The notes under the pieces were generated by a model. It saw nothing but the letters and a program-made list of their open reading frames with translations, ran no database searches and was not told the DNA's origin. A program made the translations under genes and the position numbers. Source: a virus (Duplodnaviria > Heunggongvirae > Uroviricota > Caudoviricetes). Taken from it: a stretch of 41,039 nucleotides of DNA. Location of the stretch: IMG/VR virus record IMGVR_UViG_648276644_000012, positions 1 through 41,039 of that record, one strand, 5' to 3'. Of this stretch, positions 1 through 41,039 are shown piece by piece. Numbering within the stretch: the first letter of the stretch is position 1; every line of letters starts with the position of its first letter.

Positions 1-1158
1 ATGCTCACCGTTAAGCAGATTGAAGCAGCAAAGCCGAAAGAAAAACCATACCGCCTACTCGATGGTAATGGCCTGTACCTTTATGTCCCTGTGTCAGGGA
101 AAAAGGTATGGCAGCTTCGCTACAAGATTGACGGTAAGGAGAAAATCCTGACCGTCGGAAAATATCCGCTTATGACTTTGCAAGAGGCAAGGGATAAAGC
201 ATGGACTGCGAGGAAAGACATCTCGGTTGGCATCGATCCGGTAAAGGCGAAAAAGGCTTCGTCTAACAACAATTCCTTTAGCGCCATTTACAAGGAATGG
301 TACGAGCACAAGAAGCAAGTCTGGTCAGTAGGCTATGCAAATGAACTTGCAAAAATGTTTGATGACGACATTTTACCCATCATCGGCGGTCTTGAAATTC
401 AGGATATTGAGCCGATGCAACTACTGGAAGTAATCCGCAGATTTGAAGATCGCGGTGCAATGGAGCGAGCAAATAAAGCCCGCAGAAGATGCGGCGAGGT
501 TTTCCGTTACGCTATTGTCACTGGTAGGGCTAAATATAACCCGGCACCTGACCTTGCTGACGCCATGAAGGGATACCGCAAGAAGAACTTCCCGTTTCTT
601 CCTGCAGACCAGATCCCTGCATTCAACAAAGCACTGGCAACATTTTCAGGGAGCATCGTATCGCTCATTGCGACTAAAGTTTTGCGCTACACAGCCCTAA
701 GAACGAAAGAGCTTCGCTCCATGCTATGGAAGAACGTCGATTTTGAAAACAGGATTATCACCATCGACGCCAGTGTGATGAAGGGTCGAAAAATTCATGT
801 GGTTCCTATGTCAGACCAGGTGATTGAACTTCTCACTACGCTAAGCTCAATCACTAAACCAGTGTCAGAGTTTGTTTTTGCCGGGCGCAACGATAAGAAG
901 AAGCCAATTTGCGAGAACGCTGTACTGCTTGTGATCAAACAAATCGGCTATGAAGGTCTGGAAAGCGGTCACGGATTCAGGCATGAATTCAGCACGATTA
1001 TGAACGAGCACGAATGGCCTGCTGACGCTATTGAAGTGCAACTGGCACATGCCAACGGCGGATCTGTGCGCGGGATTTACAACCACGCTCAGTATCTCGA
1101 TAAGCGCAGAGAAATGATGCAGTGGTGGGCGGATTGGCTTGATGAAAAGGTGAAGTGA
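1..1158 (+). CDS. intS: Tyrosine integrase, P4 family (IntS-like, 385 aa)
   Basis: N-terminal arm-binding type sequence MLTVKQIEAAKPKEKPYRLLDGNGLYLYVP; C-terminal catalytic motifs HGFRHEF and Y in IYNHAQYLDKRR; length equals E. coli KpLE1 IntS; symbol assigned from context and recollection. Confidence 0.85.
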   Translation: MLTVKQIEAAKPKEKPYRLLDGNGLYLYVPVSGKKVWQLRYKIDGKEKILTVGKYPLMTLQEARDKAWTARKDISVGIDPVKAKKASSNNNSFSAIYKEWYEHKKQVWSVGYANELAKMFDDDILPIIGGLEIQDIEPMQLLEVIRRFEDRGAMERANKARRRCGEVFRYAIVTGRAKYNPAPDLADAMKGYRKKNFPFLPADQIPAFNKALATFSGSIVSLIATKVLRYTALRTKELRSMLWKNVDFENRIITIDASVMKGRKIHVVPMSDQVIELLTTLSSITKPVSEFVFAGRNDKKKPICENAVLLVIKQIGYEGLESGHGFRHEFSTIMNEHEWPADAIEVQLAHANGGSVRGIYNHAQYLDKRREMMQWWADWLDEKVK

Positions 1159-1190
1159 TCAGCCTCAACCACAATCGAATAGCGCAAAGC

Positions 1191-1219
1191 CTTGCAATCC
1201 AGTGCAAGACTTTGTTTTT
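1191..1219 (+). terminator. Rho-independent terminator after int
   Basis: Hairpin CTTGCA-N6-TGCAAG followed by ACTTTGTTTTT. Confidence 0.5.
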
Positions 1220-1535
1220 CTAAGTTTTTCTCACATCACCGCACAATAATCAAACTAACCATAACACTCTTCGTTGATAATGACCTGACGGATATCATCA
1301 TGTACGTGACTGAGATTGGAGCAATAAGGCTCTTGTCGATTGACACACTATCTTCAACTAGTTCTGCTGCTGGAGATAGAAGCCCATAGTGCACTTACGA
1401 TAAAATACTGTGCGAGAACACAATATAATCATAGTAAAAATCAGATCAACTTCAAAACACGCTGCTTATCCATTGATCAACAGAATCATGCTGTTAAAAT
1501 TAATCCTATTACTACACTTAACTTAGGTATCTTTA

Positions 1536-2576
1536 ATGTCTATAAGAAATGGAAATCGTCTAGAATTCCTAGACTCTTTGCGTGGACTTGCAGCCCTGAT
1601 GGTTGCATGTGCACATTTCATAGAGCGAACACCATTGCATAACAGTTTTTTATTTAAGCATGTTAACTTTGGTCAGGTTGGTGTTGTTTGCTTCTTTGTG
1701 TTAAGTGGCATGGTAATACCTTACAGCCTAAAGGAAGGGAAAAGAGCGATATCCGGGTTCATTATATCAAGGTTTTTTAGACTATATCCCGCTTACTGGT
1801 TTTCAGTATTTCTGGCGGCCTTTACTTTTTTGTTTGTAACTCATAGACCACTTGATATAAGAACTCTGTTGTCTAATATTACCATGCTTCAATCTTTACT
1901 GAGATCTCCAGATATGTTTGGTGTTTATTGGACGCTAATAATTGAGTTGTTCTTCTATGCTTCCTGTGCGTTTCTTTTCAAAGTAAATTTATTAAAGAGT
2001 AAGGTTTCTTTATTTTTAATTTCTATAGGACTTATTGCAACCGCTCTTGCTTTCTCATACGTGAGATTCGTTCTTGATAAAAAAGTTCCTGTGGCAATAC
2101 CGCTAGCTATGTCATTAATGTTCTTTGGTAGCTTATGGCGTTCAGTGAGCATTGGGATTGCATCGAGATCAGAAAGAAATATGTGCATTGTATTTTTAAT
2201 AACATTCCTAGTGGCGATTGCTCCGATTTGCTTAATGTCCTACAATAAAGACTATGGGCATGGGGAAAATGCTTCCTCCTATATTGCTAGCTATCTTACA
2301 GGCATAGTATTGACGCTATTGCTCACTACACGGGTAAAATTGAATGTAGGATTATTGGTTTTCCTGGGATCGATAAGTTACTCTGTATACTTGATTCACC
2401 CATTCTTTTTAGAGATTGTATCTGTCAGTATAGACATGGACACAGATTTTAATTTTATTATTTTTGTTTTATACCTATTAGCTACGATCGCACTAGCAAC
2501 TATTTCTTATAAGGTAATTGAAAAACCATCTATAAATATAGGTCACAGGCTTAGGAAGATCGCACTAGCAAGCTGA
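1536..2576 (+). CDS. Acyltransferase family 3 (AT3) membrane protein, O-antigen acetyltransferase (Oac-like)
   Basis: N-terminal LEFLDSLRGLAALMVACAHF motif typical of AT3; multiple hydrophobic TM segments over 346 aa; AT-rich gene at integrase-proximal moron position as in Sf6 oac. Confidence 0.75.
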   Translation: MSIRNGNRLEFLDSLRGLAALMVACAHFIERTPLHNSFLFKHVNFGQVGVVCFFVLSGMVIPYSLKEGKRAISGFIISRFFRLYPAYWFSVFLAAFTFLFVTHRPLDIRTLLSNITMLQSLLRSPDMFGVYWTLIIELFFYASCAFLFKVNLLKSKVSLFLISIGLIATALAFSYVRFVLDKKVPVAIPLAMSLMFFGSLWRSVSIGIASRSERNMCIVFLITFLVAIAPICLMSYNKDYGHGENASSYIASYLTGIVLTLLLTTRVKLNVGLLVFLGSISYSVYLIHPFFLEIVSVSIDMDTDFNFIIFVLYLLATIALATISYKVIEKPSINIGHRLRKIALAS

Positions 2577-2590
2577 CATATGACATGAAT

Positions 2591-2618
2591 CCCCAGCTTA
2601 GTTCTGGGGATATTTTCT
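2591..2618 (+). terminator. Rho-independent terminator after AT3 gene
   Basis: Hairpin CCCCAG-N7-CTGGGG followed by T-rich ATATTTTCT. Confidence 0.5.
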
Positions 2619-2741
2619 GGTTATATAATACAATCCGAACTTACACCGAGAGCAAAAATCAATTATATAAGCATACTGTATCATTCATATTACTTTTACG
2701 CTAGGCTCAAGTATCCAATGATCAATAACAGACAAAAAATA

Positions 2742-2757
2742 CTGTATGTGTATACAG
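2742..2757. promoter_or_regulatory. Candidate LexA (SOS) box CTGT-N8-ACAG
   Basis: taCTGTATGTGTATACAGag is a close match to the E. coli LexA consensus TACTGTATATATATACAGTA; sits ~150 bp upstream of the next ORF. Confidence 0.4.
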
Positions 2758-2905
2758 AGTCAGTGATATTTTTTCTGCTGCTCAATGATCATTTCCGATC
2801 TTCCCACTTCTAAATTTATCCTCATGATGTTATTATCATTAAATTTATTTTAGGGGTAGTCACATGAGATATATTGCATTGTTTTTCTTTGCTCTTTCAC
2901 TGTAG

Positions 2906-3184
2906 ATGAATTGGACAATAAAAATGATAAAGTATAGAGCTGGTATAGATGGTTTAAGAGCAGTCGCTGTTGTGATGTTTCACGCTTTCCCAAGCGCATT
3001 TTCTGGAGAGTTCAATGGGTTTGATTTATTTTTCATAATATCTAGCCTTTTAATTTCAAGTATTATTTTTAAAAATTTAAATAGCGGTAAATTTTCTTTT
3101 TCCGATTTTTACTTAAGAAGGATTAAGCGGATTTTTACACTCTTACTCAGATCATATATAAGATTAGATTGCAAGTCTAGTTAG
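2906..3184 (+). pseudogene. Truncated N-terminal fragment of an OafA-type AT3 acyltransferase
   Basis: 92-aa ORF with AGIDGLRAVAVVMFHAF...GFDLFFIIS...FKNLNSGKFSFSDFYLRRIKRI matching only the first ~2 TM helices of AT3 proteins, then stop; an SGNH ORF with TM anchor follows 85 bp later. Confidence 0.5.
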
Positions 3185-3268
3185 TGGTTGGCTGAATAAT
3201 TTTCTCAATTCGTTGATTTGAAGCGTAAATATATTTTTAACCTTAAACCTTATTAAAAGGAAAATGCA

Positions 3269-3964
3269 ATGAAGTCAAAACAAACAAATAGAAAGTCTCA
3301 AGCAAATAAATATTTGGCAATGCTGTTTATTCTGATTGCAATAGTTATTATAGTATTGTCTGTTCGTTCAATTAGAAATTATTTATCTCAAAAAAAAGTT
3401 AACGACTTTCAGGCTGTGATGCTAGATTTTAAAAAAATGAATGCTAATCAAGCTGACGGCGACATTGTGGTTTATGGCGACTCGCTCATACAAGGAATGT
3501 CACCATATGGGTTAAACTTTAAATATGTTAATATGGGGGTCGGAGGATACTCTATACATCAGATCCTAACTCTATCAGAAAATTATGGGGCGTCTGGATA
3601 TAAAGCTGCGATAATTGAAGGTGGAGTTAACGATGCGATGGGTGCGAAAACCGAAGAGGAAATATTTGATGATTATGACAAACTGCTTAAGAGTGTATCA
3701 AAGGTTGATAATATTTATGCATTAAAAGTTTTGCCAATCATAAGCGGGGCAAGAAAAGACGTAGACCATGTCAATTCAAGAATAAGCATGATTAACTCTA
3801 TTATTGATAGAACATGTAGTCGCATAGTTAACTGCAATATAATAGAAGTTCCTGCAGATTTTTTATCTGATAAAAAATCTGAATTGTACTTTGATGATGG
3901 AGTGCATTTAAATAAAAATGGCTATGCCGTTTGGATGAGAGAGATTAATAAACATGTGAAGTAA
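3269..3964 (+). CDS. Membrane-anchored SGNH/GDSL hydrolase (esterase/acetyltransferase partner domain)
   Basis: N-terminal TM helix LAMLFILIAIVIIVLSV; SGNH blocks VVYGDSLIQG (block I), GGVNDA (block III), DDGVHLNKNGY (block V); own SD AAGGA before ATG. Confidence 0.75.
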   Translation: MKSKQTNRKSQANKYLAMLFILIAIVIIVLSVRSIRNYLSQKKVNDFQAVMLDFKKMNANQADGDIVVYGDSLIQGMSPYGLNFKYVNMGVGGYSIHQILTLSENYGASGYKAAIIEGGVNDAMGAKTEEEIFDDYDKLLKSVSKVDNIYALKVLPIISGARKDVDHVNSRISMINSIIDRTCSRIVNCNIIEVPADFLSDKKSELYFDDGVHLNKNGYAVWMREINKHVK

Positions 3965-3969
3965 AAGAT

Positions 3970-3989
3970 GGCCGCATTGCGGCCTTTTT
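3970..3989. terminator. Bidirectional terminator between convergent SGNH and tailspike genes
   Basis: GGCCGC-ATT-GCGGCC hairpin followed by TTTTT. Confidence 0.55.
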
Positions 3990-6227
3990 CTACCAGGAAG
4001 CATCAATGTAAAATATTGGTGAGGCTGTAGTAGATCCATTAATTGTTATCGACCCGGTTGATGCGCTTATTGTTGCCATCGCCATACCGTAAGATATTCC
4101 ATCAGCAGTGAACGGTACAGGGACATTTTTTGTTACTGTTGGTCTACACCACCTTGGCAGCGTTAGAACAGTATTACCATTCGCAAATGAAGTGGCTGCC
4201 AGTTTAATATTAATTGAATTGGCAGTTAAACTTGACGGTGCCTGTACTGTTACGTTTGTTCCAGCCCACCATTGAACAGCTGCTCTTGGCGTGTAATCAA
4301 CACGCGACCACCAGTCGATAATGGCAGAGCAGATAATTTCCGCATACAGACGATACCCTAACTGGCTTTGGTGAATGTCATCACGCAGAAGTGGGTCGTA
4401 TTGCGTATTGAAATACTCTGGATATGGGGCCGGGAGCTGGTGAGTTGTTGTTACACAAATGACGTTATTGCCATATTTCATCATCTGGCGTTTACCAGCT
4501 TCTCGCAACTCTGCGACACCGTCGTAGTTAGAAGATGGCTGGCCAGCCCCTCCAATAAATGACTGGCTATACCACATCCACGGCTCAACCCAAACAGGGA
4601 TACGACCAAGGCCATTGCAATATAAGACAAACTCATCTATCAATGACGCCATATAATCGCCGTTTTGGTTTGCCTGCCCTTCGTTAGTTCCGGCAACCAT
4701 AATAACGATGTAAGCATCACCCGGCCCCTGAGCCTTCAGGAGATCTAACTGTTGCCTCATTGTCTGTCCGGCAACTGCCTTGTTTACAATGCTATGTGAA
4801 CGGTGGCCGTTCGCTCCATCCATTAATTGCGGAATGTACGAGCTGAACGCGGAAATGAAATCCTCAGCTGTACTATCACCGTGGATAAGGATATTAAGTG
4901 GAGGCTTACCGTGCACGCCATTATCAGAGGTGTAGCTGCATAATCCAGTTACACGCGCAGAACCTCCAGATGCCGTGGTCAGTGCAACAAACCCAACTTC
5001 GTATACATCCCCTACATCAGCAGTATCAAAGGGCAAACGTATCCCAACGCCATTCATCGTTATCTGCGCCCAGTTTTTACCTTGCAGTGATACGCCAACG
5101 GTTGCTTTGCCCGGGGCGTACGACAGTAAACCTCCTGGCAGCGGGAATGGAGTTCCTTCTGCTACTGGACCACCAATTGGTTTCTGTCTATAAGACCACT
5201 GTGTAGCACCTGGTGCCCCATAGAACATCATCCAACCACCAGAGCATCGCAGAACAATCCCAACTTCTGAGGCGGCCTGAGATTCCATACGAATATGTGC
5301 AGAAATATGCTCTCCAATATCTATTGGTGCGAACAGGCCTGTTGTACGGTTAGTAGTTAAGGGGAAGATAGCTGCGCTATCTGAGGATATGGTGACTTCA
5401 CCTTCATAGAAGAACGTGTCACCATTTATGGAATAAACTTTACAATCTGACCATTCCACTCGCTTCATGCGAATAGGGTTTCGGTTGAGGATAGCCTGCT
5501 TAGCCAGGTAATCCACTTCCCCACCGGTTGCTTTAAAGTTCAGGTGCGTAAATTCAAACGTACCCTCCCCCTCGTACTGCAACGATTTAAACAGTGAGTA
5601 CAGATCACTGTCGAATCTCAGGGTGACATTTTTATCAATGATTACTTTACTGTTCGCAAGGAAAGAAGCGTTAGCAGCTGTAGACGGTACGGTGTACACC
5701 ATCTGATTTTTTGAATGATTAGAGAAGTAAACATACCCGTAGGTCGCAACACTATCGCGCCATGCCTGGACTACGTTAGAATTAACATAGCTTGGGATTT
5801 TTGTGATCGAATGCAAAACAAGGTCTTCCTGTGAGATAGCTCCATTTACCAGATTAACACCGCCTTGAGATGCAAGATCTTGCCTGAGTTGGTCAGGGTC
5901 ATACTTCAACACATTCGGAAAATAGAACTGCTGCGAACCATACGCATCATAAACAGCCATAGAATGCCCTTGCACAGTTACGAACTTGGCAATTTGTCCG
6001 TTATATACCGGATATCCAGCAGCGTTAATGATGATTGGTTGCGAAACAGGAACGTGAGAACCGTCTTCGTTCTCCACATAAACCTGAATCTGGTTTTCAG
6101 GATTTACCGGGTCAGTGTCAATTTTACCGATATAAATTTTTCCATTGGCAACCGCTTTAAAAGAACGCGCCATAGTGAAGAGTTGCGAAGGCATCGATAC
6201 GATCACATTGGCTGTAATGTCTGTCAT
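3990..6227 (-). CDS. gp9: Tailspike: P22 gp9-type N-terminal head-binding domain plus divergent receptor-binding region containing an SGNH esterase domain
   Basis: First ~115 aa [11 protein letters not shown]...NVLKYDPDQ match P22 tailspike N-terminus as recalled; aa ~443-640 carry SGNH blocks [30 protein letters not shown]. Confidence 0.85.
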
Positions 6228-6285
6228 TTAATTTGCTCCAGATACAAGGAATCACCGAAGCATGGCTACGATGAATTTTGGGCAT

Positions 6286-6309
6286 AAAAAAACCCAGCCG
6301 AAGCTGGGT
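6286..6309 (-). terminator. Rho-independent terminator downstream of ant (minus strand)
   Basis: ACCCAGC-CGAA-GCTGGGT hairpin followed on the minus strand by a run of 7 T. Confidence 0.6.
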
Positions 6310-6327
6310 CGTTGCGTTGGTTATCTG

Positions 6328-7230
6328 TCAGTAGTTATGTACTGAAGGAGGTAATTCTTTATTCTTAAGTCTCATCCATGCGGAAAGATTCGTTGGTCCG
6401 TCTGGCTCATTAATATCAACATCTCGTGTGTGATTGATTAAAACGTCTCTCGCCATTCCGATAACATACGAGAACTCATGGCCATAGTCGTAGCATCTGC
6501 CGGAATAGTTCGATTGAATTTGTTTTAGCGCCAGATACAGTTCGCGGAATAATGCCTGTGAGCGGTTGGCATAATCCCATAACCATACAAGGCTGTTTGC
6601 TTCTTTTGCAGAAAGCTCGTTGGTTTTCTTCTCTTGTTTGCCGATAAATTCACCTTCAAGCACTACCCTGTGGATGTACTCTACGGCTTGCGGTATCTGA
6701 GATGCATCAAGCTCTTCAATACTTTCCACATTGAAACGCTGATGAATCATTGCATAAGCTTCTGGGTACATTAGATGCTTTTTGCTGACTAGCATATTTA
6801 CAGCATCACGAAGCGGAGTCCTGTCATCAACAGATGTTTTCTTACGTGCATTTTCTGCCTTTCCCTTTGTCCAGTAGTCATGCAGTACAGTAAAGCATTC
6901 TTCCTGGTACTGAATCAGTTTATCACGGATGTCAGCACGAACTTTCTCAGGGTTGATGCTGAACAGCCATCCATTTAACTTCTTCAAAGGAAGGCAGAGT
7001 AGCTTACGAAGCTTCCCATCAGCGGCAACCATGTTCATATGAACACAGTTGAATTTGCTAATCTGCTTCATGAGTTTTGTTTGCTGCGTTGACCAGCTCA
7101 TTCCAAGGTTTTCAACGATTGGCTTCATCGCAACATATGCAACTCCGGCAGCCATGGCGGTGATAATTTGCTGACCGTTGAATGGTACATAAGAGGTGTT
7201 CACTGCTTCTAAAATTGCTATACTATTCAT
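6328..7230 (-). CDS. ant: Antirepressor Ant (P22 immI)
   Basis: [21 protein letters not shown]... antirepressor N-terminal domain; follows arc as in P22. ORF extends to 7296 only via a TTG codon, so the ATG at 7230 (300 aa) is taken as the start. Confidence 0.8.
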
Positions 7231-7298
7231 GTTGGTTTTTCTCCACGAATTTACTGACAACCGAAGCCCTGACTGTTCCCGCAGTTGGGGCTTCAACT

Positions 7299-7460
7299 TT
7301 ACGCGCCAATGCGCCCTTCCTTCTTAAAGCTTTCCATTACTCTCTGATAAATCTCAGAGTTAACAGACCGACCATTCTCTTCCGCCACCTTGCGGACCAA
7401 ATCCAATACTTCTTTAGGCCACCGCAAATTGAACTGCGGCATCTTGCTCATTCCTTTCAT
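7299..7460 (-). CDS. arc: Arc repressor (ribbon-helix-helix)
   Basis: [53 protein letters not shown], 53 aa, matches P22 Arc as recalled. Confidence 0.9.
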
Positions 7461-7476
7461 ATTCACCTCACAATAT

Positions 7477-7523
7477 AGGTCCACCGTGGACCTATTGAGA
7501 ATATAGTAGAGTGCTTCTATCAT
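7477..7523. promoter_or_regulatory. immI operators: Omnt (7477-7493) and Oarc (7502-7523) with Pant/Pmnt
   Basis: AGGTCCACCGTGGACCT 17-bp palindrome (Omnt) and reverse complement of ATGATAGAAGCACTCTACTATA (Oarc) in the 90-bp arc-mnt divergent intergenic region. Confidence 0.7.
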
Positions 7524-7550
7524 GTCAATACACTAACTTGGAGTGATGGC

Positions 7551-7802
7551 ATGGCTAGAGATGATCCGCACTTTAACTTCCGTATGCCTATGGAAGTAAG
7601 GGAGAAATTAAAATTCAGGGCGGAGGCGAATGGGAGATCAATGAACTCCGAGTTGTTACAAATCGTCCAAGATGCTCTATCAAAACCATCGCCTGTGACT
7701 GGATATCGCGACGATGCAGAACGACTCGCTGATGAGCAGTCAGAGCTTGTTAAGAAGATGGTGTTTGATACGCTGAAGGATTTGTACAAAAAACCCACCT
7801 GA
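7551..7802 (+). CDS. mnt: Mnt repressor
   Basis: MARDDPHFNFRMPMEVREKLKFRAEANGRSMNSELLQIVQDAL... matches P22 Mnt as recalled. Confidence 0.9.
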   Translation: MARDDPHFNFRMPMEVREKLKFRAEANGRSMNSELLQIVQDALSKPSPVTGYRDDAERLADEQSELVKKMVFDTLKDLYKKPT

Positions 7803-7818
7803 AGGTGGGTCCTATTTA

Positions 7819-8238
7819 TTAGTCTTGCTTTGTTGATGGTATAAGAGATGCGTTTGCCTCTTTTGGCTTCAAGGTATACATCCCACCATTAAAAGGATCT
7901 ACAGCAAGCCAACCAATTAACCCACCAAACACAAGGTTTCCACCAATATACCAGCCATTAGCATTGGCTTTGATTGGCAGGGTAACTGGTTCGTACCCAT
8001 CCTTTTCCATAGTGATCTGGTAGCTCTTTTTGCCAAAATAACTACCATCTGACTTGGCAAGAGTTACTCCTTGCGGGGTCTTACCTTGCGCAACAATCAC
8101 GCCTGATTCGTCTTTTACCTTAAAGCTCGCACCGGAAGGATTGCTGTTCACTTGCACAAGCTGCGTTTCGTCACCAACAATAGTTGCGCACCCAGATAAC
8201 AATATAGCGCCAGCAACGACGCCAATAATCCTCTTCAT
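7819..8238 (-). CDS. Lipoprotein with PEGA-like domain and C-terminal glycine-zipper segment (moron at sieA-equivalent position)
   Basis: Signal peptide with lipobox LLSGC; PEGA-like pattern VQVNSNPSGASFKV...GKTPQGVTL...KDGYEPVTL; glycine-rich hydrophobic tail GGNLVFGGLIGWLAV. Start taken at second ATG (MKRIIGVV). Confidence 0.55.
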   Translation of the reverse strand: MKRIIGVVAGAILLSGCATIVGDETQLVQVNSNPSGASFKVKDESGVIVAQGKTPQGVTLAKSDGSYFGKKSYQITMEKDGYEPVTLPIKANANGWYIGGNLVFGGLIGWLAVDPFNGGMYTLKPKEANASLIPSTKQD

Positions 8239-8355
8239 ATCAATTTCCATATTTAAAAAACCGGAAACATCCTAATGACAAACCATTCAAATATGAAGTA
8301 GGCAAAAGATGTTTACTTTTTTCATGGTATCCTGCTCAAAACTAAGGAGGTTGGC

Positions 8356-8745
8356 GTGAAGCAATTTCTTACTGTTATGTTCTTATTCATATCTTTTGGG
8401 GCTACAGCAGAGTGCTGGGTCGTTGGAGATATGCGCGGAATAAGCTATTCAGAACGAAATAATTTCCATCCGGAAGAAGATGGTTTTAGTGGAACATTCA
8501 TCATTAAGACAAACGGTGAAGATGCCAGCATCACATATTCTGGGACAGATGCGGGCGGCATGGCTTACAAAGCATTGTCTAAAAACTCCATCATAGGAAT
8601 CGGCGCGAATGGCGAAACTCAACGCGTTATCGACTCATGGGTAATACATCCTACTGGAACAGTTTTAATGTCAAAAACCATTTCCGGTTATGGAAATATG
8701 GATTCAACCAAAGCTTTTGTTGGAAAAGTAAAAAGAAAATGTTAG
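8356..8745 (+). CDS. Secreted small protein, paralog A (signal peptide, conserved ECW...FVGxV...C frame)
   Basis: GTG start 5 nt after strong SD AAGGAGG; signal peptide MKQFLTVMFLFISFGATA; paralogous to the protein at 32481-32885. Confidence 0.6.
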   Translation: MKQFLTVMFLFISFGATAECWVVGDMRGISYSERNNFHPEEDGFSGTFIIKTNGEDASITYSGTDAGGMAYKALSKNSIIGIGANGETQRVIDSWVIHPTGTVLMSKTISGYGNMDSTKAFVGKVKRKC

Positions 8746-8769
8746 CGATTGAATCCAATTTCCCATACG

Positions 8770-20313: not shown

Positions 20314-21719
20314 CCGGAGGATGAGGGAACGTATATTTCAGTTTCTTCGCGGACCAATGCCGGGCAATGCATACACATCATCAGCGCATCAGCCAGGTTA
20401 GGAGATGGAATACCGAGCTTCTGCTTCATTTCGACCTTAGTCATTAGCTCCAGCTTCCCGTTGTTATTGAATTTGCGCTGAATCTGCGTCAGTTCTGCAA
20501 ACAGCTTCTCCAGCATCTTCTCGCCTATCGCTTCTTTGTCGAAACTCAGCATGTCGTCGGGGTCTGCATACTCACCGTGAACAACCGCCCGATATGTCAG
20601 ATACAGCCTGTCAGCCAGCGCGTAATAGAATTGCGCTCGCTTATTGCGAAATACATCGCCAATAGTGCGAACGTTGTCGCCCTGTACTACTTCATCAGCC
20701 CATGCTCCGGCCTGATACGGCGCATCTTCATCGAATGGCGATTCGCTGCCCTTGAACATCGTGGCGGTGATTTTCTTGCCGGAGAACGCTTCCGTTGTCT
20801 GTCTGCGTAGCCCGGCACCAACACCATCACCATCCCACAGGTAATGGTCAGCGCCGTCTTCAATCGCCAGCGAAGTAGCCCAGTCAGCACCTTCATTGAT
20901 GTCCATCAGCAGGCCTTCGGCAATGCGCTTAACTACCGAACCGTGGCGCGATGCATAACCTTTAGCATCTGGCCCTGTATCTGATGGGTCATGCGCAGAG
21001 ACAACAGCGCCTTTCGCTTTCCATCCGAGTTTCTTGTGCGCATCGGTTGCAGCTTCAAGCCATTCACGTTTGATGATTGCCATATCACTTGCGCTCACTG
21101 GCTCACCAAGCCAGATGTGACGATACAGTGTCGGATTTCTGCGTTTACACTCTTCCATCTCCAGACGGAGAACTTCAGGAAAGTGCGGGTTGTCTGTATA
21201 GTTCACCGTCAGCAGACAAATATCATCGGGAGGATTTACAACGAATCGCTGATAGGTATCGTCGAGAATGTTCTTAGGGTTGAAGCTCACCCATATTTCG
21301 GAAAACGGCTTGCGGATGGTTGGTATCAGGATATCCCATGATTCCTTCGTTACCGCTTCCGCTTCTTCCACCCAGCAGATATCAATGCCTTCGAGCGATT
21401 TAATCTTCGTCGGGTTGTTTTTTATGCCGTAGAACATGAATTCAGCATTCGTTCCGAGATGACGAATCATTGAACGCTGAATTTCAAACTCAGCCGAATA
21501 CCCTTCCCGCTCGATGGTGTCTTCAAGCAACCGGATTACCGAATCGCTGATGCTGTTTTGCAGTTCACGAGCGCAGAGAATACGCACAGGCTGCCGACGC
21601 GCCGCTTCAACAAGAAGCCTCGCAATTGCCCATGACTTACCGCTACCTCGACCGCCTTTGGCGACTTTGTAGCGATGCGCCTCAATAAACGGTTCAAAGA
21701 TAGGATTAATCGAGGTCAT
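20307..21719 (-). CDS. gp2: Terminase large subunit
   Basis: 470 aa, Walker A KGGRGSGKS near N-terminus. Confidence 0.9.
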   Translation of the reverse strand: MTSINPIFEPFIEAHRYKVAKGGRGSGKSWAIARLLVEAARRQPVRILCARELQNSISDSVIRLLEDTIEREGYSAEFEIQRSMIRHLGTNAEFMFYGIKNNPTKIKSLEGIDICWVEEAEAVTKESWDILIPTIRKPFSEIWVSFNPKNILDDTYQRFVVNPPDDICLLTVNYTDNPHFPEVLRLEMEECKRRNPTLYRHIWLGEPVSASDMAIIKREWLEAATDAHKKLGWKAKGAVVSAHDPSDTGPDAKGYASRHGSVVKRIAEGLLMDINEGADWATSLAIEDGADHYLWDGDGVGAGLRRQTTEAFSGKKITATMFKGSESPFDEDAPYQAGAWADEVVQGDNVRTIGDVFRNKRAQFYYALADRLYLTYRAVVHGEYADPDDMLSFDKEAIGEKMLEKLFAELTQIQRKFNNNGKLELMTKVEMKQKLGIPSPNLADALMMCMHCPALVREETEIYVPSSSGW

Positions 21720-22141
21720 TTTCCGAATAGAGTGCTCATCGGTGATGTTTCAATCTGGATTGCGCCGCCGTCCTTACCGACAAGCTCGTTAGTTACCTTG
21801 TCGCCATACTTACGGGGATTCATTCTGGCCAGCGCCCATTTGCGGGTATCAACGCGAAGTCTTGCCTTTGCCACCTCGGCGGCATCAGGGATTACGTCGT
21901 CAGCAATTTCGAATATCTCTTCGAAAATAGAGTCGGCCCGAGTCTCTGTTGCCTTCGCGTACTGGTCACGAAACTCCTGATGTTCAGCCAGCCAGCGAAA
22001 AACTGATGTTTTGCTCGGCATTCCTGGGCGTTCGCAAACTTTGCGCAGACTCTCGCCGGAGGAAAGCAATGCGCAAATGTCATTAGCCACCTCCGGCATA
22101 TAATCAGAGGGGCGACCACCTTTCTTTTTCTCAGTCGCCAT
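21716..22141 (-). CDS. gp3: Terminase small subunit (Sf6 gp1-type)
   Basis: 141 aa MATEKKKGGRPSDYMPEVANDICALLSSGESL... resembles Sf6 small terminase as recalled. Confidence 0.8.
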   Translation of the reverse strand: MATEKKKGGRPSDYMPEVANDICALLSSGESLRKVCERPGMPSKTSVFRWLAEHQEFRDQYAKATETRADSIFEEIFEIADDVIPDAAEVAKARLRVDTRKWALARMNPRKYGDKVTNELVGKDGGAIQIETSPMSTLFGK

Positions 22142-22220
22142 ATTGATTATTTCCCTTCTGCTTGCTTATCCCATTCATCGCGGAATTTGGATGGGTTGTC
22201 GAAACCTTGAGTTGCCATGT

Positions 22221-22463
22221 TTACGCTCCGGTAGTGAACAGGTCTAACGCTTCCTTCGATTTACGCACCGCTTCGAATGTGCGGATCGTGATATCCGAAT
22301 TAGCGCCGCCTGACTGGAAGTGAATTTTAAATAGCTCAAGCTTCAGCTCGTCAGTGCCAATGAATTGAAATGCTTCTTCTGCGGCTGCGTTCTGGTTCAT
22401 GACCAGTTTGTAAATCTCTAACTGGAATTTCTGTTCTTCAGTCATGGGAATAATCTCTGCCAT
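22221..22463 (-). CDS. Hypothetical protein upstream of terminase
   Basis: 80-aa ORF in the lysis-terminase gap, same strand as late operon. Confidence 0.45.
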   Translation of the reverse strand: MAEIIPMTEEQKFQLEIYKLVMNQNAAAEEAFQFIGTDELKLELFKIHFQSGGANSDITIRTFEAVRKSKEALDLFTTGA

Positions 22464-22566
22464 TGTTGGCTCCGTTTATCCGTTAAAAGGGATATCAGTT
22501 AAGTTATCCCGTGCAGGGTATAAGCCATTATCAAGCCCCCCGTAGATAGGCTTTGTAATGACATCT

Positions 22567-23091
22567 TCAATTAATCAGCAGTTCAGGCTGTGTCACCTGC
22601 AAGATGTATTCATGCTCGACAGCCAGGACACGCTTCTCTTTCTTCCGTTCGTTCATTAACCGACTGCCGATCGTACCTTTCAGCTTTGAGCGTGTTTCTT
22701 TGATGGCGTAGCGGTGCTGCATTTCTTCGCCAATTGCCATGCGGCGGCTCAGTTGTTCTGCCATCCAGTTGAATGCTGCGATATAGCTCTCCTTGATTGC
22801 CGCAGCAGCTTTCCCGGTGAACCCCATCACAACCATGATCCAGCCATCTTTCGTCAGGCTGTACATCGGGCGAACCTTGCCCTGCTCATCGATATAATCA
22901 GCCGACGCAAAATTGCGTTGGCTAAACTCACGCGAGCAATCAGCCTTAACCTGCTCGATTTTCCTGAGAACATCACCGTGTCGCTTGCCGAAGTACTTGG
23001 CAATTTTTCTGGATGTGGTAACGACCTCTCCGTTTTTGGCTTGCACCATTTCTCGGAAGTCGAAGGCTGGAATAACTGAATGATTATTCAT
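22567..23091 (-). CDS. rha: Rha-family phage regulatory protein
   Basis: VVTTSRKIAKYFGKRHGDVLRKIEQ Phage_pRha-type N-terminal motif; start taken at MNNHSVIPAF. Confidence 0.7.
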   Translation of the reverse strand: MNNHSVIPAFDFREMVQAKNGEVVTTSRKIAKYFGKRHGDVLRKIEQVKADCSREFSQRNFASADYIDEQGKVRPMYSLTKDGWIMVVMGFTGKAAAAIKESYIAAFNWMAEQLSRRMAIGEEMQHRYAIKETRSKLKGTIGSRLMNERKKEKRVLAVEHEYILQVTQPELLIN

Positions 23092-23433
23092 AGCGTCTTT
23101 ACCTTTTAGAAAGTGAGCCTGTCTCACAGAAAAGCCGCCCGAGAGAGGTCGCCACCTATAACGGCATTTCTCAGGCTCGCTTACTGAAAGGCTCTCGTTA
23201 ATATGCGCGTGAGATGCGCTGTGAAATTCAGATATAAAAAGCCCCGCGAATGCGAGGCTAAATCCTGGTATTTGTAATGAACTGGCTCTTATCTCAACGC
23301 AGCCCCTTACTGCGCGCCAGATGCTCAATATCAAGCATCAGCAATGAGATGTTTAATCTGGATTTACTCCAGAAGTGATCACCACCCTGTCTACAGAGCC
23401 AGATGTGAAGGATGATGAGTAAAATTATCGCTA

Positions 23434-23871
23434 TCATCGAAGGCATTGCGTCCTAATGTATTCCTGCAGGTAGTTAACCTGCGCGGTTATCTTGTCGATT
23501 CCACTTCGGAGACGGTAATAATTGAGTTCAGCATCTGCTGTAAGTCCTGGGCTTTCTCCATCGCCCATGCCGCTGGCTCCGGTCGTTGACTTTGCACAGG
23601 TGGCGGCGACTTGCAGGCGCTTACGCCCAGCAGAAACATCAGCACGGAGACTTTCAATAGTCGCGTTAGCATCAGCAAGCTCCTTTGTGTATCTGGCGTC
23701 AAGTTCTGCTACATCACGTTGACGCTTCTGCATGTCAGCGATTGTGGATGTGGCCTTATCGCGCTGCTCTTTGTAGGTCATGGCGTTATCACGGTAATGA
23801 TTAACAGCCCATGACAGGCTGACGATGATGCAGATAACCAGAGCGGAGATAATCGCGGTGACTCTGCTCAT
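23434..23871 (-). CDS. Rz: Spanin inner-membrane subunit Rz
   Basis: N-terminal TM helix then coiled coil; position after endolysin; resembles lambda Rz. Confidence 0.8.
23487..23672 (-). CDS. Rz1: Spanin outer-membrane lipoprotein Rz1 (embedded in Rz, +1 frame)
   Basis: Signal peptide with lipobox VSAC followed by Pro-rich [13 protein letters not shown], embedded within Rz. Confidence 0.6.
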
Positions 23872-24344
23872 ACCTCAATCTCTCTGACCGTTCCGCCAGC
23901 TTCTTTGAATTTTGCAATCAGGCTGTCAACCTTATGCTCGAACTGACCGTAACCAGCCCCCGGCAGTGAAGCCCAGATATTGCTGCAACGGTCGATTGCC
24001 TGACGGATATCACCGCGATCAATCATCGGTAAAGCGCCACGTTCCTTAATCTGTTGCAGTGCCACAGCGTCCTGGCTTTTCGGAGAGAAGTCTTTCAGGC
24101 CAAGCTGCTTACGATAGGCATCCCACCAACGGGAAAGAAGCTGGTAACGTCCGGCTGCTGTTGATTTGAGTTTGGGGTTTAGCGTGACAAGTTTGCGAGG
24201 GTGATCGGAGTAATCAGTGAACAGTTCGCCGCCTACAATGACGTCATAACCATGATTTCTGGTTTTCTGACGTCCGTTATCAGTTCCCTCTGACCACGCC
24301 AGCATATCGAGGAACGCCTTACGTTGATTATTGATTTCCACCAT
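23868..24344 (-). CDS. R: Endolysin R (lytic transglycosylase)
   Basis: [39 protein letters not shown]... matches lambda R as recalled. Confidence 0.9.
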
Positions 24345-24651
24345 CTTCTACTCCGGCTTTTTTAGCAGCGAAGCGTTTGATAAGCGAACCAATCGAGTCA
24401 GTACCGATGTAGCCGATGAACACGCTCGTTATATAAGCGAGATTGCTACTTAGTCCGGCGAAGTCGAGAAGGTCACGAATGAACCAGGCGATAATGGCGC
24501 ACATCGTTGCGTCGATTACTGTTTTTGTAAACGCACCGCCATTATATCTGCCGCGAAGGTACGCCATTGCAAACGCAAGGATTGCCCCGATGCCTTGTTC
24601 CTTTGCCGCGAGAATGGCGGCTAACAGGTCATGTTTTTCTGGCATCTTCAT
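24328..24651 (-). CDS. S: Holin S (dual-start MKM motif)
   Basis: [41 protein letters not shown]... matches lambda S107 as recalled. Confidence 0.9.
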
Positions 24652-24945
24652 GTCTTACCCCCAATAAGGGGATTTGCTCTATTTAATTAGGAATAAGGTC
24701 GATTACTGATAGAACAAATCCAGGCTACTGTGTTTAGTAATCAGATTTGTTCGTGACCGATATGCACGGGCAAAACGGCAGGAGGTTGTTAGCGCAGCCT
24801 CTTGCCACCCGCTTTCACGAAGCCAGCCAGTGCGCTGGTTTTCTTTTATGCAAAGCACACCGCACCGTAGCCACAGCGGATAAGGTGATTATTTTTGTCT
24901 GTCTGGTATTTGGTTTGACGTGCTTTCAGAAAGGCCGTGCTTAAA

Positions 24946-24977
24946 ACGCAAAAAGCCCCGAGCTATTAACTCAGGGC
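24946..24977 (-). terminator. Rho-independent terminator downstream of pR' (tR'-like)
   Basis: Minus-strand transcript GCCCTGAG-loop-CTCGGGGC followed by TTTTTGCGTTTT. Confidence 0.6.
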
Positions 24978-25013
24978 TTTATTTAACGAGTGCATTTATC
25001 CATCGTTGGGTCA

Positions 25014-25042
25014 AATTTACCCAACTTTATTCAAAAAGTCAA
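25014..25042 (-). promoter_or_regulatory. Late promoter pR'
   Basis: Minus-strand -35 TTGACT (25037-25042) and -10 TAAATT (25014-25019), 17-bp spacing, immediately downstream of Q; sequence resembles lambda pR' as recalled. Confidence 0.6.
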
Positions 25043-25084
25043 TATCATGCCGTTAATATGTTGCCATCCGTGGCAATCATGCTG

Positions 25085-25708
25085 CTAACGTGTGACCGCA
25101 TTCAAAATGTTGTCTGCGATTGACTCTTCTTTGTGGCATTGCACCACCAGAGCGTCATACAGAGGCTTAACAGTGCGTGACCAGGTGGGTTGAGTAAGGT
25201 TTGGGATTAGCATCGTCACAGCGCGATATGCGGCGCTTGCTGGCATTCTTGAATAGCCGACACCTTTGCATCTTCCGCACTCTTTCTCAACAACTCTCCC
25301 CCACTGCTCCGTTTTGGCAATATCAACCGCCCGACCTGTACCGTGGCAATCTCTGCATCTTGCGCCCGGCGTCGCGGCACTACGGCAATAATCCGCATAA
25401 GCGAATGTTGCGAGCACTTGCAGTACCTTTGCCTTAGTATTTCCTTCAAGCTTTGCCACACCACGGTATTTCCCCGATACCTTGTGTGCAAATTGCATCA
25501 GATAGTTGATAGCCTTTTGTTTGTCGTTCTGGCTGAGTTCATGCTTACCGCAGAATGCAGCCATACCGAATCCGGCTTGTGATTGCGCCATCCCCATAGC
25601 AGCCATCACATCAGTACCGGAAAGAGAGTCAGAAGCCGTGGCCCGTGGTGAGTCACTCATCATCGGGCTTTTTGGCGAATGAAATTTAGCTACGCTTTCG
25701 AGTCTCAT
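25085..25708 (-). CDS. Q: Late antiterminator Q (lambda type)
   Basis: 207 aa MRLESVAKFHSPKSPMMSDSPRATASD... with Zn-finger CRDCHGTG...CGRCKG, matches lambda Q as recalled. Confidence 0.9.
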   Translation of the reverse strand: MRLESVAKFHSPKSPMMSDSPRATASDSLSGTDVMAAMGMAQSQAGFGMAAFCGKHELSQNDKQKAINYLMQFAHKVSGKYRGVAKLEGNTKAKVLQVLATFAYADYCRSAATPGARCRDCHGTGRAVDIAKTEQWGRVVEKECGRCKGVGYSRMPASAAYRAVTMLIPNLTQPTWSRTVKPLYDALVVQCHKEESIADNILNAVTR

Positions 25709-25893
25709 GGTCTTCCCCTCTTGCCCTGTTTGACCATCAGGACGCCGTTAACTATTACGTGACGCTCGCCTTTGCTGTCTCGGTTGTACTTGAGCACTGT
25801 TCCTCTTGCGCAGGAAAGCATCCTTGCCACTTCGGTCTGATTGCCTCGTGTCTGGATAAGAAGCTCTGGTATCGTTTGAATTGTGGCGTTCAT
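25705..25893 (-). CDS. ninH: NinH-like protein
   Basis: 62 aa with GNQTEVARMLSCARGTVLKY motif similar to lambda NinH. Confidence 0.65.
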   Translation of the reverse strand: MNATIQTIPELLIQTRGNQTEVARMLSCARGTVLKYNRDSKGERHVIVNGVLMVKQGKRGRP

Positions 25894-26252
25894 ACGTTCT
25901 CCAGTTCGGTGATTTTTATTCCAAGCCTTCCGCCTGGTACTTTCACACCACGAATTACGCGAATGTCATCGAATTGCTCGTCGTCTTCCGCAAATCCGGC
26001 GTGGATAAGGGAGTCGAGTAAACCCTTCAGGATGTTATCGAGGTCGCGGCGGCGGGAGTCTGGAACGTCTGCGATGACTTTGATACGGAGCCGTGATTTG
26101 GTGAAAATATCTAACTTGAGTTGGCGGATGATTTGCTGAACGTCTTTTCGGTATTTCTGACCTTTATCGCTGATGTAATATTGGCTTCCCCTTCTTCGCC
26201 AGTAGGTATTCACCGACGGCGGATATGGAAGCACAAACTGATATTCGTTCAT
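25890..26252 (-). CDS. rusA: Holliday junction resolvase RusA
   Basis: 120 aa; PPSVNTYW and DSRRRDLDN motifs match RusA family. Confidence 0.85.
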   Translation of the reverse strand: MNEYQFVLPYPPSVNTYWRRRGSQYYISDKGQKYRKDVQQIIRQLKLDIFTKSRLRIKVIADVPDSRRRDLDNILKGLLDSLIHAGFAEDDEQFDDIRVIRGVKVPGGRLGIKITELENV

Positions 26253-26539
26253 GACTTAATCTTCCCCTCCTTCAGCAGTATCGCCTGCGTCCTGATCACG
26301 CCTTCGAGGTGGTAAAGTCTGGCGTCTTTGTTGTCGAGATTATGGGTGCGTCGGTCGATTTCATCGTGACACGCACTACAAGCCCATGCGCCGATCAGGT
26401 CGTCAGGCTTCATTCCCGTTCCGCAAATTCCAGCCATCCGGTAATGTGCCAGAACTGTAGTTTCAGGATTACCATTGCATACGCCGTAAATACGTACCTG
26501 GCATTCTCTGTTGCGCGCTTCTTTGCGTAGGTTAGCCAT
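26249..26539 (-). CDS. YbcO-like nin-region protein (Cys-rich putative nuclease)
   Basis: 96 aa with multiple Cys (CQVRIYGVC...CSACHDEID); same position relative to rusA as ybcO in DLP12. Confidence 0.5.
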   Translation of the reverse strand: MANLRKEARNRECQVRIYGVCNGNPETTVLAHYRMAGICGTGMKPDDLIGAWACSACHDEIDRRTHNLDNKDARLYHLEGVIRTQAILLKEGKIKS

Positions 26540-27261
26540 TAAGCAGCCTCCCCTGTTACTTTCAGCATTCCGTTATCGAGCAGCTTTCTGGTCAGCCACT
26601 GTTGACCACGCCAGGTGATTTTTGTGGTGAACGATATCTGTATTCCGTGATTTGTGTTGACCGCTGTTTCTTTCACTGTGAAATAGCCGCGATCCATATA
26701 TTCCTGCATTGGCACATTGCGCCGGGAACCTGAAGCAATAAGGATTTTGTGATCGCGCATCCACGCAAACAGTTTGTTTGGACCAATACCAACAACCTTT
26801 GCAAAGTTTCCAATCAAAATTCCGCTGGCCTCGCCAACGCGATCGGCAAACTCAACTTTAGGTGCGGCAATTGCGAGCTGGTTTTCCAGCTGCATTTTCT
26901 GCTCAGCAAGATCAGCAGCAAGGCGCAACGCTTCCGGTAGCGTTTTGGGGATATTAACCGCAGCTTCTTCAAGCTCTCGCCAACGGTCAACAAGGCGAGC
27001 GGTGAACTCTGGCGACAACTGGGCAACAACGACAATACTGTCTCGCTTACCTTGTTCGCCCTCGAAGACGTAATGCTCGTACTGAACATTGAACCCTAAG
27101 TTATTGATTCTTTCGGAAACCTCAATTTGAGGAAGCCGGATAACACCATTTTTAGCCAGCGTTTCGATGGTACGTTTCACATTGTCATGACGCTTACCCA
27201 CCAACTCAGCGATTTCAATGCTTGTCATTTTTATGGCATTGCCATTTATTAACTCATTCAT
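26539..27261 (-). CDS. Rha/KilAC-family antirepressor-like protein in nin region
   Basis: N-terminal AIKMTSIEIAELVGKRHDNVKRTIETL (Rha-type) and C-terminal GNFAKVVGIGPNKLFAWMRDHKILIA (KilA-C/Ant-type) motifs. Confidence 0.65.
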   Translation of the reverse strand: MNELINGNAIKMTSIEIAELVGKRHDNVKRTIETLAKNGVIRLPQIEVSERINNLGFNVQYEHYVFEGEQGKRDSIVVVAQLSPEFTARLVDRWRELEEAAVNIPKTLPEALRLAADLAEQKMQLENQLAIAAPKVEFADRVGEASGILIGNFAKVVGIGPNKLFAWMRDHKILIASGSRRNVPMQEYMDRGYFTVKETAVNTNHGIQISFTTKITWRGQQWLTRKLLDNGMLKVTGEAA

Positions 27262-27430
27262 CGTCTTCTTCCTCGTACATTGAGCTATTCGGATCGCTCA
27301 TCAGTTCTGCACAGCAGTGCTCACACACGTGAACTTCCAGCACATGCAGCTTCTGACCGCAGTTAGCGCACGTTAAAGCTCGCTCGACGCTTTCTTTCTG
27401 GTATTGAAGGGATTGGGATGGGCTAAGCAT
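27254..27430 (-). CDS. ninF: NinF
   Basis: Manual translation [58 protein letters not shown], 58 aa, matches lambda NinF as recalled; below the 60-aa ORF-track cutoff. Confidence 0.7.
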   Translation of the reverse strand: MLSPSQSLQYQKESVERALTCANCGQKLHVLEVHVCEHCCAELMSDPNSSMYEEEDDE

Positions 27431-27818
27431 TATTGGCGTCCTGCATCATGAGAAAGACAATCATGGCGGCGCGTAGTGGATTAGACTGATGCTGAATTCC
27501 GAACTTTTGACAAGATGAAATAGCATCACACCACTCGTGATATTCGCCTTCATATCTCGTATCGGTACTATCAAACATTATGCTGATTTTGTTTTCAGTG
27601 ATAATTGGCCATGCGTCTGCTGGGTTTGCGCATGGGTTAAAGGATCCGCGCTCAACTTCTACTTCAACTGCGTCTCCGTTTACAATGTCTCCCTCAAATG
27701 AGATAAACACCATCGCGCCATTCTCACCTTCTTTGTAATCCGGTGATCCGTTATGAATGGCTTCGAATACCGCCACGTTAATTTCAAAATCACTTAACTG
27801 TGAATAATCCATTGTCAT
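27423..27818 (-). CDS. Nin-region protein (NinX-like)
   Basis: 131 aa from MTMDYSQ; start overlaps ninD stop (ATGA); function unassigned. Confidence 0.45.
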
Positions 27819-27991
27819 TTCCTCGCACGATGTCTTAGCCACCGGATATCCCACAGGTGAGCCGTATAATTGAAGGTTTTTACGTCAGATTCTTTTGGGA
27901 TTGGCTTGCGTTTATTTCTGGAGCGTTTCGTTGGAAGGTATTTGCAGTTTTCACAGATTATGTCGGTGATACTTCGTCGCTGTCGCCTCAT
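27815..27991 (-). CDS. ninD: NinD
   Basis: [58 protein letters not shown] matches lambda NinD as recalled. Confidence 0.75.
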
Positions 27992-28428
27992 GCCGCCCTG
28001 TCTCCCCATCGCGCTTTCCATTCGAGAGCCAGTCGCGCTTCGTCTGACCACTTAACGCCACGCTCTGTACCGAATGCCTGTATAAGCTCTAATAGCTCCG
28101 CAAATTCGCTTACACGCATCCTGCTGGTTGACTGGCCTATTACCACAAAGCCATTCCCGGCAAGGTTAGGAACAACGTCCTGCTGCTTTAATGCTGCGGT
28201 AAACACACACTTCCAGCTTTCTGCATCCAGCCAGCGACCATGCCATTCAACCTGACGAGAGACGTCACCTAAGCAGGCCCATAGCTTCCTGTTTTGGTCT
28301 AAGCTGCGGTTGCGTTCCTGAATGGTTACTACGATTGGTTTGGTTGGGTCTGGAAGGATTTGCTGTACTGCGTGAATAGCGTTCTGCTGATGTGCTGGAG
28401 ATCGAATTTCAAAGGTTAGTTTTTTCAT
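27988..28428 (-). CDS. ninB: NinB (Orf-family recombination mediator)
   Basis: [51 protein letters not shown]... matches lambda NinB as recalled. Confidence 0.85.
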
Positions 28429-28501
28429 GACTTCCCTCTCCCCCAAATAAAAAGGCCTGCGATTACCAGCAGGCCTGTTATTAGCTCAGTGATGTAGATG
28501 G

Positions 28502-29878
28502 TCATACGTCAGCCCCTTGTGCATATCGTCTGCCACGCGCAGCAGGTGCATTTGATGCTGTGCAAATCTGTCTGGCTTCATCCTGGTCACATGCAACAAA
28601 GTGTCCGTTGCAGAACCGCTGGTAAACCGTACCAAGTGAGCCAAAACGGTTTTTCGTCACGATGATTTCAGCAAATGGCGCGGCGCTACTGTTCTCGTCA
28701 TATACCGCTTCCCGATAGAGCATGATGATTGAGTCTGCGTCCTGTTCAATGCTTCCTGAATCACGCAAATCTGCGTTTGTCGGGCGTTTGTTTGGTCGCT
28801 TCTCAACATCGCGAGAAAGCTGACTCAGGGAGATAACAGGCGTTTTCAGGTCTTTCGCCATCGCCTTCAGGCTTCCGGAGATGTGAGCAATTGCGAGGTC
28901 GTTGCGGTCTGCTTTCGGCTTCTCAATCAGGCCAAGATAATCCGCCATGATGAGTGAGAGGTTCGGATTTTCCTGTTTGTGCCGTTCTGCGATAGAGCGA
29001 ATTTCTTCGACCGATAACCGCGAGGCATCGACTACCCATACATCCAAATCTGCAAGCTGACTCATGCCGTTAGCAACGCGCGCCCAGCCTTCGTCATCCA
29101 TCGATGCAGGATTTCGCAGCACGCTAACCGACATCCTCCCGGCGTTGGCAATGCTTCGCTCTGCAATCTGCAATGCGCTCATTTCCATCGAGAAAATCAA
29201 CACTCCGCGCCGGACGTCAGAACCAGGAATAACGCGGCTTGCAACGCCTTCGGCAATCTTCAGCGCCAGCTCGGTTTTCCCCATACCAGGACGAGCAGCG
29301 ATTATCACCAGGTCTTCTGCGTTCATCCCTCCGGTGATGGCGTCAAGTTCTTCGATTCCGGTCTTCAGGGTATCTGACTCTTCTCCGTTCCTCAGACGCC
29401 TGTCAAGCGTGTCAGTGTAGTCAGTGATGATTTCCCCTAACCGTACAGGTTTAACCTCGTCACGGGGCTTTCTGATGGCTGAGAGACGCTTTACAAGCTC
29501 GTCCATCGCCTGACTCGATGTATCGATGGTTCCGCTCTGAATTGGTTCACGCATTTCATCCATGATTTCCAGCACCAGACGGCGGTGATAATTATCCGAG
29601 ACCATTCCGGCATATCCCTTCAGGTTTGCGGCACTCGGGCAGTTTTTGCTGGTCATCAGGATTGACGTGAAATGCTCCTCTCCGCACGCCTCGGCAACCA
29701 TCAGCGCGTCGATTAGGTTTCTGTTTCTCGCCTGCTTACGGATAACTTCGAAGGCTTTCCTGTAGAGCGGAATTGAAAACGCTTCCGGCTCAAGCGTTGC
29801 CAGAACGTCACTGGCGGTTGGAGTTAATCCACCAATCAGCAGGCCACCGATAACGCTCGCTTCGATATCCTGTCTCAT
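28502..29878 (-). CDS. Replicative DNA helicase, DnaB family (P22 gene 12 analogue)
   Basis: 458 aa, Walker [16 protein letters not shown] and DnaB-type C-terminal domain. Confidence 0.85.
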
Positions 29879-30822
29879 GCAATCCCCCTGTCTGCAAACT
29901 TCCCTTCCCGAACTCCCGTTAACGAGTCTTCCCTCAGCAGGTAATCAAAATCAGCCGTCCAGCCCGTGTCGTTGTCTCCGAAGTAAAACGGCTTGGCCTG
30001 ATGCACAAACGCCCTGACATACGCTCTGAAACCGTCCACGTTTGGCGTTTTCAGTTGCGGGATGATTTTCTTCAGGCGGCGTTTTCGTTTCTCGTTGACC
30101 GCAACAGCGTGTGGCAGTCTGTCACCGACTTCGGTGTTGTAGGCGTTCAGGAAGGATTCGTAGTCGATTCGTTCTGCCTTGCGACGTTCAGGTTTAACCT
30201 GCCCATCGCCTCCCCCACTGGGGGGTAGGGGGGTATTATTTATATTCTTGTTAATACCTTCTTGTTCATGATGTGCGGTTGTTTGTGCGGCTTCATGTGC
30301 GCTTTCATGTGCGGCATGTACGCTGGAAGCCGCGCCATTACTGGCTTCATCATGTGCGGCTTCATGTGCGGTTGTTTGTGCGGCTTCATGTGCGGGTGAA
30401 TTGTCCATTTTTTGAGCATATTCATGGTAATTTGTGATAGTGATCACACGACCTTTTTGCTTCTCTCCATCAATGGAGATCATCCCCTCTTTCACAAAAA
30501 CCTGAAGCATCCGCTCAACCTGATCACGGCTTGCCGGCTTGCCATGCCTGTCGCATAACTGAAGACCTAAATCAGCTGCTGTCACAACCAGTTGACCGGG
30601 TTGCAGATGCCATTCATGACCTTTGAAATTCGCTTTGTATGGCTTTCTGGCGGCATTCAGGAGAAGGTTTTCCCACAGGGTGCGAAGATAAACATCTTTC
30701 GCCCATGACTGTTTCAGAATGCTCCGGTACAACGGAATGTAACCAGTTTTCTGGTTCTCCATCCTGTTGCTCCTGCGCTCGTGTGCGGCGCTGAAATCGT
30801 AGATTTTTGCTGTATTGCTCAT
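29875..30822 (-). CDS. Replication initiator (O-like), with ori iterons in the central linker
   Basis: 315 aa; N-terminal wHTH-like region, central His/Ala-rich low-complexity linker encoded by iterons, C-terminal domain; immediately upstream of the helicase. Confidence 0.7.
30265..30396. repeat. ori iterons inside the O-like gene, followed by an AT-rich segment (30397-30450)
   Basis: Repeated TTCATGTGCGG-type units about six times; ~30-bp unit GTGCGGTTGTTTGTGCGGCTTCATGTGCG present twice (30272-30300 and 30365-30395). Confidence 0.6.
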
Positions 30823-30824
30823 AA

Positions 30825-31097
30825 CTACCTGCCTTGACGAAAGACCTTAAGAACATCGTTAAACTGACTTACGGATATGTCTTCTTTGAGCAGCTTTTCC
30901 AGAAATGCGTTTGGAATGAACGTATATCCCTCCTCTTTTGGTAGGGACGGGAGCAACGCCCTCGCCTCAGCCTTCAGAAGCTCAGTTCTGGCAACTTTCA
31001 CAAAAGAGATTTGAGTTCTTTCATCAATGGAACGAAGGAAGCGCAAACGCTTAGCTTCTTTGTGTGTATCAGGTGGATTAAGTCCTTTGTTTCGCAT
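30825..31097 (-). CDS. Hypothetical protein between cII and O
   Basis: 90 aa from MRNKGLNPPDTHKEAKRLRFLRS; SD GAGGT 6 nt upstream; stop abuts the O-like start. Confidence 0.5.
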   Translation of the reverse strand: MRNKGLNPPDTHKEAKRLRFLRSIDERTQISFVKVARTELLKAEARALLPSLPKEEGYTFIPNAFLEKLLKEDISVSQFNDVLKVFRQGR

Positions 31098-31119
31098 ATA
31101 ATTACCTCGTTGGATGTTA

Positions 31120-31413
31120 TTAAAATTCCATTTGGATTTGTTCAGAACGCTCGGTTGCCGCCGGGCGTTTTTTATTGGTGAGAATCGAAGCAACTTGTCG
31201 TGCCAATCGAGCCATGTCGTCGTCAACGACGCCCCATTCAAGAACAGCAAGCAGCATTGAGAACTTTGGAATCCAGTCCCTCTTCCACCTGCTGATCTGC
31301 GACTTATCAACTCCCACAGCTTCCGCTGTCTTCTCAGTTCCAAGCATTGCGATTTTGTTAAGCAACGCACTCTCGATTCGTAGAGCCTCGTTGCGTTTGT
31401 TTGCACGAACCAT
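31120..31413 (-). CDS. cII: Transcriptional activator cII (lambda type)
   Basis: MVRANKRNEALRIESALLNKIAMLGTEKTAEAVGVDKSQISRWKRDWIPKFSMLLAVLEWGVVDDDMARLARQVA... matches lambda CII as recalled. Confidence 0.9.
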   Translation of the reverse strand: MVRANKRNEALRIESALLNKIAMLGTEKTAEAVGVDKSQISRWKRDWIPKFSMLLAVLEWGVVDDDMARLARQVASILTNKKRPAATERSEQIQMEF

Positions 31414-31492
31414 ATGTAAGTATTTCCTTAGATAACAATTGATTGAATGTATGCAAATAAATGCATACACCATAGGTGTGGTTTAATTTGAT

Positions 31493-31524
31493 GCCCTTTT
31501 TCAGGGCTGGGATGTGTAAGAGCG
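31493..31524 (-). promoter_or_regulatory. nutR (boxA + boxB)
   Basis: Minus-strand boxA CGCTCTTA and boxB hairpin GCCCTGAAAAAGGGC between cro and cII. Confidence 0.7.
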
Positions 31525-31532
31525 GGAATGTC

Positions 31533-32885
<1,353 letters not shown>

Positions 32886-32935
32886 TCCCCACCTCAATCT
32901 CGATAACCAAATAACAAAATATTTTCCGTTTAAAA

Positions 32936-33003
32936 ACAATGGAGTTTGTTTTTTACGCCTCTTATTACAATATTTCTTGTTTACAACATACAATCTTTCT
33001 TGT
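32936..33003. promoter_or_regulatory. oL operators (434 type) with pL
   Basis: ACAATGGAGTTTGT (32936-32949), ACAATATTTCTTGT (32967-32980), ACAATCTTTCTTGT (32990-33003). Confidence 0.75.
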
Positions 33004-33047
33004 AATTTTAAGCCATCAGCAGGACGCACTGACCACCATGAAGGTGA

Positions 33048-33078
33048 CGCTCTTAAAAATTAAGCCCTGAAGAAGGGC
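33048..33078 (+). promoter_or_regulatory. nutL (boxA + boxB)
   Basis: boxA CGCTCTTA (33048-33055) and boxB GCCCTGAAGAAGGGC (33064-33078) upstream of N. Confidence 0.8.
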
Positions 33079-33188
33079 AGCATTCAAAGCAGAAAGCTTT
33101 GAGTAGCGCGAAATGCAGCTGCAAGACAGCAACCGTGGAGATAAGCATCACGGCGCGTTACTCAAAGCTAACTGACAGGAGAATCCAA

Positions 33189-33515
33189 ATGGATGCACAA
33201 ACACGCCGCCGCGAACGTCGCGCAGAGAAACAGGCTCAATGGAAAGCAGCAAATCCCCTGTTGGTTGGGGTAAGCGCAAAACCAGTTAACCGCCCTATTC
33301 TCTCGCTGAATCGCAAACCGAAATCACGAGTAGAAAGCGCACTGAATCCGATAGACCTTACGGTGCTGGCTGAATACCACGAACAGATTGAAAGCAACCT
33401 GCACCGTATTGAGCGCAAGAATCAGCGCACATGGTACAGCAAGCCACGCAGTGAAATGGGTGTGACTTGTGTTGGTCGCCAGAAAATGAAATTAGGCAGC
33501 AAACCACTTATTTGA
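33189..33515 (+). CDS. N: Antiterminator N (lambda type)
   Basis: MDAQTRRRERRAEKQAQWKAANPLLVGVSAKPVNRPILSLNRKPKSRVESALNPIDLTVLAEYH... matches lambda N as recalled (arginine-rich motif). Confidence 0.9.
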   Translation: MDAQTRRRERRAEKQAQWKAANPLLVGVSAKPVNRPILSLNRKPKSRVESALNPIDLTVLAEYHEQIESNLHRIERKNQRTWYSKPRSEMGVTCVGRQKMKLGSKPLI

Positions 33516-33526
33516 GAGGAATTAAT

Positions 33527-34150
33527 ATGTCATCAATCCGCTTAACTACGAGAATGAAAGAGGAAATCGCTCGTAACGCTTTAATTAAGTCTGGGGTTTT
33601 CACTGAACTTGAAGAAGTAACAAAGTTAAAGAACCAGCTTGCACTTGACGCCAGAGTTATTGCGTTTGGCGGTAAAAAGAAAACTGAGGAAGTGGATCAG
33701 TTATCATCCAAGTTGGTAGCTATAAGTGAAGAACTTGAAAAGATGGGATGTTCATTTTACTCATACGGTGTTCGTTCTACTTCAATTTATCTGACTGTAT
33801 CTGGCAGAAGGGTTGGATGGCATTCATATGGGAAAGACGGCAACGGCGAAGATATATTGCTCCCTACTCCAACCAAAGATAAATGCATGTTTGACGCAGA
33901 ACACGAAATAACAAAAAGGTTTGATGAAATCTGCGCATTGCAACAAAACCTTGAAGCCTTGAAAAAGGATATCGAATCAAATGTATGGGCTGCTTTGAAC
34001 TCAGTAACAACAGTTAAGCGACTTATTGAAGTTTGGCCTGAAAGCAAAGAATTGCTACCAAAAGAAGCAGATAAAGCAAGTACAGCACTTCCTGCTTTAC
34101 GGGTAGAAGATTTGAATAAGATGATTGGACTTACTTCCGAGGCCGCATAG
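33527..34150 (+). CDS. Hypothetical early-left protein (ral/sieB-equivalent position)
   Basis: 207 aa from MSSIRLTTRMKEEIARNALIKSG; AT-rich by eye; no recognisable motif. Confidence 0.5.
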   Translation: MSSIRLTTRMKEEIARNALIKSGVFTELEEVTKLKNQLALDARVIAFGGKKKTEEVDQLSSKLVAISEELEKMGCSFYSYGVRSTSIYLTVSGRRVGWHSYGKDGNGEDILLPTPTKDKCMFDAEHEITKRFDEICALQQNLEALKKDIESNVWAALNSVTTVKRLIEVWPESKELLPKEADKASTALPALRVEDLNKMIGLTSEAA

Positions 34151-34166
34151 TCGGCCTTTATTTTTG
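34141..34166 (+). terminator. Rho-independent terminator overlapping the stop of the preceding gene
   Basis: GGCCG-CATAGT-CGGCC hairpin followed by TTTATTTTT. Confidence 0.55.
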
Positions 34167-34284
34167 GCATAAACAACAGAATAAACACTGCACTGTGTAT
34201 TCATTCCAACGAGTGAATACACGGAGCAATGTCGCTCGTAACCAAACAGGAGCCGACTTGTTCTGATTATTGGAAATCTTCTTT

Positions 34285-34311
34285 GCCCTCCAATGTGAGG
34301 GCAGTTTTTTT
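34285..34311 (+). terminator. Rho-independent terminator-like hairpin just upstream of the next gene
   Basis: GCCCTC-CAATGT-GAGGGC followed by AG and TTTTTTT. Confidence 0.55.
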
Positions 34312-34323
34312 GATGGAGGAATT

Positions 34324-34740
34324 ATGGAAATTACAGATATTCTGGTTAATCCAGATAATTACGACCAATTCAATATCTCTACTCAATCAGTTGATTTGGG
34401 TTGTGCAACTGTCAGCGCATGGCTACTTAATGGTAAACAGTTGGATAAATGCCTTGATGCACATATGACGGTTAACAGCTTCCTTGCAGAAAAAACACAC
34501 TGGCAAGATGCTGGAGGGAAATATGCTGGATGGCTTGAAAGCATGGGATTTGAATATCAATCTGATGAAGGTTGGTGGAGCCTTATAGCTGTAACGCCTG
34601 AGACAATAGAATGCTTCGTTAAATACTCAAACGACGATGACTATAAACACCAGGTAGATTCTGCGATAGAAAGATATAAAAGAAAATCATTCAGCCACGA
34701 AATATCATCAGTTCTTGATTTCATAGAAGTCTTCAAATAA
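34324..34740 (+). CDS. Hypothetical early-left protein
   Basis: 138 aa from MEITDILVNPDNYDQF; AT-rich by eye; no recognisable motif. Confidence 0.5.
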   Translation: MEITDILVNPDNYDQFNISTQSVDLGCATVSAWLLNGKQLDKCLDAHMTVNSFLAEKTHWQDAGGKYAGWLESMGFEYQSDEGWWSLIAVTPETIECFVKYSNDDDYKHQVDSAIERYKRKSFSHEISSVLDFIEVFK

Positions 34741-34824
34741 GCCGCCTGAGCGCGGCTTTACCGCATACCAATAACGCTTCACTCGAGGCGTTTTCGTTAT
34801 GCAATCAAATATAAGGAGTTACCC

Positions 34825-34959
34825 ATGATGCACTTTCAGCTCGCGGGTAGCGGCGTCATGTCCGCTTTCTACCCGCACGAATCTGAATTATCACGCCGAG
34901 TTAAACAATTAATCAGAGCAGCAAAGAAACAACTGGAGGCGTTATGCGCAATGAAATAG
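34825..34959 (+). CDS. cIII: cIII-like small protein
   Basis: Manual translation MMHFQLAGSGVMSAFYPHESELSRRVKQLIRAAKKQLEALCAMK; SD AAGGAG 6 nt upstream; pattern AG...ES.L.RR...L resembles lambda CIII; below ORF-track cutoff. Confidence 0.45.
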   Translation: MMHFQLAGSGVMSAFYPHESELSRRVKQLIRAAKKQLEALCAMK

Positions 34960-35096
34960 CCATTAATCACCAGATGCTTCGTGCAGCACAAAACAAAGCA
35001 GTAATAGCCAGATTTATTGGTGATTCCAAAATGTGGCTTGAAGCAAATAAAGCGATGAAATCAGCTATCAACCTTCCGTGGTATCGCAGGAAATGA
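34944..35096 (+). CDS. kil: Kil-like small protein
   Basis: Manual translation MRNEIAINHQMLRAAQNKAVIARFIGDSKMWLEANKAMKSAINLPWYRRK; motif A(R/T)FIGD(S/E)KM resembles lambda Kil as recalled. Confidence 0.5.
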   Translation: MRNEIAINHQMLRAAQNKAVIARFIGDSKMWLEANKAMKSAINLPWYRRK

Positions 35097-35263
35097 GTTT
35101 TACAGATAACTGGTCAGACGAAGAATTCATTCGTCAGATGAAAGAATTAATCGGTAACGAAGGAGATATTCATGTCACTTGCAACCACAGTGAAGGAGAG
35201 CAAGTTACAGAGACGCATGTACACGCAGCAGGCGTTAATGTATCGCCAGAAGGGAGATCGTGA
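35093..35263 (+). CDS. Small hypothetical protein
   Basis: ATG overlaps kil-like stop (ATGA); 56 aa acidic protein MSFTDNWSDEEFIRQMKELIG. Confidence 0.3.
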   Translation: MSFTDNWSDEEFIRQMKELIGNEGDIHVTCNHSEGEQVTETHVHAAGVNVSPEGRS

Positions 35264-35350
35264 AGGTGTTCGCGTATTTTTAAATGCGGCAAAGGCTGAA
35301 GTATTAAATCAGCGTTATTTCCTTGGGCCATGTCCATTCTGAGGTGAATT

Positions 35351-36058
35351 ATGGATTTGAATAAATTCGATGAGCCATTCAGCCCTGAAGATATCGAATG
35401 GCGAATACAGCAAAGCGGTAAAACACGCGATGGAAAGGTGTGGGCTATGGTGCTGGCTTATGTCACGAACAGGGCAATCATGAAACGCCTGGACGATGTT
35501 TGTGGCAAAGCAGGATGGCGCAATGAATACCGCGATATTCCTAACAACGGCGGCGTTGAATGCGGCATATCAATCAGGATTGATTCCGAATGGGTAACCA
35601 AATGGGATGCCGCTGAAAACACGCAGGTAGAAGCCGTAAAAGGTGGTCGTTCCGGTGCAATGAAGCGCGCTGCCGTTCAGTGGGGAATCGGTCGGTATCT
35701 GTATAACCTTGAGGAAGGTTTCGCACAAACATCTCTCGATAAAAAGCAGGGATGGCACAGGGCAAAACTGAAAGATGGAACAGGATTTTACTGGCTCCCT
35801 CCATCGCTGCCTGGATGGGCAATCCCAGCATCAGATAACAAACCATCACCAGAAAATACCAACCAGAAATCACCATCGGTTGACTGCGAACAAATCCTGA
35901 AAGACTTCAGCGATTATGCGTCAACAGAAACTGACAAGAAAAAACTCATCGAGCGTTATCAGCGTGACTGGCAATTAATGGCTGGCAACGAGGAGGCGCA
36001 GGCTAAATGCGTTCAGGTAATGAACATCAGAGTTAACGAACTAAAACAGGCGGCATAA
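35351..36058 (+). CDS. Single-strand annealing recombinase, Rad52/Sak-like core with Erf-like C-terminal tail
   Basis: Core motif GAMKRAAVQWGIGRYLYNLEE (Rad52/Sak-like); C-terminal KSPSVDCEQILKDFSDYASTETDKKKLIERYQRDWQLMAGNEEAQAKCVQVMNIRVNELKQAA resembles P22 Erf C-terminus as recalled. Confidence 0.75.
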   Translation: MDLNKFDEPFSPEDIEWRIQQSGKTRDGKVWAMVLAYVTNRAIMKRLDDVCGKAGWRNEYRDIPNNGGVECGISIRIDSEWVTKWDAAENTQVEAVKGGRSGAMKRAAVQWGIGRYLYNLEEGFAQTSLDKKQGWHRAKLKDGTGFYWLPPSLPGWAIPASDNKPSPENTNQKSPSVDCEQILKDFSDYASTETDKKKLIERYQRDWQLMAGNEEAQAKCVQVMNIRVNELKQAA

Positions 36059-36565
36059 ATGGCAAGCAGAGGCGTAAATAAGGTGATTATCCTTGGTCGG
36101 GTAGGACAAGACCCGGAAGTTCGATACTCACCATCAGGAACAGCGTTCGCTAACCTGACAATAGCCACGTCAGAACAATGGCGAGATAAAAATACTGGCG
36201 AGCAAAAGGAATTGACTGAATGGCATCGTGTTGCTGTATCCGGGAAACTGGCTGAGGTCGTGGGGCAGTATGTGAAAAAAGGTGATCAGATTTATTTCGA
36301 GGGAATGCTGAGAACCAGAAAGTGGAAAGACCAGTCAGGGCAAGACCGTTACACAACCGAGGTTCATGTCGGAATTAATGGCGTGATGCAAATGCTTGGC
36401 GGCATTGGCGACAGCAAACAACAAGCAGCCAGCAGGCAATCACAGAAGCCACAGCAGCAATCATCACCAGCACAACACAACGAACCTCCGATGGATTTTG
36501 ACGACGATATACCCTTTGCACCAGTAACTCTCCCCTTCCCTCGTCACGCTATTCACGCAATTTAA
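36059..36565 (+). CDS. ssb: Single-stranded DNA-binding protein
   Basis: OB-fold N-terminus [44 protein letters not shown]; Gln-rich linker; acidic C-terminal tail MDFDDDIPF. Confidence 0.9.
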
Positions 36566-36578
36566 TCAGGAGAAAATC

Positions 36579-36872
36579 ATGCCAGCGCCTCTGTATGGTG
36601 CGGATGACGCGCGCCGCTGTTCCGGCAATTCCGTATCGGAGGTGCTGGATAAATTCAGGAAAAACTACGACCGGATAATGTCGCTACCGCAGGAAACGAA
36701 AGAGGAAAAGGAATTTCGCCATTGTATATGGCTTGCAGAGAAAGAAGAACGCGAGCGAATTTACCAGACATCAATCCGACCATTCCGCAAAGCCACATAT
36801 ACCCACTTCCCTGAAATTGACCCGCGCCTGCGTAATTACCGCTCACGCTATGGCGCTATCAGTAATGACTGA
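36579..36872 (+). CDS. Hypothetical protein
   Basis: 97-aa ORF in early-left operon, same strand, tight spacing. Confidence 0.45.
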
Positions 36873-37043
36873 GGAATTTACCATGAGAGGACTTGCATAC
36901 AATCCCGGCATTCTTCCGGCAGAAATGATTATTCGCCAACGCGTAAAGCCAATGCCATCGAGAGAGGAATTGCTTAAGAGAAAGAGTTTCGGTTCTGTTA
37001 ATGACAACAAATATCTGAATGCTATGTGGCGGAGTGGGAAAAA

Positions 37044-37583
37044 ATGAAACAAATGTCACTAATTGAGATGGATGGTTTTCTGAAAGGTAAATGCTTCCCA
37101 CGAGATTTAAAGGTTAACGAAACAAACGCTGAATATCTGGTGCGTAAGTTCGGTGAGCTTGAATCAAAACTGGAAACGGCGTTGCGGGAGTGTCGTTCTG
37201 CTGGAATCACGATTGATAACCTTGAGGCCAAGTGCGCGGCGCTTACGGCAGAGAATGCGGGGATGAAGTCTGATATTCCACTTGGTGCCATCGAGAATGG
37301 CATAGCGTTTGCAGACCGTTTAGAGAATTACCAGTTCGAGTGTGAAGGCGGAAATCTAAACATGTGCAGTGATTGGCAGGAGTTTCGCCGTTGCTTCGAG
37401 TACTTATCTGAATGGGCAATGCATAGCCAGACAGAGCACCCAGCCACCGACGCCTTCATGGCTGAAGTTCGGGCGCAGGGCGTGGAGATGTTCGGTCAGT
37501 ACCATAACTTCAGCGAAAAGCTATTCATCCAGAAAGAGGCACAGAAATTCGCCGCCCAGCTTCGCAAAGGAGGCAACCAGTGA
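37044..37583 (+). CDS. Hypothetical protein
   Basis: 179 aa from [12 protein letters not shown]; coiled-coil-like middle. Confidence 0.5.
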
Positions 37584-38131
37584 GCAAGATTGATTATCAG
37601 GCACTGCGTGAAAAGGAAGAGAAAGCAACGAGTGGTGTGTGGTCGCTCGAATATGGAGAGGAGAGATTTGATGCTGGTGATGCGCTAATTCATCGTGAAG
37701 TTGTTGGATATCTTCCCATTTGCAGAATTGAAGGAGCGCATCCTGAAAGCGGTTTCGATGAAGATTTCCAAATGGAACAGCAGGCCAATGCTGAATTCAT
37801 CGCCGCAGCCAATCCAGCTACCGTCTTGGCGCTGCTGGATGAACGGGAAAGAAACCAGCAATACATCAAACGCCGCGACCAAGAGAACGAGGATATTGCG
37901 CTAACGGTAGGGAAGCTGCGCGTTGAGCTTGAAGCAGAAAAACAGCGGGCAAAAGTTCTATTTATGGAAAATGCTCGGCTTAAGTCAGGCATAGCCGGTC
38001 TGATACACCTCGGTATTCGATATGCAGATGTTGAGGTCATGAAAATTGCTGGAGATGCCCAGCTTTCTACCCCATGCACTGACAGCATCATAAACAGCAT
38101 TGCAACAGGCATTCGCATCAAAGGAGAGTGA
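37580..38131 (+). CDS. Ead/Ea22-like early protein
   Basis: GTG start overlapping previous stop; N-terminal [21 protein letters not shown] resembles Ead/Ea22 family proteins of lambdoid early-left regions. Confidence 0.45.
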   Translation: MSKIDYQALREKEEKATSGVWSLEYGEERFDAGDALIHREVVGYLPICRIEGAHPESGFDEDFQMEQQANAEFIAAANPATVLALLDERERNQQYIKRRDQENEDIALTVGKLRVELEAEKQRAKVLFMENARLKSGIAGLIHLGIRYADVEVMKIAGDAQLSTPCTDSIINSIATGIRIKGE

Positions 38132-38132
38132 G

Positions 38133-38654
38133 ATGGCCACTTTCACCGACAAAGAACTGATTAAAGAAATCAAAGAGCGAATCGGCAGTCTGGACGTGCG
38201 AGACAATATTGAGCGCCGGGCTTATGAAATTGCTCTGGCATCGCTGGAAGCGGAGCCTGTAAGCCAAACTTACAACTTGCCAGAATTAATCGAAGGCATG
38301 GAAGTTTCCATTGATGTAAGCACTTGTGATGCTGATTTAGGTAATCGCTATTTCGGCACCGTCACCGAGGCGCTAGAACTTGATACAGCCAAGAATGGTT
38401 ACATCCTCCTGGTTCAGGACGCAGAGCCAAACTTCGATGTAAATAGCAACTCTCCGGTAACTCCGGATGGTTGGATAAGCTGTAGTGAGCGAATGCCAAG
38501 CGAAGAAGATGTTTTGGTTTATTGCTCAGACACAAAAGAGCAGATGGTAGGGTTTCACAAAGGTAAAGGGTTATTTCAATTCTTTTACATGAATGGTGTT
38601 GAGGGGGTATGTGAGCCGTCACACTGGATGCCGCTACCAGAGCCTCCACTTTGA
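38133..38654 (+). CDS. DUF551-like domain protein
   Basis: C-terminal WISCSERMPSEEDVLVY...GVCEPSHWMPLPEPP resembles the DUF551 signature common in enterobacterial prophages. Confidence 0.5.
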   Translation: MATFTDKELIKEIKERIGSLDVRDNIERRAYEIALASLEAEPVSQTYNLPELIEGMEVSIDVSTCDADLGNRYFGTVTEALELDTAKNGYILLVQDAEPNFDVNSNSPVTPDGWISCSERMPSEEDVLVYCSDTKEQMVGFHKGKGLFQFFYMNGVEGVCEPSHWMPLPEPPL

Positions 38655-38750
38655 AAGCGAAGCTTATACATATCTTTTACATCAGCAATCTATTGTTAAT
38701 CTCCAATCAATGTTACGTTGTCATCTCACTCATGCTTTGGAGGTAGTGAT

Positions 38751-38930
38751 ATGTCTTGTCCAAAATGCGGTTCTGGAAATATTGCAAAAGAAAAAACAAT
38801 GCGTGGATGGTCTGATGATTATGTGTGCTGCGATTGCGGATACAACGACTCTAAAGACGCATTTGGAGAGCGTGGTAAAAACGAGTTTGTCAAAATTAAT
38901 AAAGAACGCGAAGGCAACGAAAAAAGCTAA
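38751..38930 (+). CDS. Small zinc-ribbon protein
   Basis: 59 aa with CPKCGSGN...CCDCGY (two CxxC pairs). Confidence 0.5.
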   Translation: MSCPKCGSGNIAKEKTMRGWSDDYVCCDCGYNDSKDAFGERGKNEFVKINKEREGNEKS

Positions 38931-38995
38931 TTTATTTATTCATATATGAAAACAATGTAACCAATATTCGAATTGAAGAACTGAAAGAACACCAA

Positions 38996-39016
38996 GCCGC
39001 CTGATGGCGGTTTTTT
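38996..39016 (+). terminator. Rho-independent terminator at the end of the early-left operon
   Basis: GCCGCC-TGAT-GGCGG hairpin followed by TTTTTT. Confidence 0.65.
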
Positions 39017-39061
39017 ATTGCCTGATTTGCAGGTTCGATTCCCTATTCGGAGATAGCACTC

Positions 39062-39262
39062 ATGCAACACGAACTACAACCTGATTCACTGGTTGATTTG
39101 AAATTCATCATGGCTGATACTGGCTTTGGTAAAACCTTCATCTACGACCGGATTAAGTCCGGCGACCTGCCTAAAGCCAAAGTTATCCACGGTCGAGCAA
39201 GATGGTTATATCGTGACCATTGTGAATTCAAAAATAAGCTCTTAAGCCGCGCCAATGGGTAA
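39062..39262 (+). CDS. torI: Excisionase / recombination directionality factor (AlpA/TorI family)
   Basis: 66-aa winged-helix protein at the prophage end opposite the integrase, directly before the att core; size and position match KpLE1 TorI; symbol assigned from context. Confidence 0.6.
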   Translation: MQHELQPDSLVDLKFIMADTGFGKTFIYDRIKSGDLPKAKVIHGRARWLYRDHCEFKNKLLSRANG

Positions 39263-39337
39263 AATAGCGGGTAAAATATTTTTCACATCTAAAAAACACC
39301 ATTCCAATCAATCCCCTGCCGCGTCAAGTAGATGTCT

Positions 39338-39352
39338 GCAGGGGACACCAGA
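39338..39352 (+). other. attR core: direct copy of a tRNA-Arg (argW-like) 3' end
   Basis: CTGCAGGGGACACCA equals the 3' acceptor/CCA end of E. coli tRNA-Arg(CCU) as recalled; lies between excisionase and host gene. Confidence 0.5.
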
Positions 39353-39791
39353 TACCCTTCAAACGAAATCTACCTTCACCCCGTAAAAGATGGGTTTGGC
39401 AGCACACTTGCCTTATATCTACTCATTTTTACTGCAACAGGTTGAAATCTCAGCACTGTCAGAAAGCGCTGATGACTAAACAGCCCTGGGCCGGGCGATG
39501 TAACCATCACACAGAATCCTGATAGCGAAATATGGCGTGACTCGATACTTCACTCCGCAATGCATTCCTTGATGAATTCGCAGGACCGTGATACACGGGA
39601 CAGGTCACTGAATGACGACAATGTCCTGGAAATCAGCGAACCGCGCATCTGAAGTACATTTGAGCGACTGTACCAGAACATGAATGAGGCGTTTGGATTA
39701 GGCGATTATTAGCAGGGCTAAGCATTTTACTATTATTATTTTCCGGTTGAGGGATATAGAGCTATCGACAACAACCGGAAAAAGTTTACGT

Positions 39792-41039
39792 CTATATTGC
39801 TGAAGGTACAGGCGTTTCCATAACTATTTGCTCGCGTTTTTTACTCAAGAAGAAAATGCCAAATAGCAACATCAGGCAGACAATACCCGAAATTGCGAAG
39901 AAAACTGTCTGGTAGCCTGCGTGGTCAAAGAGTATCCCAGTCGGCGTTGAAAGCAGCACAATCCCAAGCGAACTGGCAATTTGAAAACCAATCAGAAAGA
40001 TCGTCGACGACAGGCGCTTATCAAAGTTTGCCACGCTGTATTTGAAGACGGATATGACACAAAGTGGAACCTCAATGGCATGTAACAACTTCACTAATGA
40101 AATAATCCAGGGGTTAACGAACAGCGCGCAGGAAAGGATACGCAACGCCATAATCACAACTCCGATAAGTAATGCATTTTTTGGCCCTACCCGATTCACA
40201 AAGAAAGGAATAATCGCCATGCACAGCGCTTCGAGTACCACCTGGAATGAGTTGAGATAACCATACAGGCGCGTTCCTACATCGTGTGATTCGAATAAAC
40301 CTGCATAAAAGACAGGAAAAAGTTGTTGATCAAAAATGTTATAGAAAGACCACGTCCCCACAATAAATATGACGAAAACCCAGAAGTTTCGATCCTTGAA
40401 AACTGCGATAAAATCCTCTTTTTTTACCCCTCCCGCATCTGCCGCTACGCACTGGTGATCCTTATCTTTAAAACGCATGTTGATCATCATAAATACAGCG
40501 CCAAATAGCGAGACCAACCAGAAGTTGATATGGGGACTGATACTAAAAAATATGCCGGCAAAGAACGCGCCAATAGCATAGCCAAAAGATCCCCAGGCGC
40601 GCGCTGTTCCATATTCGAAATGAAAATTTCGCGCCATTTTTTCGGTGAAGCTATCAAGCAAACCGCATCCCGCCAGATACCCCAAGCCAAAAAATAGCGC
40701 CCCCAGAATTAGACCTACAGAAAAATTGCTTTGCAGTAACGGTTCATAAACGTAAATCATAAACGGTCCGGTCAAGACCAGGATGAAACTCATACACCAG
40801 ATGAGCGGTTTCTTCAGACCGAGTTTATCCTGAACGATGCCGTAGAACATCATAAATAGAATGCTGGTAAACTGGTTGACCGAATAAAGTGTACCTAATT
40901 CCGTCCCTGTCAACCCTAGATGTCCTTTCAGCCAAATAGCGTATAACGACCACCACAGCGACCAGGAAATAAAAAAGAGAAATGAGTAACTGGATGCAAA
41001 ACGATAGTACGCATTTCTGAATGGAATATTCAGTGCCAT
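39792..41039 (-). CDS. cscB: LacY-family oligosaccharide:H+ symporter (sucrose permease CscB-like), host gene
   Basis: 415 aa, 12-TM MFS protein with LacY-family motifs (GIVQDKLGLKKPL, FEYGTARAWGS, GTRLYGYL...KNALLIG); csc locus is known to lie near argW in some E. coli. Confidence 0.7.
   Translation of the reverse strand: MALNIPFRNAYYRFASSYSFLFFISWSLWWSLYAIWLKGHLGLTGTELGTLYSVNQFTSILFMMFYGIVQDKLGLKKPLIWCMSFILVLTGPFMIYVYEPLLQSNFSVGLILGALFFGLGYLAGCGLLDSFTEKMARNFHFEYGTARAWGSFGYAIGAFFAGIFFSISPHINFWLVSLFGAVFMMINMRFKDKDHQCVAADAGGVKKEDFIAVFKDRNFWVFVIFIVGTWSFYNIFDQQLFPVFYAGLFESHDVGTRLYGYLNSFQVVLEALCMAIIPFFVNRVGPKNALLIGVVIMALRILSCALFVNPWIISLVKLLHAIEVPLCVISVFKYSVANFDKRLSSTIFLIGFQIASSLGIVLLSTPTGILFDHAGYQTVFFAISGIVCLMLLFGIFFLSKKREQIVMETPVPSAI

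Follow-up and report, generated by a model that had tools for sequence, protein, structure and literature searches.

The window analysed here is a stretch of 41,039 nucleotides of tailed-phage DNA (IMG/VR record IMGVR_UViG_648276644_000012), and positions 1536-3964 of it form an AT-rich island that extends from intS to the tailspike gene of a P22-like prophage at argW. The GC content is 0.27-0.40 over about 1200-3900 as against 0.42-0.52 in the flanks. Two genes in the island are intact, one for an AT3-only acyltransferase (1536-2576) and one for a membrane-anchored SGNH protein (3269-3964), and within 2 kb there are furthermore three stumps, which derive from a UmuD-like gene, another SGNH gene and a 660-aa OafA-like AT3-SGNH gene. 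The features are as follows:

1290..1385, minus strand, S24/UmuD-like peptidase gene, of which only a stub coding for residues 2-33 of 129 is left, all else being deleted
1536..2576, plus strand, AT3-346, intact AT3-only acyltransferase gene of 346 aa (full-length PF01757)
2589..2611, plus strand, terminator-like hairpin 3' of AT3-346 (terminator scan)
2773..2905, plus strand, type-2 SGNH/GDSL stub, comprising the upstream region and the first 13 codons (nucleotide homology to XJ55)
2906..3184, plus strand, 92-codon ORF, of which 2924-3135 is the 5' stump (codons 1 to about 75) of the 660-aa OafA-like AT3-SGNH gene
3138..3221, plus strand, 3' stump of the 660-aa gene, about its last 28 codons, in a frame that differs from that of the 5' stump and with two internal stops
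3269..3964, plus strand, GDSL-231, intact, encoding a periplasmic SGNH protein of 231 aa with a membrane anchor (PF13472)
3970..3984, no strand assigned, GC-rich hairpin that separates the SGNH gene from the convergent tailspike gene and serves as a terminator for both (terminator scan, both strands)
3990..6227, minus strand, tailspike gene (PF09008), encoding a P22/Sf6-type head-binding domain (residues 1-113) and a receptor-binding part designated T1

The initial annotation had described the island as AT-rich, had reported three ORFs in it (a complete AT3 gene, a piece corresponding to the N-terminus of OafA-type proteins, and an SGNH gene with a TM anchor) and had assigned it to the int-tailspike slot in which serotype-conversion cassettes are exchanged, and all of this is borne out by our analysis. 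The island indeed lies between an argW-type integrase gene and a convergent tailspike gene, the content of this slot varies among relatives, and the parallel that the initial annotation drew with K-12 is correct, the same slot holding intS and then yfdG/yfdH/yfdI in CPS-53.

AT3-346 matches the Pfam model Acyl_transf_3 (PF01757) over profile positions 2-325 of 326 (E 2e-30; 106 bits at a cut-off of 31) and the PHROG family phrog_3333, 'O-acetyltransferase', with an E of 5e-56. The ten TM helices given in the initial annotation are a prediction that draws on this full-length Pfam match and on a crude hydropathy scan, in which about 8-10 hydrophobic segments are seen. The AT3 family is characterized by an R/K-X10-H motif in TMH1 and by an RXXR motif (PMC7448272), and AT3-346 has kept both as R16-X10-H27 and R79FFR82, along with FFxxSG in the form FFVLSG. 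Against relatives that are 85-89% identical its dN/dS is 0.06-0.10, while the closest AT3 protein in the phage collection, that of Erwinia phage 59, is just 35% identical, and no near phage relative was found there. The cassette that carries the gene, homologous to the loci L021, L022 and L023, runs from about 1280/1447 to 2611/2649, and its 3' end is marked by the hairpin at 2589-2611, the homology to L021 stopping at 2611. As far as sequence can tell, AT3-346 is a putative membrane acetyl-donor component.

GDSL-231 matches Lipase_GDSL_2 (PF13472) with an E of 9e-14, has a single strong hydrophobic segment, which is N-terminal, and possesses the SGNH superfamily blocks I, II, III and V with their Ser, Gly, Asn and Asp-x-x-His (D210-x-x-H213). 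Across 26 members of its family the GDS motif (S72), G92/G93, N121, D210, H213, C183 and C189 are invariant. In the AF2 model (pLDDT 88) a helix at the N-terminus precedes an SGNH fold, for which Foldseek gives a probability of 1.0 and target-normalised TM-scores of 0.7-0.8 to SGNH acetyl-esterases and to the C-terminal catalytic domain of OatA, the nearest solved folds including sialate O-acetylesterases and PAF acetylhydrolases. The dN/dS of the gene is 0.15. None of the 28 close homologues is part of a larger protein; their lengths lie between 139 and 245 aa, and in 26 cases between 212 and 245 aa. The SGNH protein occurs on 126 contigs. When species-representative genomes were scanned with the alignment of SGNH sequences, no relative was confirmed. 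NCBIfam provided no useful name. GDSL-231 is a putative acetyl-transfer or esterase component, and between these two activities the sequence does not distinguish.

In the initial annotation the 92-codon ORF and the SGNH ORF were taken for the start and the end of one OafA-like AT3-SGNH gene from which the central helices had been lost or, alternatively, for a naturally split two-component acetyltransferase, and an AT3 N-terminus followed by an SGNH domain with a TM helix is indeed the domain order of OafA-like proteins. The ORF product matches the AT3 Pfam model at profile positions 2-81 only (20.8 bits, under the threshold of 31), but its homology to the N-terminus of OafA-type proteins is clear, the PHROG family 'O-antigen acetylase' being matched at positions 4-80 of 647 (E 3e-23). 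The related prophages L003-L008, however, carry an intact 660-aa gene (Pfam AT3 and PF19040 SGNH) and after it a separate intact GDSL gene, the 228-aa product of which is 76% identical to the SGNH protein of the window. It is to residues 1-78 of the 660-aa protein that the ORF product is related (74% amino acid identity; 83% nucleotide identity to L003 693-922), and since window 2916-3135 corresponds to L003 693-922 and window 3130-5864 to L003 2593-5329, about 1.67 kb have been lost from within the gene, that is codons ~75-630 with its own SGNH domain included. The tail of the 92-codon ORF is an out-of-frame read-through over the deletion junction (~3130-3143), and the 3' stump reads SYSDHI*D*IASLVSGWLNNFLNSLI* as against SYSDHIPDYYATIVGDGLNKFLNSLD* in L003, asterisks denoting stops. 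The spacer from the 3' stump to the GDSL start measures 47 nt in the window and 46 nt in L003.

Because the out-of-frame 3' end of the 660-aa gene thus lies at ~3138-3221, between the two ORFs and upstream of the SGNH gene, the SGNH ORF can never have been its C-terminus, and instead of coding for one AT3-TMH11-SGNH polypeptide the two ORFs represent a broken gene and a complete second one. The SGNH types are likewise dissimilar, being PF13472/PF00657 only in the window and PF19040 in the intact 660-aa relative, and the stump is damaged in both N-terminal motifs, a 9-nt deletion having shrunk R-X10-H to R-X7-H and GGFIGVD having become GEFNGFD (GG>GE), while a change of ISG to ISS is present as well. 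A single decayed fusion or a working split enzyme composed of these two ORFs is refuted by L003-L008, in which the very pattern is found that the initial annotation had set as its refutation, and we give this reading practically no credence. On this comparison the 92-aa ORF, which PGAP leaves unannotated, is a non-functional pseudogene stump of the 660-aa gene and GDSL-231 is an independent intact gene that once stood downstream of it; the ORF should therefore be annotated as a pseudogene remnant and be kept unjoined from the SGNH gene. A PDB sequence search with the 660-aa protein as query returned no match.

The two other stumps have similarly traceable origins. The S24 stub was found by tblastn with the S24 protein of L025 as query (56% identity, E 1.7e-9), window 1280-1411 being homologous at the DNA level to L025 7741-7871, and the type-2 stub is 76% identical in nucleotides to the upstream region and start of a 227-aa GDSL gene of E. 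coli XJ55, its codons at 2864-2905 reading MRYIALFFFALSL*. The region 2773-2905 may now supply the promoter of the downstream unit. With these stubs in it as well, the island is, on the homologies described, a patchwork produced by recombination; it occupies the serotype-conversion slot of an argW prophage of the P22/Sf6 type in E. coli O88, and this structural and evolutionary account we consider to be very nearly certain.

As an alternative, the island might be nothing but debris, a junction scarred by recombination whose two full-length ORFs have so far escaped decay and contribute nothing to the lysogen. The three stumps within 2 kb would fit with this, as would the rarity of the island (3 of 5426 complete genomes) and the existence of T1-tailspike prophages without any conversion genes (PEC301, GPEC1240, A30, NADC1036, 602687 and HN257), and as all island copies are nearly identical among carriers, the intactness of the genes could merely reflect recency. 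Nevertheless every catalytic motif is kept in both ORFs together with ribosome-binding sites and terminators, the spacer between the oaf remnant and the GDSL gene is preserved, the deletions end precisely outside both intact genes, and the SGNH protein is, as noted, found on 126 contigs, so that we find this explanation decidedly improbable.

The family of GDSL-231 occurs in three forms, alone by tailspike genes, as the second gene of a pair with an AT3-only gene and as a fusion with the same AT3, and in L003-L008 it is also paired with a full OafA-like gene. The fused form is a protein of 595 aa encoded in sister E. coli P22-like prophages in the same argW slot, and it unites an AT3-only-type domain with an SGNH domain of the GDSL-231 family (72% identity), TM helix included; its cluster has 77 member sequences, and it is found in 3 complete E. 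coli genomes. Fused AT3 domains are marked by a GG-F/Y-xGV-D motif (PMC7448272), and the AT3 domain of the 595-aa protein is without it and of the AT3-only type. Foldseek comparison of a model of the fusion with the PDB gave matches to the SGNH part only, leaving the domain docking uninformed. In L024 an AT3 of the 595-aa lineage (61% identity) and an SGNH protein of the GDSL-231 family are encoded by two genes 11 nt apart, and L021 and XJ55 provide further pairs of AT3-only and SGNH genes. With respect to the split enzyme of the initial annotation, the idea thus fails for the 92-aa ORF, but for the SGNH gene it was probably right in spirit, as its family includes proteins encoded separately from an AT3-only protein as well as fusions with one.

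In the window AT3-346 lies 690 nt upstream of GDSL-231, and it is only 26-28% identical to the AT3 proteins that are fused to or paired with the GDSL-231 family. Of the features expected for a two-component system of the PatA/PatB kind, genetic linkage is present and fusion occurs in some lineages, but co-occurrence is not obligate, SGNH-alone and AT3-alone loci being common. The SGNH family is often found with no AT3 gene nearby (L009, L018, L019 and L033-L037), and the AT3-346 relatives in L022 and L023 are without any SGNH gene, by which a constant SGNH neighbour of AT3-346 was rejected; neither protein can therefore be obligatorily paired.

The tailspike matches PF09008 with an E of 7e-67, shows no sequence match to solved tailspikes outside the head-binding domain, and is 87-91% identical in amino acids to T1 tailspikes on other phage backbones. 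Its T1 part contains the SGNH esterase motifs GDS450 and DDIH616 and a weak PF13472 match at residues 450-627, and PGAP calls some T1 homologues SGNH/GDSL hydrolase. The T1 tailspike was found in O88 genomes only, all 13 of 13 carrying O88 wzy, a gene that at an identity of at least 99% is present in only 25 of 5426 complete genomes. GDSL-231 travels with the receptor-binding domain of the tailspike. A constant association of T1 with an AT3/SGNH module was rejected in view of the six prophages listed above, as was one of the SGNH gene with esterase-type tailspikes, the T2 tailspikes of L009, L018 and L019 having no SGNH motifs, and GDSL-231 as a specific relative of the tailspike's own SGNH domain was likewise discarded (hhalign probability only 4%).

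The two intact genes might act independently, AT3-346 alone as an Oac-like O-acetyltransferase and GDSL-231 alone as a periplasmic O-acetyl esterase, which would strip the O-antigen or another envelope glycan and so remove the substrate of the prophage's esterase-type tailspike. This would agree with the many SGNH-alone loci directly convergent to tailspike genes, with the SGNH-free relatives of AT3-346, with the esterases among the nearest solved folds of GDSL-231 and with the SGNH esterase domains of several linked tailspikes; furthermore, two acetyltransferases of the cytoplasmic type are encoded in the O88 gene cluster, which makes native O-acetyl groups on O88 plausible. It is however in poor agreement with the 595-aa fusion of the sister prophages, in which, in that same slot and as in OafA/OatA, an AT3 domain precedes an SGNH domain 72% identical to GDSL-231, since we know of no precedent for an esterase joined to an acetyl translocase, and with the close spacing of the split pair in L024, and the logic of an esterase tailspike is weakened by the SGNH-alone loci next to T2 tailspikes without SGNH motifs. 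Independent action appears unlikely to us, though somewhat less so than debris.

Instead we tentatively infer, from the fused and split forms of such pairs described above, that AT3-346 and GDSL-231 may together form a two-part periplasmic O-acetyltransferase. AT3-346 would carry acetyl from cytoplasmic acetyl-CoA over the inner membrane, and GDSL-231, predicted to span the membrane once, with a positively charged N-terminus in the cytoplasm and the catalytic domain in the periplasm, would accept it on Ser72 and hand it to the O88 O-antigen; like PatA/PatB, the pair would do with two genes what OafA and OatA do with one. The changed O-antigen would in turn alter the binding of O-antigen-specific phages to the lysogen. 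The present pairing would be a re-assortment, AT3-346 having been deprived of the type-2 SGNH gene once next to it and GDSL-231 of its OafA-like neighbour. Apart from the unpaired loci named above, it speaks against pairing that the structural neighbours of GDSL-231 include true acetyl-esterases besides OatA, that the SGNH gene of L003-L008 follows an OafA-like protein already holding its own SGNH domain, and that a terminator-like hairpin separates AT3-346 from GDSL-231; moreover, given the 26-28% identity of AT3-346 to the usual AT3 partners, the two proteins of the window, being a re-assorted pair, may be incompatible. Taken as a whole, with structure and history blended with the mechanism, the favoured explanation is on balance probable, while for the two-component mechanism by itself we put the odds slightly below even.

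Work on OafA/OafB has established that the SGNH domain is required and that the final acetyl transfer is made by this periplasmic domain, while AT3-only enzymes such as Shigella Oac, which work without a fused or linked SGNH partner, constitute a stated conundrum; WecH, an AT3-only protein, is able to feed the SGNH protein PatB, and whether AT3-only enzymes have a partner is posed there as an open question (PMC7448272, PMC9558356, PMC9833829). In the prophage slot one SGNH family can be followed through a natural series of arrangements, by itself, next to an AT3-only gene, fused to that AT3 and next to a full OafA-like gene, and since a single O-antigen type (O88) and a single tailspike specificity go with all of them, the question of the partner becomes directly testable. 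More speculatively, and with more doubt than confidence on our part, the small anchored SGNH proteins by tailspike genes could be the long-sought linked partner of AT3-only O-antigen acetyltransferases, carrying the acceptor specificity, co-inherited with a tailspike receptor-binding domain that is directed at that O-antigen (O88 in this case) and served by interchangeable AT3 proteins, whether phage-encoded, fused or, if there is no phage AT3, possibly host WecH. If this holds, prophage and virion would with an esterase-type tailspike form a write/erase pair on one sugar. Should GDSL-231 instead prove to be a deacetylase, it would represent a new kind of lysogenic conversion.

Among the closest known systems is Oac of Shigella phage Sf6, which shares the phage type, the argW integrase and the int-tailspike slot, int and the tailspike N-terminus being 95% identical to Sf6 in nucleotides. 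AT3-346 is, like Oac, AT3-only with R-X10-H, RXXR and FFxxSG, but an SGNH gene is linked here, whereas Oac has been described without a fused or genetically linked SGNH partner (PMC7448272). Salmonella OafA/OafB (AT3-TMH11-SGNH) resemble the deleted 660-aa gene, which had PF01757 and PF19040, and the 595-aa fusion of the sister prophages, with its AT3 domain, 11th helix and periplasmic SGNH domain. The window differs from them in that the OafA-like gene is destroyed and the surviving SGNH protein is separately encoded and of another family (PF13472, with a PAF-AH/OatA-like fold), and in that the AT3 to which the GDSL-231 family is fused elsewhere is of the AT3-only type. With PatA/PatB the window has in common a membrane protein and a separately encoded periplasmic SGNH protein, here a putative acyl translocase and a putative transferase, and the WecH-PatB cross-talk is a parallel in that an AT3-only protein can feed an SGNH protein; PatA is however an MBOAT and not an AT3 protein, PatB is soluble while GDSL-231 is TM-anchored, and the target of PatA/PatB is peptidoglycan.

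Esterase-type tailspikes, of which gp63.1 of coliphage G7C is an example, are finally comparable to the tailspike of the window, a putative esterase by virtue of the GDS...DxxH SGNH motifs in its receptor-binding part. Others are found in Pectobacterium phage PP99 (PMC6989608) and in epsilon15, the tailspike of which has an esterase domain (bioRxiv 10.64898/2026.07.31.742079). Unlike these, the tailspike of the window is linked to acetyl-handling conversion genes.

The island lies in a prophage of P22/Sf6-like type, and in RefSeq genomes with the same DNA the argW tRNA-Arg gene directly precedes intS, with fadL-yfdF-mlaA-yfdC upstream. The integrase and the head-binding part of the tailspike share about 95% DNA identity with Sf6, CUS-3, Kapi1 and others, and the DNA between these two parts differs from phage to phage. 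For this interval the initial annotation had listed three AT-rich ORFs in the slot that holds gtr-type genes in K-12, and proposed cassette exchange. All three ORFs were recovered at the same coordinates, GC is 0.27-0.40 in the island vs 0.42-0.52 in the flanks, and since K-12 CPS-53 indeed carries the gtr-type genes yfdG/H/I at this position, the slot comparison is correct and the notion of exchange is supported. The features of the region are:

1-1158, intS, first gene of the window
1290-1385, minus strand, S24/UmuD-like gene remnant (first 32 codons, residues 2-33 of 129; remainder deleted)
1536-2576, plus strand, gene of AT3-346, an AT3-only protein of 346 aa
2589-2611, terminator-like hairpin
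2773-2902, stub of a type-2 SGNH gene
2906-3184, plus strand, 92-codon ORF
~3138-3221, 3' stump of a 660-aa OafA-like gene (last ~28 codons)
3269-3964, plus strand, gene of the window SGNH protein, 231 aa
3990-6227, minus strand, tailspike, with a P22/Sf6 head-binding domain and receptor-binding part T1

Of 5426 complete E. coli genomes only 3 contain the entire island (PigCaeca_1, LR-06 and Z1322HEC0003; identity 99.9-100%), and in island-carrying RefSeq genomes the AT3 gene and the SGNH gene are called by PGAP and the 92-codon ORF is left unannotated. In PigCaeca_1 the annotation gives the gene past the tailspike (L001 12424-13548) as a lytic transglycosylase/DNA-transfer protein, internal fragment, and this prophage copy may therefore be defective.

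The first intact gene matches the full Pfam Acyl_transf_3 model (E 2e-30) and a PHROG 'O-acetyltransferase' family, and its product retains R16-X10-H27, R79xxR82 and FFVLSG, that is, AT3 motifs of the R-X10-H, RXXR and FFxxSG types described as essential or conserved (PMC7448272). Stand-alone AT3 proteins of 340-390 aa form a large family, of which AT3-346 is a member; its relatives of 81-89% identity are under strong purifying selection (dN/dS 0.06-0.10) and, in other prophages, are encoded beside genes for tails or tailspikes. A distant SGNH gene lies downstream of one such relative (locus L021), and no SGNH gene lies beside the relatives in loci L022 and L023.

The second intact gene encodes a protein whose 28 close homologues are all stand-alone (139-245 aa, 26 of them 212-245 aa), and among 1.84 billion cluster representatives a profile search gave only 11 matches at E<=1e-30, of which the complete ones are all ~210-250 aa, the exception being one truncated fusion. 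Invariant in an alignment of 26 members are GDS (Ser72), Gly92/93, Asn121, Asp210-x-x-His213 and two cysteines, and the helix FQxxMLxFKxxNxxQADGD, which links the N-terminal hydrophobic segment to the catalytic domain, is conserved. Since the N-terminus has five positive charges followed by a single strongly hydrophobic segment, an N-in, C-out anchor is implied, which would place the catalytic domain in the periplasm. In a confident AlphaFold model (pLDDT 88) the protein comes closest, among solved folds, to acetyl-specific SGNH enzymes of both esterase and transferase kinds, namely sialate O-acetylesterases, PAF acetylhydrolases and, from the peptidoglycan O-acetyltransferase OatA, the catalytic domain. 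Against the copy in locus L003 the gene has a dN/dS of 0.15.

The closest relatives of this protein (76% identity, L003-L008) are encoded in the order intact 660-aa gene, SGNH gene and convergent tailspike, the 660-aa protein comprising Pfam AT3 at residues 7-331 and PF19040 'SGNH fused to AT3' at residues 412-649. Window positions 2916-3135 correspond to the first ~220 nt of the 660-aa gene (83% identity), and the window from 3130 on corresponds to its last ~90 nt and everything downstream (78% across 2.7 kb); the ~1,670 nt in between, codons ~75-630, are thus missing, and with them the 11th helix, the greater part of the AT3 domain and nearly the whole SGNH domain that belonged to the 660-aa gene itself. 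The junction falls in a short imperfect repeat (AGAATTTTC / AGATATTTG). The 3' stump reads SYSDHI*D*IASLVSGWLNNFLNSLI* (asterisks for stops) vs SYSDHIPDYYATIVGDGLNKFLNSLD* in the intact gene, with two internal stops and a frame different from that of the 5' stump, and the spacer to the SGNH start codon is 47 nt vs 46 nt in the intact arrangement. The 5' stump has itself decayed, R-X10-H having become R-X7-H through a 9-nt deletion, GGFIGVD having become GEFNGFD and FFIISG having become FFIISS. By these alignments the 92-codon ORF is evidently a deletion stump of the 660-aa gene. The initial view that this ORF and the SGNH gene derive from one decayed or split OafA-like fusion is refuted, since in L003-L008 the two have unrelated intact counterparts, the 660-aa gene and a separate SGNH gene.

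Further scars flank the intact genes. The 2773-2902 stub shares 76% identity with the 5' flank and opening 13 codons of a type-2 SGNH gene of E. coli XJ55 (227 aa; 25-29% identity to the window SGNH protein), of which MRYIALFFFALSL and then a stop remain. In L021 an AT3-346 relative (89%) is followed by a type-2 SGNH gene, and hence the AT3-346 cassette, the shared part of which stops just past the hairpin, probably came with its own SGNH neighbour, later truncated. On this metagenomic contig (690-6048) the AT3-346 relative, the type-2 SGNH gene, a convergent gene for a 639-aa AT3-SGNH protein and a gene for a 378-aa GDSL protein lie adjacent, a dense acetyl-handling cluster adjoining an integrase fragment. 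In the window, region 2773-2905 ends with a stop codon directly 5' of the OafA-like stump, and may now serve as promoter for the downstream SGNH gene. The S24/UmuD-like gene, of which a remnant is left, follows intS in sister prophages. Given these stumps, the island is a series of recombination and deletion scars flanking two intact genes.

T1 contains GDS450 and DDIH616 and has a weak Lipase_GDSL_2 match, and PGAP labels some homologues SGNH/GDSL hydrolase. It has been grafted onto at least four phage backbones: two P22-like ones, at argW and beside bio/ybhB, one of a TipJ-type siphovirus, and one of a prophage with an 800-aa tail protein near yfgI. In strain NADC1036 a T1 tail gene is found on the chromosome and on a separate 38.7-kb replicon (NZ_CP076267.1, 38,709 bp), which could be an excised or plasmid-like prophage copy. 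Z1322HEC0003 carries O88-family wzx/wzy, and O88 wzy at >=99% identity is present in 25 of 5426 complete genomes. All 12 T1 genomes found by megablast are among these 25, as is XJ55 with a tailspike of 81% protein identity, so that T1 occurs in 13 complete E. coli genomes, every one with O88 wzy. T1 therefore appears to be an esterase-type receptor-binding domain with specificity for O88, and the O88 antigen is the most likely target of the acetyl-handling genes linked to it. An AT3/SGNH module is present in 7 of the 13, with one of three architectures (that of the window, the fusion or that of XJ55), and is optional for T1 prophages, since the other 6 have no acetyl-handling genes beside T1. 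In the O88 cluster of Z1322HEC0003 (L040 17386-19763) two cytoplasmic-type acetyltransferase genes adjoin rfbB, and ISEc1 is inserted between these and galF; whether O88 is natively O-acetylated, and in what state this is in the strain, would bear on the roles of both tailspike and island.

The SGNH family recurs in four arrangements, and a convergent tailspike gene almost always lies at 11-35 nt from the SGNH gene:

SGNH gene on its own, with integrase or S24 peptidase on one side and the tailspike on the other; E. coli, Enterobacter and others (L009, L018, L019, L033-L037)
SGNH gene after an OafA-like AT3-SGNH gene (L003-L008, L020)
SGNH gene second in a pair, 11 nt past a gene for a 377-aa AT3-only protein (L024)
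SGNH domain fused, in a 595-aa AT3~SGNH protein (L025-L028; complete genomes SRY149, SRY157 and SRY206)

An Aeromonas veronii prophage (L031/L032) has a 40%-identical member among early/regulatory genes, adjoining a LuxR-type regulator and away from the tailspike, and linkage to tailspikes is thus not universal. Many loci lack an AT3 gene, as would fit the main rival explanation, in which the SGNH protein acts independently as an O-acetyl esterase; an esterase stripping the substrate of an esterase tailspike would moreover be logical. For this SGNH clade the fusions speak against it. Their genes occupy exactly the argW slot of the window in E. coli P22-like prophages, and the protein combines an AT3 domain 61% identical to that of L024 with a C-terminal part 72% identical to the window SGNH protein, the SGNH anchor acting as 11th helix. 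The AlphaFold model is confident (pLDDT 87.6), with helical bundle, long helix 373-425 and SGNH fold in the expected order. The AT3 domain is of the AT3-only type, with a long TMH1-2 loop and without GG-F/Y-xGV-D, the motif by which the AT3 domains of classical fusions are recognised (PMC7448272). Split and fused forms of the same two families are the classical signature of functional partnership.

AT3-346 and the SGNH protein are accordingly best read as a putative two-part periplasmic O-acetyltransferase, in which AT3-346 would carry acetyl groups from acetyl-CoA in the cytoplasm over the inner membrane and the anchored SGNH protein would take an acetyl group onto Ser72 and then set it on the O88 O-antigen, a change that would alter how O-antigen-specific phages recognise the lysogen. 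The window's pair is re-assorted and may or may not be compatible, given that AT3-346 shares just 26-28% identity with the AT3 partner of this SGNH family at other loci. Among known systems, the SGNH domain is essential in OafA/OafB, PatB can be fed by the AT3-only protein WecH, and a possible, undiscovered partner for AT3-only enzymes has been put forward (PMC7448272, PMC9558356, PMC9833829). For Kapi1, an argW P22-like coliphage that alters the host O-antigen, the change was not obtained when candidate genes, among them an acyltransferase-like gene that lies between int and tailspike, were over-expressed one at a time (bioRxiv 10.1101/2021.04.09.439263), which would fit a need for more than one component without being evidence for one. 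Situated in the classic oac slot of Sf6 and tied to one O-serogroup, the natural split/fused series described here connects small anchored SGNH proteins of one family with AT3-only acyltransferases, and the function predicted from it opens the stated question on AT3-only enzymes to testing.

Follow-up and report, generated by a model that had tools for sequence, protein, structure and literature searches.

The genes that come closest to the locus described here belong to two groups, those of the SOS response and those of prophage-encoded surface modification. LexA ChIP studies in E. coli have reported orphan or "unconventional" LexA sites on the chromosome, for which a regulated gene is not evident. 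The umuD gene of Salmonella has its LexA box 15 nt from the ATG (PMC8072944, Table 1), and the humD gene of phage P1 is described as LexA-regulated (PMC9603915). A single LexA box can also be shared between two divergent genes, as is accepted for uvrA/ssb (PMC8072944). In the second group, prophage O-antigen morons such as Oac of Shigella phage Sf6 and the OafA/OafB-type AT3-SGNH enzymes resemble the locus described here in that AT3/SGNH genes lie between integrase and tailspike, at a tRNA site. O-acyltransferase B of Sf101 is another example of O-antigen acyl modification by a prophage (cited in PMC8787464). As to the control of such genes, the Kapi1 paper discusses RecA-dependent induction only (PMC8787464), and a literature search for LexA control of prophage AT3/SGNH cassettes found no report.

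The window analyzed here (the whole stretch of 41,039 nucleotides) is a P22-type prophage like HK620, CUS-3 and Kapi1. In E. coli PigCaeca_1, this prophage adjoins tRNA-Arg. A LexA-type box lies within a mosaic region (hereafter the island) bounded by the integrase and the tailspike (Table 1). The island carries both an AT3 domain (PF01757) and an SGNH/GDSL domain (PF13472), and its AT3/SGNH cassette is flanked by the integrase/att end on one side and by the tailspike on the other, in a P22-like prophage. In domain content as well as position, these genes fit O-antigen acylation cassettes, and a corresponding activity is putatively assigned to them. Unlike the Oac, OafA and OafB cassettes, the window has AT3 and SGNH on separate genes, amid the fragments of two further cassettes. 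The island was present in three of 5,426 complete E. coli genomes, with one additional, distant match in E. coli XJ55; a nucleotide-level search with the box region against phage and plasmid collections gave no match.

Table 1. Features of the integrase-tailspike island, in window coordinates
Feature	Coordinates	Strand	Remarks
Prophage integrase gene IntS	1..1158	+	Adjoins tRNA-Arg in the matching genome
humD pseudogene	~1231..1387	-	Start codon is the complement of 1385-1387; left boundary approximate
LexA box 1, decayed	1406..1425	.	TACTGTGCGAGAACACAATA; 9.2 bits; start codon of the humD relic 18 nt away
Promoter-like site of the AT3 gene	1473..1500	+	TTGATC, 16 nt, TAAAAT, with TG before the -10; starts 48 nt right of box 1
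Stand-alone AT3 acyltransferase gene, 346 aa	1536..2576	+	PF01757, E 2e-30
Intrinsic-terminator-like hairpin	2589..2611	+	3' of the AT3 gene, between it and the box region
LexA box 2	2740..2759	.	TACTGTATGTGTATACAGAG; strong match; partner gene now absent
Putative relic -35 hexamer TTGAGC of a leftward umuD/humD-type promoter	2780..2785	-	Read from the flank against 10 intact loci
Candidate proximal promoter of the SGNH family gene	2808..2836	+	TTCTAA (2808-2813), 17 nt, TATTAT (2831-2836); 8/12 matches
5' relic of a secreted SGNH/GDSL esterase gene, 13 codons then stop	2864..2905	+	MRYIALFFFALSL; homology to the XJ55 gene
N-terminal relic, 92 codons, of a second AT3 acyltransferase gene (OafA-like)	2906..3184	+	Acyl_transf_3
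Membrane-anchored SGNH/GDSL gene, 231 aa	3269..3964	+	Complete ORF, annotated in RefSeq
Phage tailspike gene, right border of the island	3990..6227	-

Between the box and the complete SGNH gene, two gene stubs (2864-2905 and 2906-3184) lie end to end, and the 2905/2906 junction is a recombination scar. The second stub matches Pfam Acyl_transf_3 with an E-value of 2e-4, under the curated cut-off. The initial annotation had placed the box about 150 bp upstream of truncated AT3/SGNH ORFs; the distance is right (148 nt from the end of the box to the ATG at 2906), and so is the truncation of the AT3 fragment, but the SGNH gene is complete. Elsewhere in the island, a perfect direct repeat of 14 nt, GATCGCACTAGCAA, occurs at 2486-2499 and 2558-2571, 72 nt apart, with one copy in the 3' end of the AT3 gene and the second immediately ahead of that gene's stop codon. 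This repeat may represent a small duplication or a recombination footprint.

The box itself is the 20-mer TACTGTATGTGTATACAGAG, with the core CTGTATGTGTATACAG at 2742-2757. This core is the only exact CTGT-N8-ACAG sequence in the 41-kb window, and six of its eight spacer bases are A or T, which bears out the near-consensus box with an AT-rich spacer that was noticed at this position in the initial annotation. A match to CTGT-N8-ACAG alone proves nothing, as it does not exceed chance: shuffled windows contained 0.48 such matches on average, and 41 of 100 shuffles contained at least one. We also scored the window with an approximate, symmetrised weight matrix derived from 24 published LexA operators of E. 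coli. The scoring, named in the initial annotation as a way to check the site, gave 18.7 bits for TACTGTATGTGTATACAGAG, inside the range of the training operators (12.7-26.1 bits), while the runner-up within the window reached 12.4 bits. A score of at least 18.7 bits was obtained in only four of 1000 dinucleotide-preserving shuffles of the window. A heterology-index-like score of the box was 6.2-8.4 (training sites, 0.8-10). As a positive control of the matrix, operators before umuD/humD-like genes at unrelated loci scored 21.7-27.1 bits. The 20-mer is identical across six near-identical copies of the island. Judged by its sequence, 2740-2759 is a good-quality LexA-type site, and LexA probably still binds it.

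To the right of the box, 104 nt form the leader of an SGNH esterase gene (ATG at 2864). Positions 2773-2899 of the window share 76% identity with the leader plus the initial 12 codons of the secreted SGNH esterase gene of E. coli XJ55, which lies in a lambdoid prophage and is intact there. XJ55 carries CTGTATGCATGCACAG 121 nt before the ATG of its SGNH gene, and the window carries its box 122 nt before the corresponding ATG, that is, in the same register. The right flank thus indicates that the box arrived attached to the 5' flank of an SGNH gene, since destroyed. The 13-codon stub that remains of this gene at 2864-2905 belongs to a different SGNH gene from the intact one at 3269-3964. Within the leader, a putative rightward promoter, which falls under the threshold of the consensus scan, starts 48 nt from the box and would be equivalent in position to the sites that the tool called in two relatives (loci L003 and L095). 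The relic leader also contains, 30 nt right of the box, a one-base difference at 2789, where the window has T and all six other island copies examined have G. In E. coli XJ55 (L002, 3664-4644), an IS5 element of the ISKpn26 family separates the AT3 gene from the orphan box/SGNH gene; this insertion is absent from the otherwise identical metagenomic contigs L013 and L014.

A sister prophage occupies the same tRNA-Arg site in E. coli SRY149 (L115), with integrase DNA 96% and tailspike-region DNA 92% identical to those of the window. There, the order is intS, a gene annotated as "HumD family translesion DNA polymerase" (minus strand), a LexA box, a fused AT3-SGNH gene and the tailspike, all intact. 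The SRY149 box, TACTGTATACACATACAGTG, scores 23.1 bits and lies 16 nt from the humD ATG. Window positions 1280-1411 are 74% identical to a stretch of SRY149 that takes in the 5' end of this humD gene, the leader and the box as far as its left half, and the humD pseudogene region of the window is homologous to the humD-box junction of SRY149 (L115, 2233-2658). The pseudogene carries a frameshift after codon 3 (MGF) and, relative to the intact SRY149 gene, an internal deletion of ~250 bp; the RefSeq annotation of the matching genome has no entry for it. On the other side of its decayed box, the promoter-like site of the AT3 gene has an equivalent in locus L004. The island therefore holds two fossils of the same promoter kind, of which 2740-2759 is the better preserved, and it demonstrably accumulates humD/box relics.

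The two prophages also share part of their SGNH genes. At the nucleotide level, the 3' 560 nt of the window gene (from 3404) share 80% identity with the part of the fused SRY149 gene (AT3-SGNH, 595 aa) that encodes its SGNH domain. Since SGNH is stand-alone in the window and fused to AT3 in SRY149, split and fused forms of the enzyme coexist at one prophage site. The 231-aa product is the counterpart of the C-terminal domain of the protein encoded by L115 2774-4561, and its N-terminal membrane anchor is different. A further observation concerns the boxes of the two prophages: the humD box of SRY149 has CTGTATACACATACAG as its core (L115, 2641-2656), and its exact reverse complement is the window core CTGTATGTGTATACAG (2742-2757, 16 nt). 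An origin of the window box as an inverted copy of the SRY149 box was rejected, as the flanks do not fit: AAAATACTGT lies on the left, in the same orientation, in both window boxes and in SRY149.

Homologues of the XJ55 SGNH protein (41-99% identity) were traced, together with their surroundings, to 14 further loci. A single-protein search of viral and genome contigs with the XJ55 SGNH protein gave no match; an alignment-based search gave further loci, and most of its 80 genome matches were remote planctomycete SGNH genes, which were left out. Every strong box (21.7-27.1 bits) found near an SGNH homologue, or near the leading AT3 gene of an AT3-SGNH pair, lies 5-20 nt upstream of a divergent start codon. 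These loci are L011/L012, L095, L096, L097, L098, L004, box 2 of L013/L002 (the XJ55 type) and L005. In all of them except L095, the divergent gene is a PHROG "UmuD-like protein" (phrog_3469 or phrog_811); in L095, the gene next to the box is an unnamed ORF of ~79 codons, and the UmuD-like gene lies directly behind it. The UmuD-like proteins of 128-132 aa match Pfam Peptidase_S24. A box at 5-20 nt from the start codon of such an UmuD-like (S24) gene was found in nine distinct relative loci, and is absent from the window. Most of the divergent UmuD-like genes start with MGFPSPA..., which resembles the starts of processed UmuD' and P1 HumD.

The elements around these boxes are arranged in a regular manner. 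As read from the flanks, the leftward promoter in most intact loci appears to consist of TTGAnn, a spacer of 17-19 nt and TACTGT, the -10 hexamer being made by the end of the box. This layout resembles that of the E. coli umuDC promoter. Like the umuDC operator and that of P1 humD, the relatives L004, L011, L095-L098 and L115 have a 20-bp box of the TACTGT-N8-ACAGTA type at a distance of a few to 20 nt before an UmuD-type start, where it overlaps the -10/+1 region. On the other side, the AT3 or SGNH genes have promoter-like sites whose -35 hexamer begins 37-49 nt beyond the box (called by the scan in L003, L095, L004 and for the AT3 gene of the window). Because the box of the relatives adjoins the start of an SOS gene, and the AT3/SGNH promoter-like sites are 37-49 nt off, the box belongs to the SOS gene by position. 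The distance from the box to the SGNH ATG is 93-122 nt in the window, the XJ55 type, L003, L011, L095 and L097; the SGNH homologues of L005, L006, L007, L008 and L015 have no box upstream. DNA-pattern scans for closer relatives of the leader found nothing but near-identical copies of either the island or the XJ55 type, the other metagenome matches being due to chance, and found no intermediate in which an intact umuD-like gene lies beside this exact leader.

UmuD/HumD-like and AT3/SGNH genes recur as divergent neighbours in L004, L011, L095-L098, L115 and L013. This pairing spans P22-like, lambdoid and contractile-tail prophages (the tail modules include tailspike, TipJ-type tail and baseplate J), and was seen in E. 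coli, Enterobacter, Citrobacter and uncultured viral contigs. The pair has the look of a two-gene moron unit that is mobile. In addition to umuD-umuC-like genes, some lambdoid prophages have a second UmuD-like gene, which is shorter (105 aa, phrog_3469) and without a match to Pfam S24, as in L002/L013 (2124-3075), L097 (1202-3425) and L005 (2291-4512), where each gene has its own strong LexA box. The 105-aa form may be one without the catalytic part of the S24 domain.

Boxes that have lost their partner gene differ from those that have kept it. The scores of boxes beside an intact gene (21.7-27.1 bits, n = 11 distinct) and of partner-lost boxes (9.2-19.4 bits, n = 5) do not overlap (Mann-Whitney p = 0.001, for loci that are not fully independent). 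The orphan scores are 18.7 and 9.2 bits in the window, 15.3 in the XJ55 type, 12.5 in L003 and 19.4 in L008-L010. In L003, ACAG is changed to ACAT, and in L008-L010, where the partner gene is stopped after 15 codons, CTGT is changed to CTGA. The three orphan boxes before SGNH genes are without the terminal TA (ACAGAG, ACAGTC and ACATGA versus ACAGTA), and the missing bases are the first two (T, A) of the leftward -10 hexamer TACTGT. In the window, the leftward elements would read TTGAGC, 20 nt to the box, and CTCTGT, versus 17-19 nt and TACTGT in most intact loci. A consensus promoter scan at the box found no promoter-like site on either strand. Searches by tblastn with nine UmuD-like or neighbouring proteins against the DNA left of the orphan boxes returned only noise, and no UmuD-like gene was found anywhere in the window. 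The box accordingly adjoins no promoter of a gene: there is no gene on its left, and the gene on its right ends after 13 codons. Unlike umuDC and humD, the locus has lost the gene, the TA of the -10 has become CT, the putative -35 relic is 20 nt away, and the operator alone survives. Descent from a umuD/humD-type promoter is indicated by the register of the box to the SGNH gene and by the second humD/box relic of the island. The orphan loci are linked to the intact ones by protein homology and position, rather than by nucleotide homology of the box flanks, and the promoter hexamers were read by eye or with a simple consensus scan.

We propose, with a probability of about 0.7, that the box at 2740-2759 is the vestigial operator of a lost phage umuD/humD-like gene and exerts no control over the moron. 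In the ancestral cassette, the umuD/humD-like gene would have stood back-to-back with an SGNH esterase gene. The box would have overlapped the -10/+1 region of a LexA-repressed, leftward promoter on the humD side, and the esterase gene would have been read from its own promoter, some 40-50 nt further right. Recombination would then have deleted the umuD-like gene up to the left edge of the box and, on the other side, cut the esterase gene after 13 codons. What may be left of the leftward promoter lacks the TA in its -10 hexamer, and no gene remains for it to transcribe. The center of the box would lie ~94 nt upstream of the likely rightward start, outside the usual zone of LexA repression, and a transcript from the rightward promoter would meet the 13-codon stub and then the AT3 stub before reaching the SGNH gene at 3269. 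With the leftward -10 and gene lost and the rightward start ~94 nt off, the box is most likely a regulatory fossil. The initial annotation had offered such an origin as its second choice, namely a relic of an SOS-regulated gene brought in with the cassette; the evidence favors this choice, and the layout of the relatives suggests that the gene was humD/umuD-like.

Several observations run counter to a mere relic. The orphan box still scores 18.7 bits, with all eight core bases intact. Leftward, the homology shared by the window, the XJ55 type and L003 goes exactly as far as the edge of the box, beyond which the three flanks are unrelated, and the box could have been kept with the SGNH leader by selection. 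The core is conserved at 23 of 24 positions, which at the observed divergence has a probability of roughly 0.16 under neutrality; this rough estimate decides nothing on selection. Moreover, the window and the XJ55 type both have the order box, AT3, box, SGNH, which looks almost designed.

These observations lead to the reading that headed the initial annotation, SOS control of the surface-modification moron. Here the box would be a working SOS operator through which LexA lowers rightward transcription into the SGNH gene at 3269-3964, either at a promoter that overlaps the box and escapes consensus recognition, or by standing in the way of read-through from the AT3 gene; DNA damage or prophage induction would then switch the esterase on. 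The strength of the site (18.7 bits, four of 1000 shuffles), its recurrence 93-122 nt before the SGNH ATG in six kinds of loci, and its retention in three orphan loci whose left flanks all differ are consistent with this reading, as is the SGNH gene at 3269, which has no scan-called plus-strand promoter and may depend on transcription that starts near 2840. A precedent also exists in uvrA/ssb (PMC8072944), to which the ancestral umuD-like/SGNH and humD/AT3 junctions are similar in having one box between divergent genes. Unlike uvrA/ssb, however, the AT3/SGNH promoter-like sites begin 37-49 nt beyond the box, the window box being centered ~94 nt upstream of the start, and sharing is unsupported by position; in all intact loci the position of the box suits the leftward gene, whose ATG is 5-20 nt off. 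Several SGNH homologues (L005, L006, L007, L008 and L015) do without any box, boxes without a partner are systematically weaker, the gene next to the window box is dead beyond its first 13 codons, and the terminator-like hairpin at 2589-2611 already limits read-through. We consider SOS control of the moron unlikely, and the vestigial operator is preferred. If such SOS control existed, surface remodelling would join the SOS regulon. A broader version, in which LexA boxes are kept upstream of prophage SGNH/AT3 genes because they gate them, so that O-antigen (de)acylation would be switched on by DNA damage or prophage induction, appears to us quite improbable. Were it correct, this switch could, for example, keep released virions from re-adsorbing to debris or to sister lysogens, and humD, the box and AT3/SGNH would be a co-regulated two-gene moron that moves among podo-, sipho- and myovirus-type prophages.

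Two other explanations fare still worse. The box might control an unannotated small gene, such as one for an SOS-induced hydrophobic peptide of the TisB/DinQ kind, the candidates being a 22-codon ORF at 2785-2853 (plus strand) and a 28-codon ORF at 2598-2684 (minus strand). Short ORFs do lie on both sides of the box, the product of 2785-2853 is partly hydrophobic, and a similar ORF of 20 codons can be read in the XJ55-type locus. Against this, both ORFs lack a Shine-Dalgarno sequence, and the promoter scan called no site for them. The 2785-2853 peptide is 55% identical in the window and the XJ55 type and the DNA 76%, as neutral drift would give, and this ORF is absent from L003 and L011. The ORF at 2598-2684 lies in DNA without a homologue in any locus. 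Both ORFs were rejected for their want of a ribosome-binding site, neutral-like divergence and lack of conservation in L003 or L011, and control of a small gene is very improbable. Slightly more remote still is a palindrome that matches by chance or is a structural element unrelated to LexA. The expectation of 0.48 CTGT-N8-ACAG matches per window and the AT-rich surroundings would allow for it, but the score of the full 20-mer is reached in just four of 1000 shuffles, and the box is in register with the boxes of homologous leaders. A hairpin or terminator at the box was likewise rejected, as RNA folding was no better than that of shuffles (z = -0.45).

The vestigial operator can be compared with the orphan LexA sites of the E. 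coli chromosome, which likewise are good sites off recognizable promoters; the origin of the window box, in addition, is traceable to a specific lost gene. Read as a fossil, the box cautions against deducing SOS control from nothing more than a good motif. The recurrent divergent pairing of UmuD/HumD-like and AT3/SGNH genes, which share one intergenic region in several enterobacterial genera, is the only point that is mildly new. As a whole, the region between integrase and tailspike can be read as a stack of recombination scars, namely a humD pseudogene and its decayed box, the orphan box, an SGNH stub and an AT3 stub, and this stack documents the swapping of morons in P22-like prophages.

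What the first reader, a model, noticed from the sequence alone, without database searches (positions are those of the whole stretch)
3990..6227. Tailspike with a P22-type head-binding domain and an embedded SGNH esterase domain
The first ~115 aa match the conserved P22 gp9 N-terminal domain, but the receptor-binding portion is unrelated to the P22 endorhamnosidase and carries all SGNH catalytic blocks (GDS at aa 450-452, GTNE at 512-515, DDIH at 616-619). That predicts a receptor-modifying esterase (for example O-antigen deacetylase) rather than a glycosidase. It lies beside phage-encoded O-antigen acetyltransferase genes, so acetylation state may be both the receptor determinant and the lysogenic-conversion target.
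Basis: partly seen in the sequence, partly recalled or inferred. Interest (0 to 1): 0.7.

Follow-up and report, generated by a model that had tools for sequence, protein, structure and literature searches.

The report
Esterase tailspike of an O88 coliphage
A P22-like prophage of E. coli carries a tailspike whose receptor-binding part is built around a predicted acetyl-esterase instead of the usual sugar-cutting beta-helix, and it is found only in strains with the O88 surface antigen; this adds a member to the known class of deacetylating phage tailspikes and is not a new principle.

Summary
Window 3990-6227 is one ORF on the minus strand (745 aa). Residues 1-113 are a P22/Sf6-type head-binding domain (Pfam E 7e-67).

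The roughly 600-aa receptor-binding module is shuffled among several phage tail adaptors. In 5,426 complete E. coli genomes, all 12 carriers lie among the 25 with the O88 wzy gene. Both O88 gene clusters read encode two acetyltransferases. The most likely function is an O88 O-antigen deacetylase, as in phage G7C gp63.1. No activity has been shown.

The neighbouring low-GC insert holds an AT3 acyltransferase, an AT3 fragment and a membrane-anchored 231-aa SGNH protein. Other carriers lack this insert, so coupling to the tailspike remains open.

Verdict: new member of a known kind, moderate interest.

The parts
3990..6227 (-). Tailspike gene, 745 aa plus stop
   Evidence: ORF list and translation. 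Identical to database protein P0001, 'phage tailspike protein'. Full-length match to phrog_17606, 'unknown function'.
5889..6227 (-). aa 1-113: P22/Sf6-type head-binding (virion attachment) domain
   Evidence: PF09008 E 6.8e-67. Sf6 gp14 7sg7 aa 1-121 nearly identical, P22 gp9 E 1e-51. DNA 88-94% identical to CUS-3, HK620 and Sf6 over this part only.
5811..5888 (-). aa 114-139: linker or neck; recombination boundary between adaptor and receptor-binding module
   Evidence: Low pLDDT with short helices. Homology to other P22-like tailspikes ends here. Homologues with other N-terminal adaptors align from about aa 116-140 onward.
5451..5810 (-). aa 140-259: mixed alpha/beta domain of unknown role
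   Evidence: pLDDT about 85-93, alternating helices and strands. D158 and D198 are conserved. No family match.
4908..5450 (-). aa 260-440: all-beta sandwich (jelly-roll or lectin-like); presumed carbohydrate-binding domain preceding the esterase, as in CE2 esterases
   Evidence: All-strand secondary structure, pLDDT >90. Foldseek hits to CE2 esterases 2waa and 2wab and to YxiM 2o14 (on established knowledge, beta-sandwich plus SGNH proteins) over 420-440 alignment columns, and to jelly-roll or galectin folds 1mac and AAL. Domain boundaries are inferred.
4293..4898 (-). aa 444-645: SGNH hydrolase domain. Catalytic codons: S452 at 4872-4874, G487 at 4767-4769, N515 at 4683-4685, D616 at 4380-4382, H619 at 4371-4373
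3993..4265 (-). aa 655-745: C-terminal beta-sandwich domain
   Evidence: pLDDT about 95, strands only. The last 59 aa are 81% identical to a fragment in the tail-fibre locus of phage vB_EcoM_ESCO9.
3970..3984 (.). Bidirectional terminator hairpin shared by the convergent tailspike gene and the small SGNH gene
   Evidence: GGCCGCATTGCGGCC followed by T-runs on both strands.
3269..3964 (+). 231-aa SGNH protein with a hydrophobic N-terminal stretch (aa 15-32, read by eye as a membrane anchor; no TM predictor was run). Motifs: GDS 70-72, GGVND 118-122, DGVH 210-213. Probable lysogenic-conversion enzyme
   Evidence: PF13472 E 9e-14. Sequence and motifs. 79% identical over the best 199-aa local alignment (72% over 225 aa) to the SGNH part of a fused 595-aa AT3-SGNH protein beside the same tailspike in strain SRY149. 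Homologues lie beside a tailspike in 6 of 7 contexts.
2906..3184 (+). 92-aa N-terminal fragment of a second AT3 acyltransferase (remnant)
   Evidence: PF01757 positions 2-81 of 326, E 2e-4, below cut-off. Sequence read.
1536..2576 (+). 346-aa AT3-family acyltransferase (probable O-antigen O-acetyltransferase) with its own terminator at 2589-2611
   Evidence: PF01757 E 2.3e-30. phrog_3333 'O-acetyltransferase' E 5e-56. Terminator. The region 1201-4000 has 30-38% GC against 42-50% in the flanks.
1..1158 (+). Prophage integrase (IntS-type; argW tRNA-Arg site in related lysogens)
   Evidence: PF00589, PF22022 and PF13356. Same arrangement beside tRNA-Arg and yfdC in PigCaeca_1, SRY149 and PEC301.
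6328..7296 (-). P22 Ant-like antirepressor gene upstream of the tailspike, with a terminator at 6291-6310
   Evidence: PF10547 and PF10548. Terminator.

Best explanation
The gene encodes the tailspike of an HK620/P22-like temperate podovirus of E. coli. The first 113 residues dock the (by analogy trimeric) spike onto the tail, as in P22 and Sf6. The remaining roughly 600 residues are a portable receptor-binding module made of an alpha/beta domain, a lectin-like beta-sandwich, an SGNH esterase domain (Ser452-His619-Asp616 triad, with Gly487 and Asn515 as the oxyanion hole) and a C-terminal beta-sandwich. I propose that the module recognises the E. coli O88 O-antigen and hydrolyses O-acetyl esters on it without cutting the sugar backbone. 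This would give reversible, receptor-modifying binding that lets the virion work down through the O-antigen layer to the outer membrane, as shown for the SGNH tailspike gp63.1 of coliphage G7C. Shown here by computation: the domain composition, the invariance of the catalytic residues, the predicted SGNH fold, the module shuffling and the exclusive association with O88 genomes. Inferred: esterase activity, the acetyl group as substrate, absence of backbone cleavage, and trimeric state. The adjacent low-GC insert (AT3 acyltransferase plus membrane-anchored SGNH protein) is most simply a lysogenic-conversion cassette that alters O88 acetylation in the lysogen. It would travel with the tailspike because both are specific for the same O-antigen.
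Confidence: 0.7

Rival explanations
1. Bifunctional spike: the SGNH domain is an accessory deacetylase, and a second, unrecognised depolymerase site in aa 140-440 cleaves the O88 backbone. The phage would then behave like classical P22-type depolymerising phages after removing a blocking acetyl group.
For: About 300 well-folded residues before the SGNH domain have no assigned function. They contain five conserved acidic residues. Foldseek finds a GH16 glucanase jelly-roll (1mac) among the matches.
Against: The model has no beta-helix. There is no glycosidase or lyase family hit in Pfam or PDB. There is no GH16 ExDx(x)E motif. The same beta-sandwich plus SGNH pairing occurs in CE2 esterases, where (on established knowledge) the sandwich binds carbohydrate.
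Confidence: 0.12
2. The SGNH domain acts on an ester other than an O88 O-antigen acetyl group, for example on colanic acid, enterobacterial common antigen or a lipid. O88 specificity would then come only from the binding domains.
For: SGNH enzymes have broad substrate ranges, and lipases, thioesterases and peptidoglycan esterases appear among the fold matches. The O88 acetylation state could not be verified.
Against: The strict O88 association of the whole module. Two acetyltransferase genes in each of the two O88 clusters read. All characterised SGNH tailspikes act on the acetylated surface polysaccharide that is their receptor.
Confidence: 0.1
3. The SGNH domain is a catalytically silent binding scaffold, and the spike is a pure adhesin.
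For: The Pfam score of the query is sub-threshold. No activity data exist.
Against: All five catalytic and oxyanion residues are invariant across 46 sequences at 25-97% identity while mean column identity is 36%. That pattern is expected for catalysis, not for a scaffold.
Confidence: 0.06

Closest known systems
Coliphage G7C tailspike gp63.1 (PDB 4QNL), an O-antigen deacetylase
   Different: There is no detectable sequence similarity in the receptor-binding part. gp63.1 ranks only 45th among the fold matches, behind many cellular SGNH enzymes. The N-terminal adaptor differs (PF18668-type branched adaptor in an N4-like lytic phage, against the P22 head-binding domain in a temperate phage). The target serotype differs (4s/O22-like against O88). 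Activity is shown for gp63.1 and only predicted here.
P22 gp9, Sf6 gp14 and HK620 gp9 tailspikes
   Same: The N-terminal head-binding domain is near-identical to Sf6 over aa 1-121. The gene position in the prophage is the same, the recombination boundary at about aa 115 is the same, and the virion backbone is 96% identical to HK620.
   Different: Those spikes carry a right-handed beta-helix endoglycosidase. This one has no beta-helix and carries an SGNH esterase, so it would modify rather than cut the receptor.
SGNH-domain receptor-binding proteins of Klebsiella prophages (PMC13123978), Shigella phages Moo19 and B2 (PMC11654681), Pectobacterium phages PP99 and Possum, Acinetobacter phage Aristophanes
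   Same: All belong to the growing class of deacetylating phage receptor-binding proteins, which is common in temperate phages. Esterase activity has been shown on p-nitrophenyl acetate or on polysaccharide for several members.
   Different: The hosts, adaptors and domain orders differ. No P22-type head-binding fusion or O88 specificity was found in the papers searched.
CE2 carbohydrate esterases (PDB 2WAA, 2WAB, 2WAO)
   Different: CE2 enzymes are soluble bacterial plant-cell-wall enzymes, not virion proteins, and share only 12-15% identity.
AT3-SGNH O-antigen acetyltransferases OafA, OafB and GtrC (for the neighbouring genes)
   Same: An AT3 membrane domain plus a periplasmic SGNH domain with a linking transmembrane helix. 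Prophage-borne and sited next to the tailspike, as in BTP1 (PMC9558356).
   Different: Here the two halves are separate genes with a decayed AT3 fragment between them. The fused form, with a related SGNH part, occurs beside the same tailspike in strain SRY149.

Membership tests
P22-type tailspike (Pfam Head_binding PF09008) | N-terminal head-binding domain of about 110 aa | tested here: met
   E 6.8e-67 over aa 1-113, full profile. 7sg7, 2vky and 1lkt match.
P22-type tailspike (Pfam Head_binding PF09008) | Encoded in a P22-like genome after the ejection-protein genes and the immI (ant) region, next to int and attP | tested here: met
   Inj_translocase, Ant and integrase are neighbours. 96% identity to HK620 virion genes.
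P22-type tailspike (Pfam Head_binding PF09008) | Right-handed parallel beta-helix endoglycosidase as the receptor-binding part (feature of P22, Sf6 and HK620, not of the Pfam domain) | tested here: not met
   No sequence match beyond aa 121. The model shows alpha/beta, beta-sandwich and SGNH domains, with no beta-helix.
SGNH/GDSL hydrolase superfamily | Block I GDS with the nucleophile Ser, block II Gly, block III GxN, block V DxxH | tested here: met
   S452, G487, N515, D616 and H619 are present and invariant in 46 homologues. Blocks I-III align with the GDS, sGdT and GgND motifs of TesA (catalytic blocks I-III on established knowledge) at E 3e-6.
SGNH/GDSL hydrolase superfamily | Three-layer alpha/beta/alpha flavodoxin-like fold | tested here: met
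SGNH/GDSL hydrolase superfamily | Score above Pfam's curated cut-off for PF13472 or PF00657 | tested here: inconclusive
   The query scores 19.6 bits against a cut-off of 32.9. 38 of 46 homologues match at E <= 0.01, best 1e-13.
SGNH/GDSL hydrolase superfamily | Esterase activity dependent on the Ser-His-Asp triad | not testable with these tools
   Needs purified protein with p-nitrophenyl acetate or O88 LPS, plus S452A and H619A mutants.
Deacetylating (esterase) tailspikes, G7C gp63.1 type | SGNH domain inside a virion receptor-binding protein | tested here: met
   The SGNH domain is fused to the P22 head-binding domain, and homologous modules are fused to four other tail adaptors.
Deacetylating (esterase) tailspikes, G7C gp63.1 type | Specific evolutionary relationship to gp63.1 beyond the shared superfamily fold | tested here: not met
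Deacetylating (esterase) tailspikes, G7C gp63.1 type | Host range tied to one O-antigen type that carries O-acetyl groups | tested here: inconclusive
   O-type specificity is met: 12 of 12 carriers are O88. Acetylation is only inferred from two acetyltransferase genes in each of the two O88 clusters read.
Deacetylating (esterase) tailspikes, G7C gp63.1 type | Removes O-acetyl groups without cleaving the polysaccharide backbone; activity required for infection | not testable with these tools
   Needs NMR or MS of treated O88 polysaccharide and phage genetics.
AT3(-SGNH) O-antigen acetyltransferases (neighbouring genes) | AT3 (PF01757) membrane domain | tested here: met
   The 346-aa protein matches at E 2.3e-30 over the full profile and matches phrog_3333.
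AT3(-SGNH) O-antigen acetyltransferases (neighbouring genes) | Periplasmic SGNH domain tethered by a transmembrane helix, fused to the AT3 domain | tested here: inconclusive
   The SGNH protein with an N-terminal hydrophobic anchor (read by eye) is a separate gene here. A fused 595-aa version whose SGNH part is 79% identical over the best 199-aa local alignment exists in SRY149. Most homologues are stand-alone, and three contexts have no AT3 nearby.

The most novel reading that the evidence does not exclude
The virion esterase and the adjacent membrane-anchored SGNH protein (with or without the AT3 partner) form a matched pair acting on the same O-acetyl groups of the O88 antigen. The most novel version is that the small SGNH protein is a periplasmic O-antigen deacetylase. 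It would strip from the lysogen's surface the acetyl groups that the esterase tailspike needs. This would be superinfection exclusion, and protection of released progeny, by receptor destruction from within, and not the usual addition of a blocking group. Supporting hints: homologues of the small SGNH gene lie convergent with a tailspike gene in 6 of 7 contexts read. In 4 of 7 contexts the tailspike is itself SGNH-type, with two unrelated architectures. Three contexts have no AT3 donor nearby. G7C-type phages cannot infect non-acetylated mutants.
Probability: 0.15. Interest if true: 0.7.

Novelty: new member of a known kind. Interest (0 to 1): 0.4.

Why it matters
Deacetylating tailspikes are a recently recognised alternative to polysaccharide-cutting spikes. 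Most characterised examples come from lytic N4-like phages or from Klebsiella prophages. This finding places one on the best-understood podovirus chassis (P22, Sf6, HK620), where tail structure, LPS-triggered ejection assays and genetics are already available. That makes it possible to ask directly how deacetylation, instead of cleavage, gets a virion through the O-antigen layer. It also gives a concrete, testable serotype assignment (O88) for a receptor-binding module that PHROGs lists as 'unknown function'. This is useful for host-range prediction and for O88-specific detection or engineering. Finally, it points to a family of small membrane-anchored SGNH genes that sit beside tailspike genes and may be a new type of lysogenic-conversion function.

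Tried and rejected
1. Sequence search of the whole protein, and of a 46-sequence profile, against PDB found only N-terminal adaptor matches plus weak TesA hits. There was no hit to the receptor-binding part of gp63.1.

2. Search of 50,697 phage records found no sequenced phage carrying this module. The best match was an Aeromonas phage phiA047 hypothetical protein at 28% identity.

3. I tested whether an acyltransferase always accompanies the esterase tailspike, and rejected the idea. PEC301, A30 and GPEC1240 have none. The eps15-like prophage of strain 602687 has none. Distant P22-like esterase-tailspike contigs have none.

4. I tested whether the small SGNH gene is exclusive to esterase tailspikes, and rejected the idea. 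L018 and L021 tailspikes have unrelated receptor-binding parts with no SGNH motifs or Pfam match (their fold was not examined), and in an Aeromonas prophage the gene is not next to a tailspike.

5. The tailspike SGNH domain and the neighbouring SGNH protein are not recent duplicates; the similarity is only at motif level (hhalign probability 38%).

6. A GH16-like catalytic motif in the beta-sandwich is absent.

7. The O88 polysaccharide structure (Torgov 1996) and Casjens & Grose 2016 are not held. The E. coli O-antigen review has no O88 text beyond the reference.

8. NCBIfam has no model for any of the three proteins.

9. The catalytic-site geometry in the model could not be inspected, because coordinates are not exposed to the script tool.

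Full report
**1. The observation**

Window 3990-6227 is a single ORF on the minus strand. It encodes 745 aa, with ATG at 6227-6225, a GGAG Shine-Dalgarno sequence 8 nt upstream, and a TAG stop at 3992-3990.

Pfam Head_binding (PF09008) covers aa 1-113 at E 6.8e-67. Sequence matches to solved structures are confined to aa 1-121: Sf6 gp14 (7sg7) is nearly identical, and P22 gp9 matches at E 1e-51. At DNA level, 32 phage records (CUS-3, HK620, Sf6, epsilon34 and others) match only the first 335-348 nt of the gene. This is the classical adaptor/receptor-module recombination boundary.

The motifs are present. GDS is at 450-452 and DDIH at 616-619, as stated. GTNE is at 513-516, one residue off the stated position.

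**2. Whether the SGNH signal is real**

The query alone is below Pfam's GDSL_2 cut-off (19.6 vs 32.9 bits), so I tested it through relatives. A search with aa 116-745 returned 85 proteins. In an alignment of 46 of them (25-97% identity, mean column identity 36%), the following are invariant: G450 D451 S452, N482 A486 G487, G513 T514 N515, D616 and H619. These are blocks I, II, III and V of the SGNH superfamily.

Thirty-eight of the 46 match PF13472 (best E 1e-13). A profile of the domain alone matches E. coli thioesterase I (TesA) at E 3e-6, pairing GDS with GDS, AGxT with sGdT and GTNE with GgND.

Foldseek matches CE2 esterases and YxiM over about 430 alignment columns. On established knowledge these are beta-sandwich plus SGNH proteins. 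Foldseek also matches jelly-roll or galectin folds for the preceding domain. The model contains no beta-helix.

The resulting anatomy is:
- head-binding domain, aa 1-113
- linker, aa 114-139
- alpha/beta domain, aa 140-259
- lectin-like beta-sandwich, aa 260-440
- SGNH domain, aa 444-645
- C-terminal beta-sandwich, aa 655-745

**3. Context**

The window is an HK620/P22-like prophage, about 96% identical to HK620 and vB_EcoP-611R6 over the virion and replication genes. Upstream of the tailspike lie an Ant-like antirepressor and the ejection-protein genes. Downstream lie the integrase and, in related lysogens, tRNA-Arg (argW) and yfdC.

Between the integrase and the tailspike sits a low-GC insert, 30-38% GC against 42-50% in the flanks. 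It contains three elements:
- A 346-aa AT3 acyltransferase (PF01757 E 2e-30; phrog_3333 'O-acetyltransferase') with its own terminator.
- A 92-aa N-terminal fragment of a second AT3 gene.
- A 231-aa SGNH protein with an N-terminal hydrophobic stretch that I read as a transmembrane anchor (no predictor was run), and with GDS, GGVND and DGVH motifs.

The SGNH gene and the tailspike gene converge on one bidirectional terminator at 3970-3984.

**4. The module is portable and O88-specific**

The roughly 600-aa distal module occurs behind five different N-terminal tail adaptors: P22 head-binding, TSP1/gp66-type, T7 tail-fibre N-terminus, tail-collar and Calx-beta. The hosts include E. coli, Enterobacter, Shewanella, Buttiauxella and Pseudescherichia.

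An exhaustive search of 1.84 billion cluster representatives finds 244 related clusters at E <= 1e-3 and 42 at E <= 1e-30. Most are 600-1,100 aa, the size range of tail proteins. BFVD holds many phage tail proteins with the same fold combination. PHROGs already contains this exact family (phrog_17606, full-length match) labelled 'unknown function'. No sequenced phage isolate carries it.

In 5,426 complete E. coli genomes, nine carry the full P22-type gene at 96.5-98.6% identity. Three more (NADC1036, 602687, HN257) carry the module in other prophage backbones. Two lysogens examined, SRY149 and PigCaeca_1, have an O88-family wzx/wzy O-antigen cluster.

A search with the O88 wzy gene finds 25 genomes at 99% identity or more, and all twelve carriers are among them. 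The hypergeometric p is 4e-30, or 2e-17 if only seven carriers are counted as independent. XJ55 is also O88.

The receptor is therefore almost certainly the O88 O-antigen. Both clusters read encode the rfbBAC genes, a reductase, manBC and two cytoplasmic acetyltransferases. O88 is cited as a 6-deoxy-L-talose-containing antigen (PMC3104164). I could not read the primary structure paper to confirm O-acetylation.

**5. Mechanism**

The best-supported reading is an O88-specific deacetylating tailspike. The beta-sandwich and SGNH domains bind the O-polysaccharide. Ser452, His619 and Asp616 hydrolyse an O-acetyl ester. Repeated cycles of binding and modification would move the virion towards the outer membrane, where the P22-type needle and ejection proteins act.

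Three precedents support this:
- G7C gp63.1 deacetylates its host O-antigen, leaves the backbone intact, and is essential for infection; non-acetylated mutants are resistant (PMC10743462).
- The esterase tailspikes of Shigella phages Moo19 and B2 depend on oacD acetylation (PMC11654681).
- SGNH receptor-binding proteins are prevalent in Klebsiella prophages, and two have been shown to be active (PMC13123978).

The domain composition, residue conservation, predicted fold and O88 association are computed results. The activity, the substrate and the trimeric state are inferences.

The rival explanations are a second depolymerase site in aa 140-440 (0.12), a non-O-antigen ester substrate (0.10) and an inactive scaffold (0.06).

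**6. The neighbouring conversion genes**

The insert DNA occurs in only 3 of 5,426 genomes, all of them carriers of this tailspike. In SRY149 the same tailspike (97% identical) sits beside a fused 595-aa AT3-SGNH protein. The SGNH part of that protein is 79% identical, over the best 199-aa local alignment, to the window's stand-alone SGNH protein. Its AT3 part is only 26% identical to the window's AT3. That gene occurs only in the three SRY clones.

Other carriers lack any such gene: PEC301, A30, GPEC1240, strain 602687, and distant P22-like esterase-tailspike contigs. The insert is therefore not required for the tailspike to function.

The small SGNH protein belongs to a family of mostly stand-alone proteins of 212-245 aa. 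Its context was read in seven places:
- In six of seven it lies next to, and convergent with, a tailspike gene.
- In four of seven that tailspike is itself SGNH-type. Two have this module, and two have an unrelated architecture with the SGNH domain at aa 185-376.
- In two of seven the receptor-binding part shows no SGNH motifs or Pfam match.
- In three of seven there is no AT3 gene nearby.

The pattern fits a serotype-specific conversion cassette that travels with the receptor-binding module. Whether the small SGNH protein adds or removes acetyl groups cannot be decided here.

**7. Comparison and novelty**

Functionally the spike resembles G7C gp63.1, but it is not a sequence relative of it. 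It is a bona fide P22-type tailspike by its adaptor and genomic position, but it lacks the beta-helix glycosidase. It is a member of the SGNH superfamily by motifs and predicted fold.

SGNH receptor-binding proteins are an established and growing class that includes temperate phages. I therefore rate this a new member of a known kind. The specific points I did not find described in the papers searched are the fusion to the P22 head-binding domain, the O88 assignment, and the recurrent small SGNH gene next to tailspikes.

Interest is moderate (0.4). The finding offers a tractable chassis for studying how deacetylation drives O-antigen penetration, and a testable serotype prediction. The principle itself is already known.

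Noticed in passing
window 3269-3964 (+); loci L015-L023: The 231-aa membrane-anchored SGNH protein belongs to a family of mostly stand-alone proteins of 212-245 aa in E. coli, Enterobacter and Aeromonas prophages. In 6 of 7 contexts read, its gene is convergent with and directly beside a tailspike gene. In 4 of 7 that tailspike is itself SGNH-type, with two unrelated architectures. In 3 of 7 there is no AT3 gene nearby. Its function (acetyl transfer or removal) is open.
   Followed up: partly
window 2906-3184 (+): A 92-aa ORF matches only the first roughly 80 positions of the AT3 acyltransferase profile. It is a decayed remnant of a second acyltransferase gene, lying between the intact AT3 gene and the SGNH gene. 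In strain SRY149 the equivalent locus is a single fused 595-aa AT3-SGNH gene (L004 8270-10057), so the cassette has undergone fission, fusion or replacement.
   Followed up: partly
window 1201-4000: The insert between the integrase and the tailspike has 30-38% GC against 42-50% in the flanking phage DNA. This points to foreign origin. The DNA is found in only 3 of 5,426 complete E. coli genomes.
   Followed up: yes
L013 (Escherichia phage vB_EcoM_ESCO9, OM386654.1) 2320-2677: The last 59 aa of the tailspike are 81% identical to a short stretch in the tail-fibre locus of a phi92-like myovirus, partly inside an 82-aa ORF annotated 'endo-N-acetylneuraminidase'. It looks like a leftover of an earlier module exchange.
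   Followed up: partly
L005 20627-21763 and L006 26309-27445 (O88 O-antigen clusters of SRY149 and PigCaeca_1): An ISEc1 (ISAs1-like) transposase gene sits between galF and the two acetyltransferase genes at the start of the O88 cluster in both lysogens. Whether it affects their expression, and hence O-acetylation, is unknown.
   Followed up: no
one search hits H40 and H41 (E. coli NADC1036: NZ_CP076267.1, 38,709 bp, and chromosome NZ_CP076264.1): The same receptor-binding module appears both in the chromosome and on a separate 38.7-kb replicon record of one strain. This could be an excised circular phage genome or a phage-plasmid assembled on its own.
   Followed up: no
L007 4400-4594 (E. coli A30): A truncated 'phage tailspike protein' pseudogene lies about 400 bp upstream of the intact esterase tailspike, next to an IS66 element in a degraded prophage at the bio/ybhB site. 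This suggests tailspike replacement by recombination.
   Followed up: no
window 7819-8250 (-), 8356-8745 (+), 7520-7798 (-): Three small ORFs between the antirepressor gene and the ejection-protein genes have no significant family match; the only hit is a weak PEGA match (E 0.004) for the 143-aa product.
   Followed up: no

Follow-up and report, generated by a model that had tools for sequence, protein, structure and literature searches.

Among the closest described systems, sieA of P22 encodes a multi-pass inner-membrane protein, is present in only a third of the sequenced P22-like phages, and shows functional single-copy expression with 85 bp of its upstream sequence (PMC10883804). A second system is the hex gene of phage 434, which has homologs in Sf6 (gene 38), HK446, HK633, and Sf101. 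It is transcribed from PRM in lysogens, and λ-imm434 lysogens of Salmonella exclude P22, a phenotype known as 'heterologous exclusion' (PMC3564112). The sole biochemical study of Hex assigned it a cytoplasmic role, in which it prevents RecA from stimulating the cleavage of the repressors of 434 and P22 (PMC3564112). Small phage-encoded outer-membrane lipoproteins with exclusion functions include Cor of phi80 and N15 and Llp of T5. Sim of P1 is a soluble, signal-peptide-processed periplasmic prophage protein that blocks phage DNA entry; although P1 is a different type of phage, Sim provides a precedent for a periplasmic exclusion protein of the kind proposed below. The gp15 moron of HK97 was reportedly found by Cumby et al. 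in 2012 to confer superinfection exclusion.

The window, i.e. the whole 41,039-nt stretch of DNA that was analysed, is an E. coli P22-like prophage carrying the immunity region of phage 434. Between the mnt repressor gene (7551–7802, plus strand) and the gene for a P22 gene 16-type ejection protein (8770–10611, minus strand) lies the locus published as the hypervariable "ant moron", a region of high gene flux (PMC2629481). The former gene is the left boundary of the variable interval and the latter, which is the last late gene before it, is the right boundary; in P22, this interval holds sieA. Two open reading frames were found here, in the position and at the coordinates given in the initial annotation: a gene for a 139-aa lipoprotein (7819–8238, minus strand) and a gene for a 129-aa secreted protein, referred to as protein A (8356–8745, plus strand). 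Comparison with epsilon34, Emek, P22, and E. coli prophages revealed that the set of genes between mnt and gene 16 differs among them, the presence/absence pattern characteristic of morons, and the earlier placement of morons at the counterpart of the sieA region of P22 is borne out, the locus being a hot spot for such genes.

Both accessory genes have been seen before, as uncharacterised genes. The lipoprotein, a member of phrog_6823, shares 97.8% protein identity with gp15 of epsilon34, and protein A, a member of phrog_2651 (E 2.9e-61), shares 96.1% protein identity with the orf129 product of Emek, in each case at the same locus. Gene 15 and orf129 carry hypothetical annotations that connect them neither with Hex nor with moron slots at other sites, and, unlike the window, each of these phages contains just one of the two genes. 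Neither protein produced an above-threshold match to Pfam, NCBIfam, or PADLOC, including the anti-phage defence profiles of the last, and their matches in PHROGs were limited to families of 'unknown function'. Profiles of both families detected no relative among PDB sequences, fold searches with the predicted models returned generic matches only, and the accession and PHROG identifiers of the two genes had no literature match. A bidirectional hairpin terminator (7793–7810, both strands) separates the stop codon of mnt from that of the lipoprotein gene. On the minus strand, it consists of GGACCCACC-UUCA-GGUGGGU followed by UUUUUG (−14.5 kcal/mol, z −2.9) and would stop lipoprotein or late read-through transcripts; it was also matched on the plus strand, and a rho-independent terminator is annotated there in epsilon34 on the gene 15 strand. 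The sole match in an Rfam scan of the window was sar RNA.

Both genes had been proposed to occupy the position of sieA, but slot and orientation agree with P22 for the secreted gene only. Like sieA, it is positioned between genes 16 and 9, is convergent with gene 16, lies on the strand opposite to the late operon, and is preceded by the same promoter-proximal 50 nt, Shine–Dalgarno sequence, and GTG start codon. This junction (8309–8358, plus strand) agrees at 47 of 50 positions with the DNA that immediately precedes sieA in P22 and contains a conserved extended −10-like sequence, TGGTATCCT, at 8325–8333. The strong Shine–Dalgarno sequence and GTG start noted in the initial annotation are AAGGAGG at 8344–8350 and, after a 5-nt spacer, GTG at 8356–8358. 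The same junction and GTG are kept in P22 (before sieA), epsilon34 (before hkcB), and Emek (before orf129), and the last 34 nt are also found in Emek and E. coli MS 110-3. As judged from these alignments, the junction is a cassette-exchange point, and the secreted gene, rather than the lipoprotein gene, fills the sieA slot, an assignment that is new here. With the start codon given in RefSeq for the secreted gene, ATG at 8377, the signal peptide would lose its charged N-terminal end.

In related prophages, the gene orders mnt-Rap1a-secA (secA 87% identical) and mnt-lipoprotein-secA (50% identical) were found, where secA denotes the secreted protein A gene, with which the mnt operon ends. Mnt is a repressor that is expressed from the prophage. 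The −35 region annotated for PsieA of P22 is not conserved in the window; because the sieA-type promoter-proximal region, the Shine–Dalgarno sequence, and the GTG are retained, protein A is most likely made in the lysogen. The two genes were thought to be transcribed independently of the late operon; for the secreted gene, such transcription is probable, and its opposite strand, its P22 sieA-like upstream sequence, and its place in the mnt operon of relatives lend good support to the lysogen expression that we infer.

Protein A is predicted to carry a signal peptide with its cleavage site at ATA|EC, so that the mature protein would be expected to begin with E-C-W-V-V; no hydrophobic segment was found past the signal peptide (best Kyte–Doolittle 19-residue mean 0.77). 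A confident model depicts an 8–9-stranded up-and-down β-barrel with Cys20 and Cys129 at opposite ends. The features of OmpX/NspA-type outer-membrane β-barrels, i.e. a C-terminal aromatic β-signal, a lack of cysteines, and a length of at least ~150 aa, are not those of this protein. SieA and protein A are both envelope proteins of P22-like prophages (protein A by prediction), but homology between them was rejected (BLASTP E 0.93); the multi-pass topology of SieA is absent from protein A, for which a soluble barrel in the periplasm is predicted. The hkcB product of epsilon34 (gp14) was likewise rejected as a homolog: it is unrelated and contains a coiled coil as well as a transmembrane helix.

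As its earlier designation 'paralog A' implied, protein A has a second copy in the window. Paralog B (32481–32885, plus strand) is homologous to Hex of phage 434 and to the product of Sf6 gene 38 (96% protein identity) and is carried by the PRM operon, the first gene of which is the 434-type cI repressor gene (31852–32484, plus strand). The ATG of paralog B overlaps the cI stop codon (ATGA), and its translation is coupled to that of cI. Protein A and paralog B align over their full length with 29% identity (133 columns, E 7e-14), and tblastn searches with protein A matched 434, Sf6, and HK446 (E 9e-6 to 5e-5). Protein A and 434 Hex also share a predicted signal peptide, a Cys just past the cleavage site, a C-terminal Cys, and a conserved K-x-F-V-G-x-V motif, and both are non-essential prophage cargo. 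They differ in location: hex immediately follows cI within the PRM operon, and the protein A gene is found in the late-region sieA slot with a sieA-type upstream sequence. By these similarities, protein A is a Hex-family paralog, a link that is made here, although with only 29% identity, its function may differ from that of Hex.

Throughout the Hex family, a signal peptide with an AxA site, even numbers of Cys residues, and terminal Cys residues are conserved, and a Pfam scan of all members of the Hex-group alignment assigned them to no family. The whole family is predicted to consist of periplasmic, disulfide-stapled β-barrels, which is also a new proposal. The predicted export contradicts the published cytoplasmic mechanism of Hex, and the published role in turn conflicts with a periplasmic one; the stable Hex fragment has as its first residue E43, where signal peptidase is predicted to cut.

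For the lipoprotein gene, the mechanical open reading frame extends to an ATG at 8250, and the start at ATG 8238 (MKRII...LLSGC) is backed by the family alignment and by the epsilon34 and RefSeq annotations. The signal peptide ends in a lipobox, L-L-S-G-C17, that conforms to the consensus [LVI][ASTVI][GAS]C. Both C17 and the Ala at +2 (A18) are invariant in 72 homologs, 12 of which were matched by LPAM_1. From the Ala at +2, the lipoprotein is predicted to be sorted to the outer membrane, and the lipobox and the cleavable signal peptide of protein A support, at the level of prediction, the earlier statement that both products are envelope-targeted. The match to the Cor/Llp exclusion lipoproteins is restricted to residues 1–20/30 (E 0.0034 for phrog_1119; E 0.19, short of the cut-off, for NCBIfam Cor), i.e. 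to the signal peptide and lipobox, and the mature part is not homologous; a Cor-like identity was rejected for this reason.

Residues 24–93 are predicted to adopt a transthyretin/PEGA-like β-sandwich. The description 'PEGA-like' is thus appropriate for the fold but not for Pfam membership, since PEGA (PF08308) scored 17.6 bits, below the gathering threshold of 20.8 bits, and PEGA matches were marginal and found in 20 of the 72 homologs. The following segment (residues 94–123) is a strongly conserved, Gly-rich hydrophobic motif, WYIGGNLVFGGLIGWLAV, in a part of the protein that is poorly modelled at residues 99–107 (pLDDT <50). This segment corresponds to what had been called a 'glycine-zipper hydrophobic tail'. 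Its Gly-rich, hydrophobic character and conservation stand, but none of the 72 homologs matched a glycine-zipper family (Gly-zipper_Omp, YMGG, and Rick_17kDa_Anti) at E ≤0.1, and its Kyte–Doolittle 19-residue mean of 1.3 is lower than the 1.6 usual for membrane helices.

The view that the lipoprotein gene, too, is transcribed independently of the late operon was not sustained. The gene lies on the late-operon strand, downstream of gene 16, and a promoter scan of the divergent spacer (8239–8355) gave no match of at least 9/12. The best candidate from a hand scan, TTCATA-17-TAGGAT, is weak, scoring 8/12, and precedes ATG 8238 by ~59 nt. The distal part of the spacer (8239–8308) is common to epsilon34 and is absent from P22 and Emek. 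Lipoprotein homologs were also identified immediately ahead of the tape-measure gene in siphophage prophages of E. coli and Proteus, i.e. in the same slot as HK97 gp15, between tail chaperone genes and the tape-measure gene and followed by a terminator; gp15 itself is unrelated in sequence, 62 aa long, and not a lipoprotein. A chromosomal homolog was found in Enterobacter. Some Enterobacterales carry the lipoprotein family on the chromosome, and phages have acquired it more than once; its recurrence at this second classical moron slot, together with the chromosomal copies, indicates that it is a widely shared envelope factor.

The two genes do not form a unit, contrary to their presentation as a pair. 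One was found in 124 and the other in 147 E. coli genomes, and they are side by side in only 44. The locus is present at 99.7–99.9% identity in E. coli A35 and O111:H- 11128. In epsilon34, the lipoprotein gene is accompanied in the other slot by the unrelated gene hkcB, while Emek and many prophages contain the secreted gene without the lipoprotein gene. Judged by this distribution, the two appear to be unrelated, separately exchangeable accessory cassettes.

The explanation that we favour, to which we attach about equal belief and doubt, is that the locus contains two independently exchangeable morons: a periplasmic Hex paralog made by the lysogen from the sieA slot and an outer-membrane lipoprotein. 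Building on the anatomy, homologies, mosaic boundaries, and predicted folds described above, protein A would be made in the lysogen from the sieA-type upstream region, exported by Sec, and cleaved after ATA, and the mature protein would fold into a small soluble periplasmic β-barrel that is closed by a disulfide between the N- and C-terminal Cys residues. The lipoprotein would be anchored in the outer membrane, may be transcribed by late read-through and possibly also from a weak promoter of its own, and would modify the envelope, with exclusion or receptor masking as the leading guess. That either protein has an exclusion function is something we infer from these features.

A bolder extension, which we put forward tentatively and consider on balance doubtful, is that the Hex family, including 434 Hex itself, consists of secreted disulfide-stapled barrels that exclude P22-like phages in the periplasm, e.g. 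by interfering with the ejection-protein conduit or with the muralytic activity of the virion. The gene 16-adjacent slot would then be a plug-in site at which DNA-entry blockers that differ in mechanism (SieA, HkcB, and Hex-like proteins) are swapped behind one conserved promoter/Shine–Dalgarno/GTG junction, and the cytoplasmic anti-RecA activity published for Hex would be an indirect effect or would have arisen artificially from half a barrel that lacks its leader.

Prophages of the P22 type occur commonly in E. coli, Shigella, and Salmonella, and the envelope proteins expressed from them shape the phage susceptibility of a strain, with a bearing on phage therapy, typing, and transduction. 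Identification of other occupants of the sieA slot indicates where missing exclusion functions may be sought. The Hex link and the predicted periplasmic location of the family also render readily testable a 45-year-old phenotype that has lacked a convincing mechanism.

Distant Hex-family members and lipoprotein homologs are also present outside prophages, which suggests a role in host physiology that need not involve phages. One or both genes might accordingly serve lysogenic conversion against bacterial competitors or host defences, as a periplasmic immunity protein or inhibitor directed at type VI effectors, peptidoglycan hydrolases, or lysozyme, or as an envelope-stress protein. In related prophages, the secA homolog is immediately preceded, in the same mnt operon, by a gene for a type VI immunity protein of the Rap1a family (PF18602, E 9.7e-15). 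However, neither protein showed a specific sequence or fold match to immunity or inhibitor families, the secA clade (at least 46% identity) was found solely beside the ejection genes of P22-like phages, and phage exclusion is the sole genetic phenotype known in the Hex family; we regard such a role as rather unlikely.

For the lipoprotein, a late lytic function supplied by read-through of the late operon, such as the masking of a secondary receptor on lysing cells and debris that would otherwise use up progeny, in the manner of T5 Llp, would be consistent with the fact that the gene shares the strand of the late operon in each of the three phage settings observed, namely P22-like phages and the siphophages of E. 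coli and Proteus, with a spacer in the window that lacks a good promoter for it, and with the absence of gene 15 from the list of genes that the epsilon34 authors expected to be prophage-expressed. This function is unlikely in our estimation, since the Proteus homolog has its own promoter-like site (9/12) and terminators on both flanks (terminator-promoter-gene-terminator), the stand-alone chromosomal homologs must have their own promoters, and the gene in the window is followed by a terminator; late and lysogen expression are, moreover, not mutually exclusive. The lipoprotein was also considered as a virion component and rejected, as the epsilon34 virion gel displays no extra band other than Dec.

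Protein A might instead act as published for Hex, i.e. as a cytoplasmic 'repressor protection protein', the name given to Hex in the phage 434 genome annotation, which hinders RecA-stimulated autocleavage of 434-type repressors and lowers spontaneous induction. Deletion of hex raises spontaneous induction 30-fold in a RecA-dependent manner, and in vitro the sHex fragment inhibits the cleavage of both the 434 repressor and that of P22 (PMC3564112); the window does encode a 434 repressor. Export of protein A is nevertheless indicated by the family signal peptide with its AxA site, the even Cys counts, the terminal Cys residues, and the confident barrel model, and sHex corresponds to half of the barrel (6 kDa) and was produced with no signal peptide, full-length Hex being toxic on overexpression (PMC3564112). 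In addition, a genuine hex gene is already present beside cI in this prophage, which would make a further copy with 29% identity superfluous in the sieA slot, and secA-clade genes are present in other prophages as well. We consider a cytoplasmic role for protein A improbable.

Gene flux in the region is high, and the lipoprotein gene is a pseudogene with an internal stop in one E. coli prophage, but the idea that both genes are decaying passenger DNA without current function is very hard to reconcile with two open reading frames that are each found intact, with 95% identity or more, in over 100 E. coli genomes and also occur in viable phages, with invariant residues spread along both proteins, and with the strong Shine–Dalgarno sequence of the secreted gene. 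Homology to SieA was also rejected for a 161-aa gene located beside this lipoprotein pseudogene, which encodes another lipoprotein.

The window is an E. coli P22-like prophage; 44 complete E. coli genomes, A35 and O111:H- 11128 among them, carry its 7500-9000 region at 99.7-99.9% identity. Listed along the late operon, which is read on the minus strand, are the tailspike gene (3990-6227), ant (6328-7296), sar RNA (7231-7298; Rfam, 94 bits), arc, mnt (7551-7802, plus strand), the lipoprotein and secreted-protein genes, and ejection genes 16 (8770-10611) and 20 (10608-12023). Villafane and co-workers gave the interval between gene 16 and gene 9 the name 'ant moron'; they found ten gene arrangements of it in sixteen P22-like genomes and described it as the sole late-operon site where gene flux is high (PMC2629481), and the general phenomenon is thus known. 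Both genes are also already known as hypotheticals in sequenced phages, at a locus that has been described as a moron hot spot. What is new here is the junction shared with the slot of the P22 exclusion gene sieA, the link to Hex (the heterologous exclusion protein of phage 434), and the predicted periplasmic location of the Hex family. We hold with high confidence that the locus comprises two independent morons, with a Hex-family member, an exported barrel, in the sieA slot.

The gene for secreted protein A (secA, 8356-8745, plus strand) is present as initially annotated, with the strong Shine-Dalgarno sequence and GTG start claimed for it (AAGGAGG, a 5-nt spacer, and GTG), a junction identical in three other phages. 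The product is 96% identical to Emek orf129 and belongs to phrog_2651. In RefSeq WP_001334102 the gene begins at ATG 8377 (122 aa), which would cost the signal peptide its charged N-terminus; GTG 8356 (129 aa) is favoured as the start by its Shine-Dalgarno sequence and by a junction that is conserved across P22, epsilon34, and Emek. The sieA gene of P22 runs opposite to the late operon and converges on gene 16. The pair as a whole had been placed at the sieA position, but it is secreted protein A, in the same orientation, that fills it, and not the lipoprotein. The 50-nt stretch up to and including the start codon (8309-8358) matches the sieA upstream sequence of P22 at 47 of 50 positions and contains TGGTATCCT (extended -10-like), the Shine-Dalgarno sequence, and GTG. 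In epsilon34, the same junction precedes the unrelated hkcB, whose product has a transmembrane helix and a coiled coil, and Emek and E. coli MS 110-3 have in common only its last 34 nt. Because the same junction stands before differing genes, it is a cassette-exchange point, behind which at least three unrelated envelope proteins sit (SieA, HkcB, and the Hex-like protein).

In P22, 85 bp 5' of a single chromosomal copy of sieA gave expression sufficient for full exclusion (Leavitt et al., PMC10883804). The window, epsilon34, and Emek have no conserved counterpart to the -35 part of the annotated PsieA (P22 locus L004:4431-4461 compared with window 8290-8310), and TGGTATCCT is the only part of the annotated region common to these three and P22. 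Since the P22 -35 is not conserved in the window, promoter equivalence with sieA can be inferred rather than taken as demonstrated; genes in the sieA slot may in fact be driven by a promoter of the extended -10 type. Homologs of secreted protein A with 87 and 50% identity are the final genes, adjoining gene 16, of mnt-Rap1a-secA and mnt-lipoprotein-secA operons, respectively. The prophage makes the repressor Mnt, and these operons in relatives lend independent, comparative support to lysogen expression of secreted protein A, which we consider probable.

Secreted protein A has a paralog in the window (paralog B, 32481-32885, plus strand; 29% identity, E 7e-14), the ATG of which shares bases with the stop codon of a 434-type cI. 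Paralog B is 96% identical to the post-cI gene of phage 434, lambda imm434, HK446, HK633, Sf6 (gene 38), and Sf101, namely hex, annotated as 'repressor protection protein'. An exhaustive profile search recovered 167 cluster representatives of the Hex family, nearly all of 120-150 aa, and no Pfam family covers the group. Among 130 full-length representatives, the N-terminal hydrophobic stretch ends in AxA|xC in 98, a Cys lies within the last 12 residues in 121, and 93 have both; of the 98 with AxA|xC, 93 have 2 or 4 Cys in the mature protein. No aromatic residue is among the common C-terminal residues. Together, these features indicate that Hex-family members are soluble periplasmic proteins. 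As the first and last strands of such a barrel are antiparallel neighbours, a disulfide between Cys20 and Cys129 of the modelled secreted protein A should be able to close it.

Exclusion of P22 by lambda-imm434 lysogens of Salmonella was hex-dependent (Susskind and Botstein 1980, as cited in PMC3564112). Paralogy to hex therefore places secreted protein A, as a divergent member, in a family for which genetics has defined one exclusion phenotype, directed against a P22-like phage, and we tentatively propose, at somewhat less than even odds, that it excludes P22-like phages at the DNA-delivery stage. The main rival, a protective role unrelated to phages, is rather unlikely. The published cytoplasmic role of Hex ranks after it and is improbable here. 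Shkilnyj et al. (PMC3564112) showed by RT-PCR that hex and cI are co-transcribed from PRM, that spontaneous induction is 30-fold higher when hex is deleted, an effect that depends on RecA, and that sHex, a 6-kDa fragment, hinders in vitro the RecA-stimulated cleavage of both the 434 and the P22 repressor; overexpressed full-length Hex proved toxic, halting culture growth. The stable sHex begins at Glu43 of their 158-aa ORF, which is the first residue past the predicted signal-peptidase site ANS|EC, and their paper mentions no signal peptide, membrane, or export. This start, the toxicity of the full-length protein, and the periplasmic features of the family make the cytoplasmic mechanism uncertain for native Hex, and the anti-RecA model may need re-examination. 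With the sieA junction, the Hex link, and the periplasmic prediction, an old exclusion phenotype becomes directly testable.

The two genes do not form the pair initially proposed. Of 5,426 complete E. coli genomes, 124 have the lipoprotein gene, 147 the secreted gene, and only 44 the two side by side, and comparison of the locus in related P22-like prophages revealed other partners (another lipoprotein family, ClpP with a Panacea-domain gene, and a Rap1a immunity protein), so that the lipoprotein gene and secA are no fixed pair. Most of the cargo examined between mnt and gene 16 is envelope-targeted, as would be expected of a hot spot for proteins that modify the surface and periplasm, whether phages or bacterial competitors are their targets. 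The gene for the Rap1a-family type VI secretion immunity protein (PF18602, E 9.7e-15; prophage locus L019:4650-4985, also L020-L022) follows mnt and precedes the secA homolog, and the three seem to share an operon. The further lipoprotein family (150-161 aa; lipobox followed by AKVSDYQASCEQRY...) occupies the interval in other prophages (L023:2002-2454 and L025:3055-3540). In E. coli MS 110-3 (L026:661-2127), a ClpP-family protease gene follows mnt within the interval, and a Panacea-domain gene (a toxin-antitoxin-associated domain) adjoins the secA homolog.

The lipoprotein ORF (7819-8238, minus strand) was confirmed; its product, a member of phrog_6823 (function unknown), is 97.8% identical to epsilon34 gp15 ('conserved hypothetical'). 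Neither the lipobox L-S-G-C17 nor Ala at +2 varies among 72 homologs, and by the +2 rule, the standard lipoprotein sorting rule of E. coli, this Ala predicts outer-membrane sorting. Of the description as PEGA-like, the Pfam match fell below threshold, but the fold held: AlphaFold2 gave a confident sandwich (residues 24-93) with transthyretin/CnaB/carboxypeptidase-regulatory neighbours. The supposed glycine-zipper hydrophobic tail (residues 94-123) matched no glycine-zipper family, is only moderately hydrophobic (Kyte-Doolittle 1.3), and was poorly modelled, and a transmembrane helix was accordingly not assigned to it. This Gly-rich segment is the best-conserved part of the protein (G95, W96, N101, G109, D114, P115, G118, and M120 invariant in the 72 homologs) and probably its working part. 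We can say only that the lipoprotein is predicted to be an outer-membrane-anchored periplasmic protein; a role in exclusion or receptor masking is a guess, at well below even odds.

Homology searches yielded 728 lipoprotein matches across Enterobacterales. A 68%-identical E. coli homolog, on hundreds of contigs, lies directly 5' of the tape-measure gene of a siphophage prophage, as does a Proteus homolog, and HK97 gp15 (annotated 'moron product') occupies the same slot. The Proteus locus, consisting of a terminator, a 9/12 promoter-like site, the gene, and a terminator, is a textbook moron. An Enterobacter homolog stands alone among metabolic genes, so the family is one of bacterial lipoproteins, captured by phages more than once. 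The gene is oriented with the late genes in every phage context seen; in the window, the best promoter in its upstream spacer matches the consensus at only 8 of 12 positions, and a strong hairpin with a U-run lies 3'. Late transcription would certainly occur, and expression in the lysogen is possible. A late-cycle role is thus a serious, if rather improbable, alternative; extra bands other than Dec were not seen in epsilon34 virions, which gives no sign that the lipoprotein is a virion structural component.

A distant homolog (30% identity, E 1e-3) in Caulobacter phage DMCA (PQ480021.1, 37258-37626) hints that the lipoprotein family may reach beyond Enterobacterales phages. In E. coli WP7-S17-ESBL-01 (L025:2501-2920), the lipoprotein gene contains an internal stop and carries a pseudogene annotation. 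The E. coli siphophage prophage with the lipoprotein homolog 5' of its tape-measure gene has a porin gene (Porin_1/Porin_4; L005:10261-11424 and L007:10261-11424) between tail genes M and L as a second moron. Beside the window integrase (1-1158), at 1536-2576, 2906-3184, and 3269-3964, are an intact Acyl_transf_3 gene, likely an O-antigen acetylase, and what appears to be a second acyltransferase gene broken in two, one piece N-terminal and the other of GDSL/SGNH type. Directly 3' of the N antiterminator gene (33099-33515), the early left operon has a gene for a nucleotide modification associated domain 5 protein (Nmad5; 33467-34150).

Follow-up and report, generated by a model that had tools for sequence, protein, structure and literature searches.

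A PreS small RNA gene between two exchangeable accessory genes in the early leftward operon of a lambdoid prophage

The window – the whole 41,039-nucleotide stretch of viral DNA that was analyzed – carries a copy of PreS (LPR1), a small RNA gene of phage lambda, between two widespread prophage accessory genes. The locus is ordinary and already known. It is very probably a standard early leftward (pL) stretch of a P22/HK620-like lambdoid prophage, made up of conserved non-coding linkers and interchangeable accessory genes. A first-pass annotation, made from the sequence alone, had proposed a small RNA locus with a transcript ending at 34311. The idea is correct, and the RNA is the published lambda LPR1/PreS, which ends at the terminator tL2a, yet it has been in print since 2024. 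PreS is a functionally characterized phage small RNA that annotation has overlooked, found beside many different cargo genes.

Layout of the pL region

The features of the region, all on the plus strand, are as follows.

33049–33078 (+): nutL, with boxA CGCTCTTA and boxB GCCCTGAAGAAGGGC, read from the sequence and given for context only
33189–33515 (+): antiterminator gene N
33527–34150 (+): ORF1, 207 aa, Nmad5 family, in the ral/sieB slot
34139–34166 (+): intrinsic terminator over the ORF1 stop codon
34185–34232 (+): imperfect 22-bp hairpin with a perfect 9-bp inverted repeat as its core
34224–34311 (+): PreS (LPR1) small RNA gene, 88 nt
34258–34278 (+): PreS seed region, UUGUUCUGAUUAUUGGAAAUC
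34283–34311 (+): terminator tL2a, the 3’ end of PreS
34324–34740 (+): ORF2, 138 aa, acidic, phrog_8967
34741–34824 (+): conserved linker before cIII, the lambda ea10-cIII intergenic region
34825–34959 (+): cIII, the next conserved gene

The N-utilization site nutL makes pL transcripts read through downstream terminators. Its surroundings (33014–33101) are 98.9% identical to lambda, and nutL-equivalent sites are annotated in the HK542 record EF120458. The N gene (Pfam N36, E 1.6e-26) has 93% nucleotide identity to lambda N, and cIII matches Pfam cIII (E 2e-30). ORF1 and ORF2 form the part of the pL operon directly downstream of N. Both are AT-rich, as first described, with a GC content of 0.401 and 0.379 respectively (40% and 38%, against 46%, or 0.463, in the whole window).

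Five terminator-like sites were found in 32850–35200, compared to 2.0 ± 1.3 in shuffled sequences. Two of these (34139–34158 and 34283–34304) are the hairpins that had been noticed between the ORFs. The linker downstream of ORF2 has a GC hairpin right after the stop codon (34740–34757) and a terminator-like hairpin at 34773–34792 in the terminator scan; 34741–34801 has 95% identity to lambda 33483–33544.

The two genes had been assigned together to the ral/sieB slot. Comparison with lambda refines this: ORF1 is in the ral/sieB slot and ORF2 in the ea10 slot. Homology to lambda ends at 34310 and resumes at 34741, making ORF2 an exact positional replacement of ea10. As judged from these alignments, the ORF1 cassette stands in for lambda sieB/ral and the ORF2 cassette for ea10. 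The locus illustrates how the lambdoid pL operon is constructed, with invariant RNA-encoding linkers as the joints at which one ORF is exchanged for another.

The PreS small RNA

The region 34147–34310 is 96.3% identical to lambda 33925–34087, the ral-ea10 intergenic region, and the same block is found in 329 phage records at 95–99% identity. In lambda, LPR1/PreS is an RNA of ca. 88 nt encoded between ral and ea10 and ending at tL2a (Silverman, Nashef, Bruner, Noy and Melamed, bioRxiv 10.1101/2024.10.31.621285). Its ends were mapped onto the window with the primers of Table S5 and the deletion arms of that study. Primers P810/P1103 (5’ end) place the +1 position at 34224 and primer P1104 (3’ end) places the last nucleotide at 34311, each mapping uniquely. 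Between these ends, 83 of the 88 positions (94.3%) are identical to lambda PreS, with no gaps, which is within the range (at least 92% identity to lambda lpr1, no more than 3 gaps) in which those authors count a sequence as PreS. The gene lies on the pL strand, flanked by the ral-slot gene and the ea10-slot gene, with N upstream and cIII downstream.

In the predicted fold of the RNA (z = −3.3), the seed is left single-stranded between a 5’ stem and the terminator. The seed is identical to that of lambda and holds the positions mutated in lambda LPR1-M1 (34263–34265) and LPR1-M2 (34273–34275). With the leader of E. coli dnaN, as reconstructed from the Table S5 primers, the predicted duplex is −41.1 kcal/mol for the PreS of the window and −41.3 kcal/mol for lambda PreS, against −15.6 ± 3.2 kcal/mol for shuffled sequences. 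The 3’ end is the Rho-independent terminator tL2a, a hairpin at 34283–34304 with an 8-bp stem (5 GC pairs) and a tail of seven T (U7 in the RNA) that reaches 34311; in lambda this terminator with its U-tail is the Hfq-binding module of PreS.

Lambda PreS is expressed only in the lytic cycle and is silent in lysogens. It depends on Hfq, and its seed pairs with the dnaA-dnaN mRNA and opens the dnaN ribosome-binding site, which raises the level of the beta clamp and phage DNA replication; alaS is repressed by PreS as well (bioRxiv 10.1101/2024.10.31.621285). By extrapolation, the PreS of the window would bind Hfq, be expressed in the lytic cycle and up-regulate dnaN as in lambda.

PreS was found in 2,225 of 5,426 complete E. 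coli genomes (ca. 41%), and the best five copies listed among these have no annotated feature over them. A search of the intergenic region against Rfam 15, at the gathering score and at E ≤ 5, gave no family, just chance matches (a ToxT thermometer, E 0.2, and TCL6_1).

The inverted repeat and the 5’ end of PreS

The perfect 9-bp inverted repeat that had been pointed out between the ORFs is present at the positions given, GTGTATTCA at 34195–34203 and TGAATACAC at 34214–34222 with a 10-nt spacer, and forms the core of a longer hairpin with 22-nt arms (34185–34206 and 34211–34232), found by a repeat search. The hairpin has a folding energy of −24.2 kcal/mol and contains G-U pairs. The inverted repeat is not the small RNA itself; it lies just 5’ of PreS, and the 3’ arm of the hairpin overlaps the +1 position and first 9 nt of PreS.

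The suggestion that the repeat is a protein-binding regulatory site found no support. It is very unlikely to be a DNA operator for a promoter specific to ORF2 or to the small RNA, although the sequence is highly conserved and a perfect arm pair of this kind would seldom arise by chance, having appeared in 47 of 5000 shuffled versions of the 173-nt spacer between ORF1 and ORF2. No promoter-like hexamers are found nearby on either strand; a promoter scan found no sigma-70-like promoter in 34150–34224 and no candidate promoter for ORF2. The repeat is inside a transcribed operon, as part of a 22-bp RNA-type hairpin. Mosaic breakpoints fall within its left arm (34171, 34180, 34190 and 34201), and HK022 lacks most of that arm while keeping PreS and everything downstream. 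The silence of lambda PreS in lysogens is also what dependence on pL would predict.

The same breakpoints bear on another reading, in which the hairpin itself does nothing and is simply part of a “boundary sequence”, a joint for homologous recombination at which lambdoid phages swap accessory genes. EF120458 labels the sequence corresponding to 34190–34202, in the left arm, “boundary sequence 4”; homology to different phages begins at several points in or just before this arm; and the ORF1 and ORF2 cassettes are swapped precisely at these linkers. This is possible, though on balance doubtful as the whole account. All of the phages compared have an invariant right arm and an invariant stretch of 23 nt before the PreS +1, and the +1 falls exactly within the paired 3’ arm, a position that points to a connection with processing. 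The boundary and processing readings are mutually compatible.

Since the 5’ end of PreS is within the 3’ arm of the hairpin, the RNA is probably released when an endonuclease cleaves the pL transcript. The hairpin may have a role in this processing. However, HK022 keeps PreS without most of the left arm, and therefore the long hairpin cannot be essential for making PreS. PreS may instead have a weak promoter of its own, because bioRxiv 10.1101/2024.10.31.621285 is silent on how the 5’ end arises.

Expression of the locus

Taken with the lambda results, this layout suggests the following course of expression. Transcription from pL would pass nutL and N and run uninterrupted into ORF1; with no break between the two genes, ORF1 would be an immediate-early product made together with N. 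Polymerase without the N modification would halt at the hairpin and T-run over the ORF1 stop codon. N-modified polymerase would continue through the long hairpin and then the 88-nt PreS, whose 3’ end would be set at tL2a and whose 5’ end would be cut out of the pL transcript by an endonuclease. With Hfq, PreS would then pair to the dnaA-dnaN mRNA, increasing the beta clamp and phage DNA replication, an effect shown in lambda only. ORF2 starts 12 nt past the T-run of tL2a, and it would therefore be expressed from antiterminated transcripts only.

ORF1, an Nmad5-family protein

ORF1 starts 11 nt past the N stop codon, with no terminator between. No recognizable motif had been seen in its product, but the protein matches the Nmad5 family (PF18757) over its full length: E 1.2e-69 and 234.9 bits (cut-off 27), residues 4–202 of 207 against profile positions 1–205 of 206. 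It also belongs to phrog_1965 (E 2.8e-81). The exact sequence is WP_000095079.1, for which the RefSeq name is Nmad5 family, and it is 97% identical to a protein of phage mEp235. ORF1 is present in 211 of 5426 E. coli genomes. The terminator at its stop codon has a hairpin at 34139–34158 with a 7-bp stem (5 GC pairs) and the tail TATTTTTGG; it is the first one that pL transcripts meet and is conserved in HK542 and mEp235. An antisense ORF of 133 aa annotated in EF120458 (33787–34188, minus strand) was considered and rejected as a side effect of conservation in the Nmad5 reading frame.

The name of the Nmad5 family rests on the neighborhood of nucleotide- or DNA-modification enzymes. An enzyme of this kind that chemically protects phage DNA is an improbable reading of ORF1, even though the protein is in PF18757 and the Nmad5 gene of M6-like Pseudomonas phages is beside a thymidine-hypermodification cassette, adjoining genes for aGPT-Pplase, a kinase and rSAM (PMC9476957). 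The pL operon encodes no partner enzyme (hydroxymethylase, kinase, aGPT-Pplase or radical SAM). The neighbors of ORF1 include no nucleotide- or DNA-modification enzymes; they are N, PreS, ORF2, cIII, Kil, a Rad52-like annealase, SSB, Ead/Ea22 and DUF551. Sequence searches detected no enzyme family in ORF1, and there was no NCBIfam or PADLOC match. In Dhillonvirus, moreover, deletion of nmad5 left sensitivity to the Tmn defense system unchanged while a point mutation altered it (PMC11846954).

ORF2, a phrog_8967 protein

ORF2 is preceded by a ribosome-binding site (GGAGG, 34315–34319). The absence of a recognizable motif in its product was borne out in that it matched nothing in Pfam, NCBIfam or PADLOC. 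It is a full-length member of phrog_8967 (E 2.2e-87, residues 1–138), as are 26 of 26 diverse members of its family, which has 62 representatives at 50% clustering. It fits the core of this group, D-W-G-G-x-Y-A-x-W-L...G-W-W-S-x-x-A-[VI]-x-P-E-N, with invariant residues Y67, L71, W84, W85 and A89. The protein has a pI of 4.5 and a net charge of −12.

ORF2 is present in 37 of 5426 E. coli genomes and absent from HK542 and mEp235, though these share its flanks. In independent prophages, too, homologs are found in the pL operon, with N on one side and cIII or recombinase genes on the other, and a protein of the Vequintavirinae has about 66% amino acid and 74% nucleotide identity. The distant homologs are mostly on short contigs; one phage contig of 113 kb encodes a fused version of 331 aa between RecT/YqaJ and RtcB, and these settings say too little to assign a function.

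The best structure model of ORF2 is of moderate confidence (pLDDT 76; the other four models, 38–56), and no solved fold or structural relative was found. Profile searches of the PDB with the family alignments of ORF1 and ORF2 gave nothing significant, and a literature search by protein accession, PHROG number and Pfam number found nothing. ORF2 was also considered as an Ea10 homolog and rejected, as hhalign of its family against lambda Ea10 gave a probability of 0.1%.

Possible early roles of ORF1 and ORF2

The first-pass annotation had named both genes as candidates for anti-defense or defense functions, and the evidence for this is circumstantial. The best guess is that both proteins are early host-takeover or counter-defense factors, and that they bind macromolecules rather than act as enzymes. 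That ORF1, ORF2 or both inhibit a host factor by binding to it early in infection is put forward tentatively. In its favor, ORF1 takes the place of ral, an anti-restriction gene, and shares a transcript with N upstream of the first terminator. The ORF2 product is small and acidic; its gene is found in the variable early part of several independent prophages and, in the virulent Vequintavirinae that share it, within a block of small early genes. In Dhillonvirus (phiSMS22 and phiSMA8), point mutants of Nmad5, with a K-to-E change, escape Tmn (Yamashita et al. 2025, PMC11846954); this escape is the only phenotype of Dhillonvirus Nmad5 (PMC11846954). It presents Nmad5 as a trigger of a defense system, however, and not as an inhibitor. 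Location in an accessory slot carries little weight, and neither protein resembles known anti-defense proteins in sequence or fold; no component of the PADLOC defense systems or known anti-defense folds is similar to ORF1 or ORF2.

It is conceivable, if less than likely, that ORF2 is an unrecognized early effector, inhibiting a host defense or redirecting a host process, and that Nmad5 is likewise a counter-defense factor of the binding type, perhaps what Tmn senses. As to ORF2, the protein is small and acidic with an invariant Y...L...GWW...A core, and its gene is traded between temperate lambdoid prophages, where it takes the ea10 slot, and virulent rV5-like myoviruses, where it is in the early region. 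The roles of Nmad5 and phrog_8967 would be cheap to test here, in a well-understood genetic system.

Comparison with known systems

The closest relatives of the ORF1 end of the locus are in mEp235 (gp37), HK542 (gp33) and HK244 (orf01), each of which encodes a 95–97% identical protein of 207 aa directly after N (or Nun). These phages share the terminator and the downstream linker with the window; unlike the window, their ea10 slot is empty and the linker runs straight into cIII.

Dhillonvirus Nmad5 is of the same Pfam family as ORF1 and shares the core motif T-x-K-[KR]-L-I-E-x-W-P-E. ORF1 aligns over its full length to gp07 of Oekolampad with 25% identity. Provided that phiSMA8 and Oekolampad gp07 are collinear, the lysine mutated in Dhillonvirus aligns with R165 of ORF1, within the Nmad5 motif that is conserved best. 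Unlike ORF1, the Dhillonvirus gene is on the opposite strand, surrounded by capsid and lysis genes, and it has an insertion of ca. 45 aa.

The Vequintavirinae (rV5/FV3-like) relative of ORF2, such as bas59_0086 of EduardKellenberger, is also 138 aa long, with 66–68% amino acid identity, and is in phrog_8967. In contrast to ORF2, it is encoded in a virulent myovirus of 135 kb, where its neighbors are small, unannotated early genes and there is no PreS or lambdoid context.

Compared to lambda, ORF1 takes the place of the N-proximal segment sieB/orf28/ral; ORF2 takes that of ea10, with an exchange exact to the base within the same linkers. There is no sequence relationship in either case. The PreS gene has the same position in the pL operon, strand, seed, terminator stem and U-tail, and upstream hairpin in both phages. 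Five substitutions distinguish the PreS of the window – U20C, one in the terminator loop and three in the tail (GAUUUUUUA to AGUUUUUUU). The genes flanking it are those for Nmad5 and phrog_8967 rather than ral and ea10, and the phage that carries it is a P22-like podovirus.

The PreS small RNA between the two ORFs

The two AT-rich genes that the first-pass annotation placed after N are both present: ORF1 at 33527–34150 (207 aa, 40.1% GC) and ORF2 at 34324–34740 (138 aa, 37.9% GC), in a window of 46.3% GC. The non-coding element between them is an already described and functionally characterised small RNA gene with its terminator. Positions 34147–34310 align by BLAST with lambda 33925–34087, the ral–ea10 intergenic region, at 96.3% identity, and this 164-nt block is found at 95–99% identity in 329 phage records, including lambda, 933W, VT2-Sakai, HK022, HK75, Sf101 and many Stx phages. 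RIL-seq of lambda-infected E. coli identified an Hfq-bound sRNA, LPR1, renamed PreS, between ea10 and ral (Silverman et al., bioRxiv 10.1101/2024.10.31.621285). According to that preprint, lambda PreS is an RNA of about 88 nt, from which processing yields a form of about 68 nt; it has its 3' end at the terminator tL2a and is expressed only in the lytic cycle, being silent in lysogens. It opens the dnaN ribosome-binding site, which activates translation, and represses alaS; when its seed is deleted, replication of phage DNA falls, as does the spontaneous release of phage.

Table S5 of the preprint lists primers for cloning and in-vitro transcription, which give the 5' end of PreS as GAGCAATGTCGCTCGTAACT and its 3' end as the complement of TAAAAAATCGCCCTCACACTGGAGG; in the full-deletion design, the left homology arm ends ...GAGTGAATACACG. 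The two ends have unique placements in the window, at 34224 (with one mismatch) and 34311, on the + strand. The earlier proposal of a small RNA with its end at 34311 was therefore right, but the 2024 preprint had already described such an RNA.

Of the 88 positions of lambda PreS, 83 are identical in the window copy and five differ: U20C, one terminator-loop base and three tail bases. The seed is the same, including the M1 and M2 positions mutated in lambda. The predicted fold leaves the seed open, with a stem at the 5' end and the terminator at the 3' end. The duplex predicted with the dnaN leader has an energy of −41.1 kcal/mol; lambda PreS gives −41.3, and shuffled controls give −15.6 ± 3.2. 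U20C (34243) is the only substitution in the PreS body relative to lambda, HK542, mEp235, HK022, 933W and HK75, and lies near the expected 5' end of the processed 68-nt form, PreS-S. PreS-like sequences were found in 2,225 of 5,426 complete E. coli genomes (41%), with up to six copies per genome; one of these 2,225 has a copy 100% identical to that of the window. Among the matches listed in this search, all five PreS copies lie under no annotated RefSeq feature, and Rfam 15 has no PreS model.

The inverted repeat

Two terminator hairpins with T-runs were recovered by a terminator scan (34139–34158 and 34283–34304), and the perfect 9-bp inverted repeat at 34195–34222 is genuine; when the 173-nt spacer was shuffled, about 1% of the resulting sequences had an equally good repeat. 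It forms the core of a larger hairpin, whose arms are 22 nt each (34185–34206 and 34211–34232; −24.2 kcal/mol). The first nucleotide of PreS, G34224, lies within the 3' arm, two bases past the end of the perfect repeat, and a promoter scan found no promoter-like site upstream of it. The most economical reading is that PreS would be excised from the pL transcript at the hairpin base, because of this position of its 5' end, the lack of an upstream promoter-like site and the silence of lambda PreS in lysogens; the origin of the 5' end is not addressed in the preprint (bioRxiv 10.1101/2024.10.31.621285).

The repeat had also been proposed as a protein-binding site. Its perfect arms are what such a proposal draws on, but a DNA operator is unlikely here and the proposal found no support, given the result of the promoter scan and the state of the sequence in HK022, which retains everything from 34201 on and is without most of the left arm. 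The same gap in HK022 argues against an essential role for the hairpin, processing included. The left arm appears to be a recombination joint of the lambdoid mosaic as well, since the points at which homology starts in different phages (34147, 34153, 34171, 34180, 34190 and 34201) cluster in or before it, and GenBank record EF120458 (HK542) labels 34190–34202 "boundary sequence 4".

Prophage setting and operon order

The DNA of the window is a lambdoid prophage of the P22/HK620/Sf6 type. Over the first 25 kb it matches structural genes from HK620, Sf6 and related podoviruses at about 96% identity, and a sar antisense RNA marks a P22-type immI (ant/arc/mnt) region. It looks like a provirus that was trimmed at gene boundaries and kept one host gene. 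Between the integrase and the tailspike are the genes for an O-antigen acyltransferase (1536–2576) and a GDSL-family protein (3269–3964).

Features of the prophage and its early leftward operon
1–1158, +, P4-type integrase; its ATG is the first base of the window
7231–7298, +, sar antisense RNA (Rfam RF00262, 94.4 bits, E 4e-19)
31852–32484, +, cI-like repressor
32481–32885, +, 134-aa ORF (phrog_2651)
33189–33515, +, N (Pfam N36, E 1.6e-26)
34825–34959, +, cIII
39795–41039, −, LacY/CscB-like sugar permease (Pfam LacY_symp, E 1e-193); its ATG is the right end of the window

The early leftward operon, on the + strand, runs cI-like repressor, 134-aa ORF, nutL, N, ORF1, spacer, ORF2, cIII, kil, Rad52-like annealase and SSB. 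The 134-aa ORF has a hydrophobic, signal-like N-terminus and no match in Pfam or PADLOC, and its start overlaps the repressor stop by 4 nt. It occupies the rexAB slot and would thus probably be expressed together with the repressor in lysogens; it is a candidate gene for exclusion or lysogenic conversion. Downstream of nutL and ahead of the N start codon, the N leader has an inverted repeat (33090–33174, +; 21-nt arms, 86% complementary, 43-nt loop), which we take to be the counterpart of the RNase III-sensitive N-leader hairpin of lambda.

ORF1 is an Nmad5 protein

Neither ORF had been given a recognisable motif, which does not hold for ORF1: it is a full-length Nmad5 protein (PF18757, E 1.2e-69; phrog_1965, E 2.8e-81). 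RefSeq has an identical entry, WP_000095079.1, and the proteins encoded in this position by mEp235, HK542, HK244 and several Stx phages are 95–97% identical to it. Among 5,426 E. coli genomes, 211 carry ORF1. With more distant members, the family extends to Vibrio, Salmonella SP-058-like, Pseudomonas M6/YuA-like and Bordetella phages and to Dhillonvirus. The family name is based on gene neighbourhood; in M6-like phages the Nmad5 gene adjoins a thymidine-hypermodification cassette, whereas the neighbourhood of ORF1 has no such partners.

The only phenotype reported for the family is escape from the anti-phage defence system Tmn in Dhillonvirus, where a Lys-to-Glu change in Nmad5 gives escape and deletion of the gene does not (PMC11846954). 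The residue was reported in phiSMA8 as K216 (PMC11846954). In Escherichia phage Oekolampad, gp07 (1033–1797 of that phage's sequence), a 254-aa Dhillonvirus "hypothetical protein", aligns with ORF1 from end to end apart from some 45 aa inserted in gp07, and its K216 aligns with the conserved K/R of the Nmad5 core motif, R165 in ORF1. R165 is within T-x-K-[KR]-L-I-E-x-W-P-E, where conservation across the family is highest. Provided that phiSMA8 is collinear with the Oekolampad homologue, its escape lysine would align with R165 of ORF1.

ORF1 starts 11 nt past the N stop codon with no intervening terminator, so its position predicts synthesis at the same early time as N, with no need for antitermination. 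The first terminator of the operon is the hairpin over the ORF1 stop codon. An antisense 133-aa ORF (33787–34188, −) overlaps ORF1 and is annotated in EF120458 as hypothetical protein HK542c101; it is most likely a spurious call opposite the conserved Nmad5 frame.

ORF2 is a phrog_8967 protein in the ea10 slot

The match of ORF2 to phrog_8967 is full-length (E 2.2e-87); in agreement with the first-pass annotation, ORF2 has no match in Pfam, NCBIfam or PADLOC. It is unrelated to Ea10, which it replaces exactly: lambda homology ends at the tL2a T-run (34310) and is back at the base after the ORF2 stop codon, with 34741–34801 aligning by BLAST with lambda 33483–33544, the ea10–cIII spacer. In HK542 and mEp235 the two linkers are joined directly with nothing between them, whereas the window has ORF2 there. 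Homologues are found in the same place, between N and cIII or recombinase genes, in independent prophages: that of Dryocola, one on a Logan contig in which ral is present too, and those of E. coli strains Ec15103 and A3. The end of tL2a is 12 nt before the ORF2 ATG, so from this layout ORF2 could be expressed only from N-modified transcripts.

The exact ORF2 sequence is present as a "hypothetical protein" in 128 E. coli contigs, and ORF2 occurs in 37 of 5,426 complete E. coli genomes. No lambdoid isolate in the phage collection carries it; its matches there are 115 Vequintavirinae records (about 66% amino acid and 74% nucleotide identity), in which it lies within a run of small unannotated early genes. 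Sixteen "Campylobacter phage" records (135–143 kb) have an rV5-like homologue with the same identity as the E. coli Vequintavirinae, and look like mislabelled or contaminating coliphage genomes.

An exhaustive profile search with the family gave 62 cluster representatives, nearly all of 100–160 aa, and all relatives tested belong to phrog_8967. The family core is DWGGxYAxWL...GWWSxxA[VI]xPEN, with Y67, L71, W84, W85 and A89 invariant. ORF2 is acidic (pI 4.5, net charge −12). Its structure model, moderately reliable (pLDDT 76, a good score in one of five models), has no significant neighbour in PDB or BFVD.

Relation to known systems

The two genes are candidates for the proposed anti-defence roles. 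The circumstantial pointers to such a role are, for ORF1, its place in the ral slot, its immediate-early placement and the Tmn escape result; for ORF2, its position, its charge and its sharing with virulent phages. A modest chance remains that phrog_8967 or the lambdoid Nmad5 is a new early effector. The finding at this locus as a whole is already known, and ORF1 and ORF2 are known sequences from existing families without assigned function, in classical cassette slots.
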